A stretch of 63,677 nucleotides of DNA, filler included. It is 11 parts of 11 records of this genome, joined end to end, with 100 filler letters (N's around TTAATTAATTAA, not from the genome) between each part and the next. Parts side by side here need not be neighbours in the genome. Positions count along the whole stretch, not along the records: positions 32,643 to 36,129 come from SRR11831586_876; 10 more parts are not named here. The stretch is one strand, 5' to 3'. Made by a program: the position numbers and the translations under genes. Below are positions 1-63,677 of the stretch, piece after piece. Every line of letters begins with the position of its first letter. Positions within the stretch are counted from its first letter, which is position 1. The notes beneath the pieces were generated by a model. That model saw nothing but the letters and a program-made list of their open reading frames with translations, had not been told where the DNA came from and did not search any database.

Positions 1-51
1 CGTGCGCTGGACATTACCATCCTCCTCTGCGATTTATCATCGCAACCAAAC

Positions 52-130
52 GACTACGGGGTGCCCGTTCTGCGTGAAGGCTGAGAATACCCGTATCACC
101 TGATCTGGATAATGCCAGCGTAGGGAAGTC
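52..130 (+). promoter_or_regulatory. TPP (thi-box) riboswitch in thiM leader
   Basis: GGGGTGCCC...CTGAGA...ACCCG...ACCTGATCTGGATAATGCCAGCGTAGGGAAG directly upstream of thiM; matches the known E. coli thiM aptamer apart from about three single-base indels. Confidence 0.93.
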
Positions 131-177
131 ACGGACCACCAGGTCATTGCTTCTTCACGTTATGGCAGGAGCAAACT

Positions 178-966
178 ATGCAAGTCGACCTGCTGGGTTC
201 AGCGCAATCTGCGCACGCGTTACACCTTTTTCACCAACATTCCCCTCTTGTGCACTGCATGACCAATGATGTGGTGCAAACCTTTACCGCCAATACCTTG
301 CTGGCGCTCGGTGCATCGCCAGCGATGGTTATCGAAACCGAAGAGGCCAGTCAGTTTGCGGCTATCGCCAGTGCCTTGTTGATTAACGTTGGCACACTGA
401 CGCAGCCACGCGCTCAGGCGATGCGTGCTGCCGTTGAGCAAGCAAAAAGCTCTCAAACACCCTGGACGCTTGATCCAGTAGCGGTGGGTGCGCTCGATTA
501 TCGCCGCCATTTTTGTCATGAACTTTTATCTTTTAAACCGGCAGCGATACGTGGTAATGCTTCGGAAATCATGGCATTAGCTGGCATTGCTAATGGCGGA
601 CGGGGAGTGGATACCACTGACGCCGCAGCTAACGCGATACCCGCTGCACAAACACTGGCACGGGAAACTGGCGCAATCGTCGTGGTCACTGGCGAGATGG
701 ATTATGTTACCGATGGACATCGTATCATTGGTATTCACGGTGGTGATCCGTTAATGACCAAAGTGGTAGGAACTGGCTGTGCATTATCGGCGGTTGTCGC
801 TGCCTGCTGTGCGTTACCAGGCGATACGCTGGAAAATGTCGCATCTGCCTGTCACTGGATGAAACAAGCCGGAGAACGCGCAGTCGCCAGAAGCGAGGGG
901 CCAGGCAGTTTTGTTCCACATTTCCTTGATGCGCTCTGGCAATTGACGCAGGAGGTGCAGGCATGA
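178..966 (+). CDS. thiM: hydroxyethylthiazole kinase
   Basis: 262-aa ORF with [18 protein letters not shown] and GTGC motifs; downstream of TPP riboswitch. Confidence 0.98.
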
Positions 967-1763
967 AACGAATTAACGCTCTGACGATTGCCGGTACTGA
1001 TCCGAGTGGTGGTGCGGGGATTCAGGCCGATCTTAAAACCTTCTCGGCACTTGGCGCTTATGGTTGCTCAGTTATTACTGCACTGGTGGCGCAAAATACC
1101 CGTGGCGTACAGTCGGTGTATCGCATTGAGCCTGATTTTGTCGCCGCCCAGCTCGATTCGGTGTTCAGCGATGTGCGAATCGATACCACTAAAATCGGTA
1201 TGCTGGCGGAAACCGATATTGTTGAAGCGGTGGCAGAACGGTTGCAACGTTATCAGATCCAAAACGTGGTACTCGACACCGTTATGCTGGCAAAAAGCGG
1301 CGACCCGCTGCTTTCACCTTCGGCGGTTGCTACGCTGCGCAGTCGATTATTGCCACAGGTTTCATTAATAACGCCAAACTTGCCCGAAGCTGCCGCCTTG
1401 CTCGACGCGCCACACGCGCGCACCGAACAGGAAATGCTGGAACAAGGGCGATCGCTGTTGGCGATGGGCTGTGGCGCAGTGCTAATGAAAGGTGGTCATC
1501 TGGATGATGAGCAAAGCCCGGACTGGCTGTTTACCCGCGAGGGTGAACAACGGTTTACCGCACCGCGCATTATGACCAAAAACACCCACGGCACTGGTTG
1601 TACACTCTCTGCGGCGTTGGCTGCACTACGCCCGCGCCATACAAACTGGGCTGACACCGTACAGGAGGCAAAAAGCTGGCTTTCATCGGCGTTAGCCCAG
1701 GCCGACACGCTGGAAGTTGGTCACGGTATTGGTCCGGTTCACCACTTCCACGCCTGGTGGTGA
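963..1763 (+). CDS. thiD: hydroxymethylpyrimidine/phosphomethylpyrimidine kinase
   Basis: 266 aa; [19 protein letters not shown] and HGTGCTLS motifs; ATGA overlap with thiM. Confidence 0.98.
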
Positions 1764-1827
1764 GCACCGTACTATAGCTGCTTTGGTTATTGTCAGCCTT
1801 TGGCACTGACATTCAGGGATGAAACCA

Positions 1828-2646
1828 ATGCAGCTAAGAATTACCAGTCGAAAAAAACTCACCTCTCTATTATGCGCTCTTGGGCTAATTTCCATCGTTG
1901 CAATTTATCCGCGTCAGACGGTGAATTTTTTCTATTCGACAGCAGTTCAGATTACAGACTACATCCACTTCTACGGTTATCGCCCGGTTAAATCTTTCGC
2001 TATTCGCATTCCTGCCAGTTACACCATTCACGGAATAGATGTTTCGCGCTGGCAGGAGCGGATCGACTGGCAGCGGGTGGCAAAAATGCGCGACAATGGT
2101 ATCCGCTTACAGTTTGCTTTTATTAAGGCGACGGAAGGCGAAAAGCTGGTGGACCCCTATTTTTCGCGTAACTGGCAACTAAGCCGCGAAAATGGCCTGC
2201 TGCGTGGGGCGTATCATTATTTCTCCCCGTCGGTATCCGCTTCAGTTCAGGCGAGATTATTTCTGCAAACGGTGGATTTCTCACAAGGCGATTTCCCTGC
2301 CGTGCTGGACGTAGAAGAACGGGGAAAATTATCGGCAAAAGAATTACGCAAGCGGGTAAGTCAGTGGCTAAAAATGGTCGAAAAAAGTACGGGGAAAAAG
2401 CCGATTATTTACTCAGGAGCCGTTTTTTATCACACCAATCTGGCGGGCTATTTCAATGAATATCCGTGGTGGGTGGCTCACTACTATCAACGTCGTCCGG
2501 ACAATGACGGAATGGCCTGGCGCTTCTGGCAGCATTCCGACCGTGGACAGGTAGATGGCATCAATGGTCCGGTGGATTTTAATGTATTTAATGGCACGGT
2601 GGAGGAGTTGCAGGCATTCGTTGATGGGATTAAAGAAACGCCTTAA
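1828..2646 (+). CDS. yegX: GH25 lysozyme-like glycosyl hydrolase
   Basis: GIDVSRWQ, KATEG, GAYHY and LDVE GH25 motifs; synteny with thiD; alternative ATG at 1819. Confidence 0.93.
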   Translation: MQLRITSRKKLTSLLCALGLISIVAIYPRQTVNFFYSTAVQITDYIHFYGYRPVKSFAIRIPASYTIHGIDVSRWQERIDWQRVAKMRDNGIRLQFAFIKATEGEKLVDPYFSRNWQLSRENGLLRGAYHYFSPSVSASVQARLFLQTVDFSQGDFPAVLDVEERGKLSAKELRKRVSQWLKMVEKSTGKKPIIYSGAVFYHTNLAGYFNEYPWWVAHYYQRRPDNDGMAWRFWQHSDRGQVDGINGPVDFNVFNGTVEELQAFVDGIKETP

Positions 2647-2697
2647 ATAAGAAGCAGTGATATACTCCCACCAGACTCCCCGGCAGGAAAAAGACAA

Positions 2698-3444
2698 ATG
2701 GAACAAGCGCATACCCAGCTGATTGCCCAACTGAACGAGCGTATTTTAGCGGCGGATAACACGCCGCTTTATATTAAGTTTGCCGAAACGGTAAAAAATG
2801 CCGTGCGCAGCGGGGTGCTGGAGCATGGCAATATTTTGCCCGGTGAGCGTGATTTAAGTCAGTTAACCGGCGTTTCGCGCATTACGGTGCGCAAGGCGAT
2901 GCAGGCGCTGGAAGAAGAGGGTGTGGTGACGCGTTCGCGCGGTTACGGCACGCAGATCAACAACATCTTCGAATACTCGTTGAAAGAAGCGCGAGGTTTT
3001 TCTCAGCAGGTGGTATTGCGCGGGAAAAAGCCCGATACGCTATGGGTTAACAAGCGTGTCGTGAAATGTCCCGAAGAAGTCGCGCAGCAGCTGGCGGTCG
3101 AAGCAGGAAGTGATGTCTTTTTGCTTAAGCGTATTCGCTATGTCGATGAAGAAGCGGTATCGATTGAGGAATCGTGGGTTCCGGCGCATTTAATTCATGA
3201 TGTTGATGCCATCGGGATTTCACTTTATGACTATTTCCGCAGCCAGCACATTTACCCACAACGTACGCGTTCCCGCGTTAGCGCCCGGATGCCGGATGCC
3301 GAGTTTCAGTCACATATTCAGTTAGATAGCAAAATACCGGTGCTGGTGATCAAGCAAGTGGCGCTTGACCAACAGCAACGGCCTATTGAGTACAGCATTA
3401 GCCACTGTCGCAGCGATCTATACGTTTTTGTGTGCGAGGAGTAG
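2698..3444 (+). CDS. yegW: GntR-family (UTRA) transcriptional regulator
   Basis: 248 aa; LPGERDL...VSRITVRKA winged-HTH; synteny. Confidence 0.94.
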   Translation: MEQAHTQLIAQLNERILAADNTPLYIKFAETVKNAVRSGVLEHGNILPGERDLSQLTGVSRITVRKAMQALEEEGVVTRSRGYGTQINNIFEYSLKEARGFSQQVVLRGKKPDTLWVNKRVVKCPEEVAQQLAVEAGSDVFLLKRIRYVDEEAVSIEESWVPAHLIHDVDAIGISLYDYFRSQHIYPQRTRSRVSARMPDAEFQSHIQLDSKIPVLVIKQVALDQQQRPIEYSISHCRSDLYVFVCEE

Positions 3445-3723
3445 TTCCTCGCGCGTTGGCGCACAATCACCGCCCCGATGCCCGACAACCCACGACGCCA
3501 CTGCATTGCCCAGTAATACGGCATCCGCCAGTGGCAGACCAGAGGCCAGCCCGGCAAGTACGCCACCGGCATGACTGTCGCCCGCCCCAATGGTGTCGAC
3601 AACTTGCGTTGGAAATGCCGGAATGCAGCCAGAAGCGTCGTTGCTGAAATACCATGCGCCTTCTTTATCGAGACGAACGATCAACGGCGCGGCAAATTTC
3701 TCCTGCCATTGCTTGCCAAGTGT
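3418..3723 (-). CDS. yegV: PfkB-family sugar kinase, 3' part only (truncated by contig end)
   Basis: VDTIGAGDSH PfkB signature; convergent with yegW. Confidence 0.9.
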   Translation of the reverse strand, partial: TLGKQWQEKFAAPLIVRLDKEGAWYFSNDASGCIPAFPTQVVDTIGAGDSHAGGVLAGLASGLPLADAVLLGNAVASWVVGHRGGDCAPTREELLLAHKNV

Positions 3724-3724
3724 T

Positions 3725-3824
3725 NNNNNNNNNNNNNNNNNNNNNNNNNNNNNNNNNNNNNNNNNNNNTTAATTAATTAANNNNNNNNNNNNNNNNNNNN
3801 NNNNNNNNNNNNNNNNNNNNNNNN
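3725..3824. other. artificial contig linker (44N-TTAATTAATTAA-44N)
   Basis: 100-nt spacer with a six-frame stop core; flanking genes truncated and non-syntenic. Confidence 0.99.
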
Positions 3825-3904
3825 GTCTGGATCACATAATCCAGATATTTTCCCTGTATGTTAATTGCAGTCATGCTTCACACCGTCGTTAAAAAGGAAG
3901 ACAG

Positions 3905-4954
3905 ATGAAAATCAGTCGGGAAACACTCCACCAGCTAATTGAGAATAAACTCTGCCAGGCTGGGTTAAAACGTGAGCACGCTGCAACCGTGGCTGAAGTA
4001 TTGGTTTACGCCGATGCCAGAGGGATCCACTCTCATGGCGCGGTGCGCGTGGAATACTACGCGGAACGCATTTCAAAAGGCGGCACCAACCGCGAACCGG
4101 AGTTTCGTCTTGAGGAAACCGGGCCGTGCTCGGCAATTTTACATGCCGACAATGCCGCCGGACAGGTCGCGGCGAAAATGGGTATGGAACATGCCATCAA
4201 AACCGCCCAGCAAAATGGCGTTGCGGTGGTCGGTATCAGCCGGATGGGTCACAGCGGCGCAATCTCTTATTTTGTGCAGCAGGCAGCCCGCGCCGGATTC
4301 ATTGGCATTTCGATGTGCCAGTCCGATCCAATGGTGGTGCCGTTTGGCGGCGCGGAAATTTACTACGGTACTAACCCCCTGGCCTTTGCCGCGCCGGGAG
4401 AAGGCGACGAGATCCTTACCTTTGATATGGCGACTACCGTACAGGCATGGGGAAAAGTGCTCGACGCCCGCTCGCGTAATATGTCTATCCCGGATACCTG
4501 GGCGGTCGATAAAAACGGTGTACCAACAACCGATCCGTTCGCGGTACATGCTCTGCTCCCCGCCGCCGGGCCAAAAGGGTATGGCCTGATGATGATGATT
4601 GACGTCCTCTCAGGCGTCTTACTCGGCTTACCGTTCGGGCGACAGGTTAGTTCGATGTATGACGATTTACACGCAGGGCGTAATTTGGGGCAATTACATA
4701 TAGTTATTAATCCGAACTTTTTCTCCTCCAGCGAATTATTCCGTCAACATCTTAGCCAGACCATGCGCGAATTAAATGCCATTACCCCCGCGCCCGGTTT
4801 TAATCAGGTTTATTATCCCGGACAGGATCAGGATATTAAACAACGCAAAGCCGCCGTCGAAGGCATCGAAATTGTTGATGATATTTACCAGTATTTAATT
4901 TCCGACGCGCTTTATAACACGTCATACGAAACGAAAAATCCCTTTGCGCAATAA
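3905..4954 (+). CDS. allD: ureidoglycolate dehydrogenase
   Basis: 349 aa, Ldh_2 family (GIHSHG, GTNPLAF, FDMATT, GPKGYGL). Confidence 0.97.
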   Translation: MKISRETLHQLIENKLCQAGLKREHAATVAEVLVYADARGIHSHGAVRVEYYAERISKGGTNREPEFRLEETGPCSAILHADNAAGQVAAKMGMEHAIKTAQQNGVAVVGISRMGHSGAISYFVQQAARAGFIGISMCQSDPMVVPFGGAEIYYGTNPLAFAAPGEGDEILTFDMATTVQAWGKVLDARSRNMSIPDTWAVDKNGVPTTDPFAVHALLPAAGPKGYGLMMMIDVLSGVLLGLPFGRQVSSMYDDLHAGRNLGQLHIVINPNFFSSSELFRQHLSQTMRELNAITPAPGFNQVYYPGQDQDIKQRKAAVEGIEIVDDIYQYLISDALYNTSYETKNPFAQ

Positions 4955-4975
4955 TTATTGAGACAGGACTTTCTT

Positions 4976-6211
4976 ATGATTACACATTTCCGTCAAGCTA
5001 TAGAAGAAACGCTGCCCTGGCTTTCCTCTTTTGGCGCTGACCCAGCGGGTGGGATGACCCGTTTACTTTATTCGCCGGAATGGCTGGAAACCCAGCAGCA
5101 ATTTAAAAAAAGAATGGCAGCAAGCGGGCTGGAAACACGTTTCGATGAAGTGGGGAATTTATACGGTCGCCTGAATGGCACCGAATATCCACAGGAAGTG
5201 GTTCTGAGCGGTTCGCATATCGATACCGTGGTTAACGGCGGTAACCTTGACGGGCAATTCGGCGCGCTGGCGGCGTGGCTGGCAATTGACTGGCTGAAAA
5301 CGCAATACGGCGCGCCGCTACGTACGGTCGAAGTGGTGGCGATGGCAGAAGAAGAAGGCAGCCGCTTCCCGTATGTCTTCTGGGGCAGTAAAAATATTTT
5401 TGGGCTGGCGAATCCTGACGACGTGCGGAATATCTGTGATGCCAAAGGAAATAGTTTTGTCGATGCGATGAAGGCTTGCGGATTTACTCTTCCGAACGCC
5501 CCACTAACTCCGCGTCAGGATATTAAAGCCTTTGTTGAACTGCATATTGAACAGGGCTGTGTGCTGGAAAGTAATGGGCAATCAATTGGCGTGGTGAATG
5601 CAATTGTCGGGCAGCGTCGTTATACGGTAACGCTGAACGGCGAATCAAACCATGCAGGCACCACGCCGATGGGTTATCGTCGTGATACAGTTTACGCTTT
5701 CAGTCGCATTTGCCATCAGTCGGTCGAAAAAGCGAAAAGGATGGGCGATCCGCTGGTTCTGACCTTTGGCAAAGTAGAGCCGCGCCCGAATACGGTAAAT
5801 GTGGTGCCGGGTAAAACCACGTTCACCATTGATTGTCGTCATACCGACGCTGCCGTGCTGCGCGATTTCACCCAACAGTTAGAAAACGACATGCGGGCGA
5901 TTTGCGATGAAATGGACATTGGTATTGATATCGATTTATGGATGGACGAAGAACCCGTGCCGATGAATAAGGAGCTGGTCGCCACCCTGACAGAATTGTG
6001 TGAAAGAGAAAAACTGAATTACCGGGTGATGCACAGTGGTGCCGGGCACGACGCGCAAATTTTCGCGCCTCGCGTACCAACCTGCATGATTTTTATCCCC
6101 AGCATCAACGGGATCAGCCATAACCCGGCGGAACGCACCAATATTACCGACCTTGCCGAAGGGGTCAAAACGTTGGCACTCATGCTTTATCAACTTGCCT
6201 GGCAGAAATAA
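4976..6211 (+). CDS. allC: allantoate amidohydrolase
   Basis: 411 aa from ATG 4976; GSHIDTV, EEEGSRF, ELHIEQG and SGAGHDA M20-family motifs. Confidence 0.97.
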   Translation: MITHFRQAIEETLPWLSSFGADPAGGMTRLLYSPEWLETQQQFKKRMAASGLETRFDEVGNLYGRLNGTEYPQEVVLSGSHIDTVVNGGNLDGQFGALAAWLAIDWLKTQYGAPLRTVEVVAMAEEEGSRFPYVFWGSKNIFGLANPDDVRNICDAKGNSFVDAMKACGFTLPNAPLTPRQDIKAFVELHIEQGCVLESNGQSIGVVNAIVGQRRYTVTLNGESNHAGTTPMGYRRDTVYAFSRICHQSVEKAKRMGDPLVLTFGKVEPRPNTVNVVPGKTTFTIDCRHTDAAVLRDFTQQLENDMRAICDEMDIGIDIDLWMDEEPVPMNKELVATLTELCEREKLNYRVMHSGAGHDAQIFAPRVPTCMIFIPSINGISHNPAERTNITDLAEGVKTLALMLYQLAWQK

Positions 6212-6221
6212 GGAGTCATAA

Positions 6222-6782
6222 ATGGGATATTTAAATAACGTCACCGGTTACCGCGAAGATTTACTGGCTAACCGTGCGATTGTTAAACACGGTAATTTCG
6301 CACTGTTAACCCCGGATGGTCTGGTAAAAAATATTATTCCGGGCTTTGAAAATTGTGACGCGACAATCCTCTCCACGCCAAAGCTGGGTGCCTCTTTTGT
6401 TGATTATCTGGTCACACTGCATCAAAACGGTGGCAACCAACAGGGCTTCGGTGGCGAAGGCATTGAAACGTTCCTGTATGTGATCTCTGGAAATATCACT
6501 GCCAAAGCCGAAGGCAAAACATTTGCCTTAAGCGAAGGTGGCTATCTTTATTGCCCGCCAGGCTCCTTAATGACGTTTGTTAACGCCCAGGCCGAAGACA
6601 GCCAAATCTTTTTATATAAGCGCCGCTATGTTCCGGTAGAAGGCTATGCACCGTGGCTGGTTTCTGGCAATGCCAGCGAACTGGAACGCATTCATTATGA
6701 AGGCATGGACGATGTTATTCTGCTGGATTTTCTGCCCAAAGAGTTAGGTTTTGATATGAACATGCATATCCTCTCTTTTGCA
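6222..6782 (+). CDS. allE: (S)-ureidoglycine aminohydrolase, 5' part (truncated)
   Basis: cupin-type ORF MGYLNNVTGYREDLL following allC; runs into linker. Confidence 0.94.
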
Positions 6783-6882
6783 NNNNNNNNNNNNNNNNNN
6801 NNNNNNNNNNNNNNNNNNNNNNNNNNTTAATTAATTAANNNNNNNNNNNNNNNNNNNNNNNNNNNNNNNNNNNNNNNNNNNN
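6783..6882. other. artificial contig linker
   Basis: 44N-TTAATTAATTAA-44N. Confidence 0.99.
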
Positions 6883-6883
6883 T

Positions 6884-7234
6884 CCCCCGTTGGTCGGGGA
6901 CTATACGCTCTATACCGTACAGCGTCCGGTGACTATTACTCTGCTGGGTGCGGTTTCTGGGGCCGGGCAATTGCCCTGGCAGGCAGGCCGTAGCGTTACC
7001 GATTATCTGCAAGATCACCCCCGCCTTGCAGGCGCGGACAAGAATAACGTTATGGTGATTACGCCTGAGGGTGAGACTGTCGTCGCCCCTGTTGCCCTGT
7101 GGAATAAAAGACATGTGGAACCACCGCCTGGCAGCCAGCTTTGGTTGGGCTTTTCTGCGCATGTACTGCCCGAAAAATATGCTGATTTAAATGACCAGAT
7201 TGTGTCTGTTTTAACGCAACGTGTTCCTGACTGA
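6884..7234 (+). CDS. gfcC: group 4 capsule protein GfcC, 3' part (truncated)
   Basis: open frame from contig start ending QRVPD*, overlapping the gfcD start. Confidence 0.9.
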
Positions 7235-9330
7235 TGAAGAAGAATTCTTATCTTTTAAGCTGCCTGGCCATTGCCGTCTCCAGTGCCTGTCATGCTGAAG
7301 TATTAACCTACCCGGATCCGCTGGGTTCGTCGCAATCAGACTTTGGCGGCACAGGATTGTTGCAGATGCCAAATGCGCGCATCGCACCGGAAGGTGAATT
7401 CAGCGTCAACTACCGGGATAACGATCAATACCGGTTCTACTCCACCTCCGTGGCGCTGTTCCCATGGCTGGAAGGCACCATTCGTTATACGGATGTGCGC
7501 ACACGCAAATATAGCCAGTGGGAAGATTTCAGCGGCGATCAGTCATACAAAGACAAATCATTCGATTTTAAACTTCGCCTGTGGGAAGAAGGTTACTGGC
7601 TACCGCAAGTGGCGTTTGGTAAACGTGATATTGCTGGTACGGGTCTGTTTGACGGTGAGTATCTGGTGGCCAGCAAGCAAGCGGGGCCATTTGATTTCAC
7701 CCTCGGGATGGCATGGGGCTACGCCGGTAATGCGGGCAATATTACCAACCCGTTTTGCCGGGTGAGCGATAAATATTGTCATCGCGCAGAGTCTCACGAT
7801 GCGGGCGATATCAGCTTTAGCGATATCTTTCGTGGCCCGGCTTCCATCTTTGGCGGCATTGAGTATCAAACGCCGTGGAATCCCCTGCGTCTGAAACTCG
7901 AATACGATGGAAACAATTACCAGAATGATTTCGCTGGCAAACTGCCTCAGGCAAGCCATTTCAACGTCGGCGCAGTTTATCGCGCTGCCAGCTGGGCAGA
8001 TCTCAACCTGAGTTATGAACGCGGTAACACGTTGATGTTTGGCTTCACGTTACGGACCAATTTCAACGATCTGCGCCCTGCCCTGCGCGATACGCCAAAA
8101 CCGGCATATCAACCTGCGCCTGAATCTGAAGGATTGCAGTACACCACGGTAGCAAACCAACTTACCGCCCTGAAGTATAACGCGGGCTTTGACGCGCCAG
8201 AAATTCAGCTACGCGATAAGACACTGTATATGTCTGGTCAGCAATACAAATACCGTGACTCTCGTGAAGCGGTCGATCGTGCCAACCGGATTCTGGTGAA
8301 TAACCTGCCGCAAGGCGTTGAGAAGATTAGCGTGACGCAAAAGCGCGAGCATATGGCGATGGTGACTACCGAAACCGACGTAGCCAGCCTGCGCAAACAG
8401 CTGGCAGGTACAGCGCCTGGTCAATCAGAGCCACTGCAACAACAACGTGTTGAAGCTGAAGATCTTTCTGCCTTTGGTCGGGGCTACCGTATTCGTGAAG
8501 ATCGCTTTAGCTACTCTTTCAACCCAACACTTTCACAGTCGCTGGGCGGCCCGGAAGATTTCTATATGTTCCAGCTGGGGCTGATGTCCAGTGCCCGCTA
8601 CTGGTTTACCGACCACCTGCTGCTTGATGGCGGTATTTTCACCAATATTTACAACAACTACGACAAGTTTAAGTCTTCGCTGTTGCCCGCGGACTCTACC
8701 CTGCCCCGCGTGCGCACGCATATCCGTGACTACGTTCGCAATGACGTTTATCTCAACAACTTGCAGGCGAACTATTTTGCTGACTTAGGCAATGGTTTCT
8801 ATGGCCAGGTGTATGGCGGTTATCTGGAAACGATGTACGCCGGTGTCGGTTCCGAGCTGCTTTATCGCCCGCTAGATGCCTGCTGGGCGCTGGGTGTGGA
8901 CGTTAACTACGTGAAGCAACGTGACTGGGACAACATGATGCGTTTCACCGATTATTCCACGCCAACAGGTTTCGTGACGGCTTACTGGAACCCGCCGACG
9001 CTCAATGGCGTACTGATGAAACTTAGCGTTGGGCAATATCTGGCAAAAGATAAAGGCGCAACGATCGACGTCGCCAAACGCTTTGACAGCGGCGTGGCGG
9101 TAGGGGTATGGGCGGCAATCAGTAACGTATCTAAAGATGACTACGGCGAAGGCGGCTTTAGTAAAGGTTTTTATATCTCGATTCCATTCGACTTGATGAC
9201 CATTGGACCTAACCGCAACCGCGCGGTGGTTTCGTGGACACCATTGACGCGTGATGGTGGACAAATGCTGTCACGCAAATACCAGCTCTATCCAATGACG
9301 GCAGAGCGAGAAGTACCGGTTGGACAATAA
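7234..9330 (+). CDS. gfcD: group 4 capsule outer-membrane protein (YjbH family)
   Basis: 698 aa; signal peptide, [12 protein letters not shown] and LTRDGGQML YjbH-family motifs. Confidence 0.96.
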
Positions 9331-9375
9331 CCTGACGTAATTCATAACATTACATTGACTGATAAATATAAACCA

Positions 9376-10515
9376 ATGAAAAAGAACATTTTTAAGTTTT
9401 CGGTACTGACATTGGCTGTTCTGTCTTTGACAGCATGTACCCTTGTTCCTGGTCAGAATTTATCGACCAGTAACAAGGATGTCATTGAACTACCTGACAA
9501 TCAGTATGACCTGGACAAAATGGTCAATATCTATCCCGTCACGCCAGGATTGATTGATCAGTTGCGCGCCAAACCGATTATGTCGCAGGCTAACCCGGAG
9601 CTGGAGCAGCAAATCGCAAACTATGAATATCGTATCGGGATTGGTGATGTGTTGATGGTTACGGTCTGGGATCACCCGGAACTAACCACCCCCGCAGGGC
9701 AATACCGTAGCGCCAGTGATACCGGCAACTGGGTTAACGCCGATGGTGCGATTTTCTACCCCTATATTGGTCGCCTGAAAGTGGCCGGGAAAACACTTAC
9801 CCAGGTACGCAACGAGATTACAGCGCGTCTCGATTCAGTCATTGAAAGCCCGCAAGTCGATGTCAGCGTCGCGGCGTTCCGATCGCAAAAAGCGTACGTC
9901 ACCGGCGAAGTCAGCAAATCGGGTCAGCAGCCGATTACCAATATTCCTCTGACCATCATGGATGCGATTAACGCCGCGGGCGGTCTGACCGCAGATGCAG
10001 ACTGGCGCAACGTGGTGCTCACCCAGAATGGCGTAAAGACCAAAGTGAACCTCTATGCGCTGATGCAGCGTGGCGACTTGCGCCAGAACAAACTGCTGCA
10101 CCCGGGCGATATTTTATTTATTCCGCGCAACGATGATCTGAAAGTCTTCGTGATGGGTGAAGTGGGTAAACAGAGCACGCTGAAAATGGACCGCAGCGGT
10201 ATGACCCTGGCGGAAGCGCTGGGTAACGCTGAGGGTATGAATCAGGATGTCGCTGATGCGACGGGGATTTTTGTTATTCGTGCAACGCAAAACAAGCAGA
10301 ATGGCAAAATCGCCAATATTTATCAGCTGAATGCGAAGGACGCATCGGCAATGATACTCGGAACGGAATTCCAGCTTGAACCTTACGACATTGTTTATGT
10401 CACTACCGCGCCGCTGGCTCGTTGGAACCGTGTGATTTCTCTGCTGGTACCGACGATTTCCGGGGTGCATGACCTGACAGAGACTTCACGGTGGATTCAA
10501 ACATGGCCCAACTAA
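9376..10515 (+). CDS. gfcE: Wza-like polysaccharide export lipoprotein
   Basis: 379 aa; lipobox [13 protein letters not shown] and WDHPEL motifs. Confidence 0.96.
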
Positions 10516-10949
10516 AATTTAACTCAATCCTGGTGGTTTGTACCGGCAACATTTGCCGTTCGCCCATTGGCGAGCGCTTGCTGCGTAAACGTCTGCCGGG
10601 CGTAAAAGTCAAATCGGCAGGTGTTCATGGTCTGGTAAAACACCCTGCAGATGCGACAGCGGCAGATGTTGCCGCTAATCATGGCGTATCTCTTGAAGGA
10701 CATGCCGGACGTAAGCTCACTGCTGAGATGGCACGAAATTACGATCTGATTCTGGCAATGGAGTCGGAACATATTGCTCAGGTTACCGCAATTGCTCCCG
10801 AGGTCCGCGGGAAGACAATGCTGTTTGGGCAATGGCTGGAACAGAAAGAGATCCCGGATCCCTATCGTAAAAGTCAGGACGCATTTGAACATGTCTACGG
10901 TATGTTGGAGCGCGCCAGTCAGGAATGGGCGAAGCGCCTCAGCCGGTAA
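10503..10949 (+). CDS. etp: low-molecular-weight protein-tyrosine phosphatase
   Basis: [10 protein letters not shown] active site and DPY motif. Confidence 0.97.
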
Positions 10950-10968
10950 TTTGAGTTTATAAAATACG

Positions 10969-13149
10969 ATGACAACTAAAAATATGAATACGCCACCAGG
11001 CAGCACTCAGGAAAATGAGATCGATCTGCTTCGTCTGGTCGGCGAGTTATGGGATCACCGTAAGTTTATTATCAGCGTGACCGCGTTATTCACGCTGATC
11101 GCTGTCGCTTACTCGCTGTTAAGCACACCAATTTATCAGGCAGATACTCTGGTCCAGGTTGAGCAAAAACAGGGCAACGCCATTCTCAGCGGCCTGAGCG
11201 ATATGATCCCTAACTCATCGCCCGAGTCTGCACCGGAGATCCAACTGCTGCAATCGCGCATGATTCTCGGTAAAACCATTGCTGAACTGAATCTGCGCGA
11301 CATAGTTGAGCAGAAGTATTTTCCGATTGTGGGTCGCGGCTGGGCGAGATTAACCAAAGAAAAACCAGGTGAGCTGGCGATCAGCTGGATGCATATTCCA
11401 CAACTGAATGGTCAGGATCAGCAACTGACACTCACGGTTGGGGAAAACGGCCACTATACACTGGAAGGTGAAGAGTTCACCGTCAATGGTATGGTCGGCC
11501 AGCGTCTGGAAAAAGATGGCGTTGCGCTGACTATCGCGGACATTAAGGCCAAACCAGGAACACAGTTTGTCCTGAGCCAGCGTACCGAACTGGAAGCGAT
11601 TAACGCATTGCAGGAAACCTTTACCGTTAGCGAACGCAGTAAAGAAAGCGGGATGCTGGAACTTACCATGACTGGTGATGATCCCCAGTTGATTACTCGT
11701 ATTCTGAACAGCATCGCTAACAACTATTTGCAACAGAATATCGCTCGCCAGGCGGCGCAGGATTCACAAAGCCTTGAATTCTTACAGCGCCAGTTACCTG
11801 AAGTGCGCAGCGAGCTGGACCAAGCGGAAGAAAAACTCAACGTTTATCGCCAGCAGCGCGATTCGGTTGACCTTAACCTGGAAGCCAAAGCCGTTCTTGA
11901 GCAGATTGTGAACGTTGATAATCAACTCAATGAGCTGACCTTCCGCGAGGCAGAGATCTCCCAGCTGTATAAGAAAGATCACCCAACTTATCGTGCGCTG
12001 CTGGAAAAACGCCAGACGCTGGAGCAAGAACGCAAACGCCTGAATAAGCGGGTATCGGCAATGCCTTCCACCCAACAGGAAGTGTTGCGTTTAAGTCGTG
12101 ACGTAGAAGCGGGCCGTGCGGTATATCTGCAATTACTTAACCGCCAGCAGGAGTTGAGTATTTCGAAATCCAGTGCCATTGGTAACGTGCGGATTATCGA
12201 CCCGGCAGTCACTCAGCCGCAGCCAGTGAAACCGAAAAAAGCGTTGAACGTGGTGCTTGGTTTTATTCTTGGCCTGTTTATTTCTGTGGGTGCCGTGCTG
12301 GCGCGTGCGATGTTGCGTCGTGGTGTAGAAGCCCCGGAACAACTGGAAGAGCACGGCATCAGCGTTTATGCCACTATCCCAATGTCCGAGTGGCTGGATA
12401 AACGCACCCGTCTGCGTAAGAAAAATTTATTTTCTAATCAGCAGCGCCATCGTACTAAAAATATCCCCTTCCTGGCGGTGGATAACCCGGCGGATTCTGC
12501 TGTGGAAGCCGTACGTGCGCTACGAACCAGTCTGCATTTCGCTATGATGGAGACGGAGAATAACATTCTAATGATCACCGGTGCGACGCCAGACAGTGGT
12601 AAAACGTTTGTCAGTTCAACTCTGGCAGCGGTGATCGCCCAGTCCGATCAAAAAGTGTTATTTATTGATGCCGACTTACGCCGTGGTTATTCGCATAACC
12701 TGTTTACCGTGAGTAATGAACATGGCTTGTCGGAATATCTGGCAGGTAAAGATGAGCTCAACAAAGTGATCCAGCATTTTGGCAAAGGAGGCTTTGATGT
12801 GATTACTCGCGGTCAGGTGCCACCTAACCCGTCTGAACTGCTGATGCGCGATCGGATGCGTCAATTACTGGAATGGGCGAACGACCATTACGATCTGGTG
12901 ATTGTCGATACGCCGCCGATGCTGGCGGTGAGTGATGCCGCGGTCGTGGGGCGTTCTGTTGGCACCAGCCTGCTGGTTGCGCGTTTTGGCTTGAACACCG
13001 CCAAAGAGGTGAGTTTGTCAATGCAGCGTCTGGAACAGGCAGGCGTCAATATTAAAGGCGCTATCCTCAATGGTGTGATTAAACGCGCCAGCACCGCTTA
13101 CAGTTACGGCTATAACTATTACGGTTATAGTTACTCCGAGAAAGAGTAA
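10969..13149 (+). CDS. etk: BY-kinase, tyrosine-protein kinase
   Basis: 726 aa; Walker A GATPDSGKT and C-terminal Tyr cluster YSYGYNYYGYSY. Confidence 0.98.
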   Translation: MTTKNMNTPPGSTQENEIDLLRLVGELWDHRKFIISVTALFTLIAVAYSLLSTPIYQADTLVQVEQKQGNAILSGLSDMIPNSSPESAPEIQLLQSRMILGKTIAELNLRDIVEQKYFPIVGRGWARLTKEKPGELAISWMHIPQLNGQDQQLTLTVGENGHYTLEGEEFTVNGMVGQRLEKDGVALTIADIKAKPGTQFVLSQRTELEAINALQETFTVSERSKESGMLELTMTGDDPQLITRILNSIANNYLQQNIARQAAQDSQSLEFLQRQLPEVRSELDQAEEKLNVYRQQRDSVDLNLEAKAVLEQIVNVDNQLNELTFREAEISQLYKKDHPTYRALLEKRQTLEQERKRLNKRVSAMPSTQQEVLRLSRDVEAGRAVYLQLLNRQQELSISKSSAIGNVRIIDPAVTQPQPVKPKKALNVVLGFILGLFISVGAVLARAMLRRGVEAPEQLEEHGISVYATIPMSEWLDKRTRLRKKNLFSNQQRHRTKNIPFLAVDNPADSAVEAVRALRTSLHFAMMETENNILMITGATPDSGKTFVSSTLAAVIAQSDQKVLFIDADLRRGYSHNLFTVSNEHGLSEYLAGKDELNKVIQHFGKGGFDVITRGQVPPNPSELLMRDRMRQLLEWANDHYDLVIVDTPPMLAVSDAAVVGRSVGTSLLVARFGLNTAKEVSLSMQRLEQAGVNIKGAILNGVIKRASTAYSYGYNYYGYSYSEKE

Positions 13150-13160
13150 AACTGAAAGTG

Positions 13161-13194
13161 GCCGGATGCGGCGTGAACGCCTTTTCCGGTCTAC
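13161..13194. repeat. REP (PU) element
   Basis: GCCGGATGCGGCGTGAACGCCTTTTCCGGTCTAC between convergent etk and appA. Confidence 0.9.
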
Positions 13195-13263
13195 GCATTA
13201 GACAGTTCTTCGTTTGTCATCAGCCTCAGAGCATTCAGGTAACTGAATGCTCTTTTTTATGCA

Positions 13264-14562
13264 TTACAAACTGCACGCCGGTATGCGTGCTTCATTCACG
13301 ATTTGCGTAAAACCTGCCAACGAACACATGCCCTGCGCATTTCGCTCTTCACATCCTGCCAGGGTCAGTTTCACCTCTCCGGGCGGCGTATTTAATGACA
13401 GCGGCGTTTTATCACGCATCTGCTGTAAAGTCTGGAAGACCAGCGAAACCTGAATCCACTGGCTGTTATCGCTTAGCCGACGCCAGCGTTCAAACACCAG
13501 TTCACCACCTGGCGGCGTGTTATCCGGCTGACCGGGAAGCGTCCAGTTGAGCTCCAGTGCGCCGCCGAGATTTGCCAGATTAGTATCGTGTCCGGCGATA
13601 AACAGCACTGAAGTGGGTAATGTCACACCATACGCCTGTTTTTGCGGTGGATGGGGCGTCAACGCTGTCTTGATCAAATCTAATAACGGGGTGGCGCGGC
13701 TGCGGGCAACCTCTGGCGTGCGTTGTAGCAAATAAAATTGCGCGTTATGCAAACTTAGCAAGGTGTTCCACTGGTGTGAATCGGTGATCCTTCCCCACCC
13801 CGGCTCCGGCATTCCCTGTGCTTGTTGCAGGAGAAATATCTCCGTCAGCATTGATGCGAGGCTTACCGCACCGGTTAATGAGACATTGTCGGCGCTCACC
13901 TTGAGTTCCGATGGTAATGCCTGCGTTAATGAACAGCTTTCGTCCTGTTTCTCACGTTTAAGGCACAAGTTTGATTGCGGAAAATTAAGCACCCGTTCCA
14001 GTTCGCGAAACGCCGTTTGCCGATGCCCGGTAAAGTCAGCAATTGACCCTCCTGCCCTGCTGAGGATCGCGTCAGTCACGTTCGCGTTATCCAGTTGGCA
14101 AACGCCAGTTTTTAGAGGATTAAATAACGGATCGGGACTGGACGTATCTGCCTGGGTATGTACGGTTATTGCACAGTCAGGTGCCAGCCCGGCGGCGAAG
14201 GCTTCGCCTGTTTTACGGGTACGCTCGTCGACATCAGCAATAATCGCGACCTGACCAGACTGCGGGCAGCCCTTTTTCGCCAGCAATCCGTCGGCTACCA
14301 GACGCTGGCGTTGGTAATGTCCGAGATAGGCGATTAGCTCACCACCGCGCGGTGTCAGCCAACCCAGTTTTACCGGCCAGGTTGGCCATGCGTCTGGGGT
14401 GACATCCTGCATCAGTTGCGTGGCCTTGGTTGGAGCACGCACACCATGACGACTGACAATCACCACACTTTCCAGCTTCAGCTCCGGCTCACTCTGAGCG
14501 AATGCAGATTGCGGGGTTAACGGAATCAGAAGAGATAAAAATGGGATTAAGATCGCTTTCAT
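13264..14562 (-). CDS. appA: periplasmic acid phosphatase/phytase
   Basis: 432 aa from MKAILIPF; RHGVRAP and HD histidine-acid-phosphatase motifs. Confidence 0.98.
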   Translation of the reverse strand: MKAILIPFLSLLIPLTPQSAFAQSEPELKLESVVIVSRHGVRAPTKATQLMQDVTPDAWPTWPVKLGWLTPRGGELIAYLGHYQRQRLVADGLLAKKGCPQSGQVAIIADVDERTRKTGEAFAAGLAPDCAITVHTQADTSSPDPLFNPLKTGVCQLDNANVTDAILSRAGGSIADFTGHRQTAFRELERVLNFPQSNLCLKREKQDESCSLTQALPSELKVSADNVSLTGAVSLASMLTEIFLLQQAQGMPEPGWGRITDSHQWNTLLSLHNAQFYLLQRTPEVARSRATPLLDLIKTALTPHPPQKQAYGVTLPTSVLFIAGHDTNLANLGGALELNWTLPGQPDNTPPGGELVFERWRRLSDNSQWIQVSLVFQTLQQMRDKTPLSLNTPPGEVKLTLAGCEERNAQGMCSLAGFTQIVNEARIPACSL

Positions 14563-14599
14563 CGATATGTTTCCGCTTTTCATATCTGACATTATTGAT

Positions 14600-14637
14600 T
14601 GCCTGATGCGATGCTAATGCGCCGCATCAGGCCTACG
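14600..14637. repeat. REP element
   Basis: TGCCTGATGCG...CGCATCAGGCCTACG palindrome. Confidence 0.82.
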
Positions 14638-14641
14638 TTCG

Positions 14642-14734
14642 TTAACTTTTCAGACGCGGGTCCAGCCATACCAACACAAGGGTGGAGAGCGAACACATCA
14701 ACAAAATGCCGACGAACCAAAGTAAATACCACAT
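14642..14734 (-). CDS. appX: cytochrome bd-II small subunit (30 aa)
   Basis: manual translation MWYLLWFVGILLMCSLSTLVLVWLDPRLKS*, with GGAG RBS after the appB stop; below the ORF-track cutoff. Confidence 0.95.
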   Translation of the reverse strand: MWYLLWFVGILLMCSLSTLVLVWLDPRLKS

Positions 14735-14746
14735 TGTTTCTGCTCC

Positions 14747-15883
14747 TTAGTACAACTCGTTTTCGTTACGGCGGAGAGTTTCTGTTGTCATGCGCCCCCA
14801 CATTTTGTAGTAGCTCCAGAGAGTGTAGAGCAACACAATGGGCAAAAATATCAGCACGATTACCAACATAATGCTCAGCGTCAGCTGACTGGAAGTACTG
14901 TCCCACAACGTCAGGCTGGAGATCGGACTCACGCTTGACGGCATGACAAAGGGGAACAGCGTGATGCCTGCCGTGAAAATCACGCCAAATTGCATCAATG
15001 ATGCCATCAAAAATCCCCAACCCGGGCGACCACGATAAATCGCCATCACCGTCAGCAATGGGCAGAAGAATCCCAGCAGCGGGAAGATCCACAAAACGGG
15101 CGACTCGACAAAATTATTCATCCAGGCACCAGGTAGCACTGCCACCAGTTTCATTAACGGATTGGAAGGACCGTTAGCATCCTGGGCGAGCAGTACAAAG
15201 CCATCAATACCGACCCACAGCCAGTAACCCGCCAGCAAAAAGCACAGCATCACCAACAGTGCAGCGCGTTTGGTCGCCAGCTGTGAACGCAGATGAATCA
15301 CACCAACAGTTTTCAGTTGTAACCAGACGCCACCTTGCAAAATCACCATCCCAAGGCTGAGCAATCCGCACAATAAAGGGAATGGCGTCAGCAGTTGCCA
15401 GAAGCTGCCGAGATACTCCACGCGTAATTGCGGTGTGAAGGCAAACGGCACGCCGAGCAACAAGTTGCCGAAGGCGATACCGAAGACTACCGGCGGCACC
15501 AGACTGCCGATGACCAGACCGGCGTCCCACATTTTACGCCAGCGTGCATCGGCGATTTTTCCGCGATAATCAAAGGCCAGCGGGCGGAAGAACAGTGAGC
15601 ACAGCACCAGGATCATCGCCACATAAAAGCCGGAAAACGCCGCTGCATACACTCTGGGCCAGGCGGCAAATAATGCCCCACCAGCGAGGATCAACCAGAC
15701 CTGGTTGCCTTCCCAGTGTGCACCAACGCTGTTTATCACTATCCGGCGTTCATCATCATTACGCGCCACCAGCGGCAGCAGACAGCCGATCCCCATGTCA
15801 AATCCGTCGGAGATCATAAAGACCACCAGGATCACGCCAATCAGCAGCCACCAGATGAAGCGCAATGTTTCATAATCAAACAT
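14747..15883 (-). CDS. appB: cytochrome bd-II oxidase subunit 2
   Basis: 378 aa; DGFDMG and WEGNQVW CydB-family motifs. Confidence 0.97.
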
Positions 15884-15894
15884 GATTTTCTCCT

Positions 15895-17439
15895 TTACCC
15901 CTGTTGCTGCGTCGGTTGTTCACTCTGCATCGCGCTCGGCCCCAGACGGGCATATTTCTGCATCAGGTAGACTTCGGCGATTAAGAACAGGGTGTAAAGC
16001 CCTACGATCATGATCAGTGAGAAAGCCAGTTGTCCTGTGGTTAAAGCGGAGTGCGCGGAGTATGTCGGTAAGATGTCCTGTATCGCCCACGGCTGACGAC
16101 CAAACTCGGTCATAAACCACCCGGCTTCAATCGCAATCCACGGCAACGGCAAACTCCAGAGCGCCATTTTCAGCACCCAGCGATGCTGGTCGATTTTGCC
16201 ACGCAGCGTCTGGACAAGCGCAATCAGCATCACCAGTAGCAGCAGGGAACCACAGCCCACCATGATGCGGAAACTCCAGAATACCGGCGCAACCTGAGGT
16301 ATCGCGCCACGCATCGCCGCCTGGTACTGTGCGGCTGTGACATGATTCATATCCGGCGCATAGCGGGAGAGCAACATGCCGTAGCCCAGGTCACCTTCCA
16401 GTCCCCGGAATGCCTGCAACACATGCGGCTCACGATTGCCTTGCGATATTTCCTGCATTAACAGCCAGGCCATACGTCCGCGTTGCAAGCGTGGGTAGGT
16501 TTCAGCCATCAAATTCTTCAGACCCGGCACGGGTTTATCTAATGAGTGAGTGGCGAGGATCCCTAGCAGCGCGGGAATTTTGAGGGCAAAGGCGTTACGC
16601 TCTTGATCCTGTTCCGGCCAGGCAACCACATGGAACGGTGCAGGTGCAGGTTCCGTTTGCCACTCCCCTTCCATCGCCGCCAGTTTTACCGGTTGTACTT
16701 GCGCGACTTCATACGCAGAACTGTCTCCGAGTTGCAGGGTACCGATAATCGCCAGAGTACCGAAGACGGAACCGATGGCAAACGAGCGTAATGCGACATT
16801 GCGCTCCCGTCCGCGCAGTAAATACCAGGCGCTGATCGCCATAATAAACATGGCCCCGGTCACGTAGCCCGCCATTACGGTGTGCACAAATTTCACCTGG
16901 CTGACCGGATTAAAGACCAGCTCGCTGAAGCTGGTCATCTCCATACGCAGGGTGTCGATATCAAAATGCGCACCGGTCGGGTATTGCATCCAACCGTTGG
17001 CATTCAATATCCACAACGCAGAGAGATTTGAACCGAACGCCACCAGCCACGTCACCAGCAGGTGCTGGTATTTATTCAGCCGTTGCCAGCCGAAGAAGAA
17101 CAGCCCGACAAAGGTGGATTCGAGGAAGAAGGCCATTAATGCTTCCATCGCCAGCGGTGCGCCAAAAATATCGCCCACATAGTTGGAATAGAATGACCAG
17201 TTAGTACCAAACTGAAACTCCATGGTCAGGCCGGTAGCCACGCCAAGAGCAAAATTGATACCGAAGAGCTTACCCCAGAAGCGCGTCATATCGCGGTAGA
17301 TTGTTTTGCCGGTGACCACGTAAATGGTTTCCATAATAGCCAGCAAAAAAATCAGCCCCAGGGTAAGGGGTACAAATAAAAAGTGATACAGCGCGGTCAG
17401 AGCAAACTGCCAGCGCGATAAATCAATGACATCCCACAT
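15895..17439 (-). CDS. appC: cytochrome bd-II oxidase subunit 1
   Basis: 514 aa; [15 protein letters not shown] and GRQPW motifs. Confidence 0.97.
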
Positions 17440-17572
17440 GCGCACTCCTGTAGGCGAAGAGAGAAAAATAACCCGATAATGGTAGATCTCCCTCTTTATC
17501 CTGAAACTCTACGACCAGAGGTATTCGCCGATTGCGATATTCATAAGACTGAAAGCGATACTTACCGTCTTT

Positions 17573-18358
17573 TTACGTCGGTGCAGCTTCCGCCAGCCAC
17601 TGACATACCTCGCTAAGCCGCTGCGCAGAGTCGACCAAATCTTCTGGCGCTGCCAGCACCACTTCCGGTATTGGGCAGATTTCATAACTTTCCAGTAACG
17701 GGCCTTTTAAGGTGTCCGTACAGCGTAAATGCCAGACATGGCGTAACCCCGTGGCGTTGATATAGCTCTCGCCATAGCCAATGGTACGAATCTGAATATT
17801 TCCCGGCCCACAGAGACGTGAGAGAAAAAGCCGATCAGCCTCGCTGATGGGTAATTGCGTCAGATTAATGCTGTGCGGCTGCGCGTCGGGGTTACGTACA
17901 TGTGCCAGTAACTCATGCGCCAACGGTAGGCCATTCATCAGGCCATCAATGGGCGGCGGTAACAGCGAATCTGTCGGCAAGAGATTTTGCGTTGCCGCCT
18001 GCCACAACGCCAGCGGCGCGCAGCCAGCCTCCAGTTTGTCCTCCAGCAACTTTTCGCCGCGACGTCTGCGCACCCGCCATAATCCGCAGAAGATCGCCTC
18101 CTGTATTTCACTTTCACTGTCGTCAGCCTGCTGAATGCGCACTGACACTTCCCCTTCCCCGAGAAGCGTATTGATAAAGTGACGATCGTCGGCGTTGAGA
18201 TTTAACAGATCGACTGCCAGCACCTCGCCCAACGGCGGTTGGCGTTCGCTTAGTTGATGTTGTAACTCGTTTAACAGCGCAATCACCTGCGGGCTGTGAG
18301 CACATTGCTCCAGGGCCGCCATACTCGGTTCATCATTCACCTGACAGGTGATCGGCAG
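17573..18358 (-). CDS. hyaF: hydrogenase-1 operon protein HyaF, 3' part (truncated)
   Basis: HupH-like sequence (LLGEGEVS, INLTQLP, GYGE) upstream of appC. Confidence 0.92.
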   Translation of the reverse strand: MPITCQVNDEPSMAALEQCAHSPQVIALLNELQHQLSERQPPLGEVLAVDLLNLNADDRHFINTLLGEGEVSVRIQQADDSESEIQEAIFCGLWRVRRRRGEKLLEDKLEAGCAPLALWQAATQNLLPTDSLLPPPIDGLMNGLPLAHELLAHVRNPDAQPHSINLTQLPISEADRLFLSRLCGPGNIQIRTIGYGESYINATGLRHVWHLRCTDTLKGPLLESYEICPIPEVVLAAPEDLVDSAQRLSEVCQWLAEAAPT

Positions 18359-18359
18359 T

Positions 18360-18459
18360 NNNNNNNNNNNNNNNNNNNNNNNNNNNNNNNNNNNNNNNNN
18401 NNNTTAATTAATTAANNNNNNNNNNNNNNNNNNNNNNNNNNNNNNNNNNNNNNNNNNNN
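18360..18459. other. artificial contig linker
   Basis: 44N-TTAATTAATTAA-44N. Confidence 0.99.
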
Positions 18460-18657
18460 GGTGTGGGTTATGGTAAATTCCAGACCACTGAATACCCGAC
18501 CTACAAACACGACACCAGCGACTACGGTTTCTCCTACGGTGCGGGTCTGCAGTTCAACCCGATGGAAAACGTTGCTCTGGACTTCTCTTACGAGCAGAGC
18601 CGTATTCGTAGCGTTGACGTAGGCACCTGGATTGCCGGTGTTGGTTACCGCTTCTAA
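18460..18657 (+). CDS. ompX: outer membrane protein X, 3' part (truncated)
   Basis: YGAGLQFNP...WIAGVGYRF Ail/OmpX C-terminus. Confidence 0.96.
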   Translation, partial: GVGYGKFQTTEYPTYKHDTSDYGFSYGAGLQFNPMENVALDFSYEQSRIRSVDVGTWIAGVGYRF

Positions 18658-18672
18658 TCACTTTGGTGATAT

Positions 18673-18701
18673 AAAAAATCCGCCTCTCGGGGCGGATTTT
18701 T
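18673..18701. terminator. bidirectional intrinsic terminator
   Basis: AAAAAATCCGCC-TCTCGG-GGCGGATTTTT between convergent ompX and opgE. Confidence 0.85.
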
Positions 18702-18705
18702 GTTT

Positions 18706-20289
18706 TTAAGGTTTCGGGTCGAAAATATCGGTTCCGAGATGGTTGTAATCCACCTTCTGTAACTGGAAGTTGGTGATGTATATCGGCCCGGCTTTCTTCT
18801 CAGATATAAACGGGTATTTGATGTTAATTTCCTTCGCTTTAATCCCCGTCCACTGGGAGAAAAAGCCTAAGAAGTCATTGGCTGAGCGGCGGGCTTTAAT
18901 CACACGATGCGCTTTATCGTCGCTGGAAATGACCATAAAAGGCACCTGGAAATTTTGCTGATATTTATCATCATGGGCAAGGTATTGCACGTCTTTACCG
19001 CGCTCTTTAAAGGCCAGACCGTGGTCAGAAAAGTAAACCAGCGAGAAGCTGCTGCCGCTGTTGCGTAACTGATCGTACAGCTTGCGCAGTAAATCGTCCG
19101 TTTGCGTCATGGTATAGAGATAGCACGACGTTTCTTTCGATTGCACAAAGGTTTCGTATTTTCCTTGTGTCCTGTCGCAGGCCTGCGGATGTGAGCCCAT
19201 CAGATGTAGAACAATCAGCTGCGGTTGCGAGTGCTCTTGCGCCAGCACTTGAGCGGTCATATCCAGTAACGCTTCGTCTTTGGTGTTTTTATCTGCTTCA
19301 AAATTACCTTCTTTCAGGAAGTACACTTCATCTGCTCGTTTGGCGATGCTGGCGATAGCGGTATCGTATTCGCCGATTTGACCCTGGTTGGAAAACCACC
19401 AGGTCTGGAAGCCCGCGCGATTTGCCAGGGTGACAAAGTTATCCTGAAACTGTGGTTTGCCATCGACAACGCGATTGAGCGTTAAGCCAAGCGATTTCTG
19501 CGTGGAGCCACTGGCGGCAATGTAGTCAGCAAATATCAAACCGTTAACGCTGCTGGCAAACGGGGTATTGTCCCAGTGACCGCCAAAGGCACCGAGGGCA
19601 TCGCGACGCGCGCTTTCACCGATCACCACCACATAGGTCTGATACTTCGGCTTAACGGCAGTGACCGTCCAGGTATCTTTCATTCCGGAAAGTTTTGCCA
19701 TCCGTTCTTGCTCTTCAATCACCTCGTTATTATTGACGATGACATCCTTAGCAAAACGAAATACCGGATAGCCAGTATCTTTCAGTTTAAATACGCCACC
19801 CCAGGCCAGGTTTTGCACGGGAGCAACAAAAAATGTCGCCACACTGAATACCAGACACAGGCTGTCGAAGGTATTCCAGCGCGCTTTTTCATTCTCTTTT
19901 TTTCGCCTGATTGCTATTACGCCGAGCGCAAAAATAAATAAGCCGACCAGGTAGCTGTACCACGGAAAAATCGTCAGGATTTCGGTCGACTCTTCCATAT
20001 TGGTGGAGTGCAATGCCAGCAATGTATTGAAATTAGGCGCGCCGTAGGCCTGAGCAAAAGGGAAATAACAAGCCGCCACCAGCGAACTGACACCGACCAG
20101 AACTTTTTGTACGCGAGGCAATGTTCGCCATAGCAAAAGCAAAATAGCCGTAAACGCAGCGGTGTAGAGCAAACTGAAGGGGTAACCTAAGCCGAGGTTA
20201 ATTAATAGCGACTGTAAAAAGTAGAACGCAGTCCACGGGCTAAATACCCGGCTACGGGTAACAAGCGATTCTTTGAGGGTTAAATTCAT
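18706..20289 (-). CDS. opgE: phosphoethanolamine transferase (OPG modification)
   Basis: 527 aa; VVIGESAR, HLMGSH and YFSDHG motifs; formerly ybiP. Confidence 0.95.
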   Translation of the reverse strand: MNLTLKESLVTRSRVFSPWTAFYFLQSLLINLGLGYPFSLLYTAAFTAILLLLWRTLPRVQKVLVGVSSLVAACYFPFAQAYGAPNFNTLLALHSTNMEESTEILTIFPWYSYLVGLFIFALGVIAIRRKKENEKARWNTFDSLCLVFSVATFFVAPVQNLAWGGVFKLKDTGYPVFRFAKDVIVNNNEVIEEQERMAKLSGMKDTWTVTAVKPKYQTYVVVIGESARRDALGAFGGHWDNTPFASSVNGLIFADYIAASGSTQKSLGLTLNRVVDGKPQFQDNFVTLANRAGFQTWWFSNQGQIGEYDTAIASIAKRADEVYFLKEGNFEADKNTKDEALLDMTAQVLAQEHSQPQLIVLHLMGSHPQACDRTQGKYETFVQSKETSCYLYTMTQTDDLLRKLYDQLRNSGSSFSLVYFSDHGLAFKERGKDVQYLAHDDKYQQNFQVPFMVISSDDKAHRVIKARRSANDFLGFFSQWTGIKAKEINIKYPFISEKKAGPIYITNFQLQKVDYNHLGTDIFDPKP

Positions 20290-20560
20290 ATGCCACTATC
20301 GTAACAAACGCCATGTGCTTACCCTGGCGTCAAGGGTCAATACCTGCAAGAGTGCGTGAAGAGTGGAAAGGGGTCCGCATCCGCGAGCCGCAATATACGC
20401 AGGGCTGCAAGAAGATAGAGCGAGCCGCCGTTCAGGTCAACTACTGACGAACAAATCTTTTGCGAAGGGGATTGCAAATCCGACAAAAAGTGGGGTTTTT
20501 CAGACCAAAACGCGTTATGCCTGCATGAAAGCAGGAGTGAAGCGGCGTACCGCGACGCCG

Positions 20561-20689
20561 CTATTTATCGGAAGGTTTATCTTGCTGCGGTTTGTTGTTG
20601 ACCATATCGCACAACATAGAGAGCAGCATTAACCGTACTTTAAAGGGAGAATGACTAAACACGCGCATACACCTCTTGAACTCATTCAT
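20561..20689 (-). CDS. mntS: small manganese-response protein (42 aa), rybA locus
   Basis: manual translation MNEFKRCMRVFSHSPFKVRLMLLSMLCDMVNNKPQQDKPSDK*; AGGAGG RBS; divergent from mntR. Confidence 0.94.
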   Translation of the reverse strand: MNEFKRCMRVFSHSPFKVRLMLLSMLCDMVNNKPQQDKPSDK

Positions 20690-20747
20690 AAGACCTCCTG
20701 ACTTGCTAATCCCGTCGATCCTTGAGGGATGATTGCATTACATACAG

Positions 20748-20784
20748 ATATAGCACAGGCTATATTATATAGCTATTGCTAAAA
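20748..20784. promoter_or_regulatory. MntR operator-like palindromes (tandem)
   Basis: ATATAGC-ACAG-GCTATAT (20748-20765) and ATATAGC-TATT-GCTAAAA (20767-20784) resemble the ATAGC-N4-GCTAT MntR box. Confidence 0.72.
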
Positions 20785-20874
20785 CGTTAATTTTTTGTAC
20801 CTTCGCAACTCTGGTTTACAATGTGCGCACGAAATGAGAACGCTATGTATGCGTCACCATAATGAGGAAGCACA

Positions 20875-21342
20875 ATGAGTCGTCGCGCAGGTACGCCAAC
20901 AGCAAAAAAAGTGACGCAGTTAGTGAACGTGGAAGAGCACGTTGAAGGGTTCCGCCAGGTCAGAGAGGCGCATCGGCGCGAGCTTATTGATGATTACGTT
21001 GAGCTGATTTCTGACTTGATCAGGGAAGTGGGGGAAGCTCGTCAGGTGGACATGGCTGCTCGTCTGGGAGTTTCGCAACCGACGGTGGCTAAAATGCTTA
21101 AGCGGCTGGCAACCATGGGGCTGATTGAAATGATCCCCTGGCGTGGCGTGTTTTTAACGGCAGAAGGAGAGAAGCTGGCGCAGGAAAGCCGCGAGCGACA
21201 TCAGATAGTCGAAAATTTCTTGTTGGTGTTGGGCGTCAGTCCGGAAATCGCCCGTCGCGACGCGGAAGGCATGGAGCACCATGTTAGTGAAGAGACGCTC
21301 GACGCTTTTCGTTTGTTTACCCAGAAACACGGTGCCAAATGA
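20875..21342 (+). CDS. mntR: Mn2+-responsive DtxR-family regulator
   Basis: 155 aa; [19 protein letters not shown] and EGMEHH motifs. Confidence 0.97.
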
Positions 21343-22457
21343 GCCTGCCTTTTTTACGCACGCTGCAAGGCGATCGTTTTTTTCAGTTATTAATTCTTGT
21401 TGGTATCGGATTAAGCTTTTTCGTGCCCTTTGCACCGAAATCCTGGCCTGCTGCTATCGACTGGCACACCATCATCACCTTAAGCGGCCTGATGCTGCTG
21501 ACCAAAGGTGTGGAGTTAAGCGGTTATTTTGATGTGCTGGGGCGCAAAATGGTGCGCCGCTTTGCTACGGAGCGTCGGCTGGCGATGTTTATGGTGCTGG
21601 CGGCGGCGCTGCTTTCTACCTTTCTGACCAACGATGTCGCGCTGTTTATTGTTGTTCCGCTGACTATCACGCTAAAAAGACTGTGTGAGATCCCGGTTAA
21701 TCGGCTGATTATTTTTGAGGCGCTGGCAGTCAACGCTGGTTCGCTACTGACGCCAATTGGCAACCCGCAAAATATTCTTATCTGGGGACGTTCTGGTCTT
21801 TCGTTTGCCGGATTTATTGCCCAAATGGCACCGCTGGCTGGCGCAATGATGCTGACGCTCCTGCTCCTGTGCTGGTGTTGTTTCCCTGGAAAGGCGATGC
21901 AATACCATACGGGGGTGCAAACACCGGAGTGGAAACCGCGGCTGGTGTGGAGTTGTCTGGGGCTGTATATCGTCTTTCTGACGGCGCTGGAGTTCAAACA
22001 AGAGCTGTGGGGACTGGTGATTGTGGCGGCAGGCTTTGCGCTGCTGGCACGTCGCGTGGTGCTCAGTGTGGACTGGACGCTGCTGCTGGTGTTTATGGCG
22101 ATGTTTATCGACGTCCATTTACTGACCCAGCTTCCAGCGTTGCAAGGCGTGTTGGGTAACGTGAGTCATCTATCTGAACCCGGGTTATGGTTAACGGCAA
22201 TCGGTTTATCGCAGGTGATCAGTAACGTGCCGAGTACCATATTGTTGCTGAACTATGTGCCGCCGTCTTTATTACTGGTATGGGCGGTAAACGTAGGTGG
22301 CTTTGGGTTATTACCCGGATCGCTGGCAAATTTGATTGCGCTACGTATGGCGAACGATCGCCGCATCTGGTGGCGTTTCCATCTCTATTCAATACCGATG
22401 CTGTTGTGGGCGGCGTTGGTGGGATATGTTTTGTTAGTTATACTCCCGGCCAACTAG
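21339..22457 (+). CDS. ybiR: putative ArsB/NhaD-type anion transporter
   Basis: 372-aa hydrophobic [15 protein letters not shown] and SNVP motifs. Confidence 0.93.
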
Positions 22458-22469
22458 GGTCTGGCAAAT

Positions 22470-22499
22470 AAAAAAGGCGGATTATGAGTCCGCCTTTTG
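22470..22499. terminator. bidirectional intrinsic terminator
   Basis: AAAAAGGCGGA-TTATGAG-TCCGCCTTTT between convergent ybiR and ldtB. Confidence 0.85.
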
Positions 22500-22515
22500 C
22501 TTTAAGTTTTGAAGA

Positions 22516-23436
22516 TTAATTCAGACGAACCGGCATCCCGGAGCGGTTTTTAATCGCTTCATCAAGAACAACCTGGTCAACATCTGGCTGACCGGTCACT
22601 GTCTGCACGCTCTTCGTCAGGGTAATTGGCACAATTTCCTGACCTTCAAACTGGGCTTCGGTGGTAGACAGCGGGTTATGGACTTCAATATAACGGCTGC
22701 CGTCTGGCTCGGTGGTCGCTTTTACCGGCTCATCAATAAACTGTACGCGGGTACCGACCGGTACTTTCTCGAACAGGAATTTGATGTCTTCGTTACGCAG
22801 ACGCACACAACCATGACTTACACGCAGGCCGATACCGAAGTTGGCGTTGGTGCCATGGATAGCATACAGGCGACCGATATAGAGTGCATACAGCCCCATC
22901 GGGTTATCCGGACCTGCCGGAACGACAGCCGGAAGCGGTTCGCCCGCAGCGCGGTACTCTGCGTGCATTTTGGCGGTCGGCGTCCAGGTCGGGCCTGCTT
23001 TTTTACGCTCAACTTTGGTGGTCCAGTTGATAGGCGTATCTTTGCCTAACTGACCAATGCCGATCGGCAGCACGATAACGGTGTTGGTCCCTTTCGGATA
23101 GTAATAAAGACGCATCTCAGCACTGTTAATGACGATGCCTTCATGAACGGTATCCGGCAGGATCAGCTGCTGCGGAATGTTCAGTACAGTACCGCCTTTC
23201 GGCAGGAAGGTATCCACACCCGGGTTCGCTTCCATCATATTGGAAAGCCCCATCTGGTACTCGGCGGCAAAATACTCCAGCGGCTGAGTGTTACCTTCAG
23301 GAATGGTGATCACCTGATTCTGACCAACCAGGCGACTCCCGTCGGTTGGCAGAGGATAAGTTACCGCAGAGGCGGTACTGCAAAAGCCGACAACAGCGAA
23401 GGCCGCTGCGAATAATGTTTTCAATTTCATATTCAT
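22516..23436 (-). CDS. ldtB: L,D-transpeptidase
   Basis: 306 aa; IHGTN...SHGCVRL YkuD motif; formerly ybiS. Confidence 0.96.
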
Positions 23437-23533
23437 GTTAAGCGAGATTTTGTGCCTGGCAGGCCATTGGGTTGAGAATATTAGAGTATTGGAAGCGCAT
23501 TATAAGTTCATTCCAGCTCACAGTGAAATCAGA

Positions 23534-23549
23534 TGTGTACGAAATCACA
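23534..23549. promoter_or_regulatory. CRP-like binding site
   Basis: TGTGT-ACGAAA-TCACA, one mismatch from TGTGA-N6-TCACA, in the ldtB/ybiT divergent region. Confidence 0.6.
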
Positions 23550-23654
23550 TTTTTTGCCTTTGGCTTGAGTGTAGACCTTAAGCGAGGAGCAGGATCTTCT
23601 TTCAGACTTATGGCATAATGCGCGGTTTGTCATATCTCTTTTCAGGATACGCCT

Positions 23655-25247
23655 GTGTTAGTTTCCAGTAACGTCACCATGCAGTTCGGCAGTAAGCCGT
23701 TGTTTGAAAACATTTCCGTCAAATTTGGCGGCGGCAACCGTTACGGCCTGATTGGCGCGAACGGTAGTGGTAAATCCACCTTTATGAAGATCCTCGGCGG
23801 CGACCTTGAGCCGACGCTGGGTAACGTTTCCCTCGATCCCAACGAGCGCATTGGTAAACTGCGTCAGGATCAGTTTGCCTTTGAAGAGTTCACTGTGCTG
23901 GATACGGTGATCATGGGGCATAAAGAGTTGTGGGAAGTGAAGCAGGAGCGCGACCGCATCTATGCTTTGCCGGAAATGAGTGAAGAAGACGGCTATAAAG
24001 TGGCCGATCTGGAAGTTAAATACGGCGAAATGGACGGTTACTCTGCGGAAGCTCGCGCCGGTGAACTGTTGCTTGGCGTGGGAATTCCAGTGGAACAGCA
24101 CTACGGCCCGATGAGTGAAGTTGCTCCTGGCTGGAAGCTGCGTGTGCTTCTGGCGCAGGCGCTGTTTGCTGATCCGGATATTCTCCTGCTCGACGAACCG
24201 ACCAACAACCTCGACATCGACACCATTCGCTGGCTGGAACAGGTGCTGAACGAGCGTGACAGCACCATGATCATCATCTCGCACGACCGTCACTTCCTTA
24301 ACATGGTCTGTACCCACATGGCGGATCTGGATTACGGCGAGCTGCGCGTTTATCCGGGTAACTACGATGAGTACATGACGGCGGCGACCCAGGCGCGTGA
24401 ACGTCTGCTGGCCGATAACGCCAAGAAGAAAGCGCAGATTGCTGAGTTGCAATCTTTCGTTAGCCGCTTTAGCGCCAACGCCTCGAAATCTCGCCAGGCA
24501 ACTTCGCGCGCGCGCCAGATTGATAAAATCAAACTGGAAGAGGTGAAAGCCTCCAGCCGTCAGAACCCGTTCATCCGTTTTGAACAGGATAAGAAACTGT
24601 TCCGTAACGCGCTGGAAGTGGAAGGTCTGACCAAAGGGTTTGATAACGGTCCGCTGTTTAAAAATCTCAACCTGCTGCTGGAAGTGGGTGAAAAACTGGC
24701 GGTACTGGGTACCAACGGCGTCGGTAAATCAACGCTGCTGAAAACGCTGGTGGGCGATCTGCAACCGGACAGCGGCACCGTAAAATGGTCTGAGAACGCG
24801 CGCATTGGTTACTATGCTCAGGACCACGAATATGAGTTTGAAAATGATCTGACCGTGTTCGAATGGATGAGCCAGTGGAAGCAGGAAGGCGATGACGAGC
24901 AGGCGGTACGCAGTATTCTCGGTCGTTTGCTGTTCAGCCAGGACGACATCAAAAAGCCAGCTAAAGTGCTTTCCGGTGGGGAAAAAGGGCGGATGCTGTT
25001 TGGTAAGTTAATGATGCAGAAGCCGAACATTCTGATCATGGACGAACCGACCAACCACCTGGATATGGAATCCATTGAGTCGCTGAACATGGCACTGGAA
25101 CTGTATCAGGGCACGCTGATCTTTGTTTCACACGACCGTGAGTTCGTAAGCTCCCTGGCGACCCGCATTCTGGAAATCACCCCGGAACGCGTGATCGACT
25201 TTAGCGGTAATTACGAAGATTACCTGCGTAGTAAAGGGATCGAGTAA
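23655..25247 (+). CDS. ybiT: ABC-F family ATPase
   Basis: 530 aa, GTG start; two Walker A/B sets ([18 protein letters not shown]), no TM segments. Confidence 0.96.
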
Positions 25248-25307
25248 GTGATTATCCGTCACCCCGATACTGTCGGGGTGACGGCGGCTGATGACAAATG
25301 CAAAATA

Positions 25308-25336
25308 GCCTGATGCGCTACGCTTATCAGGCCTAC
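25308..25336. repeat. REP element at contig end
   Basis: GCCTGATGCGCTACGCTTATCAGGCCTAC. Confidence 0.9.
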
Positions 25337-25436
25337 NNNNNNNNNNNNNNNNNNNNNNNNNNNNNNNNNNNNNNNNNNNNTTAATTAATTAANNNNNNNN
25401 NNNNNNNNNNNNNNNNNNNNNNNNNNNNNNNNNNNN
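25337..25436. other. artificial contig linker
   Basis: 44N-TTAATTAATTAA-44N. Confidence 0.99.
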
Positions 25437-25523
25437 ACCTTCCGCACTGAAACAGTGGGGAAAACGTTCGGCCAGAAACGCGATTACTTCTTTACTGCTA
25501 TTCAACTTAGGTTGATTTTCCAT
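25437..25523 (-). CDS. proQ: RNA chaperone ProQ, 5' 29 codons (truncated)
   Basis: manual translation [29 protein letters not shown]. Confidence 0.92.
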
Positions 25524-25619
25524 GAAATTTCCTGATTACAACGGACGTAGCCAACAAGCGCAGGCATGAACAGGCGTCATTATAATGACGCTATCAGTAA
25601 ATGCTACGTTATCCGTTGA

Positions 25620-26117
25620 TTATCCTGCGACGCTCGCAAAGAATTTTTTGTAATCCGTCGTTGCAAGCACTTTTTCAAGCTGTGCCACAAGCTGACGTAA
25701 GCCTTGCTCGTCCTCGTCTGTAAAGCGACCGAAGACGGTACTATCGATGTCGAGAACACCAATAATCTGATTTTTCACCACCAGCGGCAGAACAATTTCA
25801 GAATTACTCGCCGCATCACAGGCAATATGCCCGTCAAACACATGAACATCCTCGATACGCTGCACTTGATTGCGGGCAACCGCAGTGCCGCACACGCCGC
25901 GCCCGACGGGTATCCGGACACAGGCAATTTTGCCCTGAAATGGTCCGAGTACCAGTGTATCGTCCTCAAGCAAATAAAAACCTGCCCAGTTTATGTCAGT
26001 GAGACGCTCATATAACAACGCACTGGTGTTCGCAAGCGTTGCCAGAAAACTGGTTTCTCCCGCCATCAGCGCGTTAAAGTCGCGATTTAAATCCGCGTAA
26101 AATTCTGTTTTGTTCAT
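25620..26117 (-). CDS. msrC: free methionine-(R)-sulfoxide reductase (GAF domain)
   Basis: 165 aa from MNKTEFY; GPFQGKIAC, GVCG and HIACD motifs. Confidence 0.96.
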   Translation of the reverse strand: MNKTEFYADLNRDFNALMAGETSFLATLANTSALLYERLTDINWAGFYLLEDDTLVLGPFQGKIACVRIPVGRGVCGTAVARNQVQRIEDVHVFDGHIACDAASNSEIVLPLVVKNQIIGVLDIDSTVFGRFTDEDEQGLRQLVAQLEKVLATTDYKKFFASVAG

Positions 26118-26246
26118 TATATAATCACTTGGTTGTCTTACCTGGATCTGCCAGCCTATTAAAATAAGCATTAAATGCGTTAATGCTCAAGATCATTCCC
26201 ATCATGGGTTAAGATTAATGTTAATTCTTATTACATTTGGCACGTC

Positions 26247-27530
26247 ATGGCTCTTAACACACCACAAATTACGCCGACAAAAAAGATAACAGTGAGGGCA
26301 ATCGGCGAGGAACTGCCGCGTGGTGATTACCAACGTTGCCCGCAATGTGACATGCTGTTTAGCCTGCCCGAGATAAATTCTCATCAAAGTGCCTATTGTC
26401 CGCGCTGTCAGGCAAAAATTCGTGACGGGCGCGACTGGTCGCTAACGCGCCTGGCGGCAATGGCCTTCACCATGCTGTTGCTTATGCCGTTTGCCTGGGG
26501 CGAACCGCTGTTGCATATCTGGCTGTTAGGCATTCGTATTGACGCCAACGTTATGCAAGGCATCTGGCAAATGACCAAACAGGGCGATGCGATAACGGGG
26601 TCGATGGTCTTTTTCTGCGTTATTGGTGCCCCGCTCATTCTGGTGACCTCCATAGCTTATTTATGGTTTGGTAACCGACTGGGAATGAATTTACGTCCGG
26701 TACTGCTGATGCTTGAGCGACTTAAAGAGTGGGTAATGCTCGATATCTACCTGGTCGGCATTGGCGTTGCTTCTATAAAGGTACAGGATTATGCCCATAT
26801 CCAGGCTGGTGTCGGCTTGTTCTCTTTTGTGGCGTTGGTGATTTTAACGACGGTGACGTTGTCACATCTTAATGTCGAAGAACTGTGGGAGCGATTTTAT
26901 CCGCAGCGCCCCGCTACGCGTAGGGACGAGAAACTTCGTGTCTGTCTTGGGTGCCATTTTACCGGCTATCCAGATCAGCGTGGTCGCTGCCCGCGTTGCC
27001 ATATCCCGCTACGCCTGCGTCGCCGTCATAGTCTGCAAAAATGCTGGGCGGCGCTGTTAGCGTCAATCGTTTTATTGTTACCTGCCAACCTGTTGCCTAT
27101 TTCTATCATTTATCTGAACGGAGGACGGCAGGAAGATACAATTCTTTCCGGAATTATGTCGCTGGCAAGTAGCAACATTGCGGTTGCAGGAATCGTGTTT
27201 ATCGCCAGTATTCTGGTACCGTTTACTAAAGTGATCGTCATGTTCACTTTACTGTTGAGCATTCATTTTAAATGCCAGCAAGGTTTACGCACACGCATTC
27301 TGTTACTGCGGATGGTGACCTGGATTGGTCGCTGGTCGATGCTCGACCTGTTTGTCATATCTTTAACCATGTCGCTGATTAATCGCGATCAGATCCTCGC
27401 TTTTACTATGGGACCGGCTGCGTTTTATTTCGGCGCAGCGGTAATTTTGACTATTCTTGCTGTGGAATGGCTGGACAGCCGCTTACTTTGGGATGCACAT
27501 GAGTCAGGAAACGCCCGCTTCGACGACTGA
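26247..27530 (+). CDS. letA: PqiA-family inner membrane protein
   Basis: 427 aa; CxxC pairs and WSMLDLF motif; formerly yebS. Confidence 0.95.
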
Positions 27531-30132
27531 AGCGCAGATTAAAAATAAACGCCGTATCTCACCTTTCTGGCTGCTGCCGTTCATCGCGCTAATGATTGCC
27601 AGTTGGCTGATTTGGGACAGTTATCAGGACCGGGGTAATACCGTCACCATCGACTTTATGTCGGCGGATGGTATTGTTCCAGGCCGTACGCCTGTTCGTT
27701 ATCAGGGCGTTGAAGTCGGAACAGTGCAGGATATCAGCCTCAGCGACGATCTTCGTAAGATTGAAGTCAAGGTCAGCATCAAGTCCGATATGAAAGATGC
27801 GCTGCGCGAAGAGACTCAGTTCTGGCTGGTGACGCCAAAAGCATCGTTGGCAGGTGTCTCCGGGCTGGACGCCCTCGTCGGTGGGAACTATATCGGCATG
27901 ATGCCGGGTAAAGGTAAAGAGCAGGATCACTTTGTCGCACTCGATACCCAACCGAAATATCGGCTGGACAATGGCGATCTGATGATCCACCTGCAAGCCC
28001 CCGATCTCGGTTCGCTGAACAGCGGTTCATTGGTCTATTTCCGCAAGATCCCGGTGGGAAAAGTCTACGACTATGCCATCAATCCCAACAAGCAAGGCGT
28101 GGTGATTGATGTCCTGATCGAGCGGCGTTTTACCGATCTGGTGAAAAAAGGTAGCCGTTTCTGGAACGTTTCCGGCGTTGATGCCAACGTCAGTATCAGT
28201 GGCGCGAAGGTGAAACTGGAAAGCCTGGCGGCACTGGTTAACGGTGCGATTGCCTTCGATTCACCAGAAGAGTCGAAACCTGCCGAGGCGGAAGATACCT
28301 TTGGTCTGTATGAAGATCTGGCCCACAGCCAGCGTGGCGTAATAATAAAACTGGAACTGCCGAGTGGGGCCGGATTAACCGCCGACTCGACGCCGTTAAT
28401 GTATCAGGGGCTGGAAGTCGGACAGCTGACTAAACTGGATTTAAATCCTGGTGGTAAAGTCACAGGGGAAATGACCGTTGATCCCAGCGTCGTTACCCTG
28501 CTTCGTGAAAATACCCGCATCGAATTACGCAACCCGAAATTATCCCTTAGCGATGCTAATCTCAGCGCCCTGCTGACCGGCAAAACCTTCGAGCTGGTGC
28601 CCGGCGATGGCGAGCCACGCAAAGAGTTCGTTGTTGTGCCAGGCGAAAAAGCACTGCTGCATGAACCTGATGTTCTGACGCTGACCCTGACCGCGCCGGA
28701 AAGTTACGGTATTGATGCGGGTCAGCCGCTCATTCTTCACGGCGTGCAGGTAGGCCAGGTTATCGATCGTAAACTCACCAGCAAAGGCGTCACCTTTACC
28801 GTCGCCATCGAGCCTCAGCATCGCGAACTGGTAAAAGGCGATAGCAAATTTGTCGTCAACAGCCGTGTCGATGTGAAGGTGGGGCTGGATGGCGTTGAGT
28901 TTCTCGGTGCCAGCGCCTCAGAATGGATCAATGGCGGGATACGTATTCTGCCGGGCGATAAAGGTGAGATGAAAGCCAGCTATCCACTGTATGCCAATTT
29001 GGAAAAAGCGCTGGAGAACAGCCTTAGCGATTTACCCACCACAACCGTGAGTTTGAGTGCAGAGACGCTGCCGGATGTGCAGGCAGGATCGGTAGTGCTG
29101 TACCGTAAATTTGAAGTTGGTGAAGTGATTACCGTGCGTCCGCGAGCTAACGCGTTTGATATCGATCTGCATATTAAGCCGGAGTATCGCAACCTTCTGA
29201 CCAGCAATAGCGTGTTCTGGGCAGAAGGCGGGGCGAAAGTTCAGCTGAATGGTAGTGGTCTGACCGTACAGGCATCCCCGCTCTCCAGAGCATTAAAGGG
29301 AGCCATTAGCTTCGACAACCTCAGCGGTGCCAGCGCCAGTCAGCGTAAAGGCGATAAGCGTATTCTGTATGCTTCCGAAACAGCGGCCCGTGCGGTTGGC
29401 GGGCAGATTACGCTTCACGCTTTCGATGCCGGAAAACTGGCGGTCGGGATGCCAATTCGCTATCTCGGTATTGATATCGGGCAAATCCAGACGCTGGATC
29501 TGATTACCGCACGCAATGAAGTACAGGCAAAGGCGGTACTTTACCCGGAATATGTCCAGACCTTTGCTCGCGGTGGTACGCGCTTCTCAGTGGTCACACC
29601 GCAAATTTCGGCAGCTGGCGTTGAGCATCTTGATACTATCCTCCAGCCGTATATCAACGTCGAACCAGGCCGGGGCAATCCTCGCCGCGACTTTGAATTA
29701 CAAGAGGCCACCATTACTGATTCGCGTTACCTGGATGGCTTAAGCATTATTGTTGAAGCGCCGGAAGCCGGTTCGTTAGGCATCGGTACGCCTGTGCTGT
29801 TCCGTGGTCTGGAAGTCGGTACGGTTACAGGAATGACGCTGGGGACATTGTCAGATCGCGTGATGATTGCGATGCGCATCAGTAAACGCTATCAACACCT
29901 GGTGCGTAACAATTCCGTCTTCTGGTTGGCATCGGGTTACAGTCTGGACTTTGGTCTGACGGGCGGCGTAGTGAAAACCGGCACCTTTAACCAGTTTATC
30001 CGTGGCGGCATCGCCTTCGCCACGCCTCCGGGTACGCCACTGGCACCGAAAGCCCAGGAAGGCAAACACTTCCTGTTGCAGGAAAGTGAACCGAAAGAGT
30101 GGCGTGAATGGGGAACTGCGCTTCCCAAATAA
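27499..30132 (+). CDS. letB: multi-MCE-domain lipid transport tunnel protein
   Basis: 877 aa; repeated MCE motifs (YQGVEVG, FRKIPVG, YLGIDIG); formerly yebT. Confidence 0.96.
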
Positions 30133-30211
30133 TGCCCACTGCTCCGGCGTGCCTGCGCCGGAGCGTTTATGCTAAACTGCGCGCCTGTTTTTTTGCCAGT
30201 GGTACATGCTC

Positions 30212-31651
30212 GTGGCCCAACACACCGTTTATTTCCCGGACGCCTTTCTGACACAAATGCGCGAAGCGATGCCTTCGACGCTCTCATTTGATGATTTTCT
30301 TGCCGCCTGTCAGCGCCCGTTGCGCCGCAGCATTCGCGTTAATACGCTGAAAATCTCCGTTGCTGATTTCCTGCAATTAACCGCTCCTTATGGCTGGACG
30401 CTTACGCCAATTCCGTGGTGTGAAGAAGGTTTCTGGATTGAACGCGACAATGAAGATGCATTGCCATTGGGTAGTACCGCCGAGCATTTAAGTGGCCTGT
30501 TTTATATTCAGGAAGCCAGTTCAATGTTGCCTGTTGCCGCCTTGTTTGCTGACGGTAATGCACCACAGCGGGTGATGGATGTCGCTGCCGCGCCTGGCTC
30601 CAAAACGACGCAAATTTCCGCGCGGATGAATAACGAAGGGGCAATCCTTGCCAATGAGTTTTCCGCCAGTCGGGTAAAAGTGTTACATGCCAATATCAGC
30701 CGCTGTGGTATCAGTAATGTTGCGCTCACACATTTTGATGGCCGCGTGTTTGGTGCGGCAGTGCCAGAAATGTTCGATGCCATTTTGCTGGACGCTCCCT
30801 GCTCTGGCGAAGGCGTGGTGCGTAAAGATCCCGATGCGCTAAAAAACTGGTCACCAGAAAGCAATCAGGAAATCGCAGCTACACAACGGGAGCTTATCGA
30901 CAGCGCCTTTCATGCATTACGTCCTGGTGGTACGCTGGTTTACTCGACCTGTACCTTAAACCAGGAAGAAAACGAAGCCGTTTGCCTGTGGCTGAAAGAG
31001 ACTTACCCCGACGCAGTAGAGTTTTTACCACTTGGCGATCTCTTCCCTGGTGCAAACAAAGCGCTGACCGAAGAAGGCTTTTTGCATGTTTTCCCACAAA
31101 TTTACGACTGCGAAGGCTTCTTCGTTGCTCGTCTGCGTAAAACTCAGGCGATTCCCGCCTTACCCGCCCCCAAATACAAAGTCGGTAATTTTCCGTTCAG
31201 CCCGGTGAAAGATCGCGAAGCTGGACAAATTCGTCAGGCGGCTACAGGTGTTGGCTTAAACTGGGATGAAAACCTGCGCCTCTGGCAGCGTGACAAAGAA
31301 CTGTGGTTGTTCCCGGTGGGCATTGAAGCCCTGATCGGTAAAGTCCGATTTTCTCGGTTGGGGATTAAACTTGCCGAGACGCACAACAAAGGTTATCGCT
31401 GGCAGCATGAAGCGGTTATTGCTCTTGCCTCACCCGATAATATGAATGCATTCGAGCTGACACCGCAGGAAGCGGAGGAGTGGTATCGCGGGCGCGATGT
31501 TTACCCGCAAGCCGCGCCAGTGGCGGATGATGTATTGGTTACTTTCCAGCATCAACCGATTGGTTTAGCCAAACGGATTGGTTCGCGATTGAAAAACAGC
31601 TATCCGCGTGAACTGGTGCGCGATGGGAAACTTTTTACCGGTAACGCCTGA
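30212..31651 (+). CDS. rsmF: 16S rRNA m5C1407 methyltransferase
   Basis: AAPGSKT, DAPCSG and YSTCT motifs; alternative ATG at 30206. Confidence 0.96.
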
Positions 31652-31768
31652 CAGCGCACAAAAAAAGCGCACTTTTTGACTGGCACATTCGGCTGCCTCA
31701 ACTAGGCTGAAAAATGGTGCGATCGGACTGGTCGTACCACAATCGGCAGCTAAATGGAGAGCACGAAG

Positions 31769-32005
31769 ATGAAAACCAGTGTGCGCATAGGCGCTTTTGA
31801 AATCGACGACGGCGAATTACACGGTGAATCGCCAGGTGATCGAACGTTAACCATTCCTTGTAAATCTGACCCCGATTTATGTATGCAACTGGATGCCTGG
31901 GATGCTGAAACCAGTATCCCTGCCCTGCTAAATGGCGAACACTCTGTCCTTTACCGTACCCGTTACGATCAACAATCTGATGCCTGGATTATGCGTCTTG
32001 CCTGA
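31769..32005 (+). CDS. yebV: small conserved protein (DUF1480)
   Basis: 78-aa ORF MKTSVRIGAFEIDD; synteny. Confidence 0.88.
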   Translation: MKTSVRIGAFEIDDGELHGESPGDRTLTIPCKSDPDLCMQLDAWDAETSIPALLNGEHSVLYRTRYDQQSDAWIMRLA

Positions 32006-32109
32006 TCCAAAAAGAACCCGTCGGCATGGCGGGTTATTTGTCCTGGTTATTCCCCCGTTGTAAAATCTCTCCTAAACTTAACGGTACGGCACCACACTTC
32101 GGGGATGAA

Positions 32110-32301
32110 ATGTTCGCGCTGGTACTTTTTGTTTGCTACCTGGATGGCGGTTGTGAAGATATTGTTGTGGATGTCTACAACACGGAACAGCAGTGTCTTT
32201 ATTCTATGAGCGATCAACGGATCCGCCAGGGCGGTTGTTTTCCGATTGAGGATTTTATAGATGGTTTCTGGCGACCTGCACAGGAGTACGGTGATTTTTA
32301 A
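32110..32301 (+). CDS. yebW: small conserved protein (DUF1482)
   Basis: 63-aa ORF MFALVLFVCYLDGGC; synteny. Confidence 0.86.
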   Translation: MFALVLFVCYLDGGCEDIVVDVYNTEQQCLYSMSDQRIRQGGCFPIEDFIDGFWRPAQEYGDF

Positions 32302-32541
32302 TTATTGCAATTGCACAAGAGTCAGTTCGCCCCCAAAGACAGCACCGGTATCAATATAATGCAGGTTGCCAATATCCACGCGATGTCGCAACGGTGTATG
32401 ACCAAACCAGAAATGATCAGCACCTGTAATTCCCTGCCCTTTTTGGCGTTCACCTAATCGCGAGCGGCTCCACAAGACCTGATGCAAATCAACGTCCTTT
32501 TGCCATTCATAAACATCATCTGGATAATCGGCATGAGCAAT
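32302..32541 (-). CDS. pphA: Ser/Thr protein phosphatase 1, 3' part (truncated)
   Basis: FGHTP and YIDTGAVFGGELT metallophosphatase C-terminus. Confidence 0.9.
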   Translation of the reverse strand: MAHADYPDDVYEWQKDVDLHQVLWSRSRLGERQKGQGITGADHFWFGHTPLRHRVDIGNLHYIDTGAVFGGELTLVQLQ

Positions 32542-32542
32542 A

Positions 32543-32642
32543 NNNNNNNNNNNNNNNNNNNNNNNNNNNNNNNNNNNNNNNNNNNNTTAATTAATTAANN
32601 NNNNNNNNNNNNNNNNNNNNNNNNNNNNNNNNNNNNNNNNNN
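32543..32642. other. artificial contig linker
   Basis: 44N-TTAATTAATTAA-44N. Confidence 0.99.
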
Positions 32643-35160
32643 ACAAAGTGGACCTCCTCTCCAATGACCAAGACCGTCTCGATGTGACCCAGTTTGTGCA
32701 GCAGCACGCTCGAAGAACTCTTGAGACCACCAGTGAGGTCCCGCTCTTTCCCGTCTCAGCCAAGCGCGCGTTTTTGGCACGGACAACACCGTCCGCAAAC
32801 GCAGATGCGTATGTACACGTGCACTGCACCGACCGTGTCGTTCATAGCGCAGTACAGAGACTGCGCACTTCTGGTGTTGTAGGCGCCAATCTTCAACCAT
32901 CCTCTGTTCCTCTTGCGGTTCACGTGTGTTGTCCTCTTCGCGGTGTTCATCCATGATTATGTCTGTGATGGTGCCTGAGTATCGCACCGTTCCTGTTTGT
33001 GCAGAGAATGGGCGGAGAGTGGGATCGCCTCGTTGGAAAATTACATCGCCACCACATTGACGACGGGCGAGCGGTTCAAGTTAAAGCTCTCCGGGCCTCT
33101 AAAAGTGGCAGGTATACCGAAAGAAGGAGATGGTGAGGTGAAGAGCTTGTGTGTGTCAAATAATGCGTTGTATTGTTACTCGTGCGACTGCGGTTCTGCC
33201 TGTTGAATGGTGCGGGTATCCTCAATTTCACCCTCTGTGTACTCTTTGCAGAACAAGTCTCAGCCAAATACATCGCGGCTGTCTCACAGAAGCGTGCTGT
33301 GCTGCGACATGACGAGGAGACTCTGCAAAGTATCGGTATGCTAACACTCACACATATTATGCTGCTTCGGATCGTGCGATCTACGTCAGTACAGCTGAGT
33401 TTTCATGTTTCCGTTGTGGGTTATTTGATAGATACGCAGCTGGACGAATTTGCGCGGGATATGGCCAAAGAATTCAAATCATTTGAAAGCCGTATTGATG
33501 CGGTGATGCTGGAGACGATGGAACGAGGTACGTAACGTCGTGTGTATCGCTTTGTTGTGCCGATTGCTCTGTACGCTTTGTGTACTGATATACTCTTATC
33601 CTCCCGACCACTGCGTTTGCTGTGTTTATTTTTATTGTGTGTCTGTGCATCGAAACTGATCTTGCAGTCACTGAATTCTGCGCGTAGGGGATGCCTTTAT
33701 CAATCGCACTTTCGCTGTGGGCCGCCTGTTCGATGTTCTAAACGCCACCCGGCTGCGGCAGCTCTTTGAACAGTACGTGTTGTGCGTGCGGTGATCTGTT
33801 TCAGTATCGGTGATGTATTTTGTTGTCGCAGAACGGCTGGATTTATTGCAGTGTGTTGTGTGCGCAGGGAGGTCGTGGGCGATGCGGCTCAGCGACTGGA
33901 CGCCGCTATGCAAGATCTTACGGACTGGCTGGTGGAGCGCTCGAGGAAACAGTGGTCCTTCCTGCAGTACTACCTCGAGCAGCAGACCGCAAAGGCGTGT
34001 TGCTACGTTCACGTTTGGTGCTTCTTTTGCTCACTGTTAATGTGTGTGTGTCGTGTGTTACATTCCTTGCGTTTTTTTTGGCTGCCTTCTTCCGCTTCCG
34101 CGAAGTCATACGCGTCTATATACCATGAGATCGCAGTTGTCAGTCGCGTACGTGAAGTAAGCTCCCCCGTATTACGTCATCGACCGGAGCGAGCTGTCTG
34201 AGGAAGTCTGGGAGATGGACATGCGTCCTACTCACACGCCCCGAATGTGCAGGCGACCGCAACTGCTGCCTTACAAGGCATGACTGCACCGCGCGGTCTT
34301 CTGGACAGCACTGACAGCACACGGAGGCATCTGCTTGATCGGCTCACCACAGAGACCAGTGCAGTGTTTGGTACGGTAGCGCCCCGTATCTCTCCCGTGT
34401 GTATGTTTCAAACGCTGTTCCCAATGTATCGCAGTCACTTTGCCGTGTGCGCGTGTGTGGGTATGGGCGTGTCTTATGTGTGTTTGCCTCTCTAGTAGAC
34501 GAGCGGGCACAGCGTGTGCATGCGGACGCCGTGAGCCACGCCCTGCGAGGAGCTCTGGTACAGGCCGCTGCTGCATCAAGTGTCGGTATGTGCTTGCATG
34601 CCCTCGTTATGCGAGTCACCGACCGCTTCTTGCGTGCATAGGTGTGGGTGTTGCGGCGGCCACTGCAGCGGGTCTGATTGATGTGACCGGGTTTATCGGC
34701 GCAGGGACTTTGGCTGCGCTCTCATTGGCGGTGCTTCCCGTGCGAAGGTCCTCTGCCCGTCGTGATCTGCGTGTGCGGTTGCAGCACGCACGGGAGCGGA
34801 CGGTGCAGGCTGTGCGCGCCAAGGCAACGGCGGAGACTGAACGTGTGAGTATGTGCGGGCGTGTGCGTGCGCGTGTGCGTGCATTGGCTGCGTGTCCTTC
34901 TTGTGCGAAGCTCTGTGTCTTGCATGAATTGTTTTGAGCCAAGCACTGTGATGGGAACATTCTACTTGCGGGGATCCTTCATTTTTCTGGCCGTCTAATT
35001 TCTGTGTTGGGCTCTAGTCGGTGTAATGCGGAACGCGGTGCAGCCGTTTGCACGCTATGTGCGGTCGGAGTTGCAGCAGGTGGACAGCCTGTGTGCCAGT
35101 CTGGACAACAACGCACGGTCGATGCGCTTGCTCCTGACGCGTGTGGGCGACATGGCCTAG
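32643..35160 (+). CDS. spliced gene, 5'-truncated: FZL/mitofusin-like (bacterial dynamin-like family) membrane GTPase
   Basis: exons 32643-32808, 33005-33111, 33252-33335, 33432-33527, 33688-33772, 33868-33994, (34106-34147 probable), 34253-34370, 34496-34585, 34642-34848, 35018-35160 join in frame; (N)KVD G4, FPVSAK G5, ERFKLKLxxPL, hydrophobic hairpin ending LPVRR. Confidence 0.82.
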
Positions 35161-35535
35161 TGTTGCACGCTCGTGCGAGGCAAAACGTGCGAGGCAGCGA
35201 ATCTCCTCGTTATAGTGCTTGAGTTACGGTTTATCAAGTTCGACGACGAACCATAGATCGCGCAACTCTACACACCCGCAGTACATAAGTGGGCGGCAAG
35301 CGCGCTCTACTTACGGCGAAGCAACAACGGCGCGCGAGTTTGCTAGGAAGCGCGAATTCTGCTTCCCCACATCAACATCGTCGCGCGTATGGAGCAAATG
35401 TTCTGAGAAGTTGTGGCCTGTGTCCCGGCGAAAGTCCGTGCGATGACGACGGGCCCTCCGATCGCAACATTGGGCCAGTCATTGTGTCGCAGTCGCACCC
35501 AAACGATGCTCAGCTCGAAGCATGTAATAAGCCGC

Positions 35536-36102
35536 CTACAGTCGTTTCTCGCACTCGCTGAGCAGCGCTTGGGTTGAGTCCGTCTGCCAGCAGCCCATTT
35601 TCAGGGGACCACCTGCCAACGCAATGTATTGGCGCAGTAAAGCTGTAGCCTACGAAGGAGAGTGTGAGTTTGCAGCGCAGATGTACGTACACAGAAAAGA
35701 GGAACGAACATCCCACGGGCGAATCGAAGGGCACAAGACGAACGCCGCAAAACACAACGTACTTGTTGAAGATGACCCTCATGAGCGAAATGAATACCCC
35801 TACGAGCCACAATCAGCATCGAATCCGTTACGATAAAATTCGCACGAAACTCACTCGGCAAACACAACAGCAATAGAGAAGCGCAGAGTTCAGCGGAAAC
35901 AACACGCGTTTTAGTCGTAGTCAATTTTCCAGTCCATGAGCGTACATGTAAGCACGCAGCACGCCCTCAAAGATGAGCCCAAACACACACATATCGTCCA
36001 GCAGTCCTTCCTCCAGCAGCTTCTGTGTGTCCGCGTCCTCTGCGATCCAGTTACGCGCCCCTGCAGTGCGGGTCTGGCGCAACTCGCTCAGGTATTCGAT
36101 TC
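35536..36102 (-). CDS. spliced gene, 5'-truncated: unknown protein with TPR-like C-terminal helix pair
   Basis: exons 36102-35946, 35799-35763, 35649-35536 join in frame across two GT-AG introns. Confidence 0.65.
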
Positions 36103-36129
36103 CTACTCATTTCACGGTGAGATCCCCCG

Positions 36130-36229
36130 NNNNNNNNNNNNNNNNNNNNNNNNNNNNNNNNNNNNNNNNNNNNTTAATTAATTAANNNNNNNNNNNNNNN
36201 NNNNNNNNNNNNNNNNNNNNNNNNNNNNN
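36130..36229. other. artificial contig linker
   Basis: 44N-TTAATTAATTAA-44N. Confidence 0.99.
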
Positions 36230-36259
36230 TGCGACGCTGACGCGTCTTATCAGGCCTAC
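36230..36259. repeat. partial REP element at contig start
   Basis: TGCGACGCTGACGCGTCTTATCAGGCCTAC. Confidence 0.88.
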
Positions 36260-36329
36260 CCACTGTTTTTACACCGATAATTTTTCCCCCACCTTTTTGC
36301 ACTCATTCATATAAAAAATATATTTCCCC

Positions 36330-36345
36330 ACGAAAACGATTGCTT
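36330..36345 (+). promoter_or_regulatory. PurR box in codBA promoter
   Basis: ACGAAAACGATTGCTT resembles ACGCAAACGTTTGCGT; codBA is a known PurR target. Confidence 0.8.
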
Positions 36346-36361
36346 TTTATCTTCAGATGAA

Positions 36362-36382
36362 TAGAATGCGGCGGATTTTTTG
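36362..36382 (+). promoter_or_regulatory. codBA -10 (TAGAAT) and initially transcribed GATTTTTTG tract
   Basis: TAGAAT at 36362-36367 followed by GATTTTTTG at 36374-36382, the known UTP-sensitive reiterative-transcription site. Confidence 0.75.
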
Positions 36383-36411
36383 GGTTTCAAACAGCAAAAA
36401 GGGGGAATTTC

Positions 36412-37671
36412 GTGTCGCAAGATAACAACTTTAGCCAGGGGCCAGTCCCGCAGTCGGCGCGGAAAGGGGTATTGGCATTGACGTTCGTCATGCTGGGATT
36501 AACCTTCTTTTCCGCCAGTATGTGGACCGGCGGCACTCTCGGAACCGGTCTTAGCTATCATGATTTCTTCCTCGCAGTTCTCATCGGTAATCTTCTCCTC
36601 GGTATTTACACTTCATTTCTCGGTTACATTGGCGCAAAAACCGGCCTGACCACTCATCTTCTTGCTCGCTTCTCGTTTGGTGTTAAAGGCTCATGGCTGC
36701 CTTCACTGCTACTGGGCGGAACTCAGGTTGGCTGGTTTGGCGTCGGTGTGGCGATGTTTGCCATTCCGGTGGGTAAGGCAACCGGGCTGGATATTAATTT
36801 GCTGATTGCCGTTTCCGGTTTACTGATGACCGTCACCGTCTTTTTTGGCATTTCGGCGCTGACGGTTCTTTCGGTGATTGCGGTTCCGGCTATCGCCTGC
36901 CTGGGCGGTTATTCCGTGTGGCTGGCTGTTAACGGCATGGGCGGCCTGGACGCATTAAAAGCGGTCGTTCCCGCACAACCGTTAGATTTCAATGTCGCGC
37001 TGGCGCTGGTTGTGGGGTCATTTATCAGTGCGGGTACGCTCACCGCTGACTTTGTCCGGTTTGGTCGCAATGCCAAACTGGCGGTGCTGGTGGCGATGGT
37101 GGCCTTTTTCCTCGGCAACTCGTTGATGTTTATTTTCGGTGCAGCGGGCGCTGCGGCACTGGGCATGGCGGATATCTCTGATGTGATGATTGCTCAGGGC
37201 CTGCTGCTGCCTGCGATTGTGGTGCTGGGGCTGAATATCTGGACCACCAACGATAACGCACTCTATGCGTCGGGTTTAGGTTTCGCCAACATTACCGGGA
37301 TGTCGAGCAAAACCCTTTCGGTAATCAACGGTATTATCGGTACGGTCTGCGCATTATGGCTGTATAACAATTTTGTCGGCTGGTTGACCTTCCTTTCGGC
37401 AGCTATTCCTCCAGTGGGTGGCGTGATCATCGCCGACTATCTGATGAACCGTCGCCGCTATGAGCACTTTGCGACCACGCGTATGATGAGTGTCAATTGG
37501 GTGGCGATTCTGGCGGTCGCCTTGGGGATTGCTGCAGGCCACTGGTTACCGGGAATTGTTCCGGTCAACGCGGTATTAGGTGGCGCGCTGAGCTATCTGA
37601 TCCTTAACCCGATTTTGAATCGTAAAACGACAGCAGCAATGACGCATGTGGAGGCTAACAGTGTCGAATAA
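36412..37671 (+). CDS. codB: cytosine permease
   Basis: 419 aa, GTG start; NCS1-type hydrophobic profile, WTTNDN motif. Confidence 0.97.
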
Positions 37672-38944
37672 CGCTTTACAAACAATTATTAACGCCCGGT
37701 TACCAGGCGAAGAGGGGCTGTGGCAGATTCATCTGCAGGACGGAAAAATCAGCGCCATTGATGCGCAATCCGGCGTGATGCCCATAACTGAAAACAGCCT
37801 GGATGCCGAACAAGGTTTAGTTATACCGCCGTTTGTGGAGCCACATATTCACCTGGACACCACGCAAACCGCCGGACAACCGAACTGGAATCAGTCCGGC
37901 ACGCTGTTTGAAGGCATTGAACGCTGGGCCGAGCGCAAAGCGTTATTAACCCATGACGATGTGAAACAACGCGCATGGCAAACGCTGAAATGGCAGATTG
38001 CCAACGGCATTCAGCATGTGCGTACCCATGTCGATGTTTCGGATGCAACGCTAACTGCGCTGAAAGCAATGCTGGAAGTGAAGCAGGAAGTCGCGCCGTG
38101 GATTGATCTGCAAATCGTCGCCTTCCCTCAGGAAGGGATTTTGTCGTATCCCAACGGTGAAGCGTTGCTGGAAGAGGCGTTACGCTTAGGGGCAGATGTA
38201 GTGGGGGCGATTCCGCATTTTGAATTTACCCGTGAATACGGCGTGGAGTCGCTGCATAAAACCTTCGCCCTGGCGCAAAAATACGACCGTCTCATCGACG
38301 TTCACTGTGATGAGATCGATGACGAGCAGTCGCGCTTTGTCGAAACCGTTGCTGCCCTGGCGCACCATGAAGGCATGGGCGCGCGAGTCACCGCCAGCCA
38401 CACCACGGCAATGCACTCCTATAACGGGGCGTATACCTCACGCCTGTTCCGCTTGCTGAAAATGTCCGGTATTAACTTTGTCGCCAACCCGCTGGTCAAT
38501 ATTCATCTGCAAGGACGTTTCGATACGTATCCAAAACGTCGCGGCATCACGCGCGTTAAAGAGATGCTGGAGTCCGGCATTAACGTCTGCTTTGGTCACG
38601 ATGATGTCTTCGATCCGTGGTATCCGCTGGGAACGGCGAATATGCTGCAAGTGCTGCATATGGGGCTGCATGTTTGCCAGTTGATGGGCTACGGGCAGAT
38701 TAACGATGGCCTGAATTTAATCACCCACCACAGCGCAAGGACGTTGAATTTGCAGGATTACGGCATTGCCGCCGGAAACAGCGCCAACCTGATTATCCTG
38801 CCGGCTGAAAATGGGTTTGATGCGCTGCGCCGTCAGGTTCCGGTACGTTATTCGGTACGTGGCGGCAAGGTGATTGCCAGCACACAACCGGCACAAACCA
38901 CCGTATATCTGGAGCAGCCAGAAGCCATCGATTACAAACGTTGA
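37661..38944 (+). CDS. codA: cytosine deaminase
   Basis: 427 aa from GTG 37661; HIHLD, HCDE and GHDD amidohydrolase motifs. Confidence 0.98.
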
Positions 38945-38973
38945 ACGACTGGGTTACAGCGAGCTTAGTTTAT

Positions 38974-38992
38974 GCCGGATGCGGCGTGAACG
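38974..38992. repeat. partial REP element at contig end
   Basis: GCCGGATGCGGCGTGAACG. Confidence 0.85.
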
Positions 38993-39092
38993 NNNNNNNN
39001 NNNNNNNNNNNNNNNNNNNNNNNNNNNNNNNNNNNNTTAATTAATTAANNNNNNNNNNNNNNNNNNNNNNNNNNNNNNNNNNNNNNNNNNNN
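38993..39092. other. artificial contig linker
   Basis: 44N-TTAATTAATTAA-44N. Confidence 0.99.
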
Positions 39093-41342
39093 CTTGAGTA
39101 CTGTTGCAACCCGCGCGCTTTCACTACATGTGAGTCGGAGAGTGTGTGAGGATCACGGGTTGCAGTACCTCTTCTGCGGTAAATGAGTGAGTGAGTGTGG
39201 TTGAGTGCAGCTTGCGGCTGCTTCGATCTTGTCTGAGAGCATAGCATTCGTTATTTTTTGAGTCAGTGACTGGTGCAAGAGTCGTGCGTATTTTTGTTAA
39301 TTCGCGTGAGGAACGCTCGCGAAGCGGACTGTGTGTGACAATAGTCGCCTCCGCTGGAGGGCTATATTTTGTTTCGTCAAGGAGATGTGCTAGCTTTTCG
39401 GGATATTGTGTTAGTGATTCTAAGTTTTTTATAATTGTTGTGTGGCCTGTCTGTCTGTACCCCTTGCGCGTACACGTCAGTGGTGTTCTGTAAAGCGTGT
39501 GTCGTGGTGCAATGAATTTGCTGGGACTCGCGCCGTCCGCGGGCAACGCGCCAGTTGTTGCGTGTGGCGGGGGCATTGGTGTTTCCGACTTTTGTAGGCC
39601 GTGGCACTGAGCACAATATCGAGGTAGAATGTGGGAAAGTATCTGTGTGCGTGTTCTCCTGCGTGTGCGTGTGTGGGTTCTGTGTTGAGCACGCAGCGTT
39701 GGGGCTTGTGTGTTTTTGTTGTATCGATTGCGGGATATGTGCGGGCCTTCTAAGGACAGGGCGCCGTGCGTGGAGAGACTGTGTCGGAATAGTCAGCGGG
39801 GAAGTGTACGTGCGCCTACAGTCATGAGAGTGTGTGTATGTGTTGTGTGGGGAATTACACGCATTCGGTTGCTGAGGTGTGCGTGGTCGGATGTTGCATT
39901 GTTGTCTGTAAATGTACAATGGATAGTAATGGTGGGGTGTGGTGGCGGTATGTATGTTTTCCGATGGGTCGGGTTGCCTTGCGTAGGTGTGGTGCCCGAT
40001 GTGTGTGCAAATGTATAGTGTGCGCAAGTGTGCGAAAGTAAAATGAAATTTGTATTACGGCTTCTGCGCGGTATCGGTTCCTATTGTCATCAGCCGCACA
40101 CGCTGCTGCTGTTGCACCATCATTCGATTTACTGGAGGAGACGAAGGTGGCACGTAGAGACTGTGATATCTGCTTACCAATAACGACGCTGCTTATATGA
40201 GGGTAGCGTCGAGAGCAACAGCATGGATGCTAATCGAAGGCGGTTCAGAGCGTATTTTTCGCTCTGTCTATCGTTCTCGTCCAACTGAGAGCAGTTTCAC
40301 TCTGCTGGCTTGTGAGATGTGTGGCTTGGTAGCTGCCACTGGGTCGGAGAAATACAGAATCTCGTCTCCAACAAGAATACACACGCACAAACCATGTGCG
40401 TCCCATTCACACTCACGAATCTACAGCACCCGCACCCGCACATGCACACTTCCCCGCTGCCCACACCGCACAGTCTCGCCACACACGGCGCCCGGTGCTA
40501 GAGGCAAGGCGGACACCCGCAGACTATACACATAACATATAGTCTTCGTACAAGGTGCCTACAAGATCAGATTCACAAACACACACAACAATTAATATAC
40601 CGTGTTCTGAAGCGTATCGTTACGGGCGCTCGCTCATATCCATCAAGACATTTCGGCAGAGGAGCACGCGGCAGCGCCCATAGCCGACCACACATCGCCG
40701 TCTTCCGTTTGTTCGAGAATCACAGAGCCGACGAGCGATGGGTCGGTCATGCCTCGCCACACCGCCCGAACGCGTAAACTGGGGCTCACGGGGAAGATCC
40801 AGCTGTTGTTGTTGGTCTCCGGCGCCTGCACGGGCACCACGTTCGAACTGTGTGCAACGATTCTACTCACAGAGGGTATCAGTATGAAATGAGACTGAGT
40901 TTAGAGCGTCGTCCTTGCACAAGATCGTACGTGTTTGTCTGCGCGTGCTGCACGGTGACGGTGCAGTTTTGGATCACAATGACGCAGTCAGCACCCCGCG
41001 TCAACTCGCCATCCGGTTGGCGACCTCCAGTCACTGTTCCCATAACTACGCGGACCAGTGTGGGCGCTGCTGTGACCGGCATCATCGTGAGAGTCTGAGG
41101 CGAAGACAAGGAGAAATGTTTTCATATTTGGAGTTTGCTATCTTTCTGCATCTTACAGAATGGACCCCCAACCTAGTGCCCTAGCCCTACATTCGTAAAA
41201 GATAAACGTCGGTTAACGACACACACGTATCGTATTCTGACTGACGTGACTTTCAATAAACTTGCGATCTCCGGTTTCAGAATGAGCGATATCGCCGCAC
41301 GGTTTCATCCGAGGTGACCATAGTTGTGTACATGTAGTCCAC
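39093..41342. other. non-bacterial (probably eukaryotic) contig 2
   Basis: TG/CA-rich low-complexity DNA, no recognisable bacterial gene, one frame-restoring GT-AG intron. Confidence 0.85.
40643..41094 (-). CDS. last two exons of a spliced gene of unknown function
   Basis: exon 41094-40931 (preceded by pyrimidine tract + CAG) and exon 40847-40643 join in frame across an 83-nt GTACGA...CAG intron. Confidence 0.58.
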
Positions 41343-41442
41343 NNNNNNNNNNNNNNNNNNNNNNNNNNNNNNNNNNNNNNNNNNNNTTAATTAATTAANN
41401 NNNNNNNNNNNNNNNNNNNNNNNNNNNNNNNNNNNNNNNNNN
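41343..41442. other. artificial contig linker
   Basis: 44N-TTAATTAATTAA-44N. Confidence 0.99.
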
Positions 41443-42102
41443 AATAACGATGTTGAAGATGTCGCTATCTCCCGCGAGCAGCAGAATGTTTCTGTACCAA
41501 TGCCGCAGCTGGAGCAGGCAAATCAGGCGTTAGTGGCGAAGACTGGCGCGCAGGAGTACGCACCGCACGTCATCAACACTCCGCTGGCATTCCTGATTAA
41601 GAGTGCTTTGAACACCAATATCTTTGGTGAGCCAGGCTGGCAGGGTACTGGCTGGCGTGCAGGTCGTGATTTGCAGCGTCGCGATATCGGCGGGAAAACC
41701 GGGACCACTAACAGTTCGAAAGATGCGTGGTTCTCGGGTTACGGTCCGGGCGTTGTGACCTCGGTCTGGATTGGCTTTGATGATCACCGTCGTAATCTCG
41801 GTCATACAACGGCTTCCGGAGCGATTAAAGATCAGATCTCAGGTTACGAAGGCGGTGCCAAGAGTGCCCAGCCTGCATGGGACGCTTATATGAAAGCCGT
41901 TCTTGAAGGTGTGCCGGAGCAGCCGCTGACGCCGCCACCGGGTATTGTGACGGTGAATATCGATCGCAGCACCGGGCAGTTAGCTAATGGTGGCAACAGC
42001 CGCGAAGAGTATTTCATCGAAGGTACGCAGCCGACACAACAGGCAGTGCACGAGGTGGGAACGACCATTATCGATAATGGCGAGGCACAGGAATTGTTCT
42101 GA
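41443..42102 (+). CDS. mrcA: penicillin-binding protein 1A, 3' part (truncated)
   Basis: GGKTGTTN transpeptidase motif; C-terminus GEAQELF. Confidence 0.95.
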   Translation, partial: NNDVEDVAISREQQNVSVPMPQLEQANQALVAKTGAQEYAPHVINTPLAFLIKSALNTNIFGEPGWQGTGWRAGRDLQRRDIGGKTGTTNSSKDAWFSGYGPGVVTSVWIGFDDHRRNLGHTTASGAIKDQISGYEGGAKSAQPAWDAYMKAVLEGVPEQPLTPPPGIVTVNIDRSTGQLANGGNSREEYFIEGTQPTQQAVHEVGTTIIDNGEAQELF

Positions 42103-42104
42103 TT

Positions 42105-42128
42105 AAAAAGGCGCTTCGGCGCCTTTTC
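42105..42128 (+). terminator. intrinsic terminator after mrcA
   Basis: AAAAGGCGC-TTCG-GCGCCTTTT hairpin. Confidence 0.82.
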
Positions 42129-42155
42129 AGTTTGCTGACAAAGTGCACTTGTTTA

Positions 42156-42255
42156 TGCCGGATACGGCGTGAACGCGTTATCCGGCTAACAAAATCGTGA
42201 AAACTCAATAAATTGCAGAAACCCCATAAGCCTGATAAACATTGTGCATCAGGCA
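42156..42255. repeat. BIME: two inverted REP units with spacer
   Basis: TGCCGGATACGGCGTGAACGCGTTATCCGGC...CTCAATAAATTGC...GCCTGATAAACATTGTGCATCAGGCA. Confidence 0.82.
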
Positions 42256-42267
42256 AACTTCACGCAT

Positions 42268-42828
42268 TTACACTCGCCCCTGCCCTTTCAACCATTCGCG
42301 CACGAGGAACAGCGCACTGACATTGCGCGCTTCATTGAAGTCAGGGTCTTCCAGCAAATCCATCATATGCGCCAGCGGCCAGCGCACCTGTGGTAGCGGC
42401 TCTGGCTCATCGCCTTCCAGTGATTCCGGGTAGAGATCTTGCGCTACCACGATATTCATTTTGCTGGAAAAGTAAGACGGTGCCATGCTGAGCTTCTTCA
42501 AAAAAGTCAGATCGTTCGCTCCAAATCCAACCTCTTCTTTTAGCTCGCGGTTAGCGGCTTCGTAGACGCTTTCACCCGGATCAATTAATCCTTTCGAAAA
42601 ACCTAATTCGTAGGATTCAGTTCCCACTGCGTATTCGCGGATCAGGATCAGGTGATCGTCCACAATCGGCACAATCATCACTGCTTCCCGGTTGGTTGGA
42701 CGCATTCGTTCATAAACACGCCGCACGCCATTGCTGAACTCCAGATCCACGCTCTCGACGGTAAACAGTCGGGAACGGGCTACAGTTTCAACATTCAGAA
42801 TGGTGGGTTTTTGTAATGATTTGCTCAT
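42268..42828 (-). CDS. nudE: ADP-compounds Nudix hydrolase
   Basis: 186 aa; GLIDPGE...ANRELKEEVG Nudix box. Confidence 0.97.
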   Translation of the reverse strand: MSKSLQKPTILNVETVARSRLFTVESVDLEFSNGVRRVYERMRPTNREAVMIVPIVDDHLILIREYAVGTESYELGFSKGLIDPGESVYEAANRELKEEVGFGANDLTFLKKLSMAPSYFSSKMNIVVAQDLYPESLEGDEPEPLPQVRWPLAHMMDLLEDPDFNEARNVSALFLVREWLKGQGRV

Positions 42829-43147
42829 CGTGGGATCTATGCTGTGAAATCAGCGGTTATTGTGCGATATCGGACACGCTTTCGGCAATGTGAATTGCAT
42901 GTTATTTACATTTATGTAACTTAATAAATAATCGTCCTCAAATCAAATTAAAAGTCAATAGGTTGAAATAACTCCAGGAATTTGCTGATATTCCGCCTTC
43001 AGAGGGTTTGCTATGATCAGCGGTTACTGTGATGTGCTTAATGATGCTCAAGTTAAACTCCACGCTTGCCGATAGCCAACCGCAGAATCATGTATTGTGT
43101 CCGGTGCGACTGACCACGCCTGACAGACTAAGTAAGATGGGGAAAGC

Positions 43148-45283
43148 ATGAGCACCATTGTGATTTTTTTAGCTGCTTTGCTGGCCTGCTCACTACTTGC
43201 GGGATGGCTGATAAAAGTGCGATCCAGACGGCGTCAGCTGCCCTGGACCAACGCCTTCGCGGATGCGCAAACGCGTAAACTCACACCTGAAGAACGTAGC
43301 GCCGTTGAAAATTATCTTGAGAGCCTGACGCAGGTATTACAGGTGCCTGGCCCAACGGGAGCCAGCGCGGCACCGATCTCTCTGGCGCTGAATGCCGAAA
43401 GCAACAACGTCATGATGCTGACACACGCTATCACGCGTTACGGCATCTCTACCGACGATCCGAATAAATGGCGTTACTACCTCGATTCGGTAGAAGTCCA
43501 CCTGCCCCCTTTCTGGGAACAGTACATCAACGATGAGAATACCGTTGAACTGATTCATACCGATTCGCTGCCGCTGGTTATTTCACTCAACGGTCATACG
43601 CTGCAGGAGTACATGCAGGAAACTCGCAGCTATGCCTTGCAACCTGTTCCGTCAACGCAGGCGTCGATTCGCGGGGAAGAGAGTGAGCAAATCGAGCTAC
43701 TCAATATTCGCAAAGAAACGCATGAAGAATATGCGCTGAGTCGTCCGCGCGGGCTGCGTGAAGCGTTGCTGATCGTCGCCTCCTTCCTGATGTTCTTTTT
43801 CTGCCTGATTACCCCGGATGTATTTGTTCCGTGGCTGGCAGGCGGCGCGTTACTGCTGCTGGGCGCAGGTCTGTGGGGGCTATTCGCGCCCCCGGCAAAA
43901 TCCTCCCTGCGGGAAATTCATTGTCTGCGCGGTACACCCCGTCGTTGGGGATTGTTTGGCGAAAACGATCAGGAACAGATCAACAATATTTCACTCGGTA
44001 TTATCGACCTGGTCTATCCCGCACACTGGCAGCCATACATTGCTCAGGATCTCGGTCAACAAACCGATATCGATATCTATCTCGACCGCCATGTAGTGCG
44101 TCAGGGACGATATCTTTCGCTGCATGATGAAGTAAAAAACTTTCCGTTACAGCACTGGCTGCGCAGTACGATTATCGCTGCGGGCTCGCTGCTGGTGCTG
44201 TTTATGCTGTTATTCTGGATCCCGCTGGATATGCCGCTGAAATTCACTCTCTCATGGATGAAAGGCGCGCAGACCATTGAAGCCACCAGCGTAAAACAAC
44301 TGGCTGACGCTGGCGTGCGGGTAGGCGATACATTGCGTATTAGCGGTACGGGAATGTGTAATATTCGAACTTCCGGAACCTGGAGCGCGAAAACCAATTC
44401 ACCTTTTTTACCGTTTGACTGCTCGCAGATCATCTGGAACGACGCCCGCTCATTGCCATTACCAGAATCTGAACTGGTCAACAAAGCGACGGCATTGACT
44501 GAAGCAGTTAATCGCCAGCTGCACCCTAAACCGGAAGATGAATCTCGCGTCAGTGCCTCATTACGTTCAGCAATTCAAAAATCCGGCATGGTATTGCTTG
44601 ATGATTTTGGCGACATTGTACTGAAGACAGCGGATTTATGTTCTGCCAAAGATGACTGTGTGCGACTGAAAAATGCGCTGGTCAATCTCGGCAACAGTAA
44701 AGACTGGGACGCGCTGGTAAAACGCGCCAACGCCGGGAAGCTCGATGGCGTGAATGTGTTATTACGCCCGGTGAGTGCGGAATCGCTGGATAACCTGGTG
44801 GCAACCTCCACCGCGCCGTTTATCACGCATGAAACGGCGCGAGCGGCACAATCACTAAACAGTCCGGCCCCCGGCGGATTCCTGATTGTCAGCGACGAAG
44901 GCAGCGATTTTGTTGATCAGCCCTGGCCTTCGGCATCACTTTACGACTACCCGCCGCAAGAACAGTGGAACGCTTTCCAGAAACTGGCACAAATGCTGAT
45001 GCATACGCCGTTTAACGCCGAGGGTATCGTCACAAAAATCTTCACTGACGCCAATGGTACGCAGCATATTGGCCTTCATCCGATCCCGGATCGTTCCGGC
45101 CTGTGGCGCTATCTCAGCACCACATTGCTGCTACTGACGATGCTGGGTAGCGCCATTTACAATGGCGTACAGGCCTGGCGTCGTTACCAGCGTCATCGCA
45201 CTCGCATGATGGAGATTCAGGCCTATTATGAAAGCTGCCTGAACCCGCAACTGATCACCCCTTCAGAAAGCCTTATCGAATAA
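43148..45283 (+). CDS. igaA: inner-membrane Rcs regulator IgaA
   Basis: 711-aa multi-TM ORF in nudE-yrfG synteny; also called yrfF. Confidence 0.94.
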   Translation: MSTIVIFLAALLACSLLAGWLIKVRSRRRQLPWTNAFADAQTRKLTPEERSAVENYLESLTQVLQVPGPTGASAAPISLALNAESNNVMMLTHAITRYGISTDDPNKWRYYLDSVEVHLPPFWEQYINDENTVELIHTDSLPLVISLNGHTLQEYMQETRSYALQPVPSTQASIRGEESEQIELLNIRKETHEEYALSRPRGLREALLIVASFLMFFFCLITPDVFVPWLAGGALLLLGAGLWGLFAPPAKSSLREIHCLRGTPRRWGLFGENDQEQINNISLGIIDLVYPAHWQPYIAQDLGQQTDIDIYLDRHVVRQGRYLSLHDEVKNFPLQHWLRSTIIAAGSLLVLFMLLFWIPLDMPLKFTLSWMKGAQTIEATSVKQLADAGVRVGDTLRISGTGMCNIRTSGTWSAKTNSPFLPFDCSQIIWNDARSLPLPESELVNKATALTEAVNRQLHPKPEDESRVSASLRSAIQKSGMVLLDDFGDIVLKTADLCSAKDDCVRLKNALVNLGNSKDWDALVKRANAGKLDGVNVLLRPVSAESLDNLVATSTAPFITHETARAAQSLNSPAPGGFLIVSDEGSDFVDQPWPSASLYDYPPQEQWNAFQKLAQMLMHTPFNAEGIVTKIFTDANGTQHIGLHPIPDRSGLWRYLSTTLLLLTMLGSAIYNGVQAWRRYQRHRTRMMEIQAYYESCLNPQLITPSESLIE

Positions 45284-45347
45284 CACGTTTGCGCGGCAGG
45301 TTATGCTACCCTGTCGCGCAAATTGCTTCACTCTGGAGATTTCCCTC

Positions 45348-46016
45348 ATGCATATCAACATTGCCTGGCAGGACGTAGATACCGTTCTGCTGGATATGGA
45401 CGGCACGTTGCTCGACCTCGCCTTCGATAACTATTTCTGGCAAAAGCTGGTGCCTGAAACATGGGGCGCGAAAAACGGGGTTACGCCACAGGAAGCGATG
45501 GAATATATGCGCCAGCAATATCACGACGTACAGCATACGCTAAACTGGTACTGTCTTGATTACTGGAGTGAGCAACTGGGTCTGGATATCTGTGCGATGA
45601 CCACCGAGATGGGACCGCGTGCCGTACTGCGTGAAGATACCATTCCGTTTCTTGAGGCACTGAAAGCCAGCGGTAAGCAGCGAATTTTGCTCACCAATGC
45701 GCATCCGCACAACCTGGCGGTAAAACTTGAGCATACCGGTCTGGACGCACACCTTGATTTATTACTTTCCACCCACACATTTGGTTATCCGAAAGAGGAT
45801 CAGCGGTTATGGCATGCGGTGGCCGAAGCTACGGGTCTGAAAGCTGAAAGAACGCTGTTTATTGATGACAGCGAAGCGATTCTCGATGCTGCCGCGCAAT
45901 TTGGTATTCGTTACTGCCTCGGCGTGACTAATCCTGATTCCGGGATTGCCGAGAAACAGTATCAACGCCATCCGTCACTGAATGACTACCGCCGCCTGAT
46001 CCCCTCGCTAATGTGA
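45348..46016 (+). CDS. yrfG: HAD-family GMP/IMP nucleotidase
   Basis: 222 aa; DMDGTL and FIDD HAD motifs. Confidence 0.95.
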   Translation: MHINIAWQDVDTVLLDMDGTLLDLAFDNYFWQKLVPETWGAKNGVTPQEAMEYMRQQYHDVQHTLNWYCLDYWSEQLGLDICAMTTEMGPRAVLREDTIPFLEALKASGKQRILLTNAHPHNLAVKLEHTGLDAHLDLLLSTHTFGYPKEDQRLWHAVAEATGLKAERTLFIDDSEAILDAAAQFGIRYCLGVTNPDSGIAEKQYQRHPSLNDYRRLIPSLM

Positions 46017-46026
46017 AGGAGACGCC

Positions 46027-46428
46027 ATGAAAGAGAAACCTGCTGTTGAGGTTCGACTGGATAAATGGCTATGGGCTGCCCGTTTTTATAAAACCCGCGC
46101 GCTGGCCCGTGAAATGATTGAAGGCGGTAAGGTGCATTACAACGGGCAGCGCAGCAAGCCGAGCAAAATCGTCGAGCTGAATGCCACGCTCACTCTGCGC
46201 CAGGGAAATGACGAACGCACGGTGATTGTAAAGGCGATTACTGAACAGCGTCGCCCCGCCAGCGAGGCAGCCTTGCTGTATGAAGAGACTGCGGAAAGTG
46301 TAGAGAAACGCGAAAAAATGGCGCTGGCACGTAAACTTAATGCCTTAACCATGCCGCACCCGGACCGACGCCCGGACAAAAAAGAGCGCCGCGACCTGTT
46401 ACGATTTAAACACGGCGACAGTGAATAA
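46027..46428 (+). CDS. hslR: heat shock protein Hsp15 (S4 domain)
   Basis: RLDKWLWAARFYKTR motif. Confidence 0.97.
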   Translation: MKEKPAVEVRLDKWLWAARFYKTRALAREMIEGGKVHYNGQRSKPSKIVELNATLTLRQGNDERTVIVKAITEQRRPASEAALLYEETAESVEKREKMALARKLNALTMPHPDRRPDKKERRDLLRFKHGDSE

Positions 46429-46452
46429 CTGTCACCTGCAAGAGAGATGATT

Positions 46453-47331
46453 ATGCCGCAACATGACCAATTACATCGCTATCTGTTTGAAAACTTTGCC
46501 GTGCGCGGCGAACTGGTAACCGTTTCGGAAACCCTGCAACAGATCCTTGAGAACCACGATTATCCGCAGCCCGTTAAAAACGTGCTGGCAGAACTGCTGG
46601 TTGCGACCAGCCTGTTAACCGCTACGCTGAAGTTTGATGGTGATATCACCGTACAGCTGCAGGGCGACGGTCCGATGAATCTGGCGGTTATTAACGGTAA
46701 CAATAACCAGCAGATGCGCGGTGTGGCGCGCGTGCAGGGCGAAATTCCAGAAAATGCCGACCTGAAAACGCTGGTCGGCAATGGTTACGTGGTGATCACC
46801 ATTACCCCGAGCGAAGGCGAACGCTATCAGGGCGTAGTTGGTCTGGAAGGTGATACCCTGGCGGCCTGCCTGGAAGATTACTTTATGCGTTCTGAACAGC
46901 TGCCGACGCGCCTGTTTATTCGCACCGGCGACGTAGACGGCAAACCGGCTGCAGGCGGTATGTTGTTGCAGGTAATGCCTGCGCAAAATGCCCAGCAGGA
47001 CGACTTTGACCACCTGGCGACGCTAACCGAAACCATCAAAACCGAAGAACTGCTGACCTTACCGGCAAACGAAGTGTTGTGGCGTTTGTATCACGAAGAA
47101 GAGGTGACGGTTTACGATCCGCAGGATGTGGAGTTCAAATGCACCTGCTCGCGTGAACGTTGCGCCGATGCGCTGAAAACGCTGCCTGATGAAGAAGTTG
47201 ATAGCATCCTGGCGGAAGATGGCGAAATTGACATGCATTGTGATTACTGCGGTAACCACTATCTGTTCAATGCGATGGATATTGCTGAAATCCGCAACAA
47301 CGCGTCTCCGGCAGATCCGCAAGTTCATTAA
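46453..47331 (+). CDS. hslO: redox-regulated chaperone Hsp33
   Basis: CTCS...CDYC zinc motif. Confidence 0.97.
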
Positions 47332-47393
47332 TGAGTATGTCCGGCAGAGAGGGCTCTGCCGGATTTTACGACTAATACACCTGATGCGCTTTG

Positions 47394-49118
47394 TCACTCA
47401 TTCAGATTCACATTCAGCCTTTCACCATCCACTACAAGATCGCGCCACGCTTTAGGCTTCGTCCCCAGTTTTCCATCCTTCGCAGCTGTGAGTAATTTTT
47501 CTTTCGTTATTTCGTTCGGAAGTAAACTCATATCAAGCGCGTCCCATTCTTTTCTGTCTGAGTCAAAGCCATAGACAATGACTCTGTCATCATTAAAAGC
47601 AAACAGGATCCGCTCCGCCTGACCATCACTATTCAGATCTTGCTCGACCAGGACGCAGGCGTCTTTTTCAATACAGGTCATCACGTTATAGCGATCCTGG
47701 ATTAAGGCCGACCAGAATGTCGCATCAGGTTTAACAGAACCAGGGGCAATTAACACATTATCGGCTAATACTTTTTCCGATACCTGTTGCTGAAGATGTT
47801 GCTCTCCATCTAACGCCATCAGCAGATCCCGCGCGCGTTTCGGGTCTTTCATAAACCCGGCATCGCTTTTCAGCGACTCAAGCGCAGCACGTCCATAGCG
47901 ACCGCTCTGCTCGAGCATGTAGATAGTTACCTGGTCTGACGTGTTTTTGCCGCTCTGATAACGCGCCATATGGCTGTTCACGCTAATGCGCATACTGTCC
48001 AGCACCGGCGAATTAAGAAGCACCAGTATCACCAACACCAATAACGAAACCGCAAGGTTCACTTTGCCCTGAAGAACAACGGGATTTTGCCCTTTACGCC
48101 AGACGATGCTGACAAAATACCCCAGCGACCACACCAGTAACACCAGCACCGCCAGCACGCCCTGCAAGCGGTCGACAGTCCAGCCGTACTGAGCGACCCG
48201 CAGCCATAACGCCCAGGCGGCGACGAACACATACAGCGGAGCAACCAGCAAAGCGGTTTTAATCAGGCAACGCAACGGCCCTGTCCAGGGAAGTGACGCT
48301 TTTTGCGGATCGCGGACAATAGCCATTAAGATCAATTGCAAAAAGGCCAGCGTCAACAGCAACCCGGCGGCGGAGATGTGGCGAGAAATCGCGCTCAGGC
48401 CCGTAAACGGCAGGGTGATGATAAACATCAGGGTTAGCAATGATACTAACGGCAGCAACCCCGTGGCGATTAACGTGAACAACTTTTGAATAGAGTCGAT
48501 TAAACGTGACTGTGTTCGCGCGAGGATCACCGCCAGCGCGGTAACCAGACCTAACGTGAGATAAATAAACCAGTCGGTTGCAAAAAAGAGCGTATTGAAA
48601 AACGTGATGCCAACAAGTTTAAACAACTCACTCCACAGTAAAAGCACCAGCCACGTCAAGCCATTGGCGAGAAAAATCACCAGTAATATAAGTACGTTAT
48701 GCCATACTGACTGGTAAAAATAGCGATAGCGGCTACTGTCATTGCGGATGCGAAGGCTTTGTTGTATCCACGGTAGCAACAACATTGCCATCAACAGCAG
48801 ATAGCAACCAAAATCCCAAAGCGCCTTTTCAGCTCTCCAGGGGTTCATGCCATCAGTTTGCCACTTCAGCCAGCCGCTCATCCCCAGCGTGGCAATAAAC
48901 ACTAGCGCCAGCCATCCCCAAAGGCGCTTCTGTTTAAAAGAGATCACGGAGAAGAGTAAAACGGATGAAAACGCGACGGTCGCAGGCACGCCATAAACAA
49001 TCCAACTGTGATTTTTTCCGGAAAGCCAGGCGATCAGCAGGTAGCAAACCAGACCCTGAAGTAATCCGGTAGCAATCATCCCCCAGCGTGTTGCGGGTGA
49101 AAGTTCAACGTTATCCAT
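47394..49118 (-). CDS. yhgE: DUF4153 membrane protein
   Basis: 574-aa multi-[16 protein letters not shown] motif; synteny. Confidence 0.9.
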
Positions 49119-49496
49119 GTTGGTTATCCAGAATCAAAAGGTGGGTTAATTATCGCATCCGGGCAGTAGTATTTTGCTTTTTTCAGAAAATAATCAAAAA
49201 AAGTTAGCGTGGTGAATCGATACTTTACCGGTTGAATTTGCATCAATTTCATTCAGGAATGCGATTCCACTCACAATATTCCCGCCATATAAACCAAGAT
49301 TTAACCTTTTGAGAACATTTTCCACACCTAAAATGCTATTTCTGCGATAATAGCAACCGTTTCGTGACAGGAATCACGGAGTTTTTTGTCAAATATGAAT
49401 TTCTCCAGATACGTAAATCTATGAGCCTTGTCGCGGTTAACACCCCCAAAAAGACTTTACTATTCAGGCAATACATATTGGCTAAGGAGCAGTGAA

Positions 49497-51119
49497 ATGC
49501 GCGTTAACAATGGTTTGACCCCGCAAGAACTCGAGGCTTATGGTATCAGTGACGTACATGATATCGTTTACAACCCAAGCTACGACCTGCTGTATCAGGA
49601 AGAGCTCGATCCGAGCCTGACAGGTTATGAGCGCGGGGTGTTAACTAATCTGGGTGCCGTTGCCGTCGATACCGGGATCTTCACCGGTCGTTCACCAAAA
49701 GATAAGTATATCGTCCGTGACGATACCACTCGCGATACTTTCTGGTGGGCAGACAAAGGCAAAGGTAAGAACGACAACAAACCTCTCTCTCCGGAAACCT
49801 GGCAGCATCTGAAAGGCCTGGTGACCAGGCAGCTTTCCGGCAAACGTCTGTTCGTTGTCGACGCTTTCTGTGGTGCGAACCCGGATACTCGTCTTTCCGT
49901 CCGTTTCATCACCGAAGTGGCCTGGCAGGCGCATTTTGTCAAAAACATGTTTATTCGCCCGAGCGATGAAGAACTGGCAGGTTTCAAACCAGACTTTATC
50001 GTTATGAACGGCGCGAAGTGCACTAACCCGCAGTGGAAAGAACAGGGTCTCAACTCCGAAAACTTCGTGGCGTTTAACCTGACCGAGCGCATGCAGCTGA
50101 TTGGCGGCACCTGGTACGGCGGCGAAATGAAGAAAGGGATGTTCTCGATGATGAACTACCTGCTGCCGCTGAAAGGTATCGCTTCTATGCACTGCTCCGC
50201 CAACGTTGGTGAGAAAGGCGATGTTGCGGTGTTCTTCGGCCTTTCCGGCACCGGTAAAACCACCCTTTCCACCGACCCGAAACGTCGCCTGATTGGCGAT
50301 GACGAACACGGCTGGGACGATGACGGCGTGTTTAACTTCGAAGGCGGCTGCTACGCAAAAACTATCAAGCTGTCGAAAGAAGCGGAACCTGAAATCTACA
50401 ACGCTATCCGTCGTGATGCGTTGCTGGAAAACGTCACCGTGCGTGAAGATGGCACTATCGACTTTGATGATGGTTCAAAAACCGAGAACACCCGCGTTTC
50501 TTATCCGATCTATCACATCGATAACATTGTTAAGCCGGTTTCCAAAGCGGGCCACGCGACTAAGGTTATCTTCCTGACTGCTGATGCTTTCGGCGTGTTG
50601 CCGCCGGTTTCTCGCCTGACTGCCGATCAAACCCAGTATCACTTCCTCTCTGGCTTCACCGCCAAACTGGCCGGTACTGAGCGTGGCATCACCGAACCGA
50701 CGCCAACCTTCTCCGCTTGCTTCGGCGCGGCATTCCTGTCGCTGCACCCGACTCAGTACGCAGAAGTGCTGGTGAAACGTATGCAGGCGGCGGGCGCGCA
50801 GGCTTATCTGGTTAACACTGGCTGGAACGGCACTGGCAAACGTATCTCGATTAAAGATACCCGCGCCATTATCGACGCCATCCTCAACGGTTCGCTGGAT
50901 AATGCAGAAACCTTCACTCTGCCGATGTTTAACCTGGCGATCCCAACCGAACTGCCGGGCGTAGACACGAAGATTCTCGATCCGCGTAACACCTACGCTT
51001 CTCCGGAACAGTGGCAGGAAAAAGCCGAAACCCTGGCGAAACTGTTTATCGACAACTTCGATAAATACACCGACACCCCTGCGGGTGCCGCGCTGGTAGC
51101 GGCTGGTCCGAAACTGTAA
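49497..51119 (+). CDS. pck: phosphoenolpyruvate carboxykinase (ATP)
   Basis: 540 aa; GLSGTGKTT and LIGDDEHGW signatures. Confidence 0.98.
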
Positions 51120-51164
51120 TGATTTGAAGCTGGAGAATATCTATCCAGTATCTTATAGAAAGCA

Positions 51165-51192
51165 AAACGGGAGGCACCTTCGCCTCCCGTTT
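51165..51192. terminator. intrinsic terminator between convergent pck and envZ
   Basis: AAACGGGAGGC-ACCTTC-GCCTCCCGTTT. Confidence 0.83.
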
Positions 51193-51194
51193 AT

Positions 51195-53263
<2,069 letters not shown>

Positions 53264-53490
53264 TGTTTGTACTCCCAAAGGTTCGCAACAATTTGTAAGC
53301 GTGTATTCTTAAAAAAGCTCACGTTCGTCACCAGCTAAATCTGGTATGAATTTCAGCCTAAATTGTTACAAAGCATATTAAACAGCAGCTTAAGTATACA
53401 ATTTATTCGGCGAAACATTATTGATTCTGTTGATATGATCACGTTATACCCAATGTGCGCATTATCAAACAGACAAAGGGAATCAACGAG

Positions 53491-53967
53491 ATGAAAACGC
53501 CCCTGGTTACCCGGGAAGGGTATGAAAAACTCAAACAAGAGCTTAATTATCTCTGGCGTGAAGAACGCCCGGAGGTCACAAAAAAGGTGACCTGGGCCGC
53601 AAGTCTGGGCGACCGCAGCGAAAATGCTGACTATCAGTATAATAAAAAGCGTCTGCGTGAAATCGACCGTCGCGTGCGCTATCTCACTAAATGCCTGGAA
53701 AATCTCAAAATCGTCGATTACTCCCCTCAGCAGGAAGGCAAAGTCTTTTTTGGCGCGTGGGTGGAGATTGAAAACGACGATGGCGTGACTCACCGTTTCC
53801 GTATTGTCGGCTACGATGAAATTTTTGGCCGTAAAGATTACATCTCTATCGATTCCCCGATGGCCCGCGCATTGCTGAAAAAAGAAGTCGGCGATCTGGC
53901 GGTGGTGAATACCCCTGCCGGGGAAGCGAGCTGGTATGTTAATGCTATCGAGTACGTGAAACCGTAA
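53491..53967 (+). CDS. greB: transcription elongation factor GreB
   Basis: 158 aa; GDRSENADY motif. Confidence 0.97.
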   Translation: MKTPLVTREGYEKLKQELNYLWREERPEVTKKVTWAASLGDRSENADYQYNKKRLREIDRRVRYLTKCLENLKIVDYSPQQEGKVFFGAWVEIENDDGVTHRFRIVGYDEIFGRKDYISIDSPMARALLKKEVGDLAVVNTPAGEASWYVNAIEYVKP

Positions 53968-54063
53968 GGAAGAGTCTTAACCTCCTGCCGATGGCTGGCA
54001 TTTTTGCCAGCCAGTCCGTATAACTATCCCCTGATTTTTGATCCGAAAAGATGAACTCAAACC

Positions 54064-55969
54064 ATGATGAATGATTCGTTCTGCCGCATTATTGCGGGTG
54101 AAATTCAGGCGCGCCCGGAACAGGTTGACGCTGCCGTTCGCCTGCTTGACGAAGGGAATACCGTGCCGTTTATCGCACGTTATCGTAAGGAAATCACCGG
54201 CGGTCTGGATGACACGCAGCTGCGTAATCTGGAAACGCGTCTGAGCTATCTGCGCGAGCTGGAAGAGAGACGTCAGGCGATCCTCAAGTCCATTTCCGAG
54301 CAAGGCAAACTCACCGATGATCTGGCGAAGGCCATCAACGCCACCCTAAGCAAAACCGAACTCGAAGACCTCTACCTGCCCTACAAACCTAAACGCCGCA
54401 CCCGCGGGCAAATCGCCATTGAAGCAGGGCTTGAGCCGTTGGCTGACCTGCTGTGGAGCGATCCGTCACACACGCCAGAAGTCGCCGCTGCACAATATGT
54501 TTATGCCGATAAAGGCGTGGCAGATACCAAAGCCGCGCTGGATGGCGCGCGCTATATCCTGATGGAACGGTTTGCCGAAGATGCCGCGCTGCTGGCGAAA
54601 GTGCGTGATTATCTGTGGAAGAACGCGCATTTGGTTTCTACGGTGGTGAGCGGTAAAGAAGAGGAAGGGGCGAAATTCCGCGACTATTTCGATCATCACG
54701 AACCGTTGTCCACGGTGCCTTCTCACCGCGCGCTGGCGATGTTCCGTGGGCGTAACGAAGGCGTACTTCAGCTTTCGCTGAATGCCGATCCACAGTTCGA
54801 TGAGCCGCCCAAAGAGAGCTATTGCGAGCAAATCATCATGGATCACCTTGGCCTGCGCCTGAACAATGCCCCGGCGGATAGCTGGCGCAAAGGCGTGGTG
54901 AGCTGGACGTGGCGCATCAAGGTGCTGATGCATCTGGAAACCGAACTGATGGGCACCGTGCGCGAACGTGCGGAAGATGAAGCAATCAACGTCTTTGCCC
55001 GTAACCTGCACGATCTGCTGATGGCGGCCCCTGCCGGACTGCGTGCAACGATGGGCCTCGATCCGGGTCTGCGTACTGGGGTAAAAGTGGCGGTGGTCGA
55101 TGCCACTGGCAAACTGGTGGCGACCGACACCATTTACCCGCACACCGGACAGGCCGCAAAAGCAGCGATGACCGTTGCTGCGCTGTGTGAAAAACATAAC
55201 GTTGAACTGGTAGCGATCGGTAACGGTACAGCTTCCCGCGAAACTGAGCGTTTCTATCTCGATGTGCAGAAGCAGTTCCCGAAAGTGACCGCGCAGAAAG
55301 TAATCGTCAGCGAAGCAGGCGCGTCGGTTTACTCGGCTTCCGAGCTGGCTGCACAGGAGTTCCCGGATCTCGACGTTTCGCTGCGTGGCGCGGTGTCTAT
55401 CGCCCGCCGTTTGCAGGATCCGCTGGCGGAGCTGGTGAAAATCGATCCGAAATCTATCGGCGTAGGTCAGTATCAGCATGACGTCAGCCAGACGCAACTG
55501 GCCCGCAAACTGGACGCAGTAGTAGAAGACTGCGTAAACGCCGTTGGCGTCGATCTCAACACTGCTTCTGTTCCGCTGTTAACCCGCGTGGCGGGCCTGA
55601 CGCGCATGATGGCGCAAAACATCGTTGCCTGGCGCGATGAGAACGGTCAGTTCCAGAACCGTCAGCAACTGTTAAAAGTGAGCCGTCTGGGGCCGAAAGC
55701 CTTCGAGCAGTGCGCGGGCTTCTTGCGCATTAACCACGGTGATAACCCGCTGGACGCGTCTACCGTTCACCCGGAAGCCTATCCGGTGGTGGAACGCATT
55801 CTGGCAGCAACACAGCAGGCACTGAAAGATCTGATGGGTAACAGCAGCGAACTGCGTAACCTGAAAGCGTCTGACTTTACTGATGAGAAATTCGGTGTGC
55901 CGACGGTAACCGACATCATCAAAGAGCTGGAAAAACCGGGTCGCGATCCGCGTCCGGAATTTAAAACCG
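54064..55969 (+). CDS. yhgF: Tex-family RNA-binding protein, 3'-truncated
   Basis: [19 protein letters not shown] and GVGQYQHD motifs. Confidence 0.95.
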
Positions 55970-56069
55970 NNNNNNNNNNNNNNNNNNNNNNNNNNNNNNN
56001 NNNNNNNNNNNNNTTAATTAATTAANNNNNNNNNNNNNNNNNNNNNNNNNNNNNNNNNNNNNNNNNNNN
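55970..56069. other. artificial contig linker
   Basis: 44N-TTAATTAATTAA-44N. Confidence 0.99.
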
Positions 56070-56138
56070 AAACAGAGTTTATCTTCGTAGGCTTAGACTT
56101 GCATCCACGGTTAAGTCAGAGTGCTGACAGGAGGGCAT

Positions 56139-56339
56139 GTGGAAAAATATTGTGAGTTAATACGCAAGCGGTACGCGGAAATCGCCAGCGGAGACTTAGG
56201 ATACGTTCCGGACGCGCTGGGCTGCGTTTTGAAAGTGCTGAATGAAATGGCTGCCGACGACGCCCTTTCTGAGGCTGTCAGGGAAAAAGCAGCATACGCT
56301 GCGGCAAACTTACTGGTGAGCGATTATGTCAATGAATGA
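56139..56339 (+). CDS. yaeP: UPF0253 small protein
   Basis: 66 aa from GTG after an AGGAGG RBS; overlaps rof. Confidence 0.88.
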
Positions 56340-56586
56340 TACGTATCAACCAATCAATTGTGATGATTACGATAATCTTGAGCTCGCCTGCCAGCATCAT
56401 TTAATGCTGACACTTGAGCTGAAAGATGGCGAAAAATTGCAGGCAAAAGCCAGTGATTTAGTCTCCCGCAAAAATGTGGAGTACCTGGTCGTCGAGGCCG
56501 CTGGCGAAACCCGCGAGCTGCGTCTGGATAAAATTACCAGCTTTAGCCACCCGGAAATCGGTACGGTGGTGGTAAGCGAATCCTGA
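56332..56586 (+). CDS. rof: Rho-binding antiterminator
   Basis: [16 protein letters not shown] and LRLDKI motifs. Confidence 0.94.
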
Positions 56587-56595
56587 TTGACTTTC

Positions 56596-56628
56596 GCCGG
56601 ATGCGACGTTTGATGCGTCTTATCCGGC
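56596..56628. repeat. REP element
   Basis: GCCGGATGCGACGTTTGATGCGTCTTATCCGGC. Confidence 0.85.
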
Positions 56629-56634
56629 TTTCAC

Positions 56635-57933
56635 TTAACTAAGCGTTTTCTGCCAGACAAAACTTACGCCATTCTCACCTTCAGCCACACCTTCTTGCGT
56701 CACAAATACCCCTGCCGCCGCAATCAGCGTTTCGCCATAAAACAGCAGTGGCGTGGTGTCACGTAGCCACGGCGGCACGCCCAGCTCTTGCCAGATTTTC
56801 TTTAGCTTACGTCCGCCGTTACGCCCGACAATATGCAGCAATCCTGGCGCTTTGAAACGCACGCTGACCGCTTCGTCTGCACGCGGAGGGCGAATATCGC
56901 CTCCCGCATTAAGCTGTACACTTCCCAGCCCCGCCGGTAATTCCAGCGGTTGAAGCCACGTCTGCCACGGCACAATGTTTTCGCTTTGCCCGGTGACGGA
57001 TTTAATCCACCACAGTTGCGACTGATAGCGTCGGATTTCAAACGCGCCCAAACGTAAACAGGGTGAGGCATCTTCCCGCGCCAGCGCCACTTCCTGCCAG
57101 ATCCTCACCAACGCGTCGCGGGAAGGCATCGGTGCATTCTGCCCTGCCAGCCAGCGGCGGATAATCGCCGCGCGGCGGGCATCACTCATCGCCAGCATTG
57201 GCACAATCTGCAGCGTCCCCTGCGGCGATTGACAGTGTGCTAAATCATCTGCCAGCAGTTCATCCAGCAGGCTCTCTTGTTCAGCACAAAGTGCGGCGCT
57301 GCGGGCCGTTGCTTCGGCAAAATGCGGCCAACGCTGCTGCAATAACGGCACTACGCGCAGGCGCAGAAAGTTACGATCGTATGAGTCGTCCTGATTACTT
57401 TCGTCTTCAATCCAGCGTAAATCATACTGACGCGCCCACTGCACCAGTTCCCCCCGCGTGCGGGCGAGCAACGGGCGAATAAGCCGCGTTCCGGCAAACT
57501 CCGAGACTTCCGCCATAGCCGAAAGCCCGGCAGGGCCACTGCCGCGTTTTAGCGCCAGCAGAAAGGTTTCACATTGATCGTCGAGATGTTGCGCGGTGAC
57601 CAGCACTTCACCGGGCAACAAGGTGCGGGCAAATGCCTGATAACGTGCCTGCCGCGCCTGGGCCTCAATGCCCAGTCCTTCTTGCGCAAGTTGTACGCGT
57701 TCGACCACCAGCGGCACCTGCCACTGTTGGCAGACGTTTTCGCAATGCGTAACCCAGGCATCGGCATTGGCACTTAAACCGTGATGCACATGAATAGCGC
57801 GCAGAGCGACACCCGGATTTTCCGTCCGCCACTGCACCAACTGATGCAGCAGAACGGTGGAGTCAAGCCCGCCGCTAAAGGCCACCAGAATCTGGCGTGA
57901 GGTGAGAAGTTGTCTATTGAGCGTGAGTGTCAT
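56635..57933 (-). CDS. tilS: tRNA(Ile)-lysidine synthetase
   Basis: 432 aa; SGGLDS PP-loop and HLDDQCET motif. Confidence 0.98.
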
Positions 57934-57997
57934 GATGGTGCGATTTTACAGTAGCAATGCCCGGCACGTTACCGGGCAAATGCGGCGATGACAAGCC

Positions 57998-58387
57998 TTA
58001 CTGCTCATACAGTTCCAACGGCAGCCCGTCCGGATCGTTAAAGAAGGTGAAGCGTTTTTGCGTGTATGGATCGACACGGATGGTTTCACACTTCACGTTA
58101 TGGCTTTCAAGGTGCGCCACTGCCGCATCGATGTCATCAACGCTAAAAGCCAGATGACGCAGACCGCAAGCTTCCGGTCGGCTGGGTCGTTCCGGCGGGA
58201 ACGGAAATGAGAAAAGCTCAATCACATATTGCCCATTAAGCGCCAAATCCCCTTTCCATGAGTCGCGCGCTTCGCGATAGACTTCGCTTTGCAGCGTGAA
58301 ACCAAGAATATCGCAGTAGAAAGCTTTGCTCACCGCATAATCCGTCGCAATAATCGCAATATGGTGAACCTGTTTTAAACCCAGCAT
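57998..58387 (-). CDS. yaeR: VOC/glyoxalase-family protein
   Basis: HHIAII, GLRHLAF and DPDGLPLELYE motifs. Confidence 0.93.
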   Translation of the reverse strand: MLGLKQVHHIAIIATDYAVSKAFYCDILGFTLQSEVYREARDSWKGDLALNGQYVIELFSFPFPPERPSRPEACGLRHLAFSVDDIDAAVAHLESHNVKCETIRVDPYTQKRFTFFNDPDGLPLELYEQ

Positions 58388-58443
58388 AACGTCTCCTTTA
58401 TTTGTTAACAGCACGTTACTCGCCCGGAAGCCGCTCTGGCAAG

Positions 58444-60585
58444 TTATCCCGCCATTTTTAGGACTCGTACGCGGTAAACGCCGTCTTCGTCCTGTTTCGC
58501 GCCGTGAATATCCGTTTCAAAACCGGGGTAATGTTGCCCGACGGAACAAAGCATCAGTAGAAAATCGAGTACTGTGCGGCTCTCTTTGGTCAGCATTTCT
58601 CCAGGCATCAACAGCGGTACGCCCGGTGGATAAGGCAGGATCATATTTGCCGATACTCTACCGACCAGTTGTTCCAGCGCAATGGTTTCTACTTCGCCTT
58701 TAATTTGTCGTTGCCATGCCTGATGTGGCGTCATGATCATCTCCGGCAAAGTATCGAATGCCCGCAACATCAAACCGGGAAGATCGTGTTTACGAATCAG
58801 CTTATGGATCCCTTGTGCCAGATCCTGAATACGCATATTGCGGTAGAAATCGGGATCTTCTGCATAGAGATCGGGTAGCATATTTTTGATCCGCAGGTTG
58901 AGATCGTAAGAGCGTTTGAATTCCGTCAACCCACGCAATAATCCCATTGCTTTGGTTTTATCGATGCCAATACTAAAGAGAAACAGCAGGTTATAAGGGC
59001 CGGTTTTCTCTACTACGATCCCACGTTCGTCGAGGAATTTTGCTACCAGCGCCGCCGGGATCCCCTCCTCGCTCATATTGCCCTGCTCGTCCATCCCCGG
59101 TGTCAAAATAGTGACTTTAACCGGATCGAGAAACATATGATCGGCATCCGCATCGTTAAAGCCGTGCCACTGTTCGCCAGGCGCAACGGGCCAGCATTCG
59201 GCTTCATCCACCTGCGGCGGTTGCCAGATATCGAAAAACCAACCGTCAGACTCTTCCCGCAGCCGCTGGACCTCTTTGCGAAAATGCAGAGCTCGTTCTA
59301 CTGAACGGTTAATCAGCCGTTTGCCCGGATTACCACGCAGCATCGCCGCCGCCGTCTCAACCGAAGCAACAATGGGATAACTGGGCGAGGTGGTGGTATG
59401 CATCATAAAGGCTTCGTTAAAGGCCTCTTCGTCATACTCGCCTTTAATGTGGATCAGCGAAGCCTGCGATAACGCCGCCAGCATTTTGTGGGTCGATTGC
59501 GTTTCGAAGATCACTTTTCCCGCAACACGCTCGCCGCTCATACCACTTTTACCCTGGTAGATCGGATGAAAATGGGTGTACGGCACCCAGGCAGAATCGA
59601 AGTGAATCGACGGGACATCCAGCGTCTGTTTGATCCAGTCGGTGTTGTAGAGCAAGCCATCATAGGTGGAGTTGGTGATCACCGCATGAACCGGCCATTG
59701 TGCTTGCGTGGTAGCAGCGACTTTCTCTTCGATGCTGTCGCGAGTAAATTCACGGCGCGGGATCCCACCAAGAATCCCCAACGCATTACGCGTCGGTTTC
59801 AGCCAGACTGGCACTACATCGTTCATCATCAACAGATGCGCCAGCGATTTATGACAATTGCGGTCGATCAACAGCGTACTGCCGGATGGCGCGGCGTACA
59901 TACCCACAATTTTGTTCGACGTCGATGTTCCGTTGGTAACGATATAACTCTGTTCCGCGCCAAAAGTCCGCGCGATGTACTCTTCCGCTTCCAGGTGTGG
60001 CCCGGTGTGGTCGAGCAACGAACCAAGCTCGGTGACCGAAATAGAGACATCAGCCTTAAGAGTATTCCCGCCGAAAAAATCATAAAACAGACAGCCAACC
60101 GGGCTTTTTTGATATGCGGTGCCGCCCATATGCCCCGGCGTACAAAAGGTGTACTTCCGCTCTTTGACGTAGGTAAACAAGGCTTTCGTGAACGGCGGTG
60201 TAATGTTATCAAGATATTCGTCGGTGTACTGACGCATACGAATGGCGATATCTTCCGCCTGCCCCAGCGCATATTCAAAAAACCAGAGCGCCATCCGCAT
60301 ATCCTGCACGCTGACATCCATCGTCGAGTGGGTGTTGATGAAGGCATAAAGCGGGAGATATTCATTAAGCTGATTGATATCGCTACATAAATCGAGACTG
60401 TACTCATCCCAGTCAAAAATCACGCCGCAAATTCGAGGGTTATGCTCGATAAATTTCAGCAAATCAACGCTGTTTTGTGGCCAGATAATCTGAAAGCCTT
60501 GCGCCACCAGCGCCGACTCCAGTTCTTTGATGGGCTCATCTTTATAAAAGACGCCATGCGGTCCCATAATGGCAATGATGTTCAT
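58444..60585 (-). CDS. ldcC: constitutive lysine decarboxylase
   Basis: 713 aa; TQSTHK PLP site; downstream of accA. Confidence 0.97.
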   Translation of the reverse strand: MNIIAIMGPHGVFYKDEPIKELESALVAQGFQIIWPQNSVDLLKFIEHNPRICGVIFDWDEYSLDLCSDINQLNEYLPLYAFINTHSTMDVSVQDMRMALWFFEYALGQAEDIAIRMRQYTDEYLDNITPPFTKALFTYVKERKYTFCTPGHMGGTAYQKSPVGCLFYDFFGGNTLKADVSISVTELGSLLDHTGPHLEAEEYIARTFGAEQSYIVTNGTSTSNKIVGMYAAPSGSTLLIDRNCHKSLAHLLMMNDVVPVWLKPTRNALGILGGIPRREFTRDSIEEKVAATTQAQWPVHAVITNSTYDGLLYNTDWIKQTLDVPSIHFDSAWVPYTHFHPIYQGKSGMSGERVAGKVIFETQSTHKMLAALSQASLIHIKGEYDEEAFNEAFMMHTTTSPSYPIVASVETAAAMLRGNPGKRLINRSVERALHFRKEVQRLREESDGWFFDIWQPPQVDEAECWPVAPGEQWHGFNDADADHMFLDPVKVTILTPGMDEQGNMSEEGIPAALVAKFLDERGIVVEKTGPYNLLFLFSIGIDKTKAMGLLRGLTEFKRSYDLNLRIKNMLPDLYAEDPDFYRNMRIQDLAQGIHKLIRKHDLPGLMLRAFDTLPEMIMTPHQAWQRQIKGEVETIALEQLVGRVSANMILPYPPGVPLLMPGEMLTKESRTVLDFLLMLCSVGQHYPGFETDIHGAKQDEDGVYRVRVLKMAG

Positions 60586-60639
60586 GTGTTCCTCCTGGAA
60601 AATCCTTCCTTAATCATAGCCTGCTCAAACCGTGGCGAT

Positions 60640-60668
60640 AAAAAAGGGCCACCGAAGTGACCCTTTTT
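60640..60668 (-). terminator. intrinsic terminator-like hairpin after accA
   Basis: AAAAAGGG...CCCTTTTT stem, T-tract on the minus strand. Confidence 0.68.
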
Positions 60669-60683
60669 CAGAACTTTTGCGAA

Positions 60684-60917
60684 TTACGCGTAACCGTAGC
60701 TCATCAGGCGCTGATAACGACGATTTTTTAAATCTTCAGTGCTTAACACGTCGAGATCGGCCAGATCCGCCAGCAGTTGCGCTTTCAACGATGCCGCCAT
60801 CGCTTCCGGGTTACGGTGAGCACCACCCAGTGGTTCCGGGATGATGGAGTCGATCAGTTTCAGTTCTTTCAGACGCGGAGCAATGATACCCATCGCTTCA
60901 GCCGCCAGCGGCGCTTT
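60684..60917 (-). CDS. accA: acetyl-CoA carboxylase carboxyltransferase alpha, 3' part (truncated)
   Basis: EPLGGAHR...[12 protein letters not shown]-terminus. Confidence 0.95.
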
Positions 60918-61017
60918 NNNNNNNNNNNNNNNNNNNNNNNNNNNNNNNNNNNNNNNNNNNNTTAATTAATTAANNNNNNNNNNNNNNNNNNNNNNNNNNN
61001 NNNNNNNNNNNNNNNNN
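60918..61017. other. artificial contig linker
   Basis: 44N-TTAATTAATTAA-44N. Confidence 0.99.
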
Positions 61018-61018
61018 T

Positions 61019-61648
61019 GAGGCAGCGAAAGCCATGACCGTGGCGATTCGCACTTTTTTACAGCAAAACGCCAATCGGGAAGGCGATTGCCTGACCATCC
61101 CCGACAGCAGCGCCACGCAGCGTGTTTCTGCTTCGCCAGCGACCACGGGGGCGCGAACGATGACCGCCTGGACGCAGGATCTCATCTATGCAGGCGATCC
61201 GGTTCATTATCATGGCAGTCGCGCTACCGAAGGGACACTTTCCTGGCGGCAAGCCACGGCCCAGGCGGGGCAGGGAGAGCGTTACGATCAGATACTCGCG
61301 TTTGCTTATCCCGACAACAGTCTTAGCCGCTGGGGAGCGCCACGCTCAACCTGCCAGTTATTACCCAAAGCGAAAGCCTGGCTGGCGAAAAAAATGCCGC
61401 AGTGGCGGCGTATATTACAAGCTGAGACGGGGTACAACGAACCAGACGTGTTTGCGGTTTGCCGTTTAGTCTCAGGTTTCCCCTATACCGATCGGCAGCA
61501 GAAACGGCTGTTTATTCGTAACTTCTTTACGCTTCAGGATCGGCTGGATTTAACCCATGAGTATCTGCACCTGGCCTTTGATGGTTATCCCACCGGGCTT
61601 GATGAGAACTATATCGAAACGCTGACCCGACAATTATTAATGGACTAA
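61019..61648 (+). CDS. yfaQ: DUF2300 protein, 3' part (truncated)
   Basis: IPDSSATQRV and LTHEYLHLAF motifs; upstream of yfaP. Confidence 0.88.
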   Translation, partial: EAAKAMTVAIRTFLQQNANREGDCLTIPDSSATQRVSASPATTGARTMTAWTQDLIYAGDPVHYHGSRATEGTLSWRQATAQAGQGERYDQILAFAYPDNSLSRWGAPRSTCQLLPKAKAWLAKKMPQWRRILQAETGYNEPDVFAVCRLVSGFPYTDRQQKRLFIRNFFTLQDRLDLTHEYLHLAFDGYPTGLDENYIETLTRQLLMD

Positions 61649-61652
61649 TGCT

Positions 61653-62429
61653 ATGCGAAAGATTTTTCTTCCGTTGTTACTGGTGGCGCTTTCGCCTGTC
61701 GCTCACAGTGAAGGTGTGCAGGAAGTCGAGATTGATGCACCGCTCTCAGGCTGGCATCCGGCAGAGGGCGAAGATGCCAGTTTTTCACAATCGATCAATT
61801 ACCCGGCGTCGTCCGTCAACATGGCAGATGATCAAAATATCTCAGCGCAGATCCGCGGCAAAATAAAGAATTATGCTGCGGCGGGTAAAGTTCAGCAGGG
61901 CCGGCTGGTGGTCAACGGTGCCAGTATGCCGCAGAGAATTGAATCCGATGGTTCATTTGCACGCCCTTATATTTTCACTGAAGGCAGCAACAGCGTGCAG
62001 GTCATCAGCCCGGATGGGCAAAGCCGACAAAAAATGCAGTTTTACTCAACGCCGGGTACAGGAACGATTCGTGCACGTTTACGGCTGGTTCTCTCGTGGG
62101 ATACGGACAATACCGACCTCGACCTTCACGTTGTTACGCCCGATGGCGAACACGCCTGGTACGGTAACACCGTGCTGAAAAACAGTGGTGCACTGGATAT
62201 GGATGTCACGACGGGGTACGGACCCGAGATTTTCGCCATGCCCGCGCCAATTCACGGGCGCTATCAGGTGTATATCAACTACTATGGTGGGCGCAGCGAA
62301 ACGGAATTAACCACCGCCCAACTGACGCTGATCACCGATGAAGGATCGGTCAATGAGAAACAGGAAACATTTATTGTACCGATGCGTAATGCTGGCGAGC
62401 TGACGCTGGTGAAAAGTTTTGACTGGTGA
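61653..62429 (+). CDS. yfaP: DUF2135 exported protein
   Basis: 258 aa; signal peptide, WDTDNTDLDLHV and GYGPE motifs. Confidence 0.92.
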   Translation: MRKIFLPLLLVALSPVAHSEGVQEVEIDAPLSGWHPAEGEDASFSQSINYPASSVNMADDQNISAQIRGKIKNYAAAGKVQQGRLVVNGASMPQRIESDGSFARPYIFTEGSNSVQVISPDGQSRQKMQFYSTPGTGTIRARLRLVLSWDTDNTDLDLHVVTPDGEHAWYGNTVLKNSGALDMDVTTGYGPEIFAMPAPIHGRYQVYINYYGGRSETELTTAQLTLITDEGSVNEKQETFIVPMRNAGELTLVKSFDW

Positions 62430-62463
62430 TTAATGGGGTTACCTTCGCCGTCGATGTTCAAGA

Positions 62464-62497
62464 AAACACCCGATAACTTTCGCTATCGGGTGTTTTT
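62464..62497. terminator. bidirectional intrinsic terminator
   Basis: AAAACACCCGATA...TATCGGGTGTTTTT between convergent yfaP and atoB. Confidence 0.82.
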
Positions 62498-62502
62498 ATT
62501 GA

Positions 62503-63675
62503 TTAATTCAACCGTTCAATCACCATCGCAATTCCCTGACCGCCGCCAATGCACAGTGTTGCCAGCCCCAGCGTTTTATCGCGTGCCTGCATGGCATGTA
62601 ATAGTGTGACCAGAATACGAGCACCACTGGCACCGATAGGATGCCCGAGCGCGATGGCCCCGCCGTTGACATTCACTTTCTCAGAATCAAAGCCCAGGTT
62701 TTTCCCAACGGCAAGGAACTGTGCAGCAAATGCTTCATTAGCCTCAATGAGATCAATATCCGCCAGTTGCAGCCCCGCCAGTTGTAACGCTTTTTGCGTG
62801 GCAGGTACTGGCCCCATACCCATCAATGCGGGGGGCACGCCACCGCTGGCATAACTTTTAATGCGAGCCAGGGGGGTAAGGCCTGCTGCCAGCGCCGCAG
62901 ATTCTTCCATAATCACCAGAGCGGCAGCACCGTCGTTAATACCAGACGCGTTCCCAGCGGTGACTGTTCCTGCTTTATCGAAGGCCGGGCGCAATGCACC
63001 TAACGCTTCAGCCGTTGAATTCGCTTTCGGGAATTCGTCTTGACTGAAGACGAAGGTTTTCTTTCGAGTGACAACATTTACCGGGACGATTTCGGCTGTA
63101 AAAGCACCGGACTCAATTGCGGCTGCCGCTTTACGCTGTGAATGTAGCGCCAGTTCATCCTGCATTTCACGGGTAATTCCGTACTCTTTAGCCACGTTTT
63201 CGGCGGTAATCCCCATATGATAACCATGGGTGGCGCACATCAGGCCATCGCGCAGGATTACGTCATAAACCTGTCCGTCTCCAAGACGATAACCAGAGCG
63301 TGCTTTTGCATCGAGTAAATAGGGGGCTAAACTCATATTTTCCATACCCCCCGCCACAATGCTCTGCGCCTGACCTGCCTGAATGGCCTGGGCGGCAAGC
63401 GCCACACTTTTAAGACCCGAACCACATACTTTATTGACCGTGAATCCGCACACCGTTTCTGCCAGCCCGCTTTTTAACAGTGCCTGACGCGCCGGATTTT
63501 GCCCCAGCCCGGCTTGTAACACGTTACCCATAATCACTTCATCAACGTGTTGTGAATCGATTTTTGCACGTTCAATGGCGGCTTTAATTACTGTCGCCCC
63601 CAGGTCGATGGCGCTGGTGGAAGCGAGTGAACCGTTAAAACTACCGATAGCAGTACGTACCGCACTGACGATGAC
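62503..63675 (-). CDS. atoB: acetyl-CoA acetyltransferase (thiolase II); start lies just beyond the window end
   Basis: [19 protein letters not shown] and CIGGG thiolase motifs; frame open to window end ([15 protein letters not shown]). Confidence 0.96.
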
Positions 63676-63677
63676 AC

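Follow-up and report, generated by a model that had tools for sequence, protein, structure and literature searches.

A predicted intron-split eukaryotic gene fragment for a short bacterial-type dynamin-like GTPase on a foreign contig among Escherichia coli contigs

Among eukaryotes, fusion GTPases of the dynamin-like, bacterial type are known mainly from two groups, the mitofusins and chloroplast FZL, the latter of unclear bacterial origin. For the protein family considered here, the best solved relative is the dynamin-like protein (DLP) of Nostoc punctiforme, BDLP (2J68/2J69/2W6D), which is built from a GTPase domain, helical bundles and a membrane paddle. In the FZL protein CrFzl, a transit peptide and a TMP-synthase domain precede the GTPase, which is followed by a helical region, a hydrophobic domain and a C-terminal coiled helix, according to its description (PMC6436760). 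Another report (PMC5827413) states that AtFZL has no highly similar counterpart among cyanobacterial DLPs.

Here we describe a locus at positions 32643-35160 of a window of 63,677 nucleotides, which is the whole stretch of DNA that was analysed. Judged from its sequence, the locus appears to be the 3′ two-thirds of a nuclear eukaryotic gene with ten exons and nine modelled introns of spliceosomal type. The spliced product is predicted to belong to the BDLP/FZL/mitofusin branch of the dynamin superfamily, and seems to be of the short 'bacterial' type (stand-alone DLPs of ~575 aa) rather than the long FZL type seen in green algae and plants.

The window consists of 11 contigs with N44-TTAATTAATTAA-N44 spacers between them. 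The gene-bearing contig (32643-36129; 3,487 b; GC 0.543) is the only one of the 11 that is without long ORFs, and no E. coli or plasmid match to it was found. The contigs on either side of it are both 100% E. coli. The contig is therefore foreign DNA, either a contaminant or a mis-binned piece, and in practical terms a eukaryotic contaminant contig can be flagged within an E. coli assembly. The first-pass annotation had called the gene hidden, a description that must be withdrawn in that the gene is not located in a eukaryotic genome and instead occupies a lone non-E. coli contig amid E. coli contigs.

Removal of the nine introns leaves 1,223 nt, which when read from the third base give 406 codons followed by a TAG stop codon, with no internal stops. 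All junction phases are consistent and restore one frame, exactly as had been proposed. Eight of the nine donors are GT and were assigned to the form GTAYG, one is GC (position 33995), and all nine acceptors are AG. The exons contain 20% T versus 34% in the introns, and codon position 1 carries 40% G and 12.5% T, a bias of the kind expected in coding sequence. The segments between the exons are rich in T, filled with stops (intron 3 is stop-free) and have one common donor consensus. Thus, the splice-site consensus, the phases and the differing base composition of exons and introns uphold the earlier call of an intron-split gene of eukaryotic type, and the gene is predicted to be spliced and expressed.

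A family HMM built from 80 bacterial homologues was run on six-frame pieces of the locus. Nine of the ten exons were matched separately on the plus strand, in colinear order and with profile coordinates that meet at the proposed junctions, which is the outcome anticipated by a suggestion that homologue alignments should break at the predicted introns. On the minus strand, no piece scored above 0 bits. Exon 1 (32643-32808) is cut by the 5′ edge of the contig and contributes residues 1-55 of the model (HMM 212-275, 35.1 bits, from the piece 32645-32842). The contig start falls inside G4, such that G1-G3 are off the contig and only the K-x-D of G4 is present, in the form K-V-D at 32645-32653, and this exon also carries F-P-VSAK at 32747-32764. 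From exon 1 onward the product aligns to a bacterial homologue, P0084, from residue 181. By this comparison the contig lacks ~180 N-terminal residues, in which G1-G3 and any additional or targeting domain would be found, and the P-loop part lies beyond its edge as the first-pass annotation had assumed.

All further features of the model are likewise on the plus strand. Intron 1 (32809-33004; 196 nt, GTATGT...CAG) separates exon 1 from exon 2 (33005-33111; HMM 262-296, 26.1 bits), which carries ER-x-x-LKL-x-x-P at 33066-33101. After intron 2 (33112-33251; 140 nt, GTATAC...CAG), exon 3 (33252-33335; HMM 296-325, 6.2 bits) is followed by intron 3 (33336-33431; 96 nt, GTATGC...TAG), which is in frame and stop-free. 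Exon 4 (33432-33527; HMM 324-357, 16.3 bits) precedes intron 4 (33528-33687; 160 nt, GTACGT...TAG), in which a 26-nt tandem repeat of 2.2 copies spans 33543-33600. Exon 5 (33688-33772; HMM 356-388, 13.6 bits) and intron 5 (33773-33867; 95 nt, GTACGT...CAG) lead to exon 6 (33868-33994; HMM 384-426, 28.0 bits), which includes a family-invariant W and whose 3′ boundary is uncertain.

Intron 6 (33995-34252; 258 nt, GCGTGT...CAG) is the one that begins with the non-canonical GC donor, which is of poor consensus, and it could contain a micro-exon. Among 4,303 alternative stop-free models for exons 6 and 7, scores range from 285 to 292 bits versus 285.3 for the earlier single intron; the best alternative gains 6.5 bits over the single-intron model, and none was adopted. 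By eye, a short stretch within this intron looks like the Y-D-R block of the family, in another frame. Exon 7 (34253-34370) covers a region that is variable in the family and has the weakest support of all exons, in that it yields no separate match to the family HMM. It is stop-free and in phase, and lies within the full-length alignment.

Intron 7 (34371-34495; 125 nt, GTACGG...TAG) is followed by exon 8 (34496-34585; HMM 462-500, 3.1 bits) and the short intron 8 (34586-34641; 56 nt, GTATGT...TAG). Exon 9 (34642-34848; HMM 493-562, 35.6 bits) encodes most of a hydrophobic hairpin and then the start of the C-terminal helix. The hairpin (34582-34748) crosses the exon 8/9 junction, has a central D-V-T-G at 34680-34691 and ends with L-P-V-R-R, and the hydropathy maxima of the spliced protein (residues 289-303 and 305-322) flank the D-V-T-G. 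Intron 9 (34849-35017; 169 nt, GTATGT...TAG) includes a (GCGTGC)n repeat at 34859-34882. Exon 10 (35018-35160; HMM 566-606, 16.5 bits) carries the helix start P-F-x-R-Y-V-R-S-E-L at 35041-35073 and the TAG codon at 35158-35160. Repeats of the introner type were sought across the introns, which have no repeat family in common.

The exons are also joined by homology at full length. Residues 1-390 of the spliced product match residues 181-561 of P0084 in a single alignment of 204 bits, and exons 2, 5, 8, 9 and 10 align to this homologue and to the family even though they are outside the query frame that found the first homologue. The spliced model matches the proteins of all 80 bacterial loci (127-208 bits) and scores 285.3 bits with the HMM of these 80 members. 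It keeps 16 of the 19 family-invariant columns that can be tested and 24 of the 39 columns conserved at >=90%. The motifs picked out in the first-pass annotation, namely the G4 K-x-D, F-x-VSA, ER-x-x-LKL-x-x-P and the hairpin P-x-RR, prove to be conserved positions of the family, and the same is true for the C-terminal helix motif P-F/Y-x-R-Y/F-VR. One conserved family block, G-x-x-G-G-x-F-x-Y-D-R, is unrecognisable near the exon 6/7 junction, where F409 and Y411 are not kept.

Searches with individual exons returned very little. A HMMER scan of 1.84 billion representatives, for which exons 1, 3, 4, 6 and 7 served as the query in frame, found just one protein with E<=0.001, P0002, which is a fragment from bacteria, and no eukaryotic match, indicating that a close relative of the gene is absent from this collection. 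A word-index search with exon 1 in a collection of 5.8 billion clusters produced 14 candidates (of 'longer' lengths), none of which scored. Comparison of exon 1 with the PDB and the ESM Atlas gave chance-level rows only, and the exons of the gene are without a PDB match of their own. Pfam assigned no family to nine of the ten single exons and one chance-level match (E 0.17) to exon 9. NCBIfam, when applied to P0001 (a frame read-through) and to exons 9 and 10, likewise gave one chance-level match, to exon 9, and P0001 found nothing relevant in the PDB or NCBIfam. A metagenome scan with exon 1 confirmed one of 593 pattern matches (L087), which was considered as a eukaryotic relative and rejected because it is an uninterrupted and more distant bacterial relative. 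In G001, the Dynamin_N profile matched only generic P-loop GTPase pieces, and none of 151 genomes from its phylum had a Dynamin_N match at E<=1e-20.

Assignment to the dynamin superfamily can be made through the bacterial homologues. The Pfam Dynamin_N domain is found in P0084 at 4e-27 and in P0084, P0056 and P0010 together at 1e-27 to 1e-29. All structure and PDB evidence is for P0084, which is ~34% identical to the spliced protein, and not for the spliced protein itself. The best PDB sequence matches of this homologue are BDLP (2j68, 1.9e-18), Cj-DLP1 (7.8e-13) and Fzo1 (7e-9). In its AlphaFold model (pLDDT 80.2), long helices occupy 250-453, residues 444-491 form a hydrophobic segment of low confidence and a further helix covers 477-574, and Foldseek places BDLP first (2j69, 2.3e-17), followed by IniA, Cj-DLP1/2, Mfn1 and Fzo1. 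Through colinearity with P0084 181-561, the layout of helical bundles, hydrophobic hairpin and C-terminal helix after the G domain extends to the window protein. Thus, structure prediction against BDLP and mitofusin folds, as carried out on the homologue, agrees with the first-pass assignment to the BDLP/mitofusin branch, with Nostoc BDLP as the best solved relative and Campylobacter DLP1, Fzo1 and Mfn1 behind it. The resemblance to BDLP is distant: when P0084 is aligned with it by structure, identity is 16-17% and TM-scores are ~0.3, the latter because the conformations differ.

If the window protein works in the manner of BDLP and FZL, GTP binding would lead to dimerisation of the G domains, and a closed-to-open switch of the helical bundles would come next. 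This switch could expose the hydrophobic hairpin and allow it to insert into the bilayer, and oligomers might then tether, tubulate or fuse membranes. By this analogy the protein is a predicted membrane-remodelling GTPase, and it would be expected to share with FZL a GTP-dependent membrane tethering or fusion activity that operates via the hydrophobic paddle.

The closest relatives of the spliced product are bacterial 'dynamin family proteins' of ~575-578 aa from Deinococcota, Chloroflexota, Gemmatimonadota and Rubrobacteria (127-208 bits). These short DLPs, such as P0084 and L010 among those of Trueperaceae/Deinococcota and other groups, are colinear with the window protein from G4 to the C-terminal helix and have the same motif set, including the hairpin D-V-T-G ... 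L-P-x-R-R. They differ in being single ORFs, whereas the window gene has nine introns, and in having the conserved G-G-x-F-x-Y-D-R block that is not kept in the window protein. The window protein also diverges more than the bacterial phyla do from each other (a median of 160 bits to the family, versus 262 bits for P0084 to other phyla). Around the bacterial genes, no neighbouring gene is conserved from one phylum to another, and two large extra neighbourhood clusters appear to be antisense shadow ORFs that overlie the DLP gene itself.

Similarity to the long green-algal proteins of FZL type is lower. Of these, 109 of 120 are matched, with a maximum of 52.6 bits versus the bacterial-family median of 160 bits, and identity is 18-22.5% versus 26-34% to the bacterial family. 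We call the algal proteins FZL-type on the basis of a Pfam architecture (PF02581, TMP-TENI, plus Dynamin_N) that matches the published CrFzl description, and no database cluster names were found that call them FZL. None of seven insert blocks seen only in the algal proteins is present in the window protein, and at 21 signature columns its residue is bacterial-like in 12, algal-like in four and neither in five. The parts of the window protein downstream of the GTPase domain follow the order reported for FZL (CrFzl, AtFZL; PMC6436760). The FZL layout named in the first-pass annotation is therefore retained as regards the motifs after G4 and homology to FZL-type proteins, and the evidence stops short of FZL orthology, given <=52.6 bits versus 127-208 bits to the bacterial proteins and 0 of 7 inserts.

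We favor a scenario in which a short bacterial DLP gene would have been transferred into a eukaryote, with fast divergence and intron gain to follow. As an account of the gene's origin, we judge this to be somewhat better than an even bet. For the reading as a whole, namely a eukaryotic, intron-bearing fragment of a gene for a short bacterial-type DLP that originated by bacterial transfer, we estimate a probability of roughly 0.6. A more specific version proposes that a short DLP of Deinococcota type was acquired by a eukaryote that may have had no green plastid, independently of the event that gave rise to plant FZL, and that the gene then gained at least nine introns. We regard this version as tentative, with the odds against it. 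The main competitor, which we consider rather less likely than not, is that the gene is a true FZL orthologue, either early-branching or slowly derived, that descends vertically from the acquisition to which plant and green-algal FZL also go back. It would then belong to a plastid-bearing eukaryote not yet sampled and act on membranes of the plastid or thylakoid. The architecture after G4 as described for CrFzl fits this proposal, the algal FZL-type proteins and the short bacterial proteins are clearly homologous (195-215 bits), and the characters common to the window protein and bacteria may be simply ancestral. A phylogeny with FZL and bacterial DLPs, suggested in the first-pass annotation, was built from 41 of the 80 bacterial loci and 14 of the 120 algal proteins, a sample without land-plant, red-lineage, cyanobacterial or trypanosomatid sequences. 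The careful maximum-likelihood (ML) tree puts the window protein on the bacterial side, beside a Deinococcota clade (UFBoot 94, SH-aLRT 86; below the strict support threshold), and splits off the algal clade from the window protein plus bacteria at 100/100. The end branch of the window protein is 1.79, versus a median of 0.3. A constraint that unites the window protein with the algal clade is 4.31 log-likelihood units worse in the careful tree and is not rejected by the AU test (p-AU 0.151), such that a position on the FZL stem survives, and in a quick tree the same constraint is 5.81 units better (p 0.693). Arguing against orthology are the exclusion from the algal clade, about three times more bits to bacterial than to algal proteins, the missing inserts, only four of 21 algal signature residues and a database-wide scan without a eukaryotic match. 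The N-terminal parts that define FZL lie off the contig.

Other explanations fare worse. A dead or decaying copy, either a pseudogene or an unexpressed transfer relic whose frame is intact only by recency, would account for the very long end branch, the unrecognisable G-x-x-G-G-x-F-x-Y-D-R block with its loss of F409 and Y411, and the one non-canonical donor, and expression is itself a deduction from sequence. We consider this improbable given that 406 codons over ten exons are free of stops and frameshifts, 16 of 19 invariant residues are kept, codon-position bias is of the coding type and eight of nine donors follow one consensus. Moreover, gain and maintenance of introns would imply long residence as a spliced gene. 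Even less credit can be given to a mitofusin/Fzo1 orthologue, meaning a fusion GTPase of the outer mitochondrial membrane of the opisthokont type. Mitofusins lie in the superfamily branch that also holds BDLP, and both sequence and fold searches with the homologous bacterial family match Fzo1 and Mfn1 through its G domain. However, these matches are weaker than those to BDLP and involve the GTPase domain only, the Fzo_mitofusin (HR2) Pfam domain is absent from the ten exons and from P0084, P0056 and P0010, and the P0001 read-through has no PDB match to a mitofusin even at E<=10. The term mitofusin-like in the first-pass annotation is thus apt for the superfamily branch and not for any mitofusin-specific domain. 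Finally, a chance selection of GT-AG sites from non-coding sequence, or a bacterial gene made chimeric during assembly, could be suspected from the 4,303 stop-free alternatives around one junction, and has almost no chance of being correct. It is refuted by the one-piece alignment with P0084 and the exon-wise, colinear HMM matches, which include exons unused in the search; the 285 bits to the family HMM, the T-rich, stop-filled segments with one donor consensus between the exons, and the uninterrupted ORFs of the bacterial relatives also speak against it.

If an intron-rich gene indeed sits with the short bacterial family, it would either give this protein type a second lineage in eukaryotes or supply a missing stem form, and would also point to the bacterial group that gave such genes. 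Should independent uptake prove true, the short bacterial clade would gain its first eukaryotic member, for use in organelle or endomembrane remodelling, and the origin of FZL-type proteins would be tied to Deinococcota, Chloroflexota, Gemmatimonadota and Actinomycetota, not to cyanobacteria. Literature searches, which covered articles without their supplements, found no report of a eukaryotic member of this family. The value of the find is limited by its being a 3.5-kb fragment only.

Downstream of the TAG codon, a 3′ flank (35161-36129; no strand assigned) runs to the end of the contig. It matches nothing in Rfam and no protein firmly, with one sub-threshold Pfam match. Its Atlas matches are low-confidence fungal clusters with 132-142 features in common, which were not used for taxonomy. 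This segment probably represents intergenic DNA or 3′ UTR, and the end of a convergent gene may lie within it.

The region at 32643-35160 (+ strand) is confirmed as part of an intron-rich eukaryotic gene. The first-pass annotation had claimed that removal of nine introns would leave a single stop-free frame, and with exactly those nine introns taken out the remaining 1,223 nt, read from the third base, give 406 codons and a TAG with zero stops. Eight of the nine donors read GTAYG and one is GC (33995), and all nine acceptors carry AG. T content is 34% in the introns compared with 20% in the exons, and the first codon position of the spliced model has 40% G and 12.5% T. The predicted protein includes one cysteine among its 406 residues. 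The introns are 56-258 nt long, and a search for a repeat family shared among them found none. They contain only small TG/GC-rich tandem repeats, comprising a 26-nt unit in 2.2 copies (33543-33600, intron 4), a CGTGTGCG run (34444-34472, intron 7) and a GCGTGC run (34859-34882, intron 9). These repeats, along with the TG-richness of the introns and their uniform GTAYG donor, might aid in recognising the source lineage.

The gene fragment is located on a contaminant contig. Among the 11 contigs in the window, which are separated by spacers of 44 N, TTAATTAATTAA and another 44 N (3725-3824, 6783-6882, 18360-18459, 25337-25436, 32543-32642, 36130-36229, 38993-39092, 41343-41442, 55970-56069 and 60918-61017), it occupies the sixth (32643-36129; 3,487 b, GC 0.543). 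ORFs of at least 150 aa, summed over frames, cover 16% of this contig versus 60-134% of the other ten, which look bacterial by ORF density, and no other contig lacks long open frames. On either side, the neighbouring contigs match E. coli chromosomes at 100% identity (the yebT-rsmF region and codBA). Because the sixth contig has such flanks, lacks long ORFs, and matched neither 5,426 E. coli genomes nor a plasmid collection, we consider it to be foreign DNA in an essentially E. coli assembly. As the only non-bacterial contig among the 11, it also indicates that the assembly is mixed or contaminated.

Single exons yielded no relatives in Pfam, NCBIfam, PDB or the Atlas, and neither did exon 1 alone in a word-index protein search. 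Since exons 1, 3, 4, 6 and 7 share one frame, the read-through of 32645-34369, with X at its seven stops, was used as a query for HMMER against 1.84 billion representative proteins. One protein was recovered at E<=0.001, a 270-aa fragment (P0002; E 1.3e-5, 39% identity) whose continuing sequence visibly matches exons 2 and 5, which lie outside the query frame. This match supports the splice model independently. P0002 in turn led to 310 longer proteins. The 120 of these that were listed are 498-621 aa long, mostly 575-578 aa, and all organism-named examples among them are called 'dynamin family protein' and come from Trueperaceae or Truepera. Domains found among the longer proteins are Dynamin_N and MMR_HSR1, with the bacterial DLP helical domain in some.

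The family proved widespread in species genomes, where a scan gave 600 pattern matches, of which 589 were relatives. The best 80 of the 589 represent Deinococcota, Gemmatimonadota, Chloroflexota, Actinomycetota (Rubrobacter), one Acidobacteriota and MAGs. A metagenome search with exon 1 returned one contig, encoding an uninterrupted and more distant bacterial relative. Full-text searches covering the main texts of papers gave no account of any eukaryotic protein belonging to the short family.

The complete spliced product matches its relatives along its length. It scores up to 204.8 bits against a set of 121 proteins and 127-208 bits against the best 80 loci, all of which match. Residues 1-390 align as one domain to residues 181-561 of P0084, a bacterial 'dynamin family protein' of ~578 aa, and this alignment runs across every one of the ten exons, taking in both the hydrophobic hairpin and the C-terminal helix. 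It also places ~180 N-terminal residues, including G1-G3, beyond the contig edge, in agreement with the earlier proposal that the P-loop lies upstream of the contig. An HMM built from the 80 bacterial proteins was run on all six-frame pieces of the contig, and nine of the ten exons were matched, all colinearly on the + strand, and their profile coordinates meet at the junctions; homologue alignments thus break at the predicted introns. No piece of the - strand scored above 0 bits, and exon 7 (34253-34370), which falls in the variable stretch of the family, gave no match by itself. The same HMM gives the full model 285.3 bits. Invariant residues are retained in 16 of 19 testable columns, and residues at least 90% conserved in 24 of 39 columns; a conserved G-G-x-F-x-Y-D-R block is not recognisable in the model.

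Intron 6 (33995-34252) is 258 nt long, has the GC donor, which is of poor consensus, and falls in the variable stretch of the family. Among 4,303 enumerated stop-free alternatives with one or two introns, the best reaches 291.8 bits, a gain over 285.3 bits that is too small for an alternative to be chosen. Inside this intron, 34161-34205 (+ strand) encodes a Y-x-I-D-R-S-E-L-like peptide in a frame unlike that of exons 6 and 7. The peptide recalls the F-x-Y-D-R block of the bacterial family that is otherwise missing from the window protein. Splice models taking in this segment did not score clearly higher, and we regard it as a lead for a micro-exon.

Assignment of the protein to the BDLP/mitofusin branch, as the first-pass annotation had claimed, is supported by domain, sequence and fold matches of P0084, which is ~34% identical to it, and by the two hydrophobic maxima of the window protein itself, located around D-V-T-G and ending L-P-V-R-R. 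P0084 matches Dynamin_N at 4.3e-27, and by sequence the solved structures nearest to it are those of Nostoc BDLP (1.9e-18), Campylobacter DLP1 (7.8e-13) and Fzo1 (7e-9), with IniA and Mfn1 also among the best matches. P0084 was also modelled with AlphaFold from an alignment of 56 sequences (mean pLDDT 80.2, pTM 0.68). In the prediction, a G domain is accompanied by very long helices, a hydrophobic segment of low confidence (444-491) and a helix at the C-terminus. Foldseek ranks BDLP at the top (2.3e-17), followed by IniA, Cj-DLP1/2, Mfn1, LeoA, SynDLP and Fzo1. The TM-scores are ~0.3, as expected because such proteins open and close. By analogy with BDLP and with CrFzl as outlined in PMC6436760, GTP binding would drive G-domain dimerisation, the helical bundles would then open to expose the hairpin for membrane insertion, and oligomers might tether, tubulate or fuse membranes.

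Whether the protein is of the FZL type was examined with longer relatives, of which 251 were found using a 498-aa member of the short family as query. The best 120 of these are 881-1,063 aa long, carry TMP-TENI and Dynamin_N domains, and have named sources in Bathycoccus, Chlorella, Ulva and Trebouxia, plus MMETSP transcripts. Their architecture equals that of Chlamydomonas Fzl, which PMC6436760 gives as a transit peptide, TMP-synthase domain, GTPase, hydrophobic domain and coiled coil, and so we treat them as FZL-type on the basis of architecture, although a look-up showed that no database gives them that name. The window model matches 109 of the 120, with a maximum of 52.6 bits and a median of 48.6, versus a median of 160 bits for the bacterial family; as a control, the same region of P0084 gives medians of 86.8 bits against the algal set and 262 bits against other bacterial phyla. 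Identity is 18-22.5% to the algal proteins and 26-34% to the bacterial family. Unlike the algal proteins, the window protein carries none of the seven algal-only insert blocks, and 12 of 21 signature columns are bacterial-like, four algal-like and five neither. The earlier assignment is partly supported; its BDLP/FZL family part stands, and the FZL type is less favoured than the short bacterial one.

The alignment behind the trees had 56 rows and 398 columns. Alongside the window model it sampled the 80 bacterial loci (41 included, no more than eight per phylum label, by score order) and the 120 algal proteins (14 included, hand-picked for spread). Both the quick tree (SH-aLRT 87) and a careful IQ-TREE search (UFBoot 94, SH-aLRT 86) place the window protein beside the Deinococcota clade, and the careful tree separates the algal clade at 100/100. 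Constraining the window protein to group with the algal proteins raises the log-likelihood of the quick tree by 5.81 units (p 0.693) and lowers that of the careful tree by only 4.31 (p-AU 0.151), so the placement is provisional and a position on the FZL stem is plausible. The window branch is 1.79 long, versus a median of 0.3. Membership in the combined short-bacterial and FZL family is firm, and within it we favour the short bacterial type.

PMC11789081 reports that each of its sampled algae and plants has one copy of FZL and that FZL groups loosely with Mfn/Fzo; the survey in PMC10280142 left out mitofusins and BDLPs. The algal FZL-type proteins are 28-47% identical (195-215 bits) to P0046, a short DLP of the Trueperaceae-like family. 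None of the best 80 loci, ranked by likeness to a Trueperaceae protein, is cyanobacterial, and PMC5827413 reports no cyanobacterial DLP highly similar to AtFZL. Together, these observations hint at a possible non-cyanobacterial origin of FZL.

Across the same 80 loci, no gene neighbour conserved across phyla was found, and recurring neighbours are Deinococcota-specific only, in 9-13 loci. Thus, the short bacterial DLP appears to be a stand-alone gene, unlike other bacterial dynamins for which operons of paired DLPs have been described. On the eukaryotic contig, the sequence 3' of the stop codon (35161-36129) has no Rfam match, and its sole protein lead is a 61-aa open frame at 35924-36106 (minus strand) that resembles Pfam RIMC1/Mic1 (E 0.003; 17.3 bits, below the cut-off of 25). 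The Atlas offers only low-confidence eukaryotic (fungal) clusters for this frame. RIMC1/Mic1 is a eukaryotic RAB7-pathway protein, and the frame may be the tail, or last coding part, of a convergent eukaryotic neighbour gene.
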